A stretch of 63,071 nt of DNA, filler included, from Stramenopiles sp. TOSAG23-3 (GCA_900128585.1; 26 parts of 26 records of this genome joined end to end with filler, not necessarily neighbours in it); one strand, 5' to 3'; numbered from the whole stretch's first letter, positions 1-63,071 are shown. Notes: generated by a model not told the origin, from the sequence alone. Numbers and translations are program-made.

Positions 1-484
1 CTACGATATCGTATCATTCGACCCAGTTCCCAATTATAATCTTCAAAACTTCGTACCATCTCGTCTGGTGGTGTTCCATAATTAACTTGATCAAGTGGTT
101 GAGGACTATGCTGTGACTCCGATTTTTCATTATCCAGGCTGTTAGTAATTTCCATAGGAGGGCAGTGACTTGTTCTGTTTGTAGATTCTAATAAACTAAC
201 CCCTCTTTTTAAAACAAAATAATTTGTACGTATCTAGTAAAATGTGCTTATTTTTTAAACAAATCATGTGAGCTGTTAAATTTAGATAAGTTAATTTTGA
301 TGGTATACATGAATTAGTTTATTGATACTGGTCTAACTTTTATTATTCATAGCATTTATGATGCAAAACAGAAAACAAAAAAATAAAGGCATTTTTAGAT
401 ACCTTTTAGTTGTTTTTAACTTTTTAAGATTCTTTAAGCATAATTCCAACTTTTAGCTTTATCCGCTTCACCAATTTAACTGCT

Positions 485-2353
485 TCACCAATTTAACTGC
501 TTCACCACTGGGTCGTCTCTTTTAATTGCACTACGTTTACTGCCCCTTCTGGTCGGGCCTGCCGTTTGAGGCCTCCCCTTACCACCTCGCTTTGGTGTTC
601 TACCGTCGCTTTTCGTTTCAACGCCACCAGAAAATCCTCCCTTACCTCTTCTCATTGGGCCGGCGGTCTGGGGTCTTCCGTGTGCACCTTTTTTCCCATT
701 TTGTGAATGCTGATGATGGTTGTGGTGGTGGCGGTGGTGGTGGTGGTGGTGAGAATGGCTAGGGTCTTCGAATAATGCCAAACGTTCTTGCAACTCTTTC
801 TTGTGAAGGTCGGACATTCGCTGCATTCGAGCCATTTCCTGCAATTGAGACTCCAGCCTATTTCTGTCATGCAAAAGACGTCTATTTTCTTCGTCCCATT
901 TTTTCTCTGCCAACTGCTGTTTTTGGTCCATAGAACCAACGGTGTTTCGAGAATCATGGAGCCTTTTTGATAAAGCAGCCATTTGCTTTTTCAACGCCAT
1001 AAATTCCTCTCTGGCATAAATCAGTTTTGTCTCAACTTCAGTCGCGGTGTCTGCTTTTGCCTTCGCGTACTTCGCCTCTGCTTGCAATCGACCCTTTTCT
1101 TCTTCGTCCATTCGGTGTTTTAACATGTGAATAACCTCATTTTGTTCATGCATGTCTTCCATGGCTTCTCGGAGCTGACCGCGTAAGCTCTCAATGGATT
1201 CACCGCCATTTTGTTCGTGTGCTTTCTTCCGGTCTGCTTGCTCGTCAAACGCTCTTATCTTTTCCTGGGCCAGTATCAGCTCCTTCCTCATCTTGCTTTC
1301 CTTCATCTTCGCTTCGGCTTTCTCAATCATAATGTTTTCTTCTGTCTGCTCGGCGTCTAGAAGTTTATTCTCTAGATGTTTAATTTCTTCCATAAGCTCA
1401 CGTTCATTGGTCTTGTTTTCAACAACAGTGTTGTCATATTTGGCTTGGTACTCTTCTAATTCTTGGTTTAAAATCCTTGTCATTTCCTCCAACTGCGATA
1501 TTTTTCGCATAGACTTTTGCCCTAGGAGCTGCTCTTTAAGATGAAAGTCGGCTCGGAGCTGCTTATTATCCTGCCTCACCTTCGCTGCATTCTTCTCGGC
1601 CTCTTGCAAGGCTTCTGTCAAAAACTGCAGGACGTCTTCTCCCATTGCTACGTCCGGTTGACTGCCCTTACTGTTTGCCCTCAGCCGCTTAACTGCGTTG
1701 CTAGGCGAACCTGACGCAGCCGTTACCCCTTTTCCCGAATCTTCTTTTTTCGGTTTTAACTGTTTCAAGCGAGATTTATCGGTCTTTTCTGGGGCAAATT
1801 TTTGTCCAGGAAATTTAATTTTGTTCAACTTTCGGTCGGCTTCTTCGAGAGCAACTATTTCTTCATGGTGCTTTTTGTAAACTGAGGTATGGGCAAAGGT
1901 GCAATGAACATCATCCTTAGGATCGTACACGGGCAATTTTTCGGCTACAAAATTATGGTCCCAGCCACTTTCCAAGAAATACCTTTGCAGTCCTGATTCT
2001 GTGACAGAATCCCGCTTCATCGCTTCCGGTAGTCGCTTTTTGGACTCAACGACAATTTTTGAGCCCATGCGAATGCCGAGCACTGTATATCGCCAGGCGG
2101 CAAGACCTTTCACTATCAGCTTCTTTCGGGTTTTAAGCGCAACGCGCAGTACCATTTGTGTCCGTCGCAAATATAGTTGAACCTTCTCTTTCCAAGATTC
2201 TAAATACTTTTTCATCTCTCGCCGACGCCACTTTCTAACTGCCTTTTTCTCCATGTACATCAAGCGCTTTTTCGTGTGTACGTAAACAGTCCAAGATTGC
2301 AACGCCCGAGACTGCTCTTTGTGCTTGATTTTATTGCCCGCTCGACCAAGCTT
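485..2353 (-). CDS. Long coiled-coil protein with Sfi1-like Trp repeats at the N-terminal side and a His-rich tail (5' partial)
   Basis: Frame is open to the contig end; Trp residues 33 aa apart (RALQSW, KYLESW, GLAAW); E/K/Q-rich heptads; poly-His; RPQTAGP twice. Confidence 0.7.
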   Translation of the reverse strand, partial: KLGRAGNKIKHKEQSRALQSWTVYVHTKKRLMYMEKKAVRKWRRREMKKYLESWKEKVQLYLRRTQMVLRVALKTRKKLIVKGLAAWRYTVLGIRMGSKIVVESKKRLPEAMKRDSVTESGLQRYFLESGWDHNFVAEKLPVYDPKDDVHCTFAHTSVYKKHHEEIVALEEADRKLNKIKFPGQKFAPEKTDKSRLKQLKPKKEDSGKGVTAASGSPSNAVKRLRANSKGSQPDVAMGEDVLQFLTEALQEAEKNAAKVRQDNKQLRADFHLKEQLLGQKSMRKISQLEEMTRILNQELEEYQAKYDNTVVENKTNERELMEEIKHLENKLLDAEQTEENIMIEKAEAKMKESKMRKELILAQEKIRAFDEQADRKKAHEQNGGESIESLRGQLREAMEDMHEQNEVIHMLKHRMDEEEKGRLQAEAKYAKAKADTATEVETKLIYAREEFMALKKQMAALSKRLHDSRNTVGSMDQKQQLAEKKWDEENRRLLHDRNRLESQLQEMARMQRMSDLHKKELQERLALFEDPSHSHHHHHHRHHHNHHQHSQNGKKGAHGRPQTAGPMRRGKGGFSGGVETKSDGRTPKRGGKGRPQTAGPTRRGSKRSAIKRDDPVVKQLNW

Positions 2354-2453
2354 NNNNNNNNNNNNNNNNNNNNNNNNNNNNNNNNNNNNNNNNNNNNTTA
2401 ATTAATTAANNNNNNNNNNNNNNNNNNNNNNNNNNNNNNNNNNNNNNNNNNNN
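2354..2453. other. Artificial contig linker N44-TTAATTAATTAA-N44 (first of 25 copies; others start at 4805, 7254, 9702, 12150, 14598, 17044, 19489, 21928, 24362, 26795, 29227, 31654, 34081, 36504, 38926, 41347, 43766, 46185, 48602, 51019, 53434, 55849, 58258, 60666)
   Basis: Identical 100-bp spacer with stops in all six frames; the intervening segments are sorted by decreasing length from 2353 to 2306 bp. Confidence 0.98.
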
Positions 2454-2720
2454 GGGGGGGGGGGGAGGGAAAGGAACGAAGGAACAGAAATACTTTTCGA
2501 TCCAAACCAACTAAACTGTATATGATCTACAGTTACATATTCCTAGCCATTGTTTCGTTTCGTGTTCGAAACAATTGTGTATTATGTATACACAACCTCC
2601 TTGCCCTTCTTTTTGAACTTGAACTTTGGGGAGATGATATAGAAGAAGAATATAATAAAAAAAAAATAATAATAAAAAAATAATAATAATAATAATACGC
2701 CGCAGCAGCACGCCGCCGCT

Positions 2721-2746
2721 TTCTTTCTTTCGACTCTTTCTTCTTT

Positions 2747-2777
<31 letters not shown>

Positions 2778-2830
2778 TTTCGACTCTTTCTTTCTTTCTT
2801 TCTTTCTTTCCTTCTTTCTTTCTTTCTTTT
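2721..2830. repeat. (TTTC)n/(TTC)n low-complexity microsatellite
   Basis: Visible pyrimidine tandem repeats. Confidence 0.85.
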
Positions 2831-3056
2831 TGTATCGGAGTGTTTTTTTTGACCGGACTGGAAATGCCATTTATATCAACACAGCATACATTCTTCTAAT
2901 AATTCCTTATTGTTCGACTCTTTCTTTCTTTCGTAGACGGTTGTACCAAACCACAACGACGTTCATGGTAGCAAATGTGGTTTTACTCTGGTTGAATAGC
3001 AATACAAGTGCGAACAATAAACGATAGTGCGAGCAAGCAGGAAAGAATTCCTAGTG

Positions 3057-3222
3057 ACCAATCAAGGGATTGTTATTTGTGAGTTGAGGCTGTTATTTAA
3101 AAAACTCACACATAAAAATTGGCTGTTAATTTTAAGTAACCAAAAATAATATCTGTGCTCGTGTACCGCGAAATTGAATCTGCACCTTTTGTCAAATTAA
3201 AGGTTTACGTTCCTCCCAAGGT
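3057..3222 (-). repeat. Copy of the dispersed modular repeat family
   Basis: Contains AAGGGATTGTTATTTGTGAGTTG (also near 14117), AAATTGGCTGTTA, and GTACCGCG..GAATCTGC.CCTTTT..AAAGGTTT (also near 50266 and inverted at 50670-50720). Confidence 0.75.
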
Positions 3223-3320
3223 AGGAATTAGTTCAAATTTTGGCTTTAAGGGAGTATATGTTGGACGCTTGCCGCTGCTGGCATTGATCCTTCGGTGCCT
3301 CGAATGGTACTGTCGTAGGG

Positions 3321-3725
3321 TTACGATTGGGTTAATACATTAACCTTGGGAGTCGATTCCTCTTCCTGTTTCGCTTTCAATTGGGTGTATTTCCACACAC
3401 TCTTCCACCGCTCCTCCGCTTGTTTATGACCAGACCGTAGTAGGTCAAAAAAAGAATCGATTGCAGAGATATTGCCTTCTACTTTGTCCATAAAGTGGTC
3501 GTCCACATCGAGGTGTTTCTTTTCGAACTTATCCTTCAGAGGCTTCTTAACTTCCGACCAAATGCCGTACGCACTATACATGGCATGCCCTTTTCTGTCC
3601 TTGATGTCCACAATGTGCTTGTGTCGCAAAGATTTCTCAATAAAGGAAGTCAATTCTTCTTTGTCATGCTCGTCGTCGAATTCCAAGTCGTCTTTAATGT
3701 CGGCCCATGCAACGCAAACGTTAAA
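3321..3725 (-). CDS. Hypothetical protein, probably an exon or fragment
   Basis: Open frame of at least 121 aa with charged, protein-like composition inside AT-rich DNA; no clear ATG start. Confidence 0.45.
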   Translation of the reverse strand, partial: FNVCVAWADIKDDLEFDDEHDKEELTSFIEKSLRHKHIVDIKDRKGHAMYSAYGIWSEVKKPLKDKFEKKHLDVDDHFMDKVEGNISAIDSFFDLLRSGHKQAEERWKSVWKYTQLKAKQEEESTPKVNVLTQS

Positions 3726-3868
3726 AGAGAAAAGATAGCTGCTTGGTTTTAAAACGAAACTATATATATTATTCAGTAGTATTAAACAAACAGAACGTTT
3801 TGTCGTTTGTTTGTTGGTTGAAACTTTTTTGTTGTTTTGATTGAATTTGTGATTTGTGATTTTTTGTG

Positions 3869-4066
3869 CTTCTTCTTTATAATTTTCTTCTTCTTTTCTT
3901 CTTCTTCTTCTTCTTTCTTCTTTTTCTTCTTCTCTCTTTCTTTCTTTCTTTCTTCTTTCTTCTTTCTTTTTCTTCTTCTTTCTTCTTTCTTCTTTTTCTT
4001 CTTCTCTCTTTCTTTCTTCTTTCTTCTTTCTTCTTTCTTCTTTCTTCTTTCTTCTTTCTTCTTCTC
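3869..4066. repeat. (TTC)n/(TTTC)n microsatellite; a (TTTG)n tract follows at 4286-4341
   Basis: Visible tandem repeats. Confidence 0.9.
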
Positions 4067-4962
4067 AAACTTCAACAAAAAATAAGAGTTAAACAATAGG
4101 GTTAAGTTATAGAATCACACACATTTTAACCCTATTATGAACACTATTCATAATTTTTGGGAGGAGCGACTGAGTTGTGAGTGTTAGTTGGAATGTCCTG
4201 ACTCCTGAGTCCTGATCTGGATCTGATCTGAACGTTAGAGAGTATTAATATGATTGGTGATTTTGTTGTTTGAGAAAAACTTCTTTTTGTTTGTTTGTTT
4301 GTTTGTTTGTTTGTTTGTTTATTTGTATATTTGTTTGTTTGTGTGCGGTTTGTTATTTTGTTTTAAATTAAACCTAGGAGTTTCTATCCAACCCAAAATA
4401 GCTGGTAAACCAATGTATGGTTGATGTTTCATTTTGTTGAAAATGAGTAGATAGATAGGGGGGATGTTAGCTGTTAGAAGACTATAAAGAAGCAGCTTTC
4501 TTCTTCTTGTTCCTGCGCCATCCATGCCATGCCGTGCCGTGCATATTTAATAAATAGTAAAAAAAGAAGAAGTTTGAAGAAGAAGAAAGAAGGCTGTTAG
4601 GCTGTTATTAATCAATATAATAAGCTGGCAGAGAAGGGAGGGGAGGTGTTTTCGTTCTTTCCTTCTTTCTTCTATTACTTGGTATTAGTCTGGGACGACG
4701 ACGACGACACGGCGGAGGAGAGGAGAGATCTTCTTTTCTTTCTTTCTTCGTCTTGTTGCTCTTGCTGCCTTCATGTATTGATCGTTTCTTTTCTTTCTTT
4801 CTTTNNNNNNNNNNNNNNNNNNNNNNNNNNNNNNNNNNNNNNNNNNNNTTAATTAATTAANNNNNNNNNNNNNNNNNNNNNNNNNNNNNNNNNNNNNNNN
4901 NNNNGTTAAGAAAAAACAAATTATATCTCTGAGAGTAATATGTTTAATTCTAATATTTTTAG

Positions 4963-7139
4963 ACCGCTCAAAAAAGAAAGAAGTACAGCTGCCCCCTCGA
5001 AATGGTTGTCCACTTTGCCATGCCGGAACTTGGTCAGTGGCAACTTCACCCTTTTGTACGGCCTGCCCAGCAGGGACTTGGTCAAACATCACTGGAGCAG
5101 CAGAAAATACTTGCTTGATTTGCCCTGCCGGAAAATGGTCTGCTGATGGCTCCATGTCTTGCACGGCCTGCCCTACTGGGCGTTACCTTCTGGACCAGGG
5201 AACGGCGGCAAATTTGCACGACAACATCGGGAAATGTTTGCGTTGCCCAGCAGGGACTTGGTCAAACATCACTGGAGCAACAGAAAACACTTGCTTGATT
5301 TGCCCTGCCGGAAAATGGTCTACAGATACCTCCATGTCTTGCCCGGCCTGCCCCGGTGGGCGTTACCTGCCGGACCAGGGAACGGCAGCAAATTTGCACG
5401 ACAGCATCGAGAAATGTTTGCGTTGCCCTGCAGGGACTTGGTCACACACCACCGGGGCAACAGAAGAAGCAACATGCTCGTTGTTGGAGTGGAACTGTGC
5501 GTATACGAACGGTCATTTTGTACGAAACACGAACTGTACCATGTCCGACGAAGTTTACGTTTCAGGAGACTTGACAGTGATGGGGAAAGAGACGGTGTAC
5601 TCTACGCTGACGGCAGCGAGCGGGAAGAGACATTTTCGGATCCAAAGTGCGCCACATACACTGGTATTAAGATGGCTGAATATGACAGGCAGCCTAACTG
5701 GTTCGACAAGTGGTGGTATTTATCATCTCGGAACTGGTCGCTTGAACATATCCCATTGCGTCTTTTTCAAAAATCGTGCTCTTTGGAACAGTATTGTTTC
5801 GGCTAGCGGCCAATCCCCTTTATCTTCAGGTGTGTATAATGGTATTGCTGTCCCTGGACGAACTACTATGTTCCTCTCTTATGTTTTATTTAAATCCAAT
5901 ACTGTAACAAACGCAAATGGAGGTGGGCTGACCATATACTACGCAACACTCTATGGTGAATGGGTGACATTTGAAAATAATTCAGGTGTGAGTATATATG
6001 AAAATTCTGGTGGTGGGATGAAGATTTCTTCCAGTAACGCATCAATTATAGATTCCACTTTTAGAAGTAATTCAGGTGGTAGTTTTGGTGGTCTTTTGAT
6101 CTGGGGTGGTTCTGCTAATGGCCCTCGTGATCATGTCGAACTAACACGGGTCCAAATAATAGAAAATAAACAAAACATTGATGGGAAGTCAGAGGGTGGT
6201 GGTGGACTTTTTGTAAAGGGTAAAGTCACCTTGGACATTAGAGAATGTTCGTTCATACGAAACAAAGCAACAGCGACGCGCGGGCATCAAATCAGGACGG
6301 ATACTGGATATGGGGGTACTGCTCCATCCATCACAATTGTCAACACCAATTTCACAGGGATCGGGGGGCCTTACGACTTCTACGGCTACAATCAAACCGG
6401 CACGTACCAAAATGGCTATGCAGGCTCCGGCGAGGGGGCAGACAACTACATAAACCCATCGACTTGCGCTTCCAACCCTTGCTCTGTAACACCTTTTACA
6501 GGATCGTGCACAGAAAGAACCAACGCTTTGCATGGGACGCTTTGCCAGTACTCTTCGTGCCGTAGTAAAACATTTCTGAGTAGTAGTAGTAGTGTGTCAG
6601 AATCTACTCTACCACCCCCCCGTCTTAAATGTACTCCTTGGACGGTGTGCGGCAGCGGAACTTTTGCAAGTGCAGCAGGGTCCTCTAGTTCCAATCGTAT
6701 ATGTAGCTCTTGCGAGCACGGCACGTTCACAAATGCATCGAACCAAAATCATTGCTTGAACTGGACGGTATGCGCATATGGTGCTCTTGCCAATGGAAGT
6801 GCAAGTTCGGATAGAACTTGTGACGTAGCACCAGTGATGACGACCACCCCTATCAGCGAGACCACTAGCAGCAACGCCATATCTACCACGAGCGCGTCAA
6901 CAACCGCCGAGAACCTTTTGCCAACGACCACCCCCAGCAGCGCAGTCACCAACAGGAGCCCGTCTACGACTACTGGCAGCGGTGCTACAGCTAATACCAC
7001 AAGCTTGTCCAGGTCTACTACTACGAAGAAGACATCGCGATTTATCGACGATGAATTGGATGCTGGGGGAAGAACAGTCCCAAGTATTTTTTCATTCCAA
7101 TGCCTGGTGTTTGCTATGGCATTGACGTGGTCAGACTGA
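4963..7139 (+). CDS. Cell-surface protein with ephrin-receptor-like (GCC2/GCC3) Cys repeats, a pectin-lyase-like/Pmp beta-helix, TNFR-like Cys repeats, an S/T stalk and a probable GPI signal (5' partial)
   Basis: CxxCPAGxWS repeats; FxxN...GGG(L/M) repeats; CTPWTVC..G motifs; Thr-rich linker; hydrophobic C-terminus; frame begins after a TTTTTAG acceptor-like site at 4962. Confidence 0.8.
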
Positions 7140-7194
7140 GCATCTCCGCTTCATCATTAATTTAAAAAAAAAAAACAAGGATTGAGTCACCTAT

Positions 7195-7253
7195 GAGTGA
7201 GATATCGGATGAGGAAGTTGATTACGGTTCATTTGCAAGCATTGCTAATCCAG
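7195..7253 (+). repeat. Middle module of the dispersed repeat family
   Basis: GGATGAGGAAGTTGATTACGGTTCATTTGCAAGCATTGCTAATCC matches 50828-50872 and the inverted copy at 49264-49310. Confidence 0.85.
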
Positions 7254-7386
7254 NNNNNNNNNNNNNNNNNNNNNNNNNNNNNNNNNNNNNNNNNNNNTTA
7301 ATTAATTAANNNNNNNNNNNNNNNNNNNNNNNNNNNNNNNNNNNNNNNNNNNNCGGAAGGCTCGAACCGGCTTCCCGAACCTTTAC

Positions 7387-8115
7387 GTGGAAAATATGAG
7401 CGAGATTATCAATGGCATCGACATGGATTCCTCCTACACACCCGTTCCAAAACGCAAGTGCTCCGGCAAACATTACGCCGAGGAGGGAGAAAAGCGCGCT
7501 GCGCCAGTACCAACGTTCGACACAACGTCCTCGGAATGGCCGTCACTCGACAAAGACCTTTACATGAACGGGTTTGGGGACTGGATAGACATTTCACAAG
7601 AGTACGAGGACGAGTTCGGGGCGCCGGAGACGAATGGACTTGAAACACAAGATGGTAAGATGGGAGGTCTTGGTTTAGAAGAGGATGCGTGGGTCGATGT
7701 GACTGAAGGGGAGGAGAAACAGGGGGAGAATGGCAACAACTCAACTGGTCGGAACAAGCCCATGCCACTCTTCTCCGACATTGTGCGAAAGCAACAGAGG
7801 CTTGGAAAAAAGTGCCTGGTCGCATCGACTTTCCCGAAAGACCCTATTGTCTTGCTGAACATCCAGCGCAGCAAAAACTCGAAACTTATGCGCCACTACT
7901 GGGTCCAGAGGAGCGGAAACAGCGCGGAAAACATGCCCCGTGACGAGGGGGAAATATGTGAGTCCGGCGACGACCAGGGCGGGTGCTATTATCAACTGAA
8001 GCAGAATTGGCATGTCAAAAATAATCCTAGGAACTTTACAAAACAGTGCATCAAAAAAAAACAAAAGAACACACGCCATAGTCGAAGCAAGCGGAACAGA
8101 AGCGGTTCGGCATAA
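7387..8115 (+). CDS. Hypothetical protein
   Basis: 242-aa ORF, acidic N-half and basic C-tail, followed by an AT-rich spacer. Confidence 0.65.
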   Translation: MENMSEIINGIDMDSSYTPVPKRKCSGKHYAEEGEKRAAPVPTFDTTSSEWPSLDKDLYMNGFGDWIDISQEYEDEFGAPETNGLETQDGKMGGLGLEEDAWVDVTEGEEKQGENGNNSTGRNKPMPLFSDIVRKQQRLGKKCLVASTFPKDPIVLLNIQRSKNSKLMRHYWVQRSGNSAENMPRDEGEICESGDDQGGCYYQLKQNWHVKNNPRNFTKQCIKKKQKNTRHSRSKRNRSGSA

Positions 8116-8574
8116 CATAATGAGGGGCAGGCATTTCTTCAGGAGAGCTAATTAAAGTACGTGTAGTTGTACAGAATGGCAAGAGAGGTGTGGTGTATGT
8201 AATATCTTTAAAAAAATTAATTCAAAACAAAATTGAATGATTTAAAAAACAAGAAAATTGGCCGGAACTGTTATATTTTAAAAGTAAAATTAAAATTAAT
8301 GTACTGCGAACTGAAATCTAGATTGAGACATTCTATAAATGATTTTTTTATAACTTTAGTAGCCGCTTCTGAAGGCAAAAAGATGTTAAGTTCTTTACGA
8401 CTTTACGTAGAAATTACTACACATATAATAAATGGTAAAGATGTAAGATGAGACACACGGTGGTGTCCGTCAAAAAGTGTTAGGCCAGAAAGCATACACA
8501 TGCGTGTTCGTTTTCGTATCTTTAGAGCTTTATACAAAAAATGACGTCCTCCACACCCTCTTCTCGCGTCTCAT

Positions 8575-9699
8575 TTAAAGTATCTGTTGGCAGTTGTTCG
8601 CTTTCAGGTTCATTTTCCCATCGCCGTTTGGCCCCATAGGGTCAATTGTGAAATGGTTCGAGCCCCTGGATTCGAACCAGTCAATGTAATGCGAGTAAGT
8701 GTTTTTCCCGTTCAAAGTGATGTTATTCCAATTGCAACCATGACATATGCAGCTGGTAATCATTGCCCCATTCTTTTCGTTCTGCATCACAGAATTAAAA
8801 TCGGCCATGAACGATTTTCCATACGCAACGATAGCCGCTTTTTCCGAGTCCGTGCAAGCACTTTTTTCTCTCATGCAGGAAACTTGGAGAATGTTGTCCA
8901 TTTGCCATTGGTCAAACTTTGAGTTCAGCATGTAGAACGGTGTTTGGATAAAAGTGTGCATGTGCGGCGACATGAAGCAGTAATATGGCGTGCTCGGGTA
9001 CGCCTTCAAACACTCGCTCGTTAGCGCTGGGATTTTCAGGTTTTGCATGTGGTAAATGTAGTCCATCCATGCGGGGTACGACTGCGAGGTCCCTGCAAAA
9101 TTCTTGTGATCCAGAAAGTACCCAACGACAGGCATCGCCTTGGTGAATGCCAAGGGCGCCTCTCTACGAACACGCTCCGCGACATAATCGGCGTGCAAAA
9201 ACGTTGATAGGCCGCCAGCGCTGCCCCCGGTCAAAACCACCTGGGTCGCTTTCGCCATTCCCAGCTTTTGAAACGCATAATCGAGGGTGGCTTCCAGGTT
9301 TTTCCAACCTCGAAAGTAAAGCTTTTTGTTCCCTGGCGCTGGCCACGGGTCCTCCCGCAGCCCCGAGAAACTGGCACCGTCCCCGTATGGCATGTAAATG
9401 CAGTTGCAATCGCGGTCAATATCCCCGTTTTCCACGTTTACACAACCGCAGCTAGACGTTGTCGGGAAGAACTTGGAACTGCCGAGTCGGGTGAGGGAGC
9501 GCTCGTAGCACAACGTCTCGTTGTAGCACCAACCTCCTCCTTGGATTGAGATCGTCCAAAGCGTCGAGTTCGTTTTTGACGGAACGTGGTAGAACCCATA
9601 CGGTGTTCCATCCAGGCATGCAGCGCCTGTACTCATGTCCAGCAGCGTAAGGGGTGCCCTGCCAGTAGAGACGCCAATTTCAATGTCTGGGTTGGCGTC
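8575..9699 (-). CDS. Pectin acetylesterase / Notum-family carboxylesterase (5' partial)
   Basis: ACLDGTP.GFY, GGGWC, PYGDGASFSG, LYFRG, catalytic GGSAGG, QTPFY..NSKFD.WQ and SCICH motifs. Confidence 0.92.
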   Translation of the reverse strand, partial: DANPDIEIGVSTGRAPLTLLDMSTGAACLDGTPYGFYHVPSKTNSTLWTISIQGGGWCYNETLCYERSLTRLGSSKFFPTTSSCGCVNVENGDIDRDCNCIYMPYGDGASFSGLREDPWPAPGNKKLYFRGWKNLEATLDYAFQKLGMAKATQVVLTGGSAGGLSTFLHADYVAERVRREAPLAFTKAMPVVGYFLDHKNFAGTSQSYPAWMDYIYHMQNLKIPALTSECLKAYPSTPYYCFMSPHMHTFIQTPFYMLNSKFDQWQMDNILQVSCMREKSACTDSEKAAIVAYGKSFMADFNSVMQNEKNGAMITSCICHGCNWNNITLNGKNTYSHYIDWFESRGSNHFTIDPMGPNGDGKMNLKANNCQQIL

Positions 9700-9803
9700 C
9701 ANNNNNNNNNNNNNNNNNNNNNNNNNNNNNNNNNNNNNNNNNNNNTTAATTAATTAANNNNNNNNNNNNNNNNNNNNNNNNNNNNNNNNNNNNNNNNNNN
9801 NAC

Positions 9804-12149
9804 GTCGGTCTTCTTGCTTGATTTTGAGGTGGGAACACACCGCCCTTTCTTACGTATAGAGTAGGTACGGGCCAGGCCAGGGCGGTTGCGAAGAAAAGCT
9901 GGGCCCATGTCTGCGCTAACACGCAACCCGAACAAGCTGACCCACACCGCCCAAAAACTCAGGGTAATTGCCCAAGTTTTTACGGTGCTAGCACGCGCAA
10001 GACTCTCAAATGAAGATTGACGGCCCCCGCCCCACTTAAAACGGGCCCAGTCTAGCCAACTACCCACGACAGGGGGCGTCAGAAATGCGGGAGGGTCCGA
10101 AGGCAGGGGAAGATCGTACAAGTACAGCCGTCTCCAGGGCGGGTACCTTTCCCGGCCGGACCCTAAAAGCACACTATTTCAGTCAAAGAAGCGAGACCAC
10201 TGAGAGGGACTTGTACGGTGCTTTGACAATCCAGCGTGCGCCCCTCGTTGAAGGTGTATAAGCTCTCAGTAAGCTTTAGATTTTAGATCAAAGTCTTGGG
10301 CAGCGTCTAAACAAGCGCGACGCAGCCTTTTGAGGACGATTCGAGGTAGACCCACACCGTGGTAAACTCCGTACCGGGCCTTTCAACTAGCCACCGGAAG
10401 CCTAAGGGCCGGCGTAGGCAATCGCAACCTTTTACTTGCCTGAGACCGGCCCCACACAGAACCAGAATAGCGTTCGAACTCAGCCGAAACCCCACTACCA
10501 TTTGTGGCGTACTTTATAAAGCTCTCGAGGCTTGGTAGATCGCATAAAATGTAACGTTCGTAGTTTGGGATACTAAAACCCTTATATTGGTAAACGCCCT
10601 TAGAAAACGGTTCTCAACCAAAACGGCCATTAAATTCAGACACAACAACTCTTCGCGTTTCTATGTCAAAATCTCATCTCCCTATACGACACATATCGTA
10701 GTTATCTTCGCTTTCTGACCGAATGTGTCGGAATGGGGTGGGGTAGAACATAGAGCCTGCGTAGTAGGTCAGAGGGTGCTGCTTAAAAGGAGAGTAGAGC
10801 ATAAAGTTCTGCACACCAACCTCAGTTATAGTTGAGCCCACAAAGAAAGCCCACCGACTTAAAGCAACCCCATGAGAGGAGCCTTCTCTGAACTCGTCGT
10901 ACATAAAAAGGCCCGAAGATTGGCTCAACACCTCCATAACATGCCAAACCTCGCCTATCGAAAGGAAAGAGTCGCCTCAACCCGGAGTTGCACGCTCGTA
11001 AGCGTGTGAAATGGTTAGCGCTTGACTGCTGGACAGAGCCGGCGCACCAGCAACCCAATCAAGACGGTCTCAAAACGTTATCGGCACTTTTCTATGATCA
11101 AAGCGTCATTTAGGTGTGACGAGCCCGTACCTTATCAATGCGGGGAGTGTGCTCTGGTAAACCTGGTCAGTGGTTTGGCTAAGGACCGACAAGCCAGGAT
11201 TACGAACTAAGAGGTAGGGTAGCAAGTGTAAGCCCTTGCGCCTTAAGCGGGAATCAAGCAAAAAAGCACGCCGCTGCTGCAACAAACGCTGGCGGTAAGG
11301 GACTAGCCCCAGCCCAAGGGAGGCGCCCCCCTTAAAAACGCACGAGCCCGCCTGCAGCACATTGGCCCTAAGCTTGGGGGGCAAGGCCTGGCTCAGACGC
11401 CAACCTTTCAGCCCCTGACCACGGCCGCGTAAAATATAGGGCGCTAAAATAGGCTTAAATAAAACCCTTGTGCGCCGCCATGAGAGGTTTGTGAGAAGGC
11501 CCACGCCCAGGCCAAACCGCACACCTAGCTCGGAGCGTGCTTGGGCCAACCCTTTCCCGACGGAGGCTTTACGGCCTTTAACACCAACCAACGATCGTAA
11601 CTCTGAGTAAAGAGCTCACTTGTTAGAGGGCACCAAAGCCCGGTGCCCACCTTTGCCAAATTTGGGTCCCGAGCTTAGACTCCAACTAAGCCGGGTTTTT
11701 AACCAAGGTACCTCCTTAGCCGGGCTAAGAACGGGCCCCCCGCCTGTAGGGGGCGAGTCAAGTGCCCCCCAATGCGGACCCACTAGCCTAGCGACCCTCG
11801 AGATATCAAGTGTAGGGCGCGCCTCCCGCTCGCCCAGGCTGTCGGGTAAACCAAAGCCTGTGCTAGTTTGGCGGACCTCCCTAGTAAGAAAGCGTAATCA
11901 ACGCCACCGCCGAAGTAGCCAACGCGGCACCCCCCGACGTTTTGTAGAAGCCTGCAAACGAGGCTTAAAGCGAACCTTTGATCTTAGAAGCCCCTTAAGG
12001 TAAGCCTCTCGCACCCTTTCAGAACTCCCGTACCCCTTTCTAGAGGGTGCAGAAAGTTGCGGACGCTTTGTAAAGCTGCTGAGACAAGGGCCAACTCGGA
12101 CGGACTTCGGGGCCCCCAAGCGACCACTTACGGAGACCCCCCCCCTTCC
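9804..12149 (-). CDS. Uninterrupted 782-codon frame if TGA is a sense codon (probably Trp, code 4); unknown basic protein, both ends missing
   Basis: Track ORFs 9750-10172, 10674-10937, 11106-11591 and 11898-12119 share one frame; hand translation of the gaps gives 10 TGA and no TAA/TAG. Confidence 0.85.
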
Positions 12150-12692
12150 NNNNNNNNNNNNNNNNNNNNNNNNNNNNNNNNNNNNNNNNNNNNTTAATTA
12201 ATTAANNNNNNNNNNNNNNNNNNNNNNNNNNNNNNNNNNNNNNNNNNNNAAGAAGAAAGACAGAAGAAAGAAAATGAATTAAAAGAAGAAAGAAGAAAAA
12301 GAATTAAAAGAAGAAGAAAGAAGAAAAAGAAAGAAGAAGAAAAAGAAAGAAAGAAAGAAGAACAATATTATTATATAATTAATAATATGAATATGAATAC
12401 AGTATAGAATAGTCGTTACATTCTATATATAATTTATATAAGAGAAAAAGAAAGAAGATGAGTAAAAATAATATAATTAAAAAAGTAAATTTTAATGTAA
12501 CTCTTAATAAATAAATAAGATGAGATGATAAACCATTAACATGTTTATACGATTCTTCTTCACCGACACGCAAAACACAAAACCACCCCGAACCCTCCCC
12601 TTTCGTACCCAACACCCTTAAGCGTTAGAACACTCACCCCCCAAGGGAACGTTTTTGTTTTTTGCCCGTCTTTTCATCCCCCCCCCGTTCCA

Positions 12693-13514
12693 ATGGCGAC
12701 CGTTGCCCCTGTGCCCCCCCCTCAACGGGCCATGGTCGCGAACAGCGCGCTCCAGATCGACGCGCTGCGCCAAACCCTGTCCGCCGACCAGGGGCAGCTT
12801 GCCCTTACGATCTCCTCCGACAATGTCCGGCGCGAGGCTATCCAGCGCTTTCGAAAGGAGGCCCGCATGCGGTGCGCGGCGCACTCGAAGGCCGTCCAGG
12901 CGAGGGACGAGGTGAACGAGAAGCGGTCCCGGAACAAGATGAAGAAGATCTGCCGGGACGCCGCCCACGACAAGCGCCAGCTGAGGCAGAGGAAGCAGGA
13001 GACCGACATCAAGCGGGACCAGGCCCGCCTGCTCTCGGAGGCCACCAGGACGAGGGACCTGCGGAAGGTCGACGCCCGGCTCAGCATGCTCAAGGCGTAC
13101 GGGTACCTGGAGGACAGCGAGCTGGCGCCCTTGGTGGCGATCGCACGCGGCGCCATCGGGAAGGTCGTGGCGGGCGGGATGGCCGCCGTGGAGGCCTGCC
13201 TGGACCGAAAGGCGTACGGGGAGGCCGACGAGGCCTTTCGAAAGCACGCCGGCGCCGCGGGGACCCGGTGGCTCGCGGAAGGGTCCGAGGGGGCCGCCGC
13301 CGTCGAACGGGCGACCGCCCGGCTCCAAGGGTGCCGGGCGGAGCGCGCGGGAGCGTTTCGCGCCGAGCTGGACGAGGCGGTGCGCGCGAAGGACGGCGGC
13401 GGGATCCTCGCGGCCGTCGAACGGGCGCGGGCCGCGGGCCTGCAGGGGGAGCCCGGGCTGCGCGAGGCGATCGAGGCGGCGTCGGTGAGGGAGGGGAATG
13501 TCCCGAAGGGGTAG
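12693..13514 (+). CDS. Hypothetical helical protein, very GC-rich
   Basis: 273-aa ATG ORF with strong G/C bias at third positions; overlapping ORFs in other frames are Arg/Gly/Pro shadows. Confidence 0.75.
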   Translation: MATVAPVPPPQRAMVANSALQIDALRQTLSADQGQLALTISSDNVRREAIQRFRKEARMRCAAHSKAVQARDEVNEKRSRNKMKKICRDAAHDKRQLRQRKQETDIKRDQARLLSEATRTRDLRKVDARLSMLKAYGYLEDSELAPLVAIARGAIGKVVAGGMAAVEACLDRKAYGEADEAFRKHAGAAGTRWLAEGSEGAAAVERATARLQGCRAERAGAFRAELDEAVRAKDGGGILAAVERARAAGLQGEPGLREAIEAASVREGNVPKG

Positions 13515-13579
13515 GGGAAGGACCCAAGTGTTGCGTTTTTATGTGCACGAGAGAGAGAGAGAGAGCTTTTAAATTAAAC

Positions 13580-13746
13580 ACAAAAACAATTGGCCGTTGT
13601 TAGAAAACAAGAAAAACTTGGCTATTATTCAAAAACAAGAAAAACTTGGCTGTTGTTTAAAGTATTTAAACAACAAGAAAATTGGCTGTTATTTAAGTTA
13701 ATTAAAATTAATGTACTGCAAACTGAAATCTAGATTTAGACATTCT
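13580..13746 (-). repeat. Stacked copies of the terminal module of the dispersed repeat family
   Basis: AAAACAAGAAAA(C)TTGGCTGTT 3-4 times, then TTAATGTACTGC.AACTGAAATCTAGATTTAGACATTCT as at 8296-8334 and 49182-49220. Confidence 0.9.
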
Positions 13747-13845
13747 TGGGATTTGTTTTAAAGTAAAATTTTAAAAAACAAATCATATAGTATCACTGGA
13801 AATGAGAGTCTTAAAGCATGTCCAGTTTTCCCTGGATCCATACAT

Positions 13846-14061
13846 CAGGCCACCTTACGCCAAGACTATCAGAATAGGTTTTGGGGCAGATCCACGCATG
13901 TACAAAACAATAATAGCGACTGTCTCAAAAATCTTATGATAGTTTGACGCGACCATCCGACCAGGTCACCTTATGCCAAGATTACCAGAATAGGTTTTGG
14001 GGCAGATCCACGCATCTACAAAACAATAATAGCGACTGTCTCAAACAATCTTATGATAGTT
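13846..14061 (+). repeat. Tandem duplication of about 99 bp (13846-13944 and 13962-14061)
   Basis: Near-identical CAGG.CACCTTA.GCCAAGA.TA.CAGAATAGGTTTTGGGGCAGATCCACGCAT...TCTTATGATAGTT. Confidence 0.9.
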
Positions 14062-14699
14062 CAAAGCAGCGGCGTAATTGTTTTAGAGGTGCTCGTTGTC
14101 TGCCATGTGAACCAGTTAAGGGATTGTTATTTGTGAGTTGGGGTGTCGGGGGAGGGTCGTTTGTGTTCGTTCTTCTTAAAAAAAACAAATTAAAAAAAAA
14201 ACAAATTGTATTAGAGTATGCTTTAAGACTTCAATATCATATAAAAACAAGAAAATTGGCCTGTTATTTTTAAGACTTCAATATAAAAAAAAATAAATTA
14301 TAATGGATAGAGGAGTATGCTTTAAGACTCTCATTTTTTTAAAAAACAAATTATAAAAAAAAAACAAATTATATATATGATATTAAAAAACAAATTATAT
14401 AAAAAAAACTAATTATTATATAGTGGTATGTTTTAAGACTCTCAAGATTATCCCAATTGTAAAATCGCAATTCATTACTATGACTAATAAAAATCACAAA
14501 ATTCAAAATCGGTCAAGACCATCATTATCATTCCTATGATATTTTACCGTACACTCTTGATCCCAATCATAATCCTCATAACTACGTACCTCCACTTNNN
14601 NNNNNNNNNNNNNNNNNNNNNNNNNNNNNNNNNNNNNNNNNTTAATTAATTAANNNNNNNNNNNNNNNNNNNNNNNNNNNNNNNNNNNNNNNNNNNNAG

Positions 14700-15071
14700 G
14701 ACCCCGAGACCAGCAACAGTGCAACGGGAGCCTCCGCTGGCCTAGACGACGAGTCCGTCCAAGACGCAGAAGCCCAGCTAGAGGGCGACGTCACCCGCCT
14801 TATCAGCCTGGGCGATGAGGCGGAGAGGAAGCTAAGGGAGGCCAAGGCGGCAACGAAGGAGGGCGACTTGGCAAGCATGCATATAGTAGAAGAGGAAAAC
14901 GATAAATTTCACAAGCTGGAAACTGGCACCATCACAAAGCCGGACAGTGAAAACACTTTGCTCTCCGCGGTTCTGCCGGAGGAGGGGATGAAAGCCGCGA
15001 AAGACGTCATGGAGAAGATATTTAACAAGAAAATGACGACAGACCACGTGCTGAAAACGATTGAACAGTAA
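14700..15071 (+). CDS. C-terminal fragment of a hypothetical protein
   Basis: Frame open from the contig start to TAA; GC-rich, followed by an AT-rich spacer. Confidence 0.65.
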   Translation, partial: DPETSNSATGASAGLDDESVQDAEAQLEGDVTRLISLGDEAERKLREAKAATKEGDLASMHIVEEENDKFHKLETGTITKPDSENTLLSAVLPEEGMKAAKDVMEKIFNKKMTTDHVLKTIEQ

Positions 15072-15256
15072 AATGTAATAATATTGTGGTTCGTGTTGTT
15101 TGTGTGTTGTAATATAATAATTATATATGTATATTGTCTGTGTAGAAAACAATATATATCATTCTAAAACGAACTTTAAAATTCTCTCACGTATTACGGC
15201 AAGAAGTAAGTTTACTTACATTTTACTCCCCACGCCCTGCCCCAACCGCCGCCTGT

Positions 15257-17043
15257 TCACGCAGGCGACAAATCGAACAAAAAACTGACAGAGCCGGACA
15301 AGACGTGCTCCCTGGAGGCAGGCCACGATTCCCGCTCCGTGCGAGAGGCTGCGCTGAGGTTTCTGAACCATCGCGAGGTATTCTGGTGGTCTGATAAGCT
15401 TCTGCCGGCTGCCTTGAGCGCGTTGTACACGACGCAGTCTTCTGCGGACGCAACGTAGCCATTCGGGCCGAGCAAATAGCTCTGGTCGCTGAGGCGCTCA
15501 TCCAGCCAGGTCATGCCTTCGTCAGAAAACAGCTTCAGCCTCTTCTTCACCACTGGCACTTTTCGCTTTGTCGTTCTCTTACTGCTAATACTATGGCTGC
15601 TGTCACGGTTGTCCTTCGCCTTCACCTTTACGGCAACGTTTCCGTTCGCAGCGACGACATGCCCGGATCGTTGTTTCAAAAATGCTGCTTTTTTCCGAGC
15701 TGCTGCTTTCATGGCTTTCGTTGCGTGCTGGCAGTCGAGCTCCCTGGCGCAGGCGTCACCAAAGGGCATGAAATCGTCCTTGCCATTCAGCGATATGTAC
15801 GGGATGAGCACTTGGGGAATACAGACCCCGCCTTCCGTCTGATAATTTTCTAGAATTGCGCAAATCATTCTCTGAACAGCGCAGAGGGTGGAATTGACCA
15901 TGTGGACGTACTGCTTTTTGCCCCCGTGGATCATTTTCTTCGACCCGCACCGTATGTCCAGGGCGCGAGACAGGAAATCGGTGCAGTTGGAACACGATAC
16001 CACTTCCCGGTAAGCTTTTGAAGCCGGAAACCACGCTTCTACATCATACTTTAGGGACGTCGCCATGTTCAAATCTTTGCCTGCTACGGATACGACACGG
16101 TACGAAATTCCCAAACTCTGCAAGAACGCTTCCGCGTGTCCCAAAAATTCCTGGTGGATCCGGTCGGAGTCGTTCGGTTCGCACAGTGCAAATTGCTCCA
16201 CCTTTTCGAACTGGTGGACCCGGAACAGGCCATTAAGGTCCGTGGACGCCCTGCCTGCTTCGCGCCTGAAGCAGGTGGACGTTCCTGCGTATAGTATCGG
16301 CAGACTTTTCTCCTGGATCCACTCCGACTGGTGCATTGCCGATAAGGGTTGCTCGGACGTGGCGACCAAATGCTTGTCGCCCGTGGAATAAATCATTTCA
16401 CCAAAATCGTTCAATTGCACGGCCTGTTGGAGCATCGAAGGTTCCATGAAAAAGGGAGTGTAAACAGGGACAAAAGCGGGCGACCTAGAGCACAAAAAGT
16501 CCATGGCATACCGTTCCAGCGCCATCTTTAGCCGAACCAACTCACCTTTTAAGAAATACCCACGCCTCCCGGCAACGCTTGCTCCACGGATAGCGTCAAT
16601 TCCCCCTTTGAGCATTTCCGCCAATTTCCCGTGGGCACGGGGAACAAATTTTGAGTCCTTACTCAGCGCTTTTCCAACCGGTAGGGCTGTTTTATTCGGT
16701 TTCCATTCTCTCAGTACCCTGTCGGCTTCGGTCACCCTCGTGTCAAGAATATTCCCCAGCCTGTGGAGAAGCGCGTCCCGAGTCTCGCACTCCTGCTTTC
16801 CTTTCTCCTCCTCCGCCGCGACTCTCTTTGCTAGCTGTTTCGAAGCCTCCTTCTCGGCGTCTGGCGACAAATTCGCACGCACCTTGTCCCTAATGGACTT
16901 TGTTATGGCCGCTCTTTGTTTTCGTAAATTATCGATCGTCTGCCTTCCCGTCCTCCAAATTTCGTCTGCAGCAATTATACTATTTACCAAACTCTCGCCA
17001 TCCCCATTGCCCCGACGACATTCCGACTTTACGCAAACGCTTG
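15257..17043 (-). CDS. SARS1: Cytosolic-type seryl-tRNA synthetase with a C-terminal EF1B-like GST domain (5' partial)
   Basis: LVATSEQPL, motif 2 CFRREAG..GLFRVHQFEKVEQF, KYDVEAWFP, REVVSCSNCTDF, motif 3 YVHMVNSTLCAVQRMICAILENYQ. Confidence 0.96.
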
Positions 17044-17143
17044 NNNNNNNNNNNNNNNNNNNNNNNNNNNNNNNNNNNNNNNNNNNNTTAATTAATTAAN
17101 NNNNNNNNNNNNNNNNNNNNNNNNNNNNNNNNNNNNNNNNNNN

Positions 17144-19418
17144 GGGTCATTTACGGTGGCAGATCGTGTCCAACGCCATTTCCCAGTATTAGCATGCGAT
17201 ATTCCATCAGAACAAGATGCCAAAGCAATTTATTTCCAGATCTTGGATGGCCATTTAACATCTGGGTTCTCAAACGATATTGCATGCCATGCTCAAGCTA
17301 TGGTAGACGCCACTGTTCATATTCACAAAATTGTGCTCGACAAGTTTTTGCCAAGTGCAATAAAATTTGTGTACAATTGGAATCTGCGGGAAATGTCGAA
17401 CATCGTCAGAGGACTTTGTAGCACTGTCCCTAATGCGTTTGGGAGGAGTTCAGACGCATTTATCCGACTTTGGCTGCATGAAGCCAACCGTGTCTTCGCC
17501 GATCGCATGGTAAACGAGAAAGAGGAAGAAAGGTTTAACATCATTGCCATAGATACCGTGAAAAAGTACTACTCGGACGCTTGCGATGTAGAAAAAGTCC
17601 TGGACCCGGAAGGCCTGATTTTCACTAATTTTTGTGGGTCAAAGGGCAAAGGGTTCTACTGCCAGGTTCCGTCCGAAGAAGTGCTAAACGAGGAATTGGT
17701 ATCCAAGCTTGCAGAATATAACGAATCGAATTCAATAATGGACTTGGTCCTCTTCAAGCAAGCGATGGAGCACGTGTGCAGAATTTCTAGGATTATTAGC
17801 AGCCCAGGAGGCAATGCAATGCTTATTGGAGTAGGTGGTAGCGGGAAGCAGAGTTTGTCTAAACTTGCAGGCTTTATCAGTGGTTGCCAAATTGAACAGC
17901 TCAACATCAGCTCGAAATTCACCGAAGACGATCTGAAAGAAGAACTTCGAAGAATTTATTTACAGGCTGGAGTGAAAGGTGTCTACACGCTTTTGATTAT
18001 GACCGACGCCCAGATTGTCGACGACAAGTTTTTGGTGTCCATCAATAATATTCTTGCTAGCGGTGACGTGCCTGGCCTGTTCGAGAAGGAAGACCAAGAG
18101 GGCATTAGCTCCGGTCTAAGAGCCCCGGCGAAAGCGGCCGGTGTAATCGACACGCCCGATTCAATGTACGCATTCTTTATTCGCCGAGTAAGACAATACC
18201 TGCATTTGTCGCTGTGCTTTTCTCCCGTTGGAGACTGGTTCCGAATCAGGGCACGGCGATTCCCAGGGTTAATCAATTGCACAATGATTGACCAGTTTCA
18301 CCCATGGCCTCGTGAAGCGCTCGTGTCTGTTGCCACTAGGTTCATTAACGACATTGACACAATCGATCCTGAAATTTTAGAAAATATTGCTCACAATATG
18401 GCCGAAGCCCACTTGTGCGTCGTTACCATCAGCGATAAATACAAAGAGCAAGAGCGCCGTTTCAATTACGTCACACCAAAAAGTTTTCTCGAACTTATCA
18501 GCTTCTACAAGTCCCTCTACTCCCAAAAGACGGCTGGCCTGCAAAAGCTGATCGATCGACTTGACATCGGTCTGAGCACACTAAAGAAAACGGCTGAAGA
18601 CGTTTCAGAACTTCAAGTAGACTTGGACCATACTATGGTGAAAGTGGACGAAAAAAGAAAAGGGACAGAAATTCTTTTGGAAAATATGGGGAAACAGCGT
18701 GCCGAAGCGGAGGTGTTCCAAGAGAGCGCAAGCGAAGAAGCAGAAAAGGCCGGAAAAGCATCTAGCGAGGCCCAAGCCATCGAAGAGAAGGCCGAGGGTG
18801 AACTAGCAGAGGCAAAGCCAGCTATGGATGCCGCAAATGACGCTGTCAATTGTTTGGATAAAGCAAGTCTAGGAGAATTGAAGGGGTTTGCCAACCCACC
18901 TAATGGTGTAGACGTTGTAATGAAAGCCGTCCTGATGATGTTGGAGGGAGAATTTAAGAACCATTCGTGGGACAGGGCTAAGAAAATGATGAAAGACCTC
19001 GGCGGCTTTCTTGAGAGGTTAAAAAGCTTTGATGCGGAGGGAATGGACGACCATCTAGTGAACAAGCTACGCCCCATAACAGAAAACCCTGTAATGGCCT
19101 TTGACGTAATGACAAAGAAGTCGAAAGCAGCTGCAAACCTTTCAAACTGGGCGTGCAACGTATTCCGATACAATCGAATTTACGTCAAAGTGAAGCCGTT
19201 GATGGACTCGTTGGAAGAGGCGCGAAAGAAAAAGGCAGCCGCGGAGGCATCACTTGCCGGGGCTCAAAAGATTGTTGCTGAAATTAACAAAAAATTAGGT
19301 GGACTCCGGGAAGAGTTAATGGCTGCGACCCAAGAGAAAGCGAAAGTAGAGGCCGAGGCAGCTGCATGCCAAGGAAGATTAGACCTGGCCACCCGATTAG
19401 TCGGGGGGCTGGCATCTT
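17144..19418 (+). CDS. Axonemal dynein heavy chain, internal fragment (end of AAA3, AAA4, stalk/MTBD)
   Basis: RLWLHEANRVFADR, MDLVLFKQAMEHVCRISRII, P-loop GVGGSGKQSL, RARRFPGLINCT, YVTPKSFLELI, stalk coiled coil. Confidence 0.97.
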
Positions 19419-19488
19419 GTTCTGATGGAATATCGCATGCTAATACTGGGAAATGGCGTTGGACACGATCTGCCACCGTAAATGACCC
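19410..19488 (-). repeat. 79-bp perfect inverted copy of 17144-17222 (probable amplification or assembly chimera)
   Basis: Exact reverse complement of the contig start; replaces the dynein frame after LVGGLAS. Confidence 0.9.
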
Positions 19489-19729
19489 NNNNNNNNNNNN
19501 NNNNNNNNNNNNNNNNNNNNNNNNNNNNNNNNTTAATTAATTAANNNNNNNNNNNNNNNNNNNNNNNNNNNNNNNNNNNNNNNNNNNNTCAAAGTCATGT
19601 ATCTCCATCTACACACTTTCCGGTTAATTGTTTGCACTCTATTAGACGAAGGGGGCGACATTGGAATCGAGAATGAATGCCCTTCTCACATAAAATTGCC
19701 TTCATCCTCATGAAGAAGGAACGAAAGAA

Positions 19730-21145
19730 ATGTCATCCTCCGTCCATTTACGGCCAAAGTTGAACTTGGTTGATGTGGAATACTTGAGGAATAATGTTGA
19801 ACTCCTGTTCGACACACCTTCGCCTCCCAGTGGACCGCAAGGGAAGACGGTGTCTCCGAAAAAGAAGAATGCAAAGCTGAAAGAGAGCAAGGGGTCGACA
19901 AAGAAGAAGAAGAAGGGTGGGAAAGGGAAAGGGGGGAAAAAGAAAAAGAAAGGGGAACTTGAAGCAGAGAGAGCGGGGAAACTGCAGCAGCAGAAGAAAG
20001 ACATGTACAAGAACTACCTGTTGGCCTGTGGCAAGATCCAAATCCCACCGTTGAAGCGCATAGTAAACCTTTTCTCCATGCAAGAAAGCGTCGATTGGAC
20101 CCAAGAAGAGCGGGACATGATGAACGCCCCTGTAACGTTCATAGGCATAGAGAACGAGCGCATTGGTCCCGGCGGTGCCCGGGCCATCTGTTGTGCGTTG
20201 ACCGGTCGATGGGTCGCTGGGTCGAATGAAACGTTCGGTCCGGCGTACGGGATTCTTGAGGCTTTGACCTTCAAGCGGGGGGAAGTGGGACCAACGGGGG
20301 CCGAGTCCATTGCCGCTATGCTAGAGCTGCGGTCGTGCACAATCGCAGCGCTACACCTTTATGCGTGCGGTATACAAGAGGCGGGCCTCGCGTCGTTGGC
20401 CCGAAGCCTGCGGTACGGGTACAACAACTCCTTGGTTGAGTTGCGCCTCGACGGCGATGAAACCGTGGGTGATGACGGGGTGGAAGCGTTGTCCAGGGGT
20501 TTAGAAACAAACAGCAAACTAAAATCACTGTGTTTGGGAAGCTGTGGGCTAGGTCCAAGGAGTGGGTTGGCCCTGGGAAGGCTGCTGAAGTGCCGTCGAT
20601 GCCAGCTGGAGCACTTGGGGTTAGAGACCAACAAATTCGGCGGCGATGGCCTCCGCCTTCTGTGCATGGGACTGGTCCGACTGAAAGTGAAAGAAAAGGT
20701 TGGGAACACAATCGAAGATGTCGATCGATTCTGTCCACTGAAGTCTTTGGATATTGCCAGTATTGACATAGACGCGAAGAAAGCCACGGGGTATGGTGGA
20801 ATAGAAATGTTGGGGCGTGTGCTGCTGGAAAATCCAAACATTCGATCGATTGATTTTAATTTAAACATGCTAGATCAGTATGCAGGGAGCCTACTGCATT
20901 CGGCGCTTTCGACCGCTAAATATAGAGGAAGCTCGGCGCTAAAGAATTTTATTGTCTCAACAGAACTGCCAGGAAATATATTTCAGGACCTGTACATGGA
21001 CGAAACGACCCCAAGAAAGTTTGAGGAGGTCCCATTGGCCACGATCTTCGATAGGGCGGTCAATGCGGACAAGGACACGGTGGAGTTTCGCACGCCTGTC
21101 AAAAGCAACCATTCGAACAAGGGGCTACCGACGTTAAAAAAATGA
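19730..21145 (+). CDS. RNI-like leucine-rich repeat protein with a Lys-rich N-terminus
   Basis: About 28-aa LxxLxLxxxxIGxxG repeats. Confidence 0.85.
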   Translation: MSSSVHLRPKLNLVDVEYLRNNVELLFDTPSPPSGPQGKTVSPKKKNAKLKESKGSTKKKKKGGKGKGGKKKKKGELEAERAGKLQQQKKDMYKNYLLACGKIQIPPLKRIVNLFSMQESVDWTQEERDMMNAPVTFIGIENERIGPGGARAICCALTGRWVAGSNETFGPAYGILEALTFKRGEVGPTGAESIAAMLELRSCTIAALHLYACGIQEAGLASLARSLRYGYNNSLVELRLDGDETVGDDGVEALSRGLETNSKLKSLCLGSCGLGPRSGLALGRLLKCRRCQLEHLGLETNKFGGDGLRLLCMGLVRLKVKEKVGNTIEDVDRFCPLKSLDIASIDIDAKKATGYGGIEMLGRVLLENPNIRSIDFNLNMLDQYAGSLLHSALSTAKYRGSSALKNFIVSTELPGNIFQDLYMDETTPRKFEEVPLATIFDRAVNADKDTVEFRTPVKSNHSNKGLPTLKK

Positions 21146-21359
21146 GTCTTTAAGAGAAAGTGTTGGCACCCACCAACTGTAAACGCTTCGTGTATTTTCC
21201 AACTCTTAACTTAACTTTAAAACAAAATTATATAACTTAACTTATATTTATCCTTAAGGCTTATCGTAACTCCTTTGTTAATTCGTTACTGTTTTTGACC
21301 AATGTTAGAGCCCATCACTGGAACAGGAAGCGATCCGAGTGCAAACCTTTACTCGTGGG

Positions 21360-21927
21360 TTAATATAATGGGACTCGCAAGTGAGAGAAACTCCTCTCGA
21401 ACGTTTTGATCTCTGGGTTACTTTGAAGCAGCTCGTACGGAATATCGTCGCTGTCGATCAAGTCTTGCAATTCGCCAAGTCCACCAAGATATTCGTAAGT
21501 GCCCCCGTATGTTTTAGAGAATATTTGAGGATAGTTCCCCTTGACTTTTGAGACGGCAAATAGCATATCGCGTTTGCCTTTCTTATCCGGGTCTGCGCCG
21601 TCAATTGTAGTGCATGGCACGTTTTTTATCTGAAACAAATTTAACGCACGCTCTGAATTTATAATTTGGCTTTTTGAGCCGGTTGCGAAAGTGGATAAAA
21701 GCACAATCACTGACTCTGCCTTGTTTTGTTCGTCCTTGCTTTCAGATGCACCCTTTAAAAACTGCTTCACCGGGACTTCGGTAGCGCTACTGTGTCTCTC
21801 TATCTCTATCTCCTCGCTGAGCGGGGTAACCTCGGCCATCCGTTCCGCTATTGGCGATCTTCGTTGCTGTTGTATAATTTCTAGATCTTCTATGGAGAAA
21901 GGGATAATTATTCGTGGAGGTGTGCGA
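21360..21927 (-). CDS. SH3BGR-like (glutaredoxin-fold) domain protein (5' partial)
   Basis: IVLLST, IDGADP..K.KRDMLFAVS...GNYPQIF, YEYLG; frame open to the contig end. Confidence 0.7.
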
Positions 21928-22029
21928 NNNNNNNNNNNNNNNNNNNNNNNNNNNNNNNNNNNNNNNNNNNNTTAATTAATTAANNNNNNNNNNNNNNNNN
22001 NNNNNNNNNNNNNNNNNNNNNNNNNNNAT

Positions 22030-22953
22030 ACAGCGCGGACTGTGACTCGTTTCCCTTGGCTTTGCGACTGGAAAAAAGTCGACAGCGGAGAGAAGGAGGG
22101 AGCGTTGCCGTTGGCAGTTCGGGTGCCAGGTGCTGTGTACGTGGGTTCCGATTGGACGGCGGATGCACGCCAATTTGTTAAAGGGTTAGTGACGTCCGAC
22201 TCCACCGTCAAGTTTAAGTTCAACACAACAGCGTCTATTGTTGACGGAAACACGGTTCGGCTCGTGGACGCAAAGGGAGGGAGTGACGAAGTAGTAGAGG
22301 CGGATGTAGTAGTCCTTGCATGCGGCATTTACACGAACACGTTGCTCCCAGGTGGGAAACGGCGACTGCCAATGGAAGGCATGCGAGGATTTTCAATTGA
22401 CCTTGGGGGATGTGCAATGGCAGATGGAGGGGCCCTTCCAGACGTAGGCATAGTAGACTTTAGTTCGGGCGACCTCAATTTTCAACTCACCCCATTCGGG
22501 AAAAACCGAGTGCGTATCGTCGGGTTTGCGGACTTTGTAGGAACGGAAGGAATGGACCGGGCAAGGCAGGATTTGGAGAGCGAGGGCAGCCCAACCAGCG
22601 TCCTCACCAACCATGTACGGTTTTTGTTCCCCTCTTTGACGTGGGAATCCCAGCGAGAAACATGGGCAGGCCTCCGGCCCATGTCGCCCGACAATTTGCC
22701 ATACGTTGGGCGCATGGCGTGGGAGGAGGGGAAAGCGGCAGGGGATGTCTGGGTATGCTGTGGCCACGGGTCCACTGGGTGGACAAGCGCCACCGCAACA
22801 GCGGAAGTCCTGGCGCAAACTGTATTTCCCCCGAAGGAAGGGGCGACCCCAGAGATGGCAGAGCTTACGGAGGCGCTTCGCCCGGACCGGTTTGCGGCAG
22901 CATTTACAGGCAGCAGGGTTGCGACCGTCTTGGACTACGTTTTAGGCTTCTAA
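22030..22953 (+). CDS. FAD-dependent oxidoreductase, D-amino acid dehydrogenase (DAO/DadA) family (5' partial)
   Basis: ADVVVLACG, RGFSI, WAGLRPMSPDNLPYVG, CCGHGSTGWT. Confidence 0.9.
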   Translation, partial: TARTVTRFPWLCDWKKVDSGEKEGALPLAVRVPGAVYVGSDWTADARQFVKGLVTSDSTVKFKFNTTASIVDGNTVRLVDAKGGSDEVVEADVVVLACGIYTNTLLPGGKRRLPMEGMRGFSIDLGGCAMADGGALPDVGIVDFSSGDLNFQLTPFGKNRVRIVGFADFVGTEGMDRARQDLESEGSPTSVLTNHVRFLFPSLTWESQRETWAGLRPMSPDNLPYVGRMAWEEGKAAGDVWVCCGHGSTGWTSATATAEVLAQTVFPPKEGATPEMAELTEALRPDRFAAAFTGSRVATVLDYVLGF

Positions 22954-23088
22954 CGTTTTTACATATCATATAATAATATGTTTGCGATGAAGCAAGTTTA
23001 TGTTATAAAATTTTAAAAATAAAATATTATATTATATATTGTCTGTTAAACCTGATAGGAATGGCATCATCGAAGCAGCGCCAAGATG

Positions 23089-23541
23089 TTACACAATCCC
23101 GTTTGGATTCAAGTCTCCTGGAATGTAAGTGACGGGCAAGTGTATCTGCACCTTTGATTCAGGTATGTGATGGGTCGCTTGCGTTTTTGCTTCGTATTCT
23201 TGCACTTTTGTTTCTTTGGGTGGTCCGATAGGCAGTTGTGTTGGGGGGGATGGTTGAAACGGATCGGCAGGTACGTTGTTGCAATGGTGGGGTCGACGAA
23301 AGCTTCCTGTTTCGCCGTAGAAGACCCCTCGCCCTCGACGGCGCTTGGCGCCGTATCGTATGTCACGAGGGCACGCTTTTGGGCAGTACGTTGGGCGCAA
23401 GTAATTGAATAAGGCTACGAACCCAAAACGAAAACAGATGGACAGCGCCAAGAAGCCAAGTAACATTGGGATTCTTGACTCATCCTTTTCCCGCGCTGTT
23501 GTGGTGGTTGTTGTGTTCAGCATTATTGTTGCGTTCATCAT
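23089..23541 (-). CDS. Hypothetical single-pass membrane protein
   Basis: 150-aa ATG ORF with a Thr run, one hydrophobic helix and a Pro-rich tail. Confidence 0.55.
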   Translation of the reverse strand: MMNATIMLNTTTTTTAREKDESRIPMLLGFLALSICFRFGFVALFNYLRPTYCPKACPRDIRYGAKRRRGRGVFYGETGSFRRPHHCNNVPADPFQPSPPTQLPIGPPKETKVQEYEAKTQATHHIPESKVQIHLPVTYIPGDLNPNGIV

Positions 23542-24208
23542 TATTTTTCAAATCCGTCTTCGTTCAATGTAGTAGCGTAACACCGTGGTAGAAGGGCATG
23601 GATAGATCGCCAATAGCAGCGAACGATCAACCGAAAACGGTGTTAGGAAAGAGAGAAGCGGCGTTTGGGAGTTGGGCGCTTGATTTCGTGGGGGTGCTTC
23701 CACAGAACTTGTTTTCGTTTCTTATTGGTCTTGCGTTCGTTCCATCAAATAAAATGTGGTATTTGTTCATGACCCTTTACACGATTTCTTTCTCCTCGAG
23801 TTTTTAGCTGTCTCATTCATTCGTCAAAGCACATTTCGATACATCTATACACGTTGTAAGTTGTAAATAGTAAATACAAAATATTTCCTGGTGGTGGGGT
23901 GGTCGCGCGTCGTGGGTAAAAAAAGATTTTTCATAATTAAGGATATGTTGTTCTATAAAAACAATGGAAGACCATTTTTAATCATAAGTATATGTATCTC
24001 TCTAAAGGGATTTAGATGAAATCATTTATATAATATTATCATCAGAAAATTGAATCAAAAAGTGATAAAATATACATCTTTTACATATACACAGCATACA
24101 TATATATTAGATATACATATGTCCTTAATTATATATTTTTTCTTCTTCTTTAATTATTATTTTGTGTCGATCATTCTTCAGGTGTGTCAGGTGTTGGTCA
24201 TCTTATTT

Positions 24209-24361
24209 TTATAACTATTCATAACTATAATATAACTATTCAGAATAGAAAATGAAATATTATTGAAAACACATATTATAACATTATAACTATTCATAAT
24301 GGAAAATGGAATTATTGAAAACACATATTATAACTATTCATAATGGAAAATGGAATTATTG
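24209..24361. repeat. AT-rich minisatellite at a contig end
   Basis: Repeated ATAACTATTCATAATGGAAAATGGAATTATTGAAAACACATATT. Confidence 0.8.
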
Positions 24362-25060
24362 NNNNNNNNNNNNNNNNNNNNNNNNNNNNNNNNNNNNNNN
24401 NNNNNTTAATTAATTAANNNNNNNNNNNNNNNNNNNNNNNNNNNNNNNNNNNNNNNNNNNNGCATGGGGCGATCCTCTTCATGGTGGAAGTGTGCCCCAT
24501 GAAGCTGGTGATTATTACCTATATAATAAATAATAGTAATAATTAATATATAAATAATGAATACATTACAGTTTATTTTATACTATATAAAATAAACTAT
24601 TTATATAATTTAACTATACAATATATTATTCAAAAGTTTTTAAGATACAAATAATTTTTCAAAATAACTGTTTTAAAATAACACCACTAAAGCCGCCTCT
24701 CTCTCCCTCTCTCTCTATTATTTATTATTATTATTTTTTATTATTATTAACCAAGGAGGAGGTGTGTTATATTTTATAATATTGATTGAAATATACTCTA
24801 CACACTAAAAAAAGTGACGACTGGAATTACTACGACCTGATTGACGATTTTCCCACTTTTTACGTTACCACATTTTTTAAACACTTTTACTTTCTTCACA
24901 TACACTTATGACAAAATTTTGAAACACAAACGTACGAAATCATTGTCTTGTGATTACCCGACCGCACACGAAGACGCGCACATACTGCAGTAGGAGATTA
25001 CTTTTGTGTTTGCAGAACAGAAAAGAGAGCAACAACTAAGAGTTACGCCTCGACCGATCG

Positions 25061-26338
25061 ATGAGCAGCGGCAGCCGCGACGAGAGACCATGTGGTACGA
25101 GCAGCGTTCGCCACAACGGCGACCTTGGCCGATGTCGGCGCGAAATTCCCCCCGAGATGAGACCGGGGTATTACGAAAACTGCGAAGTAGGAGAAGAGAA
25201 GAAAATATCCTCGAGCTCTCCACGCCGCCCCATGAGCATTAAAGAAGCGGCGACGCGCTTGACGGACTCTAAGTCGACCGGTTGGAAACTTCGACTCGAG
25301 GCAATAAACTGGTTGAAGGAAGAAGTGCTTAAGCCGGAAGGGTCGAAATTAATTGTCAGCAACCTTGTCCTTCTCGCAAACCCTCTACAGGCTCAGTGCC
25401 GGGACCTAAGGAGCGCGGTCGTGCGGGAAACGTGCGCGCTGCTGAAGACGTTTGCTCAAGTTTTGCAGGACAAGTTCGCCACCGTGGCCCACGTGATCAC
25501 AAAGACGCTGCTGATGATCACTGGCAGCGGCAACAAGGTCATTGCTGGGTACTGTGAAGAGTGTGCGTTTGAAATAGTGAGACACACGAAGTCCCAAAAA
25601 TCCATAGACATTTTGGTAAAGCTTTGCACGTCGCGCTCGAAACTAGTTCGCGAGCATGCCGGCAAATGTTTGTATATATGTTTAGAGAGCTGGAGCCCGA
25701 GCAATTGGCTCCACCAGACAGAAAGCCTTTCCAAGGGCATCAAGTTAGGGCTAGAAGACACGTCAAAGGCAGCAAGGGAGACGGCCAAGAAATCATTTGT
25801 TGTGCTGAGCAACCACGCGCCAGAGGACGCCAAGGAGTTGTTGCTGCTGCTCGACAAGAGGACCCTGTCGCGCTTGAGCTACACGGGGACGTTTGGAGGC
25901 CACAAGGAGGACGGGGCGGCGTCTACCACCAGCCACCACGGGGGGCACCGAAGGAGCGCATCGTCACGGCCATCCTTGCGCGTCTCCACGAAGTTGGAGA
26001 GTGATGCGGGCACGAACGAAAAGACTGCCCAGGAGGACCTCCCGAAACCACCTCCCGCAAACCTAAGAACAGAGTGGGTGATCACCCAGCGCGTGCAAGG
26101 GGACCCAAAGTTTTGGTGGAACAGTCGCACAAACGAAGTTAGCTACAGCCCGTGGGTACAGATGATCGTAGAGCCGAACCAGGACGGAGACGATTCAAAG
26201 ATGCCCCCCGCGACAGGTCTGGGGACACGGGATCGATACTTTTTTAACGTTGAAACGGGAAAGACGTCTTGGACTAGACCCGAAGACACGAACGCATCGC
26301 CCAGGCACATCGATACTCCGTCCGCAAGTAACAAGTAA
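25061..26338 (+). CDS. CLASP-type TOG (HEAT) domain protein with C-terminal WW-like domains
   Basis: WKLRLEA, DLRSAVVRETC, GSGNKVI, IKLGLEDTSKAARETA; then KFWWNSRTNEVSYSP and YFFNVETGKTSWTRP. Confidence 0.85.
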   Translation: MSSGSRDERPCGTSSVRHNGDLGRCRREIPPEMRPGYYENCEVGEEKKISSSSPRRPMSIKEAATRLTDSKSTGWKLRLEAINWLKEEVLKPEGSKLIVSNLVLLANPLQAQCRDLRSAVVRETCALLKTFAQVLQDKFATVAHVITKTLLMITGSGNKVIAGYCEECAFEIVRHTKSQKSIDILVKLCTSRSKLVREHAGKCLYICLESWSPSNWLHQTESLSKGIKLGLEDTSKAARETAKKSFVVLSNHAPEDAKELLLLLDKRTLSRLSYTGTFGGHKEDGAASTTSHHGGHRRSASSRPSLRVSTKLESDAGTNEKTAQEDLPKPPPANLRTEWVITQRVQGDPKFWWNSRTNEVSYSPWVQMIVEPNQDGDDSKMPPATGLGTRDRYFFNVETGKTSWTRPEDTNASPRHIDTPSASNK

Positions 26339-26928
26339 TTTATATTCTTACGCGAGTATCTAAATAATGAAAAGCAAGAAAATTGGCTGTTAGTTAAGTA
26401 ATTAAATTTAGCTTCCTCATACCCTAATATAAAACAAGAAACATACCTACGAGTATCTTAAGTTTTCGAAAAGAATTTTAAAAAGTGTTAAAAGATGACA
26501 ATTTATAAACTTTTTGTACGATACTCTTAAGAATTATACAAAAGAAGGTGGAGATGTCGAAATTGAAACATTTACGAAGTACATAAGTTTTTTTTAATCT
26601 ATCTATCCCAAATAAAATTAAGAGTTTTTTTTGTAAAAGTTCAAATTATTAATCTTTGTTCAAAAAACACGAAGTATTCACTTTCAAATAAAATTCGAAC
26701 GGAAAACTGTGAGACCCAACTGGAATATAAACAGGTACACAGCACACAAAAATTATAAATATTATTATTTTTTTGTTTCAGTTGGTATTATTATNNNNNN
26801 NNNNNNNNNNNNNNNNNNNNNNNNNNNNNNNNNNNNNNTTAATTAATTAANNNNNNNNNNNNNNNNNNNNNNNNNNNNNNNNNNNNNNNNNNNNTTTTTT
26901 TTTTATTTATACATCTCCTATTTTTTAA

Positions 26929-28716
26929 TCATGTTTTTACTTGTGCTACAACTCTCCCGTGACTATCATAAATTTTTCTATCGTTCCCCATATCAAACTC
27001 GTCAGCTGCCAGCAACTTGAATTTTTTCTTCCACACTCGTTTCTTGTGCTTCATGTTTGCACTTAAAAGCCAGCGTCTTCTTTTGGACTGCAAGTATTTG
27101 AAGCGAGATTTATCAAAGTCGCTCATATGCGTGGCAGGTGGTGGGACTGGAGATTCGCGCTGCGCCTCTTCGCGCTTTTTCCGGTTTAATGCGGCGATGG
27201 AAGAGAAGGAAGGCAATGCCACTTTCTCTTCGCGGAGTTGTAAAATTGCGCTTTTGACCTCAATCTCCGCATTTAAATCTTCAATTGTGCAATTATACCT
27301 TTTGATTGCCGCTCCATAGTTGCGGCTTTTTTTCGGGCTTGGGCATTGAATTTTAGATTTACGGTACGGGCTATGCAGTGGCGCGTTGTCGAAATACAAT
27401 GGTTTCACTTTTCCGCAATCATCATTTTTGTGCAACCTACTGCTTAATGATAGAAGAGCATTTACGTGTTTTTCTACCGTTTCATTTTGCTCCTTTATTT
27501 TTCTTTTGAAGTATTGAAACCCTTTTGTGTCTTTCAGCTTTTCAATAAAAAGTGAAAAATGTTTCAGGGGTAAAAACAAAAGCCTAGCATGGGCTGAGTT
27601 AACAACAACAGAGCACTTTTCTCTTGCAGGGCAAAATGCTCCTTTCTTAAGAAATTCGGTCGCCCGATACATCAAATGCCTTATCCCGAAAACGGAAGGT
27701 TTGAATTTTGACGGAAGCTGAATCAAAGAACCTGTCTTTTCGGACACGTGAAAAACACTCGCCTCTCCCTCAAGTAAAAAGTACATTCCTTTAGTTTTGA
27801 ACCCTTGATTTTGAATGCTTGTACCAAATGCCATCTTGCATTCGGTCATTTCGTATGTTAAATTTACAATTCTAAGTCTTGTGAACCCTTCAAACATCGG
27901 CAAAGTTTTGAAATACTTCACGTTCTCTTCAAATCTCCTTGACTTTTCCCGGACTCCTTTCATTGTCAAATCGTACGTGTCTCTATCGATTTCAATAAGT
28001 GCTGTATTAAAGACCGCTAAGGCAGACGCCATGCGCCTTGATTCTTTATTTGCAAGGGCCAATTCTCCGAATGCTTCGCCCGCTCGTATGGTAGCAACAT
28101 GAGTGCCAATTAGGTTAAGTTGGTTGTCGGGGCTGCCATACTTTTTCTTAGCGTTCCACTGGTCAGAATGTTTAGTCATATTTATATTATTCGCAATGAT
28201 TAGAACTCTACCGCGAAGTACAATATAAAAATGATTTCCTAGACTACCTTGCTCAAAAAGTACCTTTCTTCTACTTTCTACATTGATGAACCTTGCCTTC
28301 TGCGCAAGGATTTTTAGCTCTTCTTTATTGATACCTTGGACCAATCCAGCGTGAAATTCTTGGAAAAATTTCACTAAATGTGTTGTTTCGTTTTCCGTCC
28401 TAGCTCTACCTTTTGAGTCTCTAAAAATGCCGAAAGTTTCTTTTTCAAGCAGGGCGCGGGCTTTCTTTTCATGAATGCCAGAAAAGCCAGGCAATAGTGA
28501 AAGCCATTTCTGGAACGCCCACCATTTTCCTCCGCTTATTATCAATCTGGTCAACGTCAGTACACATTTTGTTTTCGTTTCGACAAGATGCCGGTCGTCC
28601 TCTTCGTCCTTCTCATCGATTGGATTTGTGACATTGCCCTGGGCCTGGGCGGCTTGAACAACATCAGTACCATCACTGGCAGCGATATCATCGCTTACAT
28701 CTATTGGGGTTGACAT
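26929..28716 (-). CDS. Cyclic nucleotide-binding domain protein (tandem cNMP domains)
   Basis: LFEQGSLGNHFYIVLRG, GEAFGELAL...RRMAS; second degenerate domain QG..TKGMYFLLEGE. Confidence 0.88.
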   Translation of the reverse strand: MSTPIDVSDDIAASDGTDVVQAAQAQGNVTNPIDEKDEEDDRHLVETKTKCVLTLTRLIISGGKWWAFQKWLSLLPGFSGIHEKKARALLEKETFGIFRDSKGRARTENETTHLVKFFQEFHAGLVQGINKEELKILAQKARFINVESRRKVLFEQGSLGNHFYIVLRGRVLIIANNINMTKHSDQWNAKKKYGSPDNQLNLIGTHVATIRAGEAFGELALANKESRRMASALAVFNTALIEIDRDTYDLTMKGVREKSRRFEENVKYFKTLPMFEGFTRLRIVNLTYEMTECKMAFGTSIQNQGFKTKGMYFLLEGEASVFHVSEKTGSLIQLPSKFKPSVFGIRHLMYRATEFLKKGAFCPAREKCSVVVNSAHARLLFLPLKHFSLFIEKLKDTKGFQYFKRKIKEQNETVEKHVNALLSLSSRLHKNDDCGKVKPLYFDNAPLHSPYRKSKIQCPSPKKSRNYGAAIKRYNCTIEDLNAEIEVKSAILQLREEKVALPSFSSIAALNRKKREEAQRESPVPPPATHMSDFDKSRFKYLQSKRRRWLLSANMKHKKRVWKKKFKLLAADEFDMGNDRKIYDSHGRVVAQVKT

Positions 28717-29326
28717 TTTCCGTTGACAGGTTTTCCCGGTCGTATGCGAGGGTTGGTAGGAACAATCGCGTGAAAAAATTAAATGTAACTACGGCCAAAT
28801 TGAATTGTTCAAGTCTCTGTTCTAAATCGATCAACAAACGGCGGTGTAATCCTCGTGAAAAGAATGATTTATTGATTGATTGATACAATTAATAATTTAT
28901 TAATATATATAAAAAAATGTAATAAATAATAATTAAAAAAATGTTGTAGTAGTTCGCGAGGAGGAGTATGTCCATGGGGAATGGGGAGGGTGTGTGTTGG
29001 ATGCTGCTATTTCTCGATACTGCTAATTTAATGTTATATAAGAATTTTCTTACTCTTATTTTGTTGATGAGTGCGATAGCAGTGAAACGGTTTATGAATT
29101 GAACCAAATTAATATTGTTGTTTAAACAAGAAAAATTGGCTGTTATTTTTTATAGTAATTAAAATTAAAGAAAAAAGAAGGTGTCAGTTCAAGAACAATA
29201 TCTCCTCCTATTGCAGATCCTCCCCANNNNNNNNNNNNNNNNNNNNNNNNNNNNNNNNNNNNNNNNNNNNTTAATTAATTAANNNNNNNNNNNNNNNNNN
29301 NNNNNNNNNNNNNNNNNNNNNNNNNN

Positions 29327-29875
29327 ACCAACTGCCTCGACCACGTCCGGGCCGTCGTCCGGGACAAGGGCCACGCCGTCGTCGTCGTCGCCGAGGGCGC
29401 CGGGGCGGACGTCCTCCTCAAGGACGTCTCCAGCAAGGAGACCAACGCCGCGGGGGTCCAGCCCAAGCTCCCCCCCATCGGGGAGTGGATCAAGAAGAAG
29501 CTGCAGGACCATTTGGCCAAGGACGCGAAGGACGGGACGAAGGGCTTCCAGGCCACCGTCAAGTACATCGACCCGTCCTACATCATTCGGAGCGTCCCCG
29601 CGAACGCCGCCGACAGCATCTACTCCCTGCTCCTCGCGCAGAACGCCGTCCACGGGAGCATGGCGGGGTACAGCGGGTTCAGCCCCGGCCTCTGCAACAA
29701 CCGGGTCGTCTTTTTGCCCATCGACACCTTGGTGAACAACTCGCCCCGGGGGATCAACCCGAACGGCCGCACGATCGAACGGATTTTGAGCATCACCCAC
29801 CAACCATTGAAACGGGACGCCCCCCCGCCTCCCGCCGCACTTCGTCGACCATTCTCGTACTCGCAGACAGGTTGA
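29327..29875 (+). CDS. PFK: 6-phosphofructokinase, C-terminal fragment (plant/protist-type ATP-PFK)
   Basis: GHAVVVVAEGAG, KYIDPSYIIRSVPANAAD, LAQNAVHGSMAGYSGF. Confidence 0.93.
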   Translation, partial: TNCLDHVRAVVRDKGHAVVVVAEGAGADVLLKDVSSKETNAAGVQPKLPPIGEWIKKKLQDHLAKDAKDGTKGFQATVKYIDPSYIIRSVPANAADSIYSLLLAQNAVHGSMAGYSGFSPGLCNNRVVFLPIDTLVNNSPRGINPNGRTIERILSITHQPLKRDAPPPPAALRRPFSYSQTG

Positions 29876-30294
29876 AACGACAGGTCTCGCTCGTAATTAA
29901 TTAGAAAAAAAGTATAAAAAGTAAATGAAACACACATATCATACACAAAATAAAATCAATACAATTTTGGAGGGCGGCTGTTGATTTTTAAAATTAAATT
30001 TAAACCAAACCAATTTTACATTGTTTGCTGTCCAGAGAAAGGGAAAAAACAAATCTGTCTAAAATACATTTGTGCCCTTTTGATCCATTTTTTTTACAAA
30101 TTTAAAAAAAGAAAAACAATCTCTCGGCGGCTGTTTTTAAGTGTATCATATCATCCATATATTTGATTAATTTGAATTATCGAAAGAGAAATCATCCTCC
30201 CCGTTATTTTTTTCCTGGGATGTTGTTGATTTGATGTAAAATGCACATCTCATTAATTACTACTACGTGAAAATATTTGGAGTTCGTTGCAATG

Positions 30295-31458
30295 TCACGC
30301 CTTCTTGTCGTAGTAGTAATTCGTCTCGAAGCGCTTGCTTGAGTGGGTGTCTTTCTTGACCCCCGTCTTCTCGTCCGAGAGGACCGGGGGCCGGATCGCG
30401 TACCCTCCAGACACGGTGCTCCCCCGGCGCTTCGGCGCGTTTGGGTCGACAAGGGAGACGAAGCGTTTCTTCGGCTTTCGCCGGTAGCTTCGGGGGCTGT
30501 GAATAACGTGCAGGTGGGACGTGCGCGTCTCCTCGTCCGCCCCCAGGACTTGCCGCGACAGCCCCAGCGCCTTCTTCGTTTCCTCCTCCGACAGGCCCAT
30601 GCGCTTGGCGCTGCGCTTTATGTACTCTTTCAGCCGGTCTTCCCCTCGCTTCTTTAACATGGCCGCCCGTTTTGCACGGACGTTGGCGATCTTTCTATTC
30701 TCCATCGTTCGGTGCGGACGAAACGTTACGACGGGGGACGCGCTCTGCGGGCGCCGCCGGGACGCCGAGGGCGGGCGCGGCGACGACGCGGCGCGGGGGC
30801 TGCCGCAACCAGGAAGAAAGTCATCAATGGACCCTTCCCGGACCCGCTTGATAAGGTCCATGAACTGGATAAAGTTCAGCGTGCCAGACATGGTTCGGTC
30901 TAATTCATCGATCATTCGTTTCAACACCGCCCTTCGCTTGCTTTTGTGCCCCTTTGCAATGGAATCGTCAAGGATGTTCAGGTCGTCCACGATGCATGAG
31001 CACTCTTCCAAATCGATGAACCCACTACCGTCCGCATCGTAACGGTTGAACTTGTTCTCCAGCTCCAGGACTTCCTCCTCCCGAAACCCGTACTTTCTCC
31101 CCCAACGGTTTCGGATCGCATGCAGGCCGTCCAAACGGTGCTCTTCGTCCCGGCGCTTTTTGTTCTCTCTAACTTTCTTTACCTGGTCTATTTGTAGGAC
31201 CGAGCCAGGGTTGAAGGTAACCCCATGGCGTTGTTGCTTCGGCGCCAACCCCGTCTGGCCCGCAAACGCAATCAACTCTTCCACCACCGTCGTCGTGACC
31301 GGTTCGTCAATGTCCTGCCGCCGAGGGAGCGACCCCCTCGTCACTTGCCTGGAATAAAACCCAGGGTCACTTGGGTAGATTTTCTCCCGCATCAGCGTCG
31401 ATGCCCCAAACCTCAAATGGCGTGTATTCGTTCGATTAACGGACGACAAATTTGCCAT
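30295..31458 (-). CDS. EF-hand calcium-binding protein
   Basis: FNRYDADGSGFIDLEE and LDRTMSGTLNFIQF. Confidence 0.85.
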   Translation of the reverse strand: MANLSSVNRTNTRHLRFGASTLMREKIYPSDPGFYSRQVTRGSLPRRQDIDEPVTTTVVEELIAFAGQTGLAPKQQRHGVTFNPGSVLQIDQVKKVRENKKRRDEEHRLDGLHAIRNRWGRKYGFREEEVLELENKFNRYDADGSGFIDLEECSCIVDDLNILDDSIAKGHKSKRRAVLKRMIDELDRTMSGTLNFIQFMDLIKRVREGSIDDFLPGCGSPRAASSPRPPSASRRRPQSASPVVTFRPHRTMENRKIANVRAKRAAMLKKRGEDRLKEYIKRSAKRMGLSEEETKKALGLSRQVLGADEETRTSHLHVIHSPRSYRRKPKKRFVSLVDPNAPKRRGSTVSGGYAIRPPVLSDEKTGVKKDTHSSKRFETNYYYDKKA

Positions 31459-31753
31459 GACTTACTTGTTTTGCTCGCCCCTTCTTCTTGTTATGTTTAG
31501 TTGGTAAGCCAGAGAAAGAAACAAACCCAATCAATTAATGCCAATTACGAAGCGTGCAGAGGCAGAGACGGACAGATGGACAGGCAGACACTCACCGACA
31601 ATTGGAAAACTTTCTCTCTTTCCTTCTTTCACTCTCTCTCTCTCTCTTTCTTTNNNNNNNNNNNNNNNNNNNNNNNNNNNNNNNNNNNNNNNNNNNNTTA
31701 ATTAATTAANNNNNNNNNNNNNNNNNNNNNNNNNNNNNNNNNNNNNNNNNNNN

Positions 31754-32972
31754 GAGACGACGTTCCATGTGCTGCCATCTGACGATTGCGTTAGGCTTAG
31801 TTGACCAAAATGATTGAAGTCCCCTGACGAGCGTGGAAAGTCGAAGTAATTGAGTGTTAGGTCCCACGTTCTCCCAGCACCAGCATCAAATGCAATTGTA
31901 CCGTCGGAAGAGCTTCTCCCTTTGTTAGAGTCGGTTATAGCAAGAGGAGAACCGCTTCCACCTGCGTCGTAGAAGTAAAACGCGCCCCCGGTGTACGTTT
32001 TTCCGGTCGTTGTAGAATTCAATACGACGTTAAGTCCATCGCTCGCCGAGGTGGTCGTAGTTGGCGCAAGGGTGGTTGTTGAGGCTGTTGTAGTTGGCGC
32101 CAGTGCGGTTGTCGTTTGTGCTTGAGCGGTTGGCGTTGCTGCGCCGCACCATACGTGGTATCCTTTCGCATGAAAATGGTCTATTCCGGGAGAAATACAC
32201 TTTTGAGGGTTGTCCTCGTGACTATGGCAGCTATTGTCTGGGTTATCCCCAGGGGGGCGAAAGCATTTCGTGCAGTCCGAACAGACGTAATCCTTCAAAA
32301 GCGAGTCCGAGCCGTAGGTTTGTGCAGTGCGATCATCGTTGCCACAGTATTGAATTTTATACACGGTCGCATCTCCCTCTTTTACGTCATTACACTCCTC
32401 AAACTGTAGGTCGATAACAGGTTGGGAACCGATGTCTACAACGGCGCAGAGGAAATTGTCCGATTTGCACTTGAATTTGGCAGCCTTGCAAGCATCTTCA
32501 CCATCACAAGATAGAAGAGAGTGAGCACGTTCTGAACCATAGAACTTAAAACCTCCACTGCACGAGGCTTTCCCAACACAATTGACTACACAATCATAGT
32601 CACCAGGGCACTTTACGTGAATGTCTTTGCAGGCATCCTCGCCTGTGCAATCTAATTGAAAAGGGCGGTCGCTATGTTTTTTGTTGTAATGCCCGCAATT
32701 ATCATCGGTACAATATTCAATTTGAACATTTGGTTTCCAGTCTCCACTACAGCCCCCCCCCCCGCGTGGTTTCCTTCCTCGCAATTAGACCTTGACTCCC
32801 AACAGAATTCTTTACCAGTGGTACTATTTTCCGTGCACCAACTGAAGTCAGGGTTGGTAACAGGCGGCCTACAACCTTTTACCCAACATTTACCCGGGTA
32901 TGTTTCTGGAGAAACCACTGGAAGGATGCAGCCGCCAACAAATAAGAAAAACGAAAGCAGAGCACGAAACAT
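31754..32972 (-). CDS. Secreted Cys-rich protein with Thr-rich linker, frameshifted at a G11 run (3' partial)
   Basis: Signal-peptide ORF 32652-32972 and Cys-rich ORF ending at 32784 overlap across the run at 32753-32763; CxGxxAC repeats. Confidence 0.7.
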
Positions 32973-33591
32973 TGCGCTATCAACTACGGCAAGGATATCT
33001 TTGAGTCAGTGCGGTACAACCGCGTCTGAATCCATATCGATCAAATTGGCAGCGCTGTTGTGGCCGTTCACGTATTGTGACTACAATGTTTAGCGTTACT
33101 TCGTCGGGTGCGTGCACGTTTGTTCTCAAGGGCTTCAATTTCTTTTTTTAATTCTTGTCCAATTCTCTTGTGTGTCTATTTTAACTTCAATCGCCTCAGA
33201 CAACAAACGCACCCACCACCAACCACCCCCAAGAAGAAGAAGAACCACCTCCTCCTTTTTTTTTTCTTTCAGGTAGTAGGTAGTAGGTACCGGTACCGGT
33301 ACCGTACCTGACCCCACATATAATACGATAGTACCAATAGTAGAAGAGGAGATAATCGAAGAAGAAGAAGACGACTCTGTGGTGGGTTATTTCATAGACT
33401 ATTAATAAGTACGGTAGTAGTTTTAGATTTTAGTTATAATTATATTATCTATCTTCTCTTCTCTTCTTCTCTTCTTCTTCTATGAAAATGTTTTGTGAAA
33501 ATATTATTATTAGAGACTATAATATATACGCGGTAGTAAACAAAAAATGTAAATTAAAAATCTATAAATACTTCTTCGCATAATTCGTTTG

Positions 33592-34080
33592 TTATTTTAG
33601 TTTTTTGCGTTTTGCTTCCGCCTGAGGAGGACTCGAGGGATGCTTGTCAGCCGCACCAAGATCGAACCAATAGTACAGTGCAAGCTGGACGATTGGAAAC
33701 CCAGTACAAAACAAGAAAAACCGGCGTGGGTGGCCGGCGCGATGCGCTGCAAAGTAAAGTCTATTAAGAACGACCCCGTTCGTCAGCATGGCCACTTGGA
33801 CCAAGTTGGTCATGCAGCTGGACAGCTCAGAATTGTTCAAACCTGCCTTTTTTGCTTCGATGCGGAGCAGGGCATTCAGGGCGGTATTACCCGGCTGCCG
33901 CAAGCCAAGCATCAGCATGGCTAAGTACTCTTGCCAAGGTTTCGACAGCAGGCTCATCGTGTAGAACCGAACCGTTTCGACCAGGTAGCTCCCGTAAAAC
34001 GAAAGGTCGGCCCCGCATTGCTCGAAAATTTTCCCCCCAAAAAGAAACGAAGGAACCATCACGCAAGCGCTGTACGTTTC
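33592..34080 (-). CDS. Membrane transporter C-terminal fragment (MFS-like)
   Basis: Several hydrophobic helices; frame open to the contig end. Confidence 0.6.
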   Translation of the reverse strand, partial: ETYSACVMVPSFLFGGKIFEQCGADLSFYGSYLVETVRFYTMSLLSKPWQEYLAMLMLGLRQPGNTALNALLRIEAKKAGLNNSELSSCMTNLVQVAMLTNGVVLNRLYFAAHRAGHPRRFFLFCTGFPIVQLALYYWFDLGAADKHPSSPPQAEAKRKKLK

Positions 34081-34180
34081 NNNNNNNNNNNNNNNNNNNN
34101 NNNNNNNNNNNNNNNNNNNNNNNNTTAATTAATTAANNNNNNNNNNNNNNNNNNNNNNNNNNNNNNNNNNNNNNNNNNNN

Positions 34181-34429
34181 ATAGAAATGTTTGACGTCCA
34201 TATTCAAGGGTTTGACACCACAACCGGTCGAAATTGCGGACTGCACCAGGTGTTCCAATGGGAAAAAGGTAGCATAATATATGCCCCCGAGGGGGAATTG
34301 ACCGACGCGTTCATTAAGATGACACCGGAACAAAAAAACATGAGTAAAGCTAATGCAACCAAAACCTGGGGAATAGATTGGAAGGGGTTTAATGGGATCA
34401 CGGAAACGCCAGGCAGCGAATCTATTTGA
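34181..34429 (+). CDS. C-terminal fragment of a hypothetical protein
   Basis: Frame open from the contig start; protein-like composition. Confidence 0.45.
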   Translation: MEMFDVHIQGFDTTTGRNCGLHQVFQWEKGSIIYAPEGELTDAFIKMTPEQKNMSKANATKTWGIDWKGFNGITETPGSESI

Positions 34430-34819
34430 ATTATTACACAACATTTGTATTTTCAAGAGAGTGCGTGATGTTTGTTTCTTAAAATAGAGGAAAAAAATGT
34501 TCAAATTCAAAGCAACAAAAGTAAATGTTTCCATTTTGAACTATATATAGATTGACAACCAACATTGAAACAAAACTACGGAACCAAGTTAGGATTAGGG
34601 TAGTATGAGGACGCTAAATTTAATTACTTATATAAATAACAGCCAATTTTCTTGTTTGTTTATATAACAAGGAGGAGTTTGGGTTCTTGAACGGTTTTAC
34701 CTTCTTTTTTCTTTTCTTTTTTGACTTATTGAAACATACTATATAATATAATTTGTTTGATAATATGTGTTTTTTTAAAAAGAATTCTTACGTATTTAAG
34801 TTTTTTTTAATACATATTA

Positions 34820-36244
34820 CTAAGTAAATTTTTCTTGTTGTAGTGGTTGCCCCCTTCTTTCCACAGGGTGAGCGCTTGGATTTGGGGAGGACATAAGTTC
34901 TGGAAACACCGGTTGGAAAAGGGGAACGTTGGTGTTTGCCATCCCGTCAACGATGCCAATACGGCGTCGCCTGTCAACACTGAAACGCCGAAGCTCTTCC
35001 ATTATTTTTTCGTCCTGATCCTCTGCACCGTCTTCCTCCTCCTCGTCGTCTTCCTCCGATGCCACCTCCTCGTCCGTTCTGATTCCGAGGCTGTCGTCAT
35101 CGCTTTTCTGCTCTTCCACAAAATCATTCCCTTCTAGTGCTACATGAACCCCGTACTTACCGCCGAGAATTCGCCGAACGTGCGCACATTTTTTGGTCGA
35201 CAGTTTGTTGAACGTCAGCATCAAAAGCTTCAAGTTGCTCTGCGTGCGAGATCCGTATGCAGGCACCATGTACTCTGGCGTGTACACGCAAGTAATTTCC
35301 GTTACGCCGACGTCACTTACCAAGTTGTGGTCAAGTTTCAGCGTCTCCAGCGTTTCATTCTTAAGAATCATGTCGCCGAACACCACCATACCAGCATCGG
35401 TGATGTTATTGCTGGAAAGGCCCAGCTCCGTGAGCGTGCTGTTCTCAAACAGCGCTTCAGCAATTGCAATCGTGCCGTTGTCGCCAATGAAATTTTGGCT
35501 CAAGTCTAACGTTTTCAGGGCCTTGTTTGCGTTCAGCATGCCTGCCAGCAAAATGCCCTCATCTGGCGGGATCTCGTTCCCCACCAGTGACAAATAAGTC
35601 AAAGAGTTTATGTTTTCAGTAAGCGCGTGGGCGATATACGACACTTCCGTTATCCCGTTCGACTCCAAATCGATCCAGGTTAAAGTCTTGTTGTCCTGCA
35701 GGGCATTTCCCAGTGCGGCGGCACCCACGTTTCCAATGTCGTTGTGATGGAGGTACAGGTACAGCAACCCGACGTTTGTTCTGAGCGCGTTTGCCAATTC
35801 GACCCCCCCGTCGCCGTCGATGCAGTTTCTGTACAATGCTATGGCCTCGAGCTCGGTGTCTTCCTTGGCCAGCCAGCCCGCAAGGGCACGCACCCCTTCC
35901 GACGTGATGTAATTTTTTCCGAGGTACAGGGAGCAAGCGACAAGGCCCGCCCGTGCAATCAATGCCGCCCCTTTATCGCATATTCTATTGTCCGTCAAGT
36001 CCAGCTCCGTGACGGCTAGGCCTTTGCTCTTTCTTTCCAACACATTGAAAACAGTTTCCAAAGATTCGTCGTCGACATCGTTCGACGAAAGGTCTATTTC
36101 ATAGAACACCCGGTCTATTGCGTCTTTTTCACCCCCGTTCTCATCATCGCGCCCGGTTTTCTCGTCCAGAGGACCCACCATCCTAGCATCATGATGCTCT
36201 TTCGGTATGAAATGCCGGGAAAAACGCCTTGTTGTAGGTTTCAT
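34820..36244 (-). CDS. RNI-like (NLRC3-type) leucine-rich repeat protein with acidic tail
   Basis: 28-aa repeats such as NKTLTWIDLESNGI, LKTLDLSQNFIGDNG, NSTLTELGLSSNNI. Confidence 0.9.
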   Translation of the reverse strand: MKPTTRRFSRHFIPKEHHDARMVGPLDEKTGRDDENGGEKDAIDRVFYEIDLSSNDVDDESLETVFNVLERKSKGLAVTELDLTDNRICDKGAALIARAGLVACSLYLGKNYITSEGVRALAGWLAKEDTELEAIALYRNCIDGDGGVELANALRTNVGLLYLYLHHNDIGNVGAAALGNALQDNKTLTWIDLESNGITEVSYIAHALTENINSLTYLSLVGNEIPPDEGILLAGMLNANKALKTLDLSQNFIGDNGTIAIAEALFENSTLTELGLSSNNITDAGMVVFGDMILKNETLETLKLDHNLVSDVGVTEITCVYTPEYMVPAYGSRTQSNLKLLMLTFNKLSTKKCAHVRRILGGKYGVHVALEGNDFVEEQKSDDDSLGIRTDEEVASEEDDEEEEDGAEDQDEKIMEELRRFSVDRRRRIGIVDGMANTNVPLFQPVFPELMSSPNPSAHPVERRGQPLQQEKFT

Positions 36245-37010
36245 GATGAAATGCGAACTCAGCACTCAGAGTGTATGGTATGGAACACAGGTAAAGAAAC
36301 ATTCAAAACTTCTTTTCAATTTTAGTTTTAGTGTTGCATCGTACAGTGGTGATGATGATTTAGAGTTTTAAAATTGTTGCATACATTATAAGTGAATTTT
36401 AAATTGATTGATGATGAGATACCAAGCGGATCGATAGAAGAAGATGTGTATTTTATTATTGTATATATTATTATTGAAATAATGTGAAATATAAATATAT
36501 TGANNNNNNNNNNNNNNNNNNNNNNNNNNNNNNNNNNNNNNNNNNNNTTAATTAATTAANNNNNNNNNNNNNNNNNNNNNNNNNNNNNNNNNNNNNNNNN
36601 NNNCACCACCAAGTATTTATTATACCAAGGTATTTATTATATATATTATTTTTTAAATAACAAATAATAAATAATAAATAATTAATAACAAAATAAAAAT
36701 TATAATTATTATACGGAAGTAATTGCGTAACATTTTATGTTACGTGATTTTATCTATGGTGTGTGCATATAATACAAATAAATATTTTTTTCTCTCTGTC
36801 TGCAAATGAGTATAATGGTACTTCTATCCCATTATTTGTAGAGTGAAACTCCCTATATAATGAAATAGAAGAACATAATCACAGAATTGTTGCGTCAACG
36901 TACATACAGTAAACTGGAAATATTTTTTTTTTTTTTAATTAATCGGAGGAGAACCGACCGTTTTTTTATTGTTTCAGTTATTATGATAAACATTTCAGGA
37001 AACGTACATC

Positions 37011-37110
37011 AAATAAAGAAAAAAATACATTAACAAATTAAAACTACGAAACAAATTCATTAAATAAAGAAAAAAATATATTGACAAAATTAAAACTACG
37101 AAACAAATTT
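37011..37110 (+). repeat. About 48-bp tandem direct repeat immediately upstream of the Crypton ORF
   Basis: AAATAAAGAAAAAAATA.ATT.ACAAA(A)TTAAAACTACGAAACAAATT twice. Confidence 0.85.
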
Positions 37111-37121
37111 AAAAAAGCAAA

Positions 37122-38925
37122 ATGCCCCAAAGAACAGTAAGGAAAAGTCAGAAGCTGACTGCTGAACAAATTGAGAATGGCAAGCGCATAACTGCCCGCC
37201 TAAATGGTATGGATGTAGGAGAACGCACGCGGTTATCCTACTCCAGAAAAATTGGCCATTTTAAATCATGGTGCGAAGCAAATTGTGAAGCTGCACTCCT
37301 TGAAGAGGAAGAAGTAAAAAAGCTTCAAGAGAATGCAAAAAATAACGGTGAACATGACGACTATTTGATTGTTTACAATTTTAATACAGTCTTTCTGGAA
37401 GAATCGTATTATGGGTGCATACATGATTATCTAACAACGTACATAAACCCCAACACTGGCATGTTGTTTGGATGGGGAACCTATAATGGTATTAAATGTG
37501 CATTGAAAAAGATATGGGAATGGCGCCCAAAGTCAGATGTTGTCACCAGGGGGATATGCCCAAGATCCTTTAACAGTGCACTTGACAAAACGATAAGGAA
37601 GATACAAAGTCTAAACGAGTCAGACCAGAAAGTTGGAATCAGAAACGACGTTGATATGGCCCAAGAAGGTATAACTTTCAATCAGTACCAGGAGCTATGT
37701 GACTATTTCATTAAAAAAAATCAAATAGATTGTTGGTTTTTTCTAGTTATGGAGTTTAATTTAATGTGTAGGATAAACCAAGTACGTGATCTAACCACGA
37801 CAAGAATTATTTGGCACGGCGATGCACTCGCAATACAATTCTCAAAAATGAAAGTTACAAAAAAAGGCGCATTTAAATTCAACAAGCATATTTACGCAAA
37901 TTCGTTTGACCCAACAGTATGCCCAATTACAGCTATGGGCTGCTACTTACTGATACATGGCCCTACAATGGACGCTTCACGTATGTTCAGTAAATACGAT
38001 GATTCACGGTTTCTTAAACAGCTGAAGCATGCCGCGAAGGAATGTAATATTCCAGTAAATTTAACCGGATCCCACGCACTTCGGAAGTCGTCGTGGTCCC
38101 ACAGTCAAAACGGAACCACGTGTTCACCGTCATATGCTGCTACATGCCTTCGTGCTGATCATTCCCTCGGGAATGTAAAGGATCGGTATAACTGCGGTGG
38201 TGCCGCACAAGACCAATATCTTGGACGGATCCTTGCCGGCTTGGACCCTAACTTGGTTGGTTTTGCAGTTTTACCACCCCATTTTCACAGCTCATTTAAA
38301 TCTCGAGAGCTCGTACGGGAGCTTTATCCAGCATGGAAAAACTGGGGTGAATCGTTTGAACCAGTCATTGCAAAGTGTCTTGCTAGCGTTGTCTTTCATT
38401 ATGACTATTTCAAGAAAAGTAACTGCACACGGCTCCATAGTACTGGTCTTTTTACAAACGAAGATTTTCAAAAGAGGCTTTCTGCGCAACTCGTGAGTGA
38501 AAAGCCAGTGTACGAGAGCAAATACATCAAAGCGACAGGTATACCGCCGCATACATCCCTTTTGATTCAACTGGAAAAGATAACCCCTGACCTCAAACAA
38601 ATGCTCACGGAGGTATTGGATGAGCGCGACATGGGAACAAGCCAAGTCAATCGTCTTTATTTCGATAAGACAATCGATGCATTGAACAAACAGAACATAC
38701 GATTAGAGAAAAAAATCGATGCACTGAGGAACGTAGGAAATACAAACACAGCCAATCATACAACTATGCTAACAAATGATTTCCTGCGCAAGACGAAGCA
38801 AAGAAGAACGCCAGCTTCCTTTGAATTGAAGCAGGGAAAAACTGTCTACGAGGCATGGATTTCGTGGATTGTTGGGGTCAAAACCCAAAACGTTCCACCA
38901 TTGTACAAGTTAGAAGGTTCTGACT
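37122..38925 (+). mobile_element. Crypton (CryptonS-like) tyrosine-recombinase transposon ORF (3' partial)
   Basis: FNLMCR (catalytic R), W.GDAL.I.F.K.K, KHIYAN..DP.VCPITA, GSHALRK (HxxR), CLRADHSLGNVKDRY (H/W and Y), DQYLGRILAGL, FAVLPPHF, ATGIPPH. Confidence 0.88.
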
Positions 38926-39242
38926 NNNNNNNNNNNNNNNNNNNNNNNNNNNNNNNNNNNNNNNNNNNNTTAATTAATTAANNNNNNNNNNNNNNNNNNN
39001 NNNNNNNNNNNNNNNNNNNNNNNNNCCCCGTCCCGCGAAACAACAATTCAATTTGTAGAAATAAATTAAATTGTTCTGTTTGAGGTGGGGGAAAGAGAGA
39101 GAGATATAGAGACAGAAAGTAGACGGAATGGCTTAGTGGAATTTCATTTACGTTTTCTTTCGGCACAATTTTTGTTCTTCTGCATCATCTTATCCCCGCC
39201 TTTCTCTCTGTGTGTGTGTGACCGTTTTGGTTCAAGCTCACT

Positions 39243-39602
39243 ATGGCACAACCCCCGTCAGGGCAACCGTCGAAGTCTCCCCCGCCGAAAAACGAATGGA
39301 AAATATTGGCGACTTTAAATAAACAGGCATTCGAGTGCAGCGACTTGTACGTAAAGTCGATGAAAGATTTTTGTGGCCCAAATGCAGTGGAAAGAATAGT
39401 CAGGACTTCTAGTAATTTTGCAGAAAAGTCTATGGACGTGATTGAAAGCAAAGACAGCGTGGCGGAGTTGGAGCGCGCGCTCGCCGTAGAGACGAACGAG
39501 ATTGACGCCGCCTGCGGCGCACTCGAGATTCTTTCTGGAACCAGGAAGGAGCTGGACAAAAAACTTTTGATTATTAGAGGCGCAGGCGTTGGGAAAAAAT
39601 AG
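39243..39602 (+). CDS. Small hypothetical coiled-coil protein
   Basis: 119-aa ATG ORF flanked by AT-rich DNA. Confidence 0.6.
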   Translation: MAQPPSGQPSKSPPPKNEWKILATLNKQAFECSDLYVKSMKDFCGPNAVERIVRTSSNFAEKSMDVIESKDSVAELERALAVETNEIDAACGALEILSGTRKELDKKLLIIRGAGVGKK

Positions 39603-39794
39603 GCAGAAGACGAACCCATAGAACGAAAAATGCACAGTACTTTGTAGTAAAATAAAAACAAAAAATTGGCTGTTATTTAAAGTGATTAAAATTTATCTTC
39701 TTCATATACTGCGAAGTTATCTCTGCTCCTTATCTCATTAATTTTGAAATTTTTATAATTTTACCCCGCGGGTCATAATGTTTGCTGTGCTCAT

Positions 39795-41168
39795 TCATCG
39801 GCTGGTGCGACTCGCCGCCGTGCCTCTCGCCCCTTCTTTCATCAGCACCAAACCGCTTGCCTCTGGCAAGGTTGCCACGTGGTCCACCACTTTTGAGCCA
39901 TAAAGGTCTACCCAATCGTCGTCGACAGGGAGTTCTACCCTAACCTTTGCCGTCTGAGAGGGGTTGACGATGGAAATCGCGTTGCTGTACAGTCTGGTCC
40001 ACACACCAGAGGTCGCATTCTTCATCGGCTCCCCGACCGGAACGCCTACGTTGGCCTGAAATTCAGGGGGCCACACGGAAAAATTGCCAACCCCACCACA
40101 ACCACCACCATAGCACTGAATGCACGTGAGCATCACGCCAGACGAGCGCCCATTTGTCATCATGAAAGATGCAACGACGAATTGCCGGACCGCACGGGTA
40201 ATGTTCGTTGCCCAGCAGGTTGGGTTCAAATCGTAGTCTGGTCCCGGCCCCCATTCATTAATTGCGAAGAACCCTTTTCCGTACCGTTGCAGGTTGCGCA
40301 CGTAGCGAACTTGAAGTTCAAACTTCTTTGGGTTGGTCATCGGGGGAGGGCGGTGCATTGACGTGGTATTTGGGATTGGGTTCCAGCTGGTAAAGCCGCT
40401 TTCGGCCAGTATCCCGTCCGTGAGGTTGCCGACCCTCAAAACTTTGGAATCGCCCAGGTCCATCCCGGAGTAGTTTGGTATCACCAAGAGACCCGTTTCG
40501 TCATGTATGCGCTCAACGGCACGCTTGGTCCAGTCAAGTACATCTTCCCCATACTGCGGGTCTGTGCTGGGACTAACTTCATCGTAGAGCTGGACCCACG
40601 CGCCACCCTTTCCCTTGAAACTCCCGCAGGCCTTCCACTGATTTTTCAGACCATAGTTGTCCAGGGCCACGGCGTTGTAGCCTAACTTCATGGCGGGCCG
40701 TACCCCCGCTTCCATCTGGTAATCTAGCGTTTTTGTGTTTGTCAAGTCCAGGGGAACATTCTTGTGGCTGCATCCTTCCCCAGCGAAACATTCCCACGCC
40801 GGGGTTTTCCTGTCGCACTGGTAAAGGATTAGGTCCGGGTGGTTTTCTTGCCACCACGGCAAGCCCGTCGGGGGCTTTCCCGTCACGTGAGGCTTTGGAT
40901 CCCGGGAGAATGGCATGTAGTAGCTTAGTACTATGTTGGGGTTCGTAGATTTTCGCCAGTTTTGCACGTGGGACACGGAGCTTCCCCAGACATAGTCCAC
41001 AAGATTTCCGTGCTTTCCAATGTTCCCGGCCGTCGTTTTACTGTCAAACGTGAGAAACGCATGAATCCCTTTGCTGCTGTCAACCCATTGTGTACGGTCG
41101 TCGCCACTGCACAGTCCAGATTCAACCCCCAAAAGCACCAAGGCGCAATAGAAGAAAAACGCCACCAT
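39795..41168 (-). CDS. Secreted putative glycoside hydrolase (GHL15-like TIM barrel)
   Basis: Signal peptide; WWQENHPDLILY.CDR, GYNAVALDN, DGILAESGF, GVWTRLYSNAISIVNPS. Confidence 0.65.
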   Translation of the reverse strand: MVAFFFYCALVLLGVESGLCSGDDRTQWVDSSKGIHAFLTFDSKTTAGNIGKHGNLVDYVWGSSVSHVQNWRKSTNPNIVLSYYMPFSRDPKPHVTGKPPTGLPWWQENHPDLILYQCDRKTPAWECFAGEGCSHKNVPLDLTNTKTLDYQMEAGVRPAMKLGYNAVALDNYGLKNQWKACGSFKGKGGAWVQLYDEVSPSTDPQYGEDVLDWTKRAVERIHDETGLLVIPNYSGMDLGDSKVLRVGNLTDGILAESGFTSWNPIPNTTSMHRPPPMTNPKKFELQVRYVRNLQRYGKGFFAINEWGPGPDYDLNPTCWATNITRAVRQFVVASFMMTNGRSSGVMLTCIQCYGGGCGGVGNFSVWPPEFQANVGVPVGEPMKNATSGVWTRLYSNAISIVNPSQTAKVRVELPVDDDWVDLYGSKVVDHVATLPEASGLVLMKEGARGTAASRTSR

Positions 41169-41446
41169 GTTCAAAATGCTTAATATCAAAAAAATAATCA
41201 AATTTTACAGAATTAATTACTATGAATTCGTCTACTATACATTAACCTAAAAGTTCCGTCAAGTAATTATTTGCATCTTATCAAAAAAATTTGAAATTCC
41301 TAATTTTTTCTTCTTCTTTTTCTGATGATGGATTCTTCTTCTTCTTNNNNNNNNNNNNNNNNNNNNNNNNNNNNNNNNNNNNNNNNNNNNTTAATTAATT
41401 AANNNNNNNNNNNNNNNNNNNNNNNNNNNNNNNNNNNNNNNNNNNN

Positions 41447-42353
41447 AGTTCGATGCCGTGGTTGATTCAGTCTTGCCGTCCCTCGCTTCTTGCTCTATCT
41501 TTTCAAATTGTGCTACTGAATCGCCTATCCCTACCCACGCGCACAGAAAAGGGAGCTCGGTCAAAAACGAAAAAATCATGTAATGCATCATGGTATTGTT
41601 CAAATGAAGCATAACAATACAAAGCAACGAGTTGATCCACCCAAGCGTAAAGAACGAAATGTGGCGAATGGCGAGGAACCCCAGGTATTTCTTGAACCGG
41701 TGCCCGTTTGCCATGCTGACCACTTCGTCGAGGCTAAAATTGTTCTCACGGAGCACGCCTTCGATCCGCTCCTTTATGCTCTTGTGTGCCACGTACCGGG
41801 TTATTACGTACGTCAAAAAAGTCCCAAAACAATAACCAGCATATGCAGTAGGCACCGCCGCAAAGCCGAGGGCATAACCGAACGCCACCAGCCCAATGGT
41901 GTACCCGTACCCAATCGGGGTGGAGACGAAAGTGAAATATACAAAAATTATTACGTGCGCCCAGACCCCCATCGACGACACAACCCCCACCCCTTGCTTG
42001 ACATACCCCATAAGGGTGCAAATGATGATGGCGGTCCACATGACAGCAAAGAGCACGCCACCAACGATTTGCTTCTTCGTCATCTTCCTCAATTTTGACT
42101 TAAGTTTGTCCACGCACGAAGTGTGCTTTACGATAATCTCCCTGGAAACGGGATTCTCGGCAACAACCTCTGTTCCGCTGGGAGAATCCTTCGCTGGCGC
42201 TCCTTCCCCAGGAACAAACTGACCGTCGTTGCTTATTGCACACGATTTCCTCTCTGCTGCAAAAGAAGTGGAAGCCTTACCGTCAGTGTCATATATGTAC
42301 TGACTTTCCGCATCTCCCAACGGCGCAGTGCTCTTTGTCTCGGGCTGCTCCAT
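41447..42353 (-). CDS. VTT/DedA (SNARE-associated, TMEM64/Tvp38-like) membrane protein (3' partial)
   Basis: TM helices, GYALGF...GYCFGTFLTYVITRY, LAIRHISF..GWIN. Confidence 0.75.
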
Positions 42354-44484
42354 GACACCTCGTGTGTGCGTGCGTATTCGCTCAAACGTATATATATGTA
42401 TACGTTTTCACACAACAAAATACACAGAGATATATTTGTTCCCCCTCTCAAATTCAATTTCTCTCACATCTTTCTTACTTTCTATTTTATACAATTTGAT
42501 ATATATTAATTATATTTGAAGGTAGGAGGAGACTCCTCTCTACTAACTCTAAATAAAATAATAATAATGTCCTCCTCTCATACTCTTCTTAATACCACCG
42601 AAAAAAATAATTAAAAGAGAAGAAGAAAGAAGAGAAGAAAGAAGAAATAATAATAATAAAAAGGTAATAGCATCATCACTTGCGAAAAAATCATTTCAGT
42701 AGTTGTTTTTAGAAGTTTAGAAAGTAGAAGAATTCTGGCAACTATTTATAACTAACACTATAAATAACTAGAACTGATTAACTACTACACTCTCCATTTT
42801 ATTATAGAATAGTTATATTTTATGTATACCACATTACACATTGCCCAATAGTAAAACAGCTTGTCTTGTCTTCTTGTCTTTACTTTGCTTTCTTCTTTCT
42901 TCTTTCTTCTTTCTACGAACTTCTTTTTTTTAAAAAAGATTTATCTATATATAATAATAGCATAGGGGAGAGAGAGGTATAATATTTTTTTATTATAAAT
43001 ATTTATAGACTAATAAAAATAAGAAAGAAAGAGGAAGGACGCATAATAATGCATAATAAATAAATAAATACATGGACGACGACTTCGTATTAATTAGCCT
43101 TATATATATGATAATAGTACAGACACACTGAAGGAGAAGGAAGAAGAAAAAAATGTGGTAATTTATTATTAATTATATTTAGCCCTTCTTATGATGGTAT
43201 TATAATACTACAGTATATATATAATGTACAGGTATATAGTATAGACACAAGGAAGGAAGGAATATGTTTTATTATTATTATATATTCAGTGGTTCCCCTT
43301 CTAAGCTTATATAAAATTTACAGATACCCAGGTAGATATTACGTTACTTTCGTTCTTTATTAGCTATTTTTGGTGCGTTAAAAAATAAATTGATTTGTAA
43401 TCTATATAGATGATATATAATGTGTGTTAAAAGCAAATTATATATTTGAATAAATTATGAACCAAAGTAGTACGATTTTGTCATGTTGGATTCATGTTTA
43501 TGCTCGTCGGCACGTTTCGTTGCGGGGTGAGTAATTTTCTGCTCGAGCACCGGTACAAACGAAACCTAAGGAAAACATTGCCACCGCTCGTCACCAGACG
43601 CACAAAGGTATCGTTCGTAGACAAGTTCAAGAACAGGTTTTCTAGGACAAAACGCGCCACGCAAGAGCTCGAGAAAAAACGTGGTTTAGTATATTCCATT
43701 TTTGCACATCAAAAGACCGTTATTGGGATACGTGGACTCACCGACTTTCATATTACCATTGGCGANNNNNNNNNNNNNNNNNNNNNNNNNNNNNNNNNNN
43801 NNNNNNNNNTTAATTAATTAANNNNNNNNNNNNNNNNNNNNNNNNNNNNNNNNNNNNNNNNNNNNCCTACTCATCACTCCCGAATTACGCATTTGCTGCT
43901 AGCATTACAAAGTATAATACGTCAAGTATTTAAATATCATATTAAAAACAACAGGTTCCTGTATTCCATTATTTACGTCTAATAGCATCTATAACCCTGT
44001 ATCTAACCCAATGGTTTTGCATATTAAATTATTAGGGGGTTCGAAATAATCTGACAAACAAATATATATTCTAATATGTAATACAGGTATAATAATAATA
44101 AAAAAATATAATAATACGACGTAGACTAGATACCGTAATGATGTAATAAAATAATAATAATTTAAAAAAAAAATAGAACACGTTTTTTTCGGGGGGGCGG
44201 TTGATGAGAAGGTTCGGAGAGTTTGATGAGAAGATTCGGAGATTTTTTACATTTTGTATTGTTATGCTTATTGTTAACTATTCAAAGCGTTAAAATAAAC
44301 AAACGTCAAAGTAGCAATCACAAGTGTTTCGACAATTGTGTTGCTCTCTGACAGGTACGCGTTGAAACAAATACTCGCCGGTGCGTTGCATTTTTTCTGC
44401 CGGTTGTCAGTCGGTCGTCCAAGGATACGGACGGTTCGGGTGTGTTCTTTTCTTGCAGCTGCTTGTACGTGCTTGCCACCTTTC

Positions 44485-45153
44485 ATGGCTTCAATTGCCG
44501 ATCCAGCTAATGGGCAGGACGAGTCCTGCCCCCACTACTATGTGCTGATCAATAACGTTGCAAAGAAAACAAATGTAGGAAATATGATGAGGTCTGCATG
44601 TGCTTTTAATGCAAAGGGAATGCTGGTGGTTGGACGGAAAAAATCCGTAAGTTTTTTTGGTTCAAAGGGAACGAAGTCATTTGTCCCCCTTTTATATTTC
44701 GATTCAATGGACGAGGCTTGCGGCTACGCTCGAAACGATGGGTGCAGCATCTGTGGAGTGGAAATTTTGGACCAGTCGAAGAACGTTGTATCCCACCCCT
44801 TCAGTGGCCCAACGTGTTTTATTATGGGAAACGAAGGGGTAGGATTGATGGAGTCCGAAAAGGCTTTCTGTGATTTTTTCGTGTATATACCCCACTTTGG
44901 GAACGGGACCGCATCGTTAAATGTTACTGTCGCCGCAAGCATCGTATTCCACCATTTTGCAACGTATGCAAAGTACTCCGAAAGAAAACGCAGTGGTCAA
45001 AAGTTCGTTGTTGCTGACAAGCCAGTGTTAGATCAAAATAATACGGCGTATGCCCAAAAGGTGAAAATGGAGCGTTTAAGAGCCAAGGAAGCGGCGGCGG
45101 GGGATGCGGTCGACATGTCTACGGGAGGAATGAATATGTTTGCCGAGGACTAA
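44485..45153 (+). CDS. SpoU/TrmH family tRNA/rRNA methyltransferase
   Basis: NNVAKKTNVGNMMRSACAF, FIMGNEGVGL, IPHFGNGTASLNVTVAASI. Confidence 0.93.
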   Translation: MASIADPANGQDESCPHYYVLINNVAKKTNVGNMMRSACAFNAKGMLVVGRKKSVSFFGSKGTKSFVPLLYFDSMDEACGYARNDGCSICGVEILDQSKNVVSHPFSGPTCFIMGNEGVGLMESEKAFCDFFVYIPHFGNGTASLNVTVAASIVFHHFATYAKYSERKRSGQKFVVADKPVLDQNNTAYAQKVKMERLRAKEAAAGDAVDMSTGGMNMFAED

Positions 45154-45189
45154 CTAAGGAAGACTTTTTAAACATTCTTAGAAAATATA

Positions 45190-45536
45190 TATCGTATTCA
45201 AGAGGTTCATTAACCTTTCATGTGCAATTTTAATCGGGTTTAAAACATTTCTTCGTCCACAGACACCACCACGCGCCCGCCGAGCCAAACCCTGAGTCTC
45301 TGGTGCACTTTCTAAGTCATGCAAGCAGGGTAAGCTGGCATGGCGAGATGGTTGATATCAGCGGCAGCGGAGAGGTGAATTAGTGAAATACTGTGTGTGT
45401 AAAAAACAAATTATATTTAATATATACGTTTGTGATCGCAATCGTATCCAAGAGGTTCGTTAAACCTTTATTTGTCATTTTAACCGGGGTTTTTAACATT
45501 TCTTCGTCCAAAGACACCACCCCGTACCCGAGCCAT
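45190..45536 (+). repeat. Imperfect direct repeat of about 95 bp (45190-45287 and 45441-45536) between convergent genes
   Basis: ATCGTAT.CAAGAGGTTC.TTAA...AACATTTCTTCGTCCA.AGACACCACC...CCGAGCCA twice. Confidence 0.8.
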
Positions 45537-45629
45537 CATTGATTGCCACTGAGAAACTGTACAGCCCAGGCGGCAGGAATGACTTCCTTCATCTATTTAT
45601 TGCTTGTGAACTTTTTAATGCGCTGTGGT

Positions 45630-46184
45630 TTAGGCCTTTGAAATCCCATATTTTTCATATAGGTGGGCGTACTTTTGCCGGTATCGATCTTGTGCCTTAT
45701 CACCTGTGAGTTCACTTTCTCCAGGGAGCTCTACCCGGCCTTTTTTCTTTTTCCTCCTTAGACCTTTCCCGTTCTCTAATAGGGCATAGTCGTCTTCGCT
45801 GGTGTCGCCAAAGTCTTCAAAGTCTTTTGCCCGTTCCAACAGTTGAGAACGGCGGCAATAGGCAAAGAATAGGCTTAGCAGCTCCAATGCGGACACCCCG
45901 GCTATAATGTAGCCGGCTGGTGCAATGTTTTTCTTGAAAGCTGCCGTCGCGCTTGGGCCCGCTAGTGCGGTAACGTCGTTAATAATCTGGTCCAGCGCGT
46001 CCTTATTCAAACAGACCCCCGTCAGCACGAGATTGGCCAGCAAGAGGATACTGAGGACAATATTGTAAAATCGCAGGAACCAGGTTCGCTTATGGCCATA
46101 GAACGAAAACGTTCCGCACAGCAAAGCCAGGGATGCCCCTGTCGCCGTGATTGTCACTATAGTGAGTTGGAATTTCCACTCGGC
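45630..46184 (-). CDS. Tetraspanin-like membrane protein (5' partial)
   Basis: Three visible TM helices with tetraspanin-like spacing and a charged cytosolic tail. Confidence 0.6.
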   Translation of the reverse strand, partial: AEWKFQLTIVTITATGASLALLCGTFSFYGHKRTWFLRFYNIVLSILLLANLVLTGVCLNKDALDQIINDVTALAGPSATAAFKKNIAPAGYIIAGVSALELLSLFFAYCRRSQLLERAKDFEDFGDTSEDDYALLENGKGLRRKKKKGRVELPGESELTGDKAQDRYRQKYAHLYEKYGISKA

Positions 46185-46297
46185 NNNNNNNNNNNNNNNN
46201 NNNNNNNNNNNNNNNNNNNNNNNNNNNNTTAATTAATTAANNNNNNNNNNNNNNNNNNNNNNNNNNNNNNNNNNNNNNNNNNNNAGTGTACCAATAT

Positions 46298-46515
46298 TTA
46301 AAAACAAAAAATTGGCTGTTAATTAAGTAAATATTTAAAACAAAAAATTGGCTGTTATTTAAAGTCAATTAAAATTTATCTTCTTCATAAAAACAAAAGT
46401 TGGCTGTTATTTTTGGTACTGCGAAGTTATCTCTGCTCCTGAGATCTTTACTAATCCAATTATTTACCCAAAGTAAAAATATTTAAAAATGTTTAAAAAC
46501 AAGAAAATTGGCCAT
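46298..46515 (-). repeat. Cluster of terminal modules of the dispersed repeat family
   Basis: AAAACAAAAAATTGGCTGTT 3-4 times; TACTGCGAAGTTATCTCTGCTCCT as at 39707-39730. Confidence 0.88.
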
Positions 46516-46635
46516 GCAAAATTTTGCTTTTTAATTTCACAAAGTAAATACTGAATTTAGGATTTTTTATTATTTTAACTTAGTTTGAAAACAGACTCTT
46601 TACTTCTACTCGAAACCCGCTGTGTTTTCCGAATC

Positions 46636-48600
46636 TCACCCTTCCAACAGGGCCCTCAGGGCTTGGCTCTGCTCTCCAGACAAGGTACTTCCTACATGGG
46701 TCATAACCTCTTGTGGCACTTTGGCTCGAATGCTTTCTAGCACCGTCTTAATGCGTGCGCGAAGAATCTTGTTCACCAAGTCTTTGCACAGGACGGTCGC
46801 AAAAATATTCACCAGCACAGGAATATTCGAAAAATTTTGCCCCACCAACACGTTCTGATGCCGGCCATTTTCTATCATGTCGCATAGATGATTTGAAACG
46901 GTAATCGATTCCTCATGATCATGCTGCAGGGGCAAATAATGCATCCACTTCATGATAATGTTACTGCTGGCCTCGATGCCCATGTACGGCGCATGCTTGT
47001 CGGCGATTTGACCCAATGCTGACACGGCATTGTCTGTCGCGATTCCGTTGTAGTCATCGTGTGCGTCTTCGCTCATTATACTTTCCACAATTACATTTAC
47101 CGCATTTTGCACAAACGGCTCAAAGGCATTGCCACCATGCGTCGCTGCTTGCCGCAACCCATACACCGCAGCCTGTCGCACGGTCGGGTATTCAACATCA
47201 TTTGTGTTCTGTATCAATAAAGGTATCAGCGAGGCGTAAAGTGGAAAATAAGCCTCGCCCCCATATTCTAAAATGTCATCGACGATAAAAAGAGCAAATT
47301 TGCGATCACTAGGCAGCATATCGGCACTGGACATATCGGCCAGTTTAGCTACCAAAGTCTGCTGCAGAACTGGCACGTACACTTGTTTGTGGGTCTTTAC
47401 AAGGGACCCAATTGCCTCAGCAATATGGAATTGAAGCTCTTCCTCAGACTCGTTTGCAAGCTCCTCCTGCTCCGCGTCTTCTTCGTCGTAATCTTCAGCC
47501 ACTGCCCGTTCTGCTTTTCGAACTGCTCGGCGCTGGAAGCTGTTATGAATTTGCTGAATTAGCCGTTCGTTAATTTCTTTCAGTGCATTCTCATCGAGCA
47601 GGGTCTGGTACACCTTCGCAGCGTCGTTTTCCCTTGGGATTTCGCATATAGCTTCCACTAACTCTTTTGTGCACTGAACAACAGTCTTTAAAACGTCCAT
47701 TTCCGTTTCCGTAACCATGGCCCGCAAAACTTGTTCCAGGACCGACGTGTAAACACTTACCGCGTAATCGTGGCTTTCTTGAGTTTGGGTCGCCCGGGCG
47801 CCGCGCATGATGCAGCGGATCAAATCTGGCATTGCACTTAAAGCGTACGCACGCAAATCGTCGTGGACAGTGCCCGTAATGAGCATTAACGGTTTCAGGA
47901 TATTAATGACAGCCTCTACGTACGGCAAAAAGGCTAACTGCAAGTCCTTCGCAAAATGCGCCATCATATTGACGGCAGTAGTTTTCTCCTCCAATATGGA
48001 AGTGTGTACCTTCACGCGATGGTCCTCCAACTCCCATGTGACTACGTTTTCATCCTCTTCATCTTCGTCATCTGAATTGCCGTTCTGCTCGTCTCCTTTC
48101 TCAGGATAAGGGAGGACGACCTCGGCCTTTAGCTGCGCGCTGTACATTAGAGATGGCATTACGTACTCCAAGTATGGGGCAAAGTCGTTTCCAAGGGCAG
48201 AGCAGATTCTTGCCCACGCCTGAAGCATGTACGATCGCAAAGGGTCGTCCGGGTCTAAATTTGCACTTTGCGCGTCCACCATGAGTTTCATGACTTCCTT
48301 CGCATCTTCGCCAAATTTTTCCTTCCCGACAGCCATACCGATCAGAGTGATGCACTCCAAGGTTTTCGCCCGGAACAGCCTGTCTTTCTTGTCGCAGAGA
48401 GAGTACAAGATCTGCTTGAGCACGGGCATTATGATGTCGTAATATTGTTTGAAGTGCCCCTCGGCACTTTCCGCGACGGAGGCAATGGCCGTCACGGCGT
48501 GTTCCTGCACGCTCCGCTTCCCATGCTGCAGTCGGTCGAACAATGCATTCAGCAAACCATTTAAGTACGGTTCCAGCAGTTCGCTATCAAACATCTCTAT
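46636..48600 (-). CDS. IPO5: Importin-5 / Pse1 (karyopherin beta-3) (5' partial)
   Basis: VQEHAVTAIASVA, LFRAKTLECITLIGMAVGKEKF, QAWARIC.ALG.DF.PYL..VMP, TSILEEK..A, VRQAAVYG, ATDNAVSALG. Confidence 0.93.
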   Translation of the reverse strand: MEMFDSELLEPYLNGLLNALFDRLQHGKRSVQEHAVTAIASVAESAEGHFKQYYDIIMPVLKQILYSLCDKKDRLFRAKTLECITLIGMAVGKEKFGEDAKEVMKLMVDAQSANLDPDDPLRSYMLQAWARICSALGNDFAPYLEYVMPSLMYSAQLKAEVVLPYPEKGDEQNGNSDDEDEEDENVVTWELEDHRVKVHTSILEEKTTAVNMMAHFAKDLQLAFLPYVEAVINILKPLMLITGTVHDDLRAYALSAMPDLIRCIMRGARATQTQESHDYAVSVYTSVLEQVLRAMVTETEMDVLKTVVQCTKELVEAICEIPRENDAAKVYQTLLDENALKEINERLIQQIHNSFQRRAVRKAERAVAEDYDEEDAEQEELANESEEELQFHIAEAIGSLVKTHKQVYVPVLQQTLVAKLADMSSADMLPSDRKFALFIVDDILEYGGEAYFPLYASLIPLLIQNTNDVEYPTVRQAAVYGLRQAATHGGNAFEPFVQNAVNVIVESIMSEDAHDDYNGIATDNAVSALGQIADKHAPYMGIEASSNIIMKWMHYLPLQHDHEESITVSNHLCDMIENGRHQNVLVGQNFSNIPVLVNIFATVLCKDLVNKILRARIKTVLESIRAKVPQEVMTHVGSTLSGEQSQALRALLEG

Positions 48601-48701
48601 ANNNNNNNNNNNNNNNNNNNNNNNNNNNNNNNNNNNNNNNNNNNNTTAATTAATTAANNNNNNNNNNNNNNNNNNNNNNNNNNNNNNNNNNNNNNNNNNN
48701 N

Positions 48702-49056
48702 TGGCATAGTCCATTGGCAGGGCCGTTGGGAGATAGGCACGGAATATCCGGAGCCCTGATGCTATGGACTTGGCGACCCCATTCAAGACGTTCCGCTGGC
48801 AGATTCGCATCTGCCAATCCATCCATCTCTGGCGGGCTGCTATGTAGCTGAAGCTTCCCCCGGTGAGCGGGGTGGGGAATTTTATTTCCGCGAGACGGTT
48901 GAGGAGGTCTTGGGCCCCATTCGAGAAAGCTCCGGTGAGGCTCATCCCAAAAAGTGCTATTTTGGGGGCGCCGTTGTTGGCCGGGTTCAGGCGGTGCAGG
49001 ATGTCTAGCGCTTCGGCGTTTCCCTGGTCTTCTCTGAAATCGTTCCATGCTTGCAT
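48702..49056 (-). mobile_element. Probable C-terminal fragment of a restriction-like-endonuclease non-LTR retrotransposon ORF (CRE-like)
   Basis: IALFGMSLTGAFSNGAQDLLNRLA...RWMDWQMRICQRNVLNGVAKSI resembles the P..(E)T.G.....A...L..LA ... LQR.NA..I tail of RLE elements; no RT motifs visible. Confidence 0.45.
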
Positions 49057-51018
49057 GGCTGTTATTAAAAAACAAGAAAATTGGCTGTTATTTAAGTAAT
49101 TAAATTTAGCTTCCTCATACCCTAATCCTAACTTCATTCTGAAATTTTGTTTTTTCGTTGTTGGTATTTAAGTAATTAAAATTAATGTACTGCGAACTGA
49201 AATCTAGATTTAGACATTCTAGGTTTGCATTCCTTCATGAACTTGATCTGAATCAGTATAGATGGATTAACACTGCTTCCACATGACCCATAATCAACTT
49301 CCTCATCCGGTGTTCCACTCGTAGATGGCTCATTCCTTGAGTGATCTTCAAAGCAGCGGCTTAATTGTTTTAGAGGTGCTCGTTGTCTGCTACGTAAATT
49401 AGTTAAGGGATTGTCATTTCTTCTGATGATTGAGGTGAGGATTGTATCTCGGTGTCTTCATCCGAGGATGACACTACTAGGGACAAGGCAATGCTGGATT
49501 GCTCTCTGCTGGATTGTGGTGAGGACTGGAATGAAGTGTCATTCCCGGAAACCGTGTCGTCCCCGGAGGATAGCACTATTATAGTCGGGGTACTGCCGGG
49601 GTCATCGCTGCTGGAATGCTCGTCCTCCGAGAATTGTGGTTCTGTGTCAGAGGCCGAATATTTTTATTGAAATAAAAATAAACCTAATTCAGTGTTTATT
49701 TAAAAGCAAAGAACTGGCTGTTATTTAAAGTAATTAAAATTTATCTTCCTCGCGTGTACCGGGAGGTAAATTTTAAAAAAATGGCTGTTATTTTAAGTGT
49801 AGTTAAAAATTATCTTCTTCGCATACTGCGAACTTATCTCTGCCCCTGAGATTTTACTAAATCAATATATACCCTTGTCACTTTAGTCTTGACTATCATT
49901 CTCATGTGTACTCCGTTAATAAGTAAATGTTTTCAATTTGCAAGGTTAATTTGGTGTTAAAAACCATTCAGGTTAATGGTTCTTTTCAGAAGATTTACAC
50001 GTTGTTGTGATGAAATAAGAAAATTATATTTAAAACAAAAACTATTTCAGTTTATCTAAATTATACGAAGTAAGTAAATGTTTCCATGCGATTGGTAGCA
50101 TTAGTGTTTTCATTTGATCGTAAACCACTTAGGTTTATTTTTTCTTAAACCATTTGGGTCAATTTTTCTTCTTCCGTCTCAAGTTTCTATCATATTACCA
50201 TGATAACTTAAAAAATAAATTGGCTGTTATTTAAGTAATTACGACGTAAAATTTATCCTCCTCACGTACCGCGGATGTGAATCTGCTCCTTTTATCCACT
50301 AAAGGTTTTATGTTTCTTCATGTACTGCTAACTTATATTTTCGCTTTTTAGAATTTGATTTTAAAAGGAAGAAAAAAAGACTATTGATAATTCACTTGAT
50401 CTAAATTTATTAAGTAAAATGCCAAACAAAATTTATGGTGTTAATGAGATATTAATCTAAAACGTTATATGAATACTTTCCATGCATGCAATACAACATC
50501 TAAATTAGATTAATTCAAATTATTGACCTGATAATTTAGATAAACTGAATTATGTTTTATTTTTTATTTTACCTGAATTGTTTAAAATCAAATTGAAATA
50601 TTTACTTATTATTTAGATATATTGATTAGTAAAATCACAGGAACAGAGATAAGTTTGCAGTACACGAAGAATCGTAAACCTTTAATGGACAGAAGGAATA
50701 GATTCACCTTAGCGGTACACGAAGAAGATAAATTTTAATTTCTTAAATAACAGCCAGTTTTTTGTTTTTAATTTAGATAAAGTGAATAATTAAGTTTTTT
50801 TTTATATATAAGTTTGAGTGAGACGCCGGACGAGGAAGTTGATTATGGGTCATCTGGAAGCATTGCTAATCCACTTACCGATTCAGATCATGCATGGAGT
50901 ACATCTGAGATTGATAGCTAAGACTAAATGACAAGGGTATATCGATTAGTAAAACCACAAGAGCAAAGATAAGTTCGCAGTACATGAAGGAATGTAAACC
51001 TCGAATGTTTAGTAGATT
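49057..51018. repeat. Dense nest of the dispersed repeat family in both orientations
   Basis: Terminal module near 49057, 49070, 49705, 49778, 50215 (one orientation) and 50745 (opposite); internal modules at 49182-49420, 49825-49895, 50625-50735 and 50815-51005. Confidence 0.88.
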
Positions 51019-51499
51019 NNNNNNNNNNNNNNNNNNNNNNNNNNNNNNNNNNNNNNNNNNNNTTAATTAATTAANNNNNNNNNNNNNNNNNNNNNNNNNN
51101 NNNNNNNNNNNNNNNNNNAAGTTGTTGACCATTTTTCAATTCCGCGCCAAAGATACTTGCATCCTTGCTCTCGTCGCAACGTCTCCTTGAAAAAATAATA
51201 GAATAATAATATAGTATACTAATAAACGTACCTATGTTTACCTATATAATAATTATTCCCAAAAACGACCCCTGTTCAATGATTTGGAGTTTGTGAACGA
51301 AGTAAAATATATTTTTATTTAAGAACATGAGATTCATTTAAAACCAAACCGAAACGATAAGAGTTATTATTTTACACGCGTAGTAACTTGGTGAAGCATC
51401 CTACTTCTGTACGTTCTCGCGTTAAATTCAAAACTTCGCGTCAAATTTTTAAGAGCTTGCGATTTCGTCCCTGCAGGCCATTCCGTTTCATCAGCCCGT

Positions 51500-53053
51500 T
51501 TAAACTTTCCAGAAGTACTTAATTTTATACAAATACCAAGCAAGTCCGAGGAAGCCCGAAATCTTGAACAGCACGTAAAGAAGCTGGGCCTCCGGCTTCT
51601 TCTCGCCGCCAACAATGCCACCACAGATAGTATCATGCAAAAATGTCAAAATACTATGCTCTTCCAACGGTGGGTCCGGGTTCACCTGGTTTTTGCCAGG
51701 AGTGACGTACACGGAGTTAAGGATGTACTCGGCAGTTCCGTGGTAAAAAAACACAAGTATCGCGTTCATCCCCATGTATTGAAATGGTCGAAAGAAGCTC
51801 GCACAATACTGTTGCAGTCCATTTTTCACGTCTACAAGGTAATAAACTACTGCAAGCGCCGCACCGCACGATCCTGCCATGAAGAATACGTACGAGACCG
51901 ACCATTCTTGCTTGTTCATGGGCATAAAAGTTGTGAAATGCATAATCAGCCCCACGAACATTAGCAGTCCAGCGAACGACAGCCAGTGCGTCAACCGCGC
52001 TTTTGGCGACGACAGTTCGCTGTTTTTCACGACAAGCCCAAAGTACAAACCAATCCAACAGCTCATGATGGTATTGATGGTTGCCAAAAATCCTTCCGGG
52101 TCGTAGATCATGGCCCCGCACCATGCGGGAGCCCCAAGTTTTGGGCACCTCGCCGGGCTTTGACTCGAGCAATGCTCTGAGCGCGTGCTCATCCAGGTGC
52201 CAAGGTGCTGTTGGGTAAAAAACAAACGGTCGTAGACACCGATGGCACTGCATTCAGGGGTGCCGTCTTTCACGCCAATGATAGTTTCGTAGCCGTAGTT
52301 GTCGCAGACAATGTCAAAGCCTTCCGGGACGTACACCTGGGAGGCTTCGCAGGGGTTCGAGCCGTTAGGGGCGTGGTCCCACCTGTAATAGGATTTCCAA
52401 GTGGGCACCCACGTGAAGAGGACCATCAACAGGTAAATCGCCATGAACACAAAAGCGCCGAGCCATTTGTAACCCGTGTTTGCGAACATTTTCAGGTGCG
52501 GCGACGACATTTTTCGAGCGCACTGGGTCTGCTCAGGAAGCCAGAGCTCAAACATGGCCACAACCGCATACGCGAAACCAATACGGTTCAAGATGCCGCA
52601 GTAACGAATCGTCGACAGGTCCCAGGAGGGTCCGTCCCGGTGGCTCGCTTTGCCGTAGAAACGAACCCCACCAAACCAGCTCCCGCCTTGCAGCATAACT
52701 CCAAGTAGGTACAGCTTGACGGCGCGCTTAAGGGCAAACTTGGTCCCCTCAATACGAGTCTCCCGGTTCACTTTAAACTTTCGAAAACTAAATGCCATCG
52801 ACGTTCCAACCATAAACAGGAACCACGGCATGACGTGGTCCGCCAGAGTGATGTCGTTCCACGGCGAGTGGTTGACGTGCGGGTACGCGTCGCCAACGTC
52901 GTCAACGAAAATCATCATGGCGATGGTATAGCCCCTGACAATATCCAAGGACGTCAGGCGCGCATGTTTTGATGGGCCTTTCTTCTCCGCACTCGTTTGC
53001 ACGTCTGTGCTGCCGTTTATGTCAGAGAGCAACGTCGCGTTTAACTGAGACAT
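51500..53053 (-). CDS. HGSNAT: Heparan-alpha-glucosaminide N-acetyltransferase
   Basis: RLTSLDIVRG.TIA.MIFVD, HSPWN.ITLADHVMPWFLFMVG, GILNRI, YDPEGFL, PMNKQEWSVSYV, MGMNAI. Confidence 0.93.
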   Translation of the reverse strand: MSQLNATLLSDINGSTDVQTSAEKKGPSKHARLTSLDIVRGYTIAMMIFVDDVGDAYPHVNHSPWNDITLADHVMPWFLFMVGTSMAFSFRKFKVNRETRIEGTKFALKRAVKLYLLGVMLQGGSWFGGVRFYGKASHRDGPSWDLSTIRYCGILNRIGFAYAVVAMFELWLPEQTQCARKMSSPHLKMFANTGYKWLGAFVFMAIYLLMVLFTWVPTWKSYYRWDHAPNGSNPCEASQVYVPEGFDIVCDNYGYETIIGVKDGTPECSAIGVYDRLFFTQQHLGTWMSTRSEHCSSQSPARCPKLGAPAWCGAMIYDPEGFLATINTIMSCWIGLYFGLVVKNSELSSPKARLTHWLSFAGLLMFVGLIMHFTTFMPMNKQEWSVSYVFFMAGSCGAALAVVYYLVDVKNGLQQYCASFFRPFQYMGMNAILVFFYHGTAEYILNSVYVTPGKNQVNPDPPLEEHSILTFLHDTICGGIVGGEKKPEAQLLYVLFKISGFLGLAWYLYKIKYFWKV

Positions 53054-53273
53054 GCCTTGTTGAAGCGTTCTATTATAGTTCAGCAAAGCGTCTTATCTTT
53101 AATAAATAATAGTCCTACTCTGAACATACAACACACACATACGAAACTCGACGTAAACAACATTTACACCGCATCATTAACAATGGAAGAATATCTATAA
53201 CATTCGTAAGACTATATATATAATATGAAATCCAAAATCCCTACTTGCTATATTATTGGTCACATTGTTGTTG

Positions 53274-53433
53274 ATTCTTTCTTCTTCTCTTCTTCTTCTT
53301 CTTCTTCTTCTTCTTCTTCTTCTTCTTCTTTCTTCTTCTTTCTTCTTCTTCTTGTTCTTCTTCTTCTTTCTTCTTCTTCTTCTTCTTCTTCTTCTTCTTC
53401 TTCTTCTTCTTCTTTCTTCTTCTTCTTCTTCTT
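53274..53433. repeat. (TTC)n microsatellite
   Basis: Visible trinucleotide tandem repeat. Confidence 0.92.
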
Positions 53434-53535
53434 NNNNNNNNNNNNNNNNNNNNNNNNNNNNNNNNNNNNNNNNNNNNTTAATTAATTAANNNNNNNNNNN
53501 NNNNNNNNNNNNNNNNNNNNNNNNNNNNNNNNNGG

Positions 53536-54024
53536 CTCGAGATTGTCCAGTACAATGCCTGCTGGCGCTGGCACCAGGACGCTTACGTCGGCAGGGCAAT
53601 TGTCAGCTACGTCGGGCCCGGCACGTACACTGCCGAGGATCAGGCCGTACGATGGGACCGATTGCATGAGGAGACTAATGAGAGCAGCGCACCTCACGAG
53701 AGTGTTAAGCAAATGGAAACGAATTCGGTGCTAATAATGAAAGGAGACTCGTGGCCAAATATATGCGGGAAGGGCCTGGTCCATAAGTCGCCAGCAGTTT
53801 ACGGAACGAACCCTCCAAAGCGTCTGATTCTGAAAGTTGATCTGAACACCTTCCAGCCTCAATTAGACTTTGAGGATGGCAGCGACGAGGACGGTGAGGA
53901 AGAAGAGGACTACGACGAAGATCAGACTTCCATCCATGGAGATGAGAACAAAATGGCACTGAAGCGGTTGGCATCATCCGAAGGATTCAAAACAGCAAAG
54001 GCGTGGAAAGTCCGGCGCCGGTAA
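53536..54024 (+). CDS. DUF1826 domain protein, C-terminal part with acidic tail
   Basis: Frame reads CWRWHQDAYVGRAIVSYVGPGT...VLIMKGDSW...GLVHKSP...RLILKVD. Confidence 0.8.
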   Translation, partial: LEIVQYNACWRWHQDAYVGRAIVSYVGPGTYTAEDQAVRWDRLHEETNESSAPHESVKQMETNSVLIMKGDSWPNICGKGLVHKSPAVYGTNPPKRLILKVDLNTFQPQLDFEDGSDEDGEEEEDYDEDQTSIHGDENKMALKRLASSEGFKTAKAWKVRRR

Positions 54025-54221
54025 AGTGCCAAAGAATCGAAAGTAATCGAAGCATGTGTGGCATGGATAATAGAGTTTAAAACACTTTTTTAGTGTGTAG
54101 GTAAATAGCATTCTTGTATACAGAAGAAGAAAAAAGGGAAGGAAAAAAAAATGAAAGTAGAAGAAGAAGAAAAAAAATGAAAGAAGATATAATAATAATA
54201 ATATTTTTTTTTATTATTATT

Positions 54222-54376
54222 AGAAAGAAGAATAGTAGAAGAGAAGAGAAGAAGAAGAGAGAAGAAGAAGAAAGAAGAAGAAGAAGAAGAAGAAGAAAGA
54301 AGAAGAAGAAGAAGAAGAAGAAGAAAGAAGAAGAAGAACAAGAAGAGAAAGAAAAAGAAGAAAGAAGAAGAAGAAG

Positions 54377-54407
<31 letters not shown>

Positions 54408-54487
54408 AAAAGAAGAAGAAGAAAAAAAAAGAAGAAGAAGAAGAAAAAAAAAGAAGAAGAAAAAAAAAAAAGAAGAAGAAGAAGAGG
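54222..54487. repeat. (AAG)n microsatellite
   Basis: Visible trinucleotide tandem repeat. Confidence 0.92.
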
Positions 54488-54686
54488 TAGTAGGAAAAAA
54501 TAAAGAAAGGAAGGAAGAGCTCATCGAATGTTTTGGTATGAGATATTTTGATACGAAGTATCAACTTCATGTACAAACACAGTGCGCTTCTTTTCGATAA
54601 CGCTCTCCATTCGCTCTGCGTTTTTTACTGTCTTTATAGTAGCTAATTTATTAGTGCTAAAAATCGTAGCTAGTATTCGGGCTTAA

Positions 54687-55848
54687 ATGAGTACGAGGCG
54701 GAGACGGCAACCGTCCTCTTCTGCAAAGAAGCGAGGGGCGAAGCGGGCTTCGCTTTCCGGGAAAGATGCTACCAATTTTTTTGGGTGCTCGAGCCTCTGC
54801 AGGTTTGTTTCGGATATGTTTCTGCCGGTTGGGTACCCCCACTCTGTTGAAAAAGGCTATATTGAGTACCAGTTTTGGGACTTGTGCCAAGGGCTGACGT
54901 CCTACGTGCGCTCAAGTCTGGCGATCCGCGAGACTCTCATTGCCTTCGGGGTAGGGGATGTGGCTGCGAACGCTACGTCTGCGGCGCTGTCGAAAAATTT
55001 GCTAGATGCGGCTTCGAAAATTGGCGGGCTGACCTTCACGTGGAGCGTCTCCAGCAAGTTTGGGCACAATATTCGTCAGTGGCGTTTGTTTGCGGACGTG
55101 ATCAATGACATTGGGCTGACCCTGACGATGATTGCGCCTTTGTGCGGCGAAAAGTACTTTCTGTCCGTCGCCGCGTGTGCGAATATCGCGACGACAATGT
55201 GTGGTATAACTGGTGGAGCAACGAAAGCCACCATTAGCCACTTTTTTGCAAAGAAAAATAACCTCGCAGACCTTTGCGCAAAGGAAGGCAGTCAAGAAAC
55301 TTTTGGAAATCTCGTGGGCATATTTCTTGGGTACATATTTTTGTCGTTTCAAGACAGTGCGAACTTCCAGTTGATTTGGTCGTCTTTTTTTGTTTTGACT
55401 GTGCTTCATATCATTGCAAACGTCTACGCTGTGCGGCATTTGCGTTTTAATACCATCAACAATTGCAGGTTTGGCCTGCTGTTCGACAAATTTTATAATC
55501 GCAAAAATACCGTTGAGGCACAAATGGATATTGATTCGATCGCTGCTTCCGAGCCTTACCTAATGTACTGGACCACTATGCCTGTACGAATATTTGCTGG
55601 GCAAAAGCATAGCACTGGTGAGCGGAATGTGCTCCACGAACACGACCGATATCGCATCTTTACTTTGAAGGAAAACAGCGGAAAGAATGATGTGCACATC
55701 GCTTTAAAAAAAGAGGCAGCTATGAAAGACATCCTAAAAGCCTTTTTCCATGCAAACTATCTCAAAAGCCACAATGGGCGCTCCATAGACGTGGAGTTTG
55801 AAGAATTTTTTCTCTGCCTAGTCAAAGAGGGCTGGGATGTAGAGAGGG
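54687..55848 (+). CDS. RUS1: RUS1 / DUF647 family protein (3' end truncated)
   Basis: FLPVGYPHSV..GY.EYQFWD, QWRLFADVIND, GATKA....FA..NNLAD..AKEGSQET. Confidence 0.92.
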
Positions 55849-56316
55849 NNNNNNNNNNNNNNNNNNNNNNNNNNNNNNNNNNNNNNNNNNNNTTAATTAA
55901 TTAANNNNNNNNNNNNNNNNNNNNNNNNNNNNNNNNNNNNNNNNNNNNTTGACCAAACTCTCTTAAGAACAAAACCAAGTGTTTTTATAAGTTCTTAAAA
56001 ACAAAAAAATGGCTGTTACACAAGTGTAATTCTTAAGGTAGTTCACAGTTCACAGAAAATAATTTTTACAACACTATTATATATAGAAAACAAATTATAT
56101 AGTATGTTGAGAAACAAATTATATGTGTTGTATATATTAAAATACACTCTCGTGTTAAGTTTATAAAATATATTTACGGTAAGAGGGTAAGAATTATTAT
56201 ATGTACGACTGTACGACACGAACTCGTGTCGTTAAAAGAGTCATGCTCACCCTGCTATTATTTTGAGGTCGTGCATGTTAGAAACACACACCAATTAAAT
56301 TAGCCGCTTTGGCCCC

Positions 56317-57421
56317 TTAAACTACTGCTTTGGCTTTGACCTTCTTGATCGGTGTCTTTTTTTTCGCTGCTTTTTTGGCTTTTGCCGCAGTTTTCTTCAC
56401 TTTCAACGCTTTCTTGGCCGCTTTGGTTTCAGACATCAAGTCTCCTCGTTTCGTGGGGCACTTGGCTACGTATTCTGGCACCAACTCGCTCACTAAGCGC
56501 TTGATGGTCTTGTATGGGTCAATGGACGCATCGAATACCAGGGCGCTGCTGCGGGAAATCGAGTTGATTTTTCGGTGTTGAAAGTTGGTCAGGGCATTCC
56601 AAACTAACGTGGTCTTGATAGATACCGTTTCGTGCAGAATCCTTGTCACCAAGTCATCGTATCCACCGTTTTGGAACAACGTCTTCAGGTTCTCAAACAT
56701 TTTGGGGTTCCCTTCTTTCAACAAGTTCTGTAGAACTTGGTACAGAGACCCTGTTCGCTTTCCTTTGATTGTCGAGACGATGTAGTTGAACACATTTTCA
56801 CGAGCATTTTGGTCGATGATGTCATCAATGTCCGTCTCGTTGAAAAACTCATTCAAACCCTTCATGGAAGCCACGACTTCGGGGTTGATCTCAGACGGTT
56901 CGCTAAGGATATTTTTCGGGCCCTTGCTGTTAACCAAACCAGAGGATGCATCAGACATTGACAGCCGGAATCCTTTTCCGGGACTTTTTCCGTTTTTGCC
57001 TTTTCCACCGATGGATCTGCGCTTTTTGGAGGGGGGGGGCAGTTGAGTTTCCGCCTTGCGTCCGCTTGTATCCACTGCGGGGGTTGTCGTTCAAGGTGCC
57101 GATTTCACCGGACAAGATTGCCAAAGCCCTTGCCTCGTGCAAGTTTTGCTTTTGAACACGGTTGTCGAACCACTTGCGGACTTGTTGGTATTGAAGCTCC
57201 AACTTGAGGGCCAAATCACGCATGTAATTTTGACCTTCTTTCCCTTTTGGAAGGCATTTGGATTGAAATACTCGTTCCAGCTCTTCTTTTTGGTCCTGTC
57301 TCAACGGGACACGTTTTCTTCGAACGATCTGTTTCGTTGAGCCGTTCGCCAATTTCAAGGTGTAGCCGTGAGTGGCGGCGGCCTTGTTGGGGCTTGAGGA
57401 TGGGGCAGCACGTGATGGCAT
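56317..57421 (-). CDS. Homeodomain protein with Lys/Ala-rich tail, frameshifted at a C9 run
   Basis: RRKRV...DQKEELERVF...LALKLEL...QVRKWFDNR; a second ORF (56317-57075) overlaps across the run at 57031-57039. Confidence 0.75.
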
Positions 57422-58359
57422 TTTGGATAAGTAGAGGAAGTGTGTTTGGGTTCTTTCGTTTTTAAATGAATTCAAATCGCTTACAATTGTTTGTTTTGTC
57501 TCTAGAGGAATAAGATGGAACCAAATCGTAGACTTTCGTCTCAAAGTAAACCAATTTCCATTGCCTTTCTCGCAAGCGCACAAGAACACCATTCCTTGAA
57601 GGAATGAATTAGTTAGTTATGGTATCTTCATATTAAAATTGATTGAGATTCGATTTGGAATACGACTCGAATCAATCAGACGAATCCTCACTATCTCCCT
57701 GTATTTCCCCCTGAACTAACCATTCTCTTTATAACATAAACACAGCATGGTATCAATTCTGATAATTAAAAAATAAGGATTGTTCCAATGCTGTGTGGTG
57801 TAATTTCTTTCTTTTTTCTTTTTTCGTTCGTTATTTAAAGGGAATTTGTGATAAAAAAAAGAAGGATTGTTCCATTGCTGTGTAATGTAAATTTAAATTT
57901 TTCGTTTCGGGATCGGGATGAAGGTTTGGTTCAATTCTATGCTGTGTCTATCATACAAGAATTTTAGGAATCAACCACCTTAACATCTAAATAGCATATA
58001 AAGGTTTTTTTCGTTTTAACGATTTTAGTAAAAGGCGGATTAACCGGAAAGAAGGATTAATGCTCTGTCCATATTATGTCAGTTGTAAATCAATGATGAC
58101 CAATCAAAATAACTTAAACCAAAAATTATTATTACATCCACATAGCGTTACGTAATGGAAAGTAACTCTTTCGTTTGCTCAAAATCATTTTATGATGTGT
58201 TTGGGGAAAAATTCAAATCAATTGTTATACTATATATATTTATTATCACCACGCAATNNNNNNNNNNNNNNNNNNNNNNNNNNNNNNNNNNNNNNNNNNN
58301 NTTAATTAATTAANNNNNNNNNNNNNNNNNNNNNNNNNNNNNNNNNNNNNNNNNNNNTC

Positions 58360-60024
58360 GTGGACGTGGGACCACTGGCAGAGCTCGTTAATCTCAGGAA
58401 GCTCTGGCTCAGTGACAATAAAATCCAGGACGTGGCACCACTGGCAACACTCGTTAATCTCAAGGGTCTCAGTCTCGGGCATAATAAAATTATAGACGTG
58501 GCACCACTGGCAGGGCTTGTTAATCTCACGGAGCTCTACCTCTATGAAAATCCAAACGTGGACGTGGCACAACTGGCAGGGCTCGTTAATCTCAGGACAC
58601 TCTGCCTCTATAGTAATCAAATCGTGGACGTGGCACCACTGGCAACGCTCGTTAATCTCACGTGCCTCCGCCTCGGTGACAATCAAATCGTGGACGTGAC
58701 ACCACTGGCAGGGCTCGTGAATCTCAAGCAGCTCTTCCTCCATATAAATCAAATCGTGAACGTGGCACCACTGGCAGGGCTTGTTAATCTGCACAGACTC
58801 TGCCTCTATAGAAATGAAATCGTGGACGTTACACCACTGGCAAATTTCGTCCGTCTCACGAGGCTCCACCTCAATAACAATCAAATCGTGGACGTGGCAC
58901 CACTGGCAACGCTCGTCCATCTCACGGAGCTCCAGCTTGGTCGCAATCGAATCGTGGACACGAGCCCCCTTCGCTCACTACCAAAAAGCACAACGATTTA
59001 TGGTGTTGTTGTGCGTGGTGATGTGTTGTGCGTGGTGATGGTCAATTTGCTTAATGCGATGTTCGTTCATGGCGAGGGGGCGTGCGTTGGCATGTTTTCA
59101 CAGGACGTTCGTGGTGCTGTCATCATATCGAAGAGGCTTGTGGAGACATGCGCACAAAGCAAAACTGGTATGCTCGCTCTGAGCAAGTACGACGCGGAGA
59201 TGGTAGGAAAGGAGTTGCTGAAGGTGAAGAAGCTCGACCTCAGGGAAAGTCAAATCGTGGACGTGGCACCACTGGCAACGCTCGTTAATCTCACGAATCT
59301 CGACCTCTGGAAAAATCAAATCGTGGACGTGACACCACTGGCGGGGCTCGTTAATCTCACGGAGCTCAACCTCGGTGGAAATCAAATCGTGGACGTGACG
59401 CCACTGGCAACGCTCGTTAATCTCACGGCTCTCAACCTTGGTGACCACGGAGGTGGAAATCAAATCGTGGACGTGGAACCACTGGCAGGGCTCTTCCATC
59501 TCACACGGCTCGAGCTCGCTGGAAATCAAATCGTGGACGTGGCACCACTGGCAGGGCTTGTTAATCTCACGTTTCTCGACCTCCGTGAAAATAAAATCGT
59601 GGACGTGACGTCACTGGCAGAGCTCGTTAATCATCTCAAGGAGCTCTACCTCGGTGGAAATAAAATCGTGGACGTGGCACCACTGGCAACGCTCGTTAAT
59701 CTCACGTTGCTCTGGCTCAATGGAAATCAAATCGTGGACGTGGCACCACTGGCAGCGCTCGTCAATCTCACGGACCTTCGCCTGGATAGTAATCAAATCG
59801 TGGACGTGGGACCACTGGCAGTGCTCGTTAATCTCACGCAGCTCTGGCTCTGTCAAAATAATCAAATCGTGGACGTGGCACCACTGGCAGGGCTCAGGAA
59901 TCTCCAGCATCTCTACCTCGGTGGGTATGGGACATCGGTGGACACGTGCCCCCTTTGCTGCCTACCAAACAGCACAAAGATTATAGGTGTCAGTGTGTGT
60001 TGTCGTTCTTGTACCATTGTTTAA
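58360..60024 (+). CDS. Internalin/SDS22-like 22-aa LRR protein with two repeat blocks and a C-terminal CaaX box (5' partial)
   Basis: About 9 plus 10 units of NQIVDVAPLAxLVNLxxLxLxx; ends CCRSCTIV. Confidence 0.92.
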   Translation: MDVGPLAELVNLRKLWLSDNKIQDVAPLATLVNLKGLSLGHNKIIDVAPLAGLVNLTELYLYENPNVDVAQLAGLVNLRTLCLYSNQIVDVAPLATLVNLTCLRLGDNQIVDVTPLAGLVNLKQLFLHINQIVNVAPLAGLVNLHRLCLYRNEIVDVTPLANFVRLTRLHLNNNQIVDVAPLATLVHLTELQLGRNRIVDTSPLRSLPKSTTIYGVVVRGDVLCVVMVNLLNAMFVHGEGACVGMFSQDVRGAVIISKRLVETCAQSKTGMLALSKYDAEMVGKELLKVKKLDLRESQIVDVAPLATLVNLTNLDLWKNQIVDVTPLAGLVNLTELNLGGNQIVDVTPLATLVNLTALNLGDHGGGNQIVDVEPLAGLFHLTRLELAGNQIVDVAPLAGLVNLTFLDLRENKIVDVTSLAELVNHLKELYLGGNKIVDVAPLATLVNLTLLWLNGNQIVDVAPLAALVNLTDLRLDSNQIVDVGPLAVLVNLTQLWLCQNNQIVDVAPLAGLRNLQHLYLGGYGTSVDTCPLCCLPNSTKIIGVSVCCRSCTIV

Positions 60025-60040
60025 AGTTTAACCTGATGTT

Positions 60041-60478
60041 CTATCCGGAGAATAAATCAACCCTACAGTTCGGACATGTTGAATTCCGTTCCAGCCAAGG
60101 GTCGATGCACGCTTGGTGGAAGCAGTGGTTGACGGTCTCACTACAAGGCAATCTCCTAAACGAGTCTCCATTTTTAATGTTTTCCTGACAAATGGAACAC
60201 TCTCCTATTACTCCTTCCGCTTTGTAGACTGGTATGGTATTGACCGGATTGGGTTGCTGCTCGTTGATCGCGTTTAGTATCGTAGCAGCGATATCGGGTA
60301 TTCCCTGGTCGGACTCCACTATAGCGTTTCTCCGCCTGCGCTGTCCAAAATGTGTGTTGCCTCCACGGATTGAATCGATCATGTGTTGGTGAAACTCACC
60401 GATTGCGTCTGGTAAGGCTACAGTGTATCTATTGCTATTTCCTACTTCGGTAAATGTTATTGTATTGACTCTACGCAT
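60041..60478 (-). CDS. RING-H2 zinc finger protein
   Basis: CSIC..LPC....HCFHQACIDPWL...TCPNCR. Confidence 0.9.
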   Translation of the reverse strand: MRRVNTITFTEVGNSNRYTVALPDAIGEFHQHMIDSIRGGNTHFGQRRRRNAIVESDQGIPDIAATILNAINEQQPNPVNTIPVYKAEGVIGECSICQENIKNGDSFRRLPCSETVNHCFHQACIDPWLERNSTCPNCRVDLFSG

Positions 60479-60589
60479 TTTATTATGTATTATTTACTTT
60501 TATAGACACGGTAAGCAATTTGCTTCTTCTATACACGCGCACATCCCTTCCTCTTCTTCTTCCTCGCCGCCGCCGACGGTGCTACTAAC

Positions 60590-60655
60590 CCCTTGACCAA
60601 TTTACAAGACAGACAACGAGCACCTCAACAACAATTAAGCCGCTGCTTGGAAGAT
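60590..60655 (+). repeat. Upstream module of the dispersed repeat family
   Basis: CAGACAACGAGCACCTC..AACAATTAAGCCGCTGCTT is the reverse complement of 14064-14102 and 49350-49389. Confidence 0.85.
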
Positions 60656-60867
60656 GGTACAAGGANNNNNNNNNNNNNNNNNNNNNNNNNNNNNNNNNNN
60701 NNNNNNNNNTTAATTAATTAANNNNNNNNNNNNNNNNNNNNNNNNNNNNNNNNNNNNNNNNNNNNTGAACACTTTGTTGAACAGGTGTCTATCAAAGCCT
60801 TTTACTTAAAATAAAACAACGACGGTCGTCTTTTCTATTTTTTTTAGAAAATGGGAATTTTGCCATT

Positions 60868-61250
60868 TTTTGTTGTAAGTTTGTGTTGAAATATATTTCT
60901 TTCATTTTTACATCGAAAAGAAACGTTAATTGTTTTAAAGAGATGCTATGATTATGTAAAATACCGATTGCTAAAACAAAAAAAAGAAACAAAAAAGTTG
61001 CGAAAGAACAATTGTTGTTGGTACATTCCAACAAAGTTTGTTCTTTTTTTTAGTGCTGTGTATATGTACTTTACTTTTACAAAAATTTATTCTTTGTTGT
61101 AACTTTTGTGTTGGAATCTATTTCTTTCATTTTAATAACGAAGAGACTTGTTACTTTATTTTAAGACATGCTGTGTCTATATAAACTACTCATTGTAAAC
61201 ACAAAAACAAAAAAGAAACAAAATGCAAAGGAAGAATTGTTGTTGGTATA
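60868..61250 (+). repeat. Diverged direct repeat of about 157 bp (period about 226 bp)
   Basis: TTTGTTGTAA.TTTGTGTTG.AAT.TATTTCTTTCATTTT...AAAAAAGAAACAAAA...AATTGTTGTTGGTA twice. Confidence 0.75.
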
Positions 61251-61385
61251 GTGGTGGAATTGTAATAAAATTAGACCATCATAAAGTTACACGCAAGTAA
61301 ATTCGTTAAATTAAGTTACTTCCTTCATGAAAAAAATACGAGCATTAAATTGAGCATGAGATTCCCCATTCTCTTTTCCCTTACT

Positions 61386-62813
61386 TCACCCACTCCCGGC
61401 GGGAAAGTAAAGGACGAACTTGTCCTTGGCGAAGTAATTCATCGTCTCAAGGAACAAGGAAATCCCTTCGTACCGTTCCATGATCTCCGTCCCCTCGTCC
61501 CCGACCCGGTTCTTCCACAGGGCAAGCATGTCGGGGCTGACCTGAATGTCGTACTGGGGCACAAAGTCTCGCTTCGTCGCAAACATCCATGCGGCCCCGA
61601 CGACCCCGTCGGGAATCTCCAACGCCTTGATGCCCCGCACTGCGTGGTACTCAAGCTCCACGTCGTCCGGGTACACGTACACCTTGGTCTCCTGCAGGGC
61701 CACCTTCGGCCGGCTGTTGCAGGTGGCCGTGCCGTCGTCGGCGACGGTGCAGGAGTGGTCGCTCGATTCTTGCCCCGCGTGGTCGTAGTCGACCGTGTAA
61801 GTAAAGCTGATCAGGCCGTGCTCCGCCAGCCTGAGCTCTTTGGGATCCTCCGTGATCCTCGCGAGCCTCATCTTTTCCATAGTCATCTCCTTGTACTCGT
61901 CCGGCAAGCTCTCAATGTCGTGGTACATGATGTACACTTTCAAGTACTTCTTCGCGTGGTCCCACCCGATTCCGTAGAACGTAAAGTCGTACTCATTCTC
62001 CGTAAACTCCGGGTGGAGCTCTATCCCCAGCCTGTCTACGATGGGCTTGGCCGCGGCCCAGAACGGAGACTCTTGGCTCGTCGTGCCGCAGGCGAATCGG
62101 CCAGAGTTGATCGGCAAGGGGCCCTTTCGACGGTGGGAGTACGTGAACGAGGACATCCGGTTCCCGTAGTAGTAGCCAAAGTGAAAATTGAAGTGCTCGA
62201 TCCCGTAGAGCTCAAAAAACGTATGGACGTAGGCGATTTCGTCGGGCGCCAGCTTGTCGTACATGTCCGTCGATGCCCATTGGTAGTGCCAGTTGAACAG
62301 GGCCCGATGAAATATGGACCCAATCTGCCGTATGATGGGGACCACCTGGGTGAACCGGAGGGGCTCTTCCGCGCTGTACACTTTCTTGAGGGTGAACTCG
62401 TGGAGGTCCTTCCACGCCTTCTCCAGGACGTCGAGCCGCTGCAACGGCGTGTCGTCGTCCGTTCCTCCGTACCGTTCCCCGTCCCCGTACGGGACCAACA
62501 GGGACATCGGACCCTCCTGGACGGCCGGGGCCTTCGTAATGATCCCCCGGGCCGTTTTTACAAACGCGCTCACTTCCTCAAAGTACTCCTCGCAGTCACT
62601 CACGGACACGACGGTTATGAGGCAGACGAACTCCGGGGCAGGGCCGGTGTCGGACGCGTACAGTTTGACGTACTTGTCGACCTCCCTGCTTGTTTTCACC
62701 CCCACCCGCTTCTCGTCTTCTACCGCAACGCGCGGGGCAGACCTCACCGTGCTTACATGAACGGCAAGCGCGAAGAGAAAAATCACCTGCAAACGAGAAA
62801 GCGACCTTGCCAT
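61386..62813 (-). CDS. Secreted or organelle-targeted protein of unknown function
   Basis: ATG at 62813 starts a signal-peptide-like segment (MARSLSRLQVIFLFALAVHVSTVRS); strong G/C third-position bias on this strand. Confidence 0.8.
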   Translation of the reverse strand: MARSLSRLQVIFLFALAVHVSTVRSAPRVAVEDEKRVGVKTSREVDKYVKLYASDTGPAPEFVCLITVVSVSDCEEYFEEVSAFVKTARGIITKAPAVQEGPMSLLVPYGDGERYGGTDDDTPLQRLDVLEKAWKDLHEFTLKKVYSAEEPLRFTQVVPIIRQIGSIFHRALFNWHYQWASTDMYDKLAPDEIAYVHTFFELYGIEHFNFHFGYYYGNRMSSFTYSHRRKGPLPINSGRFACGTTSQESPFWAAAKPIVDRLGIELHPEFTENEYDFTFYGIGWDHAKKYLKVYIMYHDIESLPDEYKEMTMEKMRLARITEDPKELRLAEHGLISFTYTVDYDHAGQESSDHSCTVADDGTATCNSRPKVALQETKVYVYPDDVELEYHAVRGIKALEIPDGVVGAAWMFATKRDFVPQYDIQVSPDMLALWKNRVGDEGTEIMERYEGISLFLETMNYFAKDKFVLYFPAGSG

Positions 62814-63071
62814 GGCGATTGTTTGGTCACGGGAAGGCGAGGGAGAGGCCGTCGGTACGGTGGAAACGGTCGCCCCACAGAAAGAAGGAAGGAAGGAAGA
62901 AAGAAAAGGGAAATTTACCACCGATCAAAGCTTATCAATGCTTGAAATGCATATGTCATATAGATAAACCACGAAATTTCCAGCAAAGTGTGTATTAAAA
63001 ATAAGTTCAATGATCCAATAGTTTAAAACTCCCCTCTACAATTATTTCCTAATTATTATTATTTTTATAAT

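What the first reader, a model, noticed from the sequence alone, without database searches (positions are those of the whole stretch)
9802..12149. Whole contig is one 782-codon frame that only works if TGA is a sense codon: a second genetic code in the assembly
Seen: four short minus-strand ORFs in the track share one frame. Hand translation of the gaps gives TGA at + coordinates 10179, 10266, 10383, 10614, 10674, 10977, 11070, 11106, 11616 and 11898, and no TAA or TAG from end to end; a rough estimate for random sequence near 50% GC is about 20 such stops. Contexts (FFD*NS, KAY*ELI, FG*EPF, IGR*DFD, ITF*DRLDW, PK*RFD) suit Trp, and TGG is also used. Genes on other contigs end in TGA (e.g. 7139, 21145, 15257), so this is not the host nuclear code. 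The contig lacks the AT-rich spacers and repeat family seen elsewhere and encodes an R/L/G-rich basic protein I cannot assign. Established: UGA=Trp (table 4) is common in protist mitochondria, and ciliate mtDNA carries long divergent ORFs. Inference: an unusually GC-rich mitochondrial genome (host, prey or contaminant), a NUMT, or a recoded element/virus. In-frame TTA codons argue against the thraustochytrid TTA-stop code.
Basis: partly seen in the sequence, partly recalled or inferred. Interest (0 to 1): 0.82.

Follow-up and report, generated by a model that had tools for sequence, protein, structure and literature searches.

The report
Mitochondrial gene fragment reading UGA as tryptophan
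The odd contig is a piece of a GC-rich mitochondrial genome in which TGA codes for tryptophan, which is ordinary for mitochondria, but the gene it belongs to is a very large protein with no known relatives.

Summary
Window 9802-12149 is one whole 2348-nt contig, and its minus frame has 782 codons with 0 TAA, 0 TAG and 10 TGA. In 2000 shuffles the longest TAA/TAG-free run was 456 codons.

It is not a complete replicon. Other runs carry it inside 7.6-9.3 kb contigs, and two metagenome contigs of 27 and 47 kb also hold it. There it forms codons 895-1676 of a 1720-codon ORF with 24 TGA that ends in TAG. The ORF starts 22 nt after cox2, and a 73-nt tRNA with anticodon UCA lies 3.2 kb upstream.

Differences between copies are mostly synonymous (15 of 21, ratio about 0.13) and include TGA/TGG swaps. 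This is therefore a fragment of a GC-rich (0.54-0.55) mitochondrial genome using table 4.

The ORF itself is an orphan. Pfam, NCBIfam and PDB sequence searches gave no hits. Its N-terminal half matched only same-species fragments and one 58%-identical fragment among 1.84 billion representatives.

The second genetic code has an ordinary cause. The GC richness and the giant unknown genes are moderately unusual.

The parts
9802..12149 (-). Internal fragment (codons 895-1676) of a 1720-codon mitochondrial ORF, open end to end only if TGA is read as sense
   Evidence: The frame has 782 codons with 0 TAA/TAG and 10 TGA. It matches L001 9918-7571 and L002 2377-4724 at 99.1% identity with no gaps. The full ORF is L001 4889-10051 with 24 TGA and a TAG stop. 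Against L001 there are 21 differences, 15 synonymous and 6 not.
11106..11108 (-). TGA codon (residue 348) that is TGG in another run
   Evidence: The contig of run X2 has + strand T>C at 11106, which turns the minus-strand TGA into TGG (sequence read).
10197..10199 (-). TGG codon (residue 651) that is TGA in other copies
   Evidence: The window has TGG and L001 has TGA. The RNA contig of X15 shows the same C>T at 10197.
11340..11342 (-). TGC codon (Cys, residue 270) that is TGA in other copies
   Evidence: The window has TGC and L001 has TGA. X15 shows G>T at 11340. This is the one swap that would fit TGA=Cys instead of Trp.
10179..11900 (-). Span holding the ten in-frame TGA codons (low coordinates 10179, 10266, 10383, 10614, 10674, 10977, 11070, 11106, 11616, 11898)
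   Evidence: Table-4 translation lists W84, 178, 348, 360, 391, 492, 512, 589, 628 and 657 as TGA.

Best explanation
The contig is a fragment of the mitochondrial genome of an uncultured, widespread marine eukaryote. The genome is GC-rich (about 0.55) and is translated with UGA = tryptophan (NCBI table 4). A mitochondrion-encoded tRNA with anticodon UCA reads both UGA and UGG, while TAA/TAG remain the stops. That is why this frame looks broken under the standard code, whereas the nuclear contigs beside it use TGA as a stop. The frame belongs to a real, selected protein gene of 1720 codons lying between cox2 and another large hydrophobic ORF on the same strand. Shown here: the open frame, the cox2 neighbour, the tRNA(UCA), the TAG stops, the synonymous-biased variation, and the lack of known relatives for the N-terminal half. 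Inferred: the Trp identity of TGA, and the organelle (not bacterial) nature of the genome. The product is basic (pI 10.4), has predicted N-terminal membrane helices, and has no detectable family. My best guess at its role is a lineage-specific or unrecognisably diverged inner-membrane-anchored, nucleic-acid- or ribosome-associated mitochondrial protein. That guess rests on composition only, and I give it about 0.25.
For: The frame has 0 TAA/TAG in 782 codons, against a maximum of 456 in 2000 shuffles. The stretch sits inside longer contigs in 3 of 3 DNA-labelled runs laid: 7636, 8813 and 9268 nt. It also sits in two metagenome contigs of 27369 and 47553 nt. In L001 the upstream ORF is COX2 (PF00116 E=1.2e-53, PF02790 E=5e-17). 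Its membrane and CuA domains share one frame only if 2 TGA are read through. Both cox2 and the 1720-codon ORF end in TAG. Six tRNA genes lie on L001, including a normal 73-nt cloverleaf with anticodon TCA at 1628-1700. Window versus L001 gives 21 differences: 16 at codon position 3, 15 synonymous and 6 not, ratio about 0.13. TGA/TGG swaps occur at two codons. In 124 conserved cox2 columns, ATA=I, AGG=R and CTN=L fit table 4. A 60-aa fragment from another organism is 58% identical to residues 589-645 of the ORF (E=2.4e-11). The sequence is present at 0.91-1.00 of sampled words in 14 DNA-labelled marine runs of 7 studies (3 of which may be the source), and at 0.35-0.80 in 6 RNA runs of 4 studies.
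Against: No TGA could be checked against a conserved Trp column. Both cox2 TGA codons fall in a lineage-specific insertion, and every conserved W column there uses TGG. One TGC/TGA swap would fit Cys. Only about 12.3 kb of the two contigs could be read. cox1, cob, nad genes and rRNAs were not seen, so the organelle assignment rests on cox2, the tRNAs and the gene layout. The run labels 'DNA?' are guesses by the tool. The amino-acid composition of the ORF is close to that of shuffled sequence, apart from low Cys and high Lys, as expected for a weakly constrained protein. The C-terminal half, which is the window's own part, was tested only against Pfam and PDB sequences, not against the large protein collections.
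Confidence: 0.88

Rival explanations
1. The stretch belongs to a reduced bacterial endosymbiont that reads UGA as Trp and is GC-rich, as Hodgkinia does, and not to a mitochondrion.
For: GC 0.55 together with UGA=Trp is the Hodgkinia combination (PMC2704378, abstract in the search listing). Among the COX2 hits, several carry a fused subunit I domain (PF00115) or the JGI name 'heme/copper-type cytochrome/quinol oxidase subunit 2'. I read these as bacterial, though the call gives no organism for them.
Against: In 12.3 kb the only recognised protein gene is cox2. It is not followed by ctaD but by two giant orphan ORFs. There are interspersed tRNA genes, 22-56 nt spacers, and a degenerate duplicate of tRNA-Met plus the cox2 5' end. 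The exact 40-mer was absent from one genome each of 185,579 prokaryote species. The best named COX2 hits are plant and glaucophyte mitochondrial proteins.
Confidence: 0.04
2. The frame is a capsidless RNA virus (mitovirus- or narnavirus-like, about 2.3 kb with a single RdRp ORF and UGA=Trp) captured in the assembly.
For: The contig length of 2348 nt, one end-to-end frame and UGA as sense fit a mitovirus at first sight. The sequence is present in metatranscriptomes.
Against: There was no Pfam hit at E<=1, so nothing to the mitovirus polymerase family either. The stretch is internal to 7.6-47 kb contigs next to cox2 and tRNA genes. Runs labelled DNA hold it. The IMG/VR viral contigs hold no relative.
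Confidence: 0.01
3. It is a nuclear copy of mitochondrial DNA (NUMT) or another dead sequence whose frame is open by composition.
For: The amino-acid composition resembles shuffled sequence. No family was recognised.
Against: There are 1720 codons without TAA/TAG where shuffles give 2.5% stops. Variation is synonymous-biased. There is a 58% relative at protein level. No nuclear flank was seen in any of the longer contigs read.
Confidence: 0.02
4. The ORF is real but is not a native mitochondrial function. It could be a domesticated or decaying insert (for example from a mitochondrial plasmid or other mobile element) or a run-on fusion of several short genes.
For: It has orphan status, giant size, random-like composition, and flat GC over the codon positions (0.57/0.51/0.54 versus 0.56/0.43/0.64 in cox2). 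The neighbourhood shows duplication and degenerate gene pieces.
Against: No polymerase, reverse transcriptase or endonuclease domain was found at E<=0.1. There are no internal repeats and no paralogue in the readable DNA. The ORF shows purifying selection, the same strand and tight spacing as cox2, and near identity across 11 studies.
Confidence: 0.15

Closest known systems
Protist and fungal mitochondrial genomes translated with NCBI table 4 (UGA=Trp)
   Same: In-frame TGA, TAA/TAG stops, a mitochondrion-encoded tRNA with anticodon UCA, cox2 and tRNA genes packed on one strand. The reassignment is common in mitochondria (PMC4824035, section 16, passages read).
   Different: GC is about 0.55, whereas most such genomes are AT-rich. 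The range quoted for ochrophyte mitogenomes is 24-38% (PMC4824035, section 9).
The short list of GC-rich mitochondrial genomes (Candida subhashii 52.7%, Polytomella capuana 57.2%, Diplonema about 55%)
   Same: Overall GC is above 50% (PMC3438683, Table 1 and sections 6 and 8, passages read).
   Different: Diplonemid genes are in small pieces on many circles (PMC12699882, abstract in the listing). That their mtDNA carries no tRNA genes is recalled, not checked. Here cox2 is whole and tRNA genes are present. That C. subhashii also reads UGA as Trp is recalled, not checked. None of these is reported to carry a 1720-codon orphan, as far as the passages I read go.
Candidatus Hodgkinia cicadicola
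   Same: GC-rich small genome with UGA recoded to Trp (PMC2704378, title and abstract in a search listing only).
   Different: It is an insect-hosted bacterium with recognisable bacterial genes. Here there is only cox2, tRNAs and orphans, in marine plankton.
Lineage-specific or unrecognisably diverged mitochondrial ORFs (ciliate ymf ORFs; new genes in eustigmatophyte mitogenomes)
   Same: Long mitochondrial ORFs without detectable homologues. Some ciliate ones later proved to be diverged ribosomal proteins (PMC3318907, abstract in a search listing). The emergence of new mitochondrial genes is discussed in PMC4824035, section 17.
   Different: No sequence relation to any of them was tested. The size (1720 aa) and GC-neutral codon make-up are unusual.
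Mitoviruses (Mitoviridae)
   Same: About 2.3-3 kb, one long frame, and UGA=Trp in hosts whose mitochondria use it (recalled).
   Different: No RdRp signature. The stretch lies inside a DNA genome next to cox2.

Membership tests
Mitochondrial genome using table 4 (UGA=Trp) | In-frame TGA inside a conserved mitochondrial gene that must be read through | tested here: met
   The cox2 membrane domain (PF02790, residues 152-246) and CuA domain (PF00116, to residue 536) share one frame that contains 2 TGA and ends in TAG.
Mitochondrial genome using table 4 (UGA=Trp) | TGA codons align with conserved Trp columns of homologues | tested here: inconclusive
   Both cox2 TGA codons fall in an insertion that is gapped in 57-60 of 60 homologues. 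Conserved W columns use TGG. The orphan ORF has no homologues to align.
Mitochondrial genome using table 4 (UGA=Trp) | Genome-encoded tRNA-Trp with anticodon UCA | tested here: met
   L001 1628-1700 is a 73-nt normal cloverleaf with anticodon tca and an Rfam tRNA score of 58.7 bits. Its charging with Trp is inferred, not shown.
Mitochondrial genome using table 4 (UGA=Trp) | TGA not used as a stop; TAA/TAG used | tested here: met
   2 of 2 genes with a visible end (cox2, ORF1720) stop at TAG. This is a small sample.
Mitochondrial genome using table 4 (UGA=Trp) | Core mitochondrial gene set (cox1, cob, nad, rRNAs) on the same molecule | not testable with these tools
   Only 11129 and 9152 nt of the 27369- and 47553-nt contigs are held, and the records are not searchable. 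Within the readable part there are cox2 and 6 tRNAs, plus a weak ATP synthase c-like ORF (E=0.0094).
Mitochondrial genome using table 4 (UGA=Trp) | Other codons keep their standard meaning | tested here: met
   In 124 conserved cox2 columns, ATA=I (1 of 1), AGG=R (1 of 1), CTN=L (7 of 9) and TTA=L (1 of 2). The counts are small.
Mitoviridae / narna-like RNA replicon | RNA-dependent RNA polymerase domain | tested here: not met
   0 Pfam families at E<=1 for the 782-aa translation and at E<=0.1 for the 1720-aa ORF.
Mitoviridae / narna-like RNA replicon | Self-contained genome of about the contig's length | tested here: not met
   The stretch is internal to contigs of 7.6-47 kb.
NUMT | Nuclear flanks and loss of coding constraint | tested here: not met
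   The flanks are cox2, tRNAs and another TGA-containing ORF. The nonsynonymous/synonymous ratio is about 0.13.
Known mitochondrial protein families (rps3, other ribosomal proteins, plasmid-type polymerases, maturases) | Profile match to the family | tested here: not met
   No Pfam match, no NCBIfam match for the N-terminal half beyond E=0.11, and no PDB sequence match at E<=1 for the window's part. Profile-profile and fold comparison of the C-terminal part were not run.

The most novel reading that the evidence does not exclude
ORF1720, and the at least 729-codon hydrophobic ORF after it, are founding members of new mitochondrion-encoded protein families. They sit in a GC-rich, UGA=Trp mitogenome of a cosmopolitan uncultured marine flagellate. 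These would be large, selected genes that arose or diverged beyond recognition inside an organelle genome and have a function not yet known for mitochondrial DNA.
Probability: 0.35. Interest if true: 0.55.

Novelty: new member of a known kind. Interest (0 to 1): 0.35.

Why it matters
For annotating this assembly, the contig must be translated with table 4 and kept apart from the nuclear bin. Under the standard code its gene is cut into pieces of at most 169 codons.

More broadly, UGA-to-Trp recoding is usually linked to AT-rich small genomes, so a 55% GC mitogenome with 24 TGA codons in one gene is another exception worth placing on the tree.

The gene is near-identical in marine samples of 11 studies and is under purifying selection. 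Yet half of it has no relative among 1.84 billion protein representatives. That makes it a concrete example of unknown organelle-encoded proteins in abundant uncultured protists.

Tried and rejected
- **rRNA or other known RNA:** 0 Rfam families at gathering score in the whole window, and no tRNA in the window.
- **Antisense shadow of a GC-rich gene on the + strand:** every + frame has 19-42 TAA+TAG. ORFs in other frames of the locus gave 0 Pfam families.
- **Mitovirus:** see the rivals.
- **Whole genome of the window:** not held. The records behind L001/L002 are not searchable.
- **The protein-atlas search:** I stopped that step, so no language-model or Atlas structure look-up exists for the window's part.
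- **Relatives in IMG/VR:** none with the 782-aa translation or with the N-terminal 894 aa.
- **Relatives in one genome per prokaryote species:** none.
- **AlphaFold2 of the N-terminal 894 aa without an alignment:** mean pLDDT 36.6, pTM 0.26, with 798 of 894 residues under 50. No fold search was run on it because a low-confidence model gives meaningless matches.
- **Internal repeats or paralogy with the neighbouring ORFs:** none below E=0.1.
- **Earlier notes of this scan:** nothing by place, sequence or words.
- **Naming the host:**
  - The nuclear seryl-tRNA synthetase is 100% identical to an unnamed EukProt/NCBI/ENA protein, and the next best hit is 56%.
  - The best named dynein hits (49-51%) carry truncated names starting 'Floren' and 'Prob', which I read as stramenopile algae. 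This is a weak hint only.
- **Literature on a matching mitogenome:**
  - Five searches found no description of one.
  - The most relevant paper (Wideman et al. 2020, Nat Microbiol) is not held.
  - Supplements (for example the mitochondrial contig tables of PMC8599508) are closed.
  - So I cannot say the mitogenome is unpublished.
- **Contig 55949-58257:** it has a 387-codon TAA/TAG-free run with 4 TGA, but it looks like an ordinary nuclear gene with a break, not a second recoded contig.
- **Runs X21-X24:** they hold next to none of the words and say nothing.

Full report
**Observation.** The window is not one piece of DNA. It is 26 contigs of 2353 to 2306 nt, sorted by length and joined by runs of N around TTAATTAATTAA. 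The finding covers one whole contig, 9802-12149 (2348 nt, GC 0.54). Its minus frame 0 has 782 codons with no TAA, no TAG, 10 TGA and 19 TGG, while the other five frames carry 19-42 TAA+TAG each. In 2000 shuffles the longest TAA/TAG-free run over six frames averaged 195 codons and never exceeded 456. None of the other 25 contigs behaves this way. In most of them the longest frame grows by 0-34 codons when TGA is allowed, consistent with TGA acting as a stop there. The two that grow more, 48702-51018 and 55949-58257, still have no end-to-end frame.

**Not a complete unit.** The contig occurs at 0.91-1.00 of its sampled words in 14 marine runs labelled 'DNA?' from 7 studies; 3 of those studies may be the source of this DNA. 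It occurs at 0.35-0.80 in 6 metatranscriptome runs from 4 studies. Four runs were laid on it:
- In all three DNA-labelled runs the stretch lies inside a longer contig: 7636, 8813 and 9268 nt.
- In the RNA run it lies in contigs of 3551 and 1205 nt.

An exact 40-mer from the contig was absent from IMG/VR and from one genome each of 185,579 prokaryote species. It was present in two metagenome contigs of 27369 and 47553 nt, of which 11129 nt (L001) and 9152 nt (L002) are held. The window contig matches both at 99.1% with no gaps. L001 and L002 match each other at 99.975% over 7987 nt.

**Context.** Read with table 4, the frame continues on both sides. The full ORF is L001 4889-10051, 1720 codons with 24 TGA and 41 TGG, ending in TAG. 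The window holds codons 895-1676.
- **Upstream gene:** 22 nt upstream on the same strand ends an ORF that is COX2 (PF00116 E=1.2e-53, PF02790 E=5e-17).
- **Downstream gene:** 56 nt downstream starts another TGA-containing hydrophobic ORF of at least 729 codons with no family match.
- **tRNA genes:** L001 also carries six tRNA genes: Met, Asn, Lys, Leu(UAG), a second Met, and one with anticodon TCA at 1628-1700. The TCA tRNA is a normal 73-nt cloverleaf, not the long selenocysteine type, and ARAGORN calls it tRNA-Trp under code 4.

A U-starting anticodon that reads UGA and UGG together is the standard way mitochondria read UGA as Trp (established knowledge).

**Is TGA sense, and is it Trp?**
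- The two conserved halves of cox2 share a frame only if two TGA codons between them are read through. The gene then ends at TAG.
- Those two TGA codons lie in an insertion between the HQWYW motif and the CuA domain, and this insertion is gapped in 57-60 of 60 aligned homologues. The classical test (TGA in conserved W columns) therefore could not be made. Every conserved W column uses TGG.
- TGA and TGG replace each other between copies at two codons: residue 348 in run X2 and residue 651 in L001 and X15.
- One TGC/TGA swap at residue 270 would fit Cys instead.
- Other codons keep their standard meaning in 124 conserved cox2 columns, with small counts.

Trp is the best reading, mainly because of the tRNA(UCA). 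It is inferred, not proven.

**Is the frame a real gene?** Window and L001 differ at 21 sites: 16 at codon position 3, 3 at position 2 and 2 at position 1. Fifteen are synonymous and six are not, giving a ratio of about 0.13. Shuffled sequence of the same composition read with table 4 has 2.5% stops, whereas the ORF has none in 1720 codons. A 60-aa protein fragment from another organism is 58% identical to residues 589-645 (E=2.4e-11). This is a selected protein-coding gene.

**What is the protein?**
- **Family searches:** Pfam gave nothing at E<=1 for the window's 782 aa and nothing at E<=0.1 for the full ORF. PDB sequences gave nothing at E<=1. NCBIfam gave nothing meaningful for the N-terminal half.
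- **Large protein collection:** The N-terminal 894 aa, scored against 1.84 billion cluster representatives, matched 7 proteins. Six are 92-99% identical fragments of 64-160 aa, which I read as the same gene cut at TGA by standard-code gene callers. The seventh is the 58% fragment.
- **Physical features:** The product is basic (pI 10.4). It has hydrophobic stretches at about residues 14-32, 115-180 and 701-724 and no internal repeats. Its amino-acid make-up is close to that of shuffled sequence, apart from low Cys and high Lys. GC is flat over the codon positions: 0.57/0.51/0.54, against 0.56/0.43/0.64 in cox2.
- **Structure prediction:** AlphaFold2 without an alignment gave no usable model of the N-terminal half (mean pLDDT 36.6).
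- **Gap in the evidence:** Its orphan status therefore rests on Pfam and PDB sequences only.

My committed guess is a membrane-anchored, nucleic-acid- or ribosome-associated lineage-specific protein. It rests on charge and hydropathy alone and is weak.

**Whose mitochondrion?** The neighbouring contigs are nuclear and eukaryotic: dynein heavy chain, importin, seryl-tRNA synthetase and LRR proteins. The synthetase is 100% identical to an unnamed protein held by NCBI, ENA and EukProt, and its next relative is 56% identical. The best named dynein hits (49-51%) have truncated names that I read as stramenopile algae. No tool here could link the mitochondrial contig to these nuclear contigs, so 'host' versus 'prey or co-binned organism' stays open.

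No COX2 above 77% identity or 31% coverage was found. This was among the 120 best listed of 3289 hits, with lengths of 315-1005 aa. The mitogenome therefore has no annotated close relative in that protein collection. Gene callers using the standard code would have split such genes, so this is not proof that the DNA is undescribed.

**Comparison and novelty.** UGA=Trp in mitochondria is textbook (PMC4824035, section 16, passages). GC above 50% in mtDNA is rare and confined to a short eclectic list (PMC3438683, abstract, Table 1 and sections 6 and 8, passages). Ochrophyte mitogenomes were reported at 24-38% GC (PMC4824035, section 9). The pairing of high GC with UGA=Trp is known from Hodgkinia (PMC2704378, search listing only). 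The finding is a new member of a known kind. The second code is explained by an organelle, the contig is a fragment of a bigger gene, and what remains interesting is a GC-rich table-4 mitogenome with giant, selected orphan genes in a widespread marine protist.

Noticed in passing
window 1-63071: The window is an artificial join of 26 contigs sorted by length (2353 to 2306 nt), each separated by about 100 nt of N around TTAATTAATTAA. Coordinates across spacers have no biological meaning.
   Followed up: yes
L001 3142-4866 (+): cox2 carries a lineage-specific insertion of roughly 150 aa between the HQWYW motif and the CuA domain, with 2 TGA and 5 TGG codons. It is gapped in 57-60 of 60 aligned homologues. 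This is the same place where cox2 is split in some other lineages (PMC4824035, section 13).
   Followed up: partly
L001 1-139 versus 3240-3378; ORF 185-385: There is a 90.6%-identical duplicate of the tRNA-Met region. It is followed by a short ORF that resembles the start of mature COX2 (WQLLF...PVLEG). This looks like a degenerate copy of tRNA-Met plus the cox2 5' end.
   Followed up: partly
L001 853-1488 (+): A 211-codon ORF has a weak match to ATP synthase subunit c (NCBIfam E=0.0094, 16 bits against a cut-off of 85) and, by eye, a GxGxGxG...ARN pattern. It may be a very diverged or decaying atp9.
   Followed up: partly
L002 1-2187 (-) = L001 10108-11127 (+): A second large orphan lies directly after ORF1720. 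It has at least 729 codons, 5 TGA, many hydrophobic stretches and pI 10.5, with no Pfam or NCBIfam match.
   Followed up: partly
L001 3143-11129 versus L002 1166-9152: Two contigs of one metagenome assembly share at least 7987 nt at 99.975%, and the alignment runs to the ends of the held pieces. This could be a large repeat of the mitogenome or two assembly paths; the boundaries were not visible.
   Followed up: no
window 15257-16990 (-) and 17156-19540 (+): The nuclear genes of the assembly have few relatives. The seryl-tRNA synthetase has an exact copy in EukProt/NCBI/ENA, but its next hit is 56% identical. The best dynein heavy chain hit is 61%. The organism seems to be a poorly sampled marine flagellate lineage.
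   Followed up: partly
window 55949-58257 (-): A 387-codon TAA/TAG-free run contains 4 TGA in a 40% GC contig. The translation looks like a lysine-rich nuclear protein interrupted by a break or intron, not a recoded gene.
   Followed up: partly
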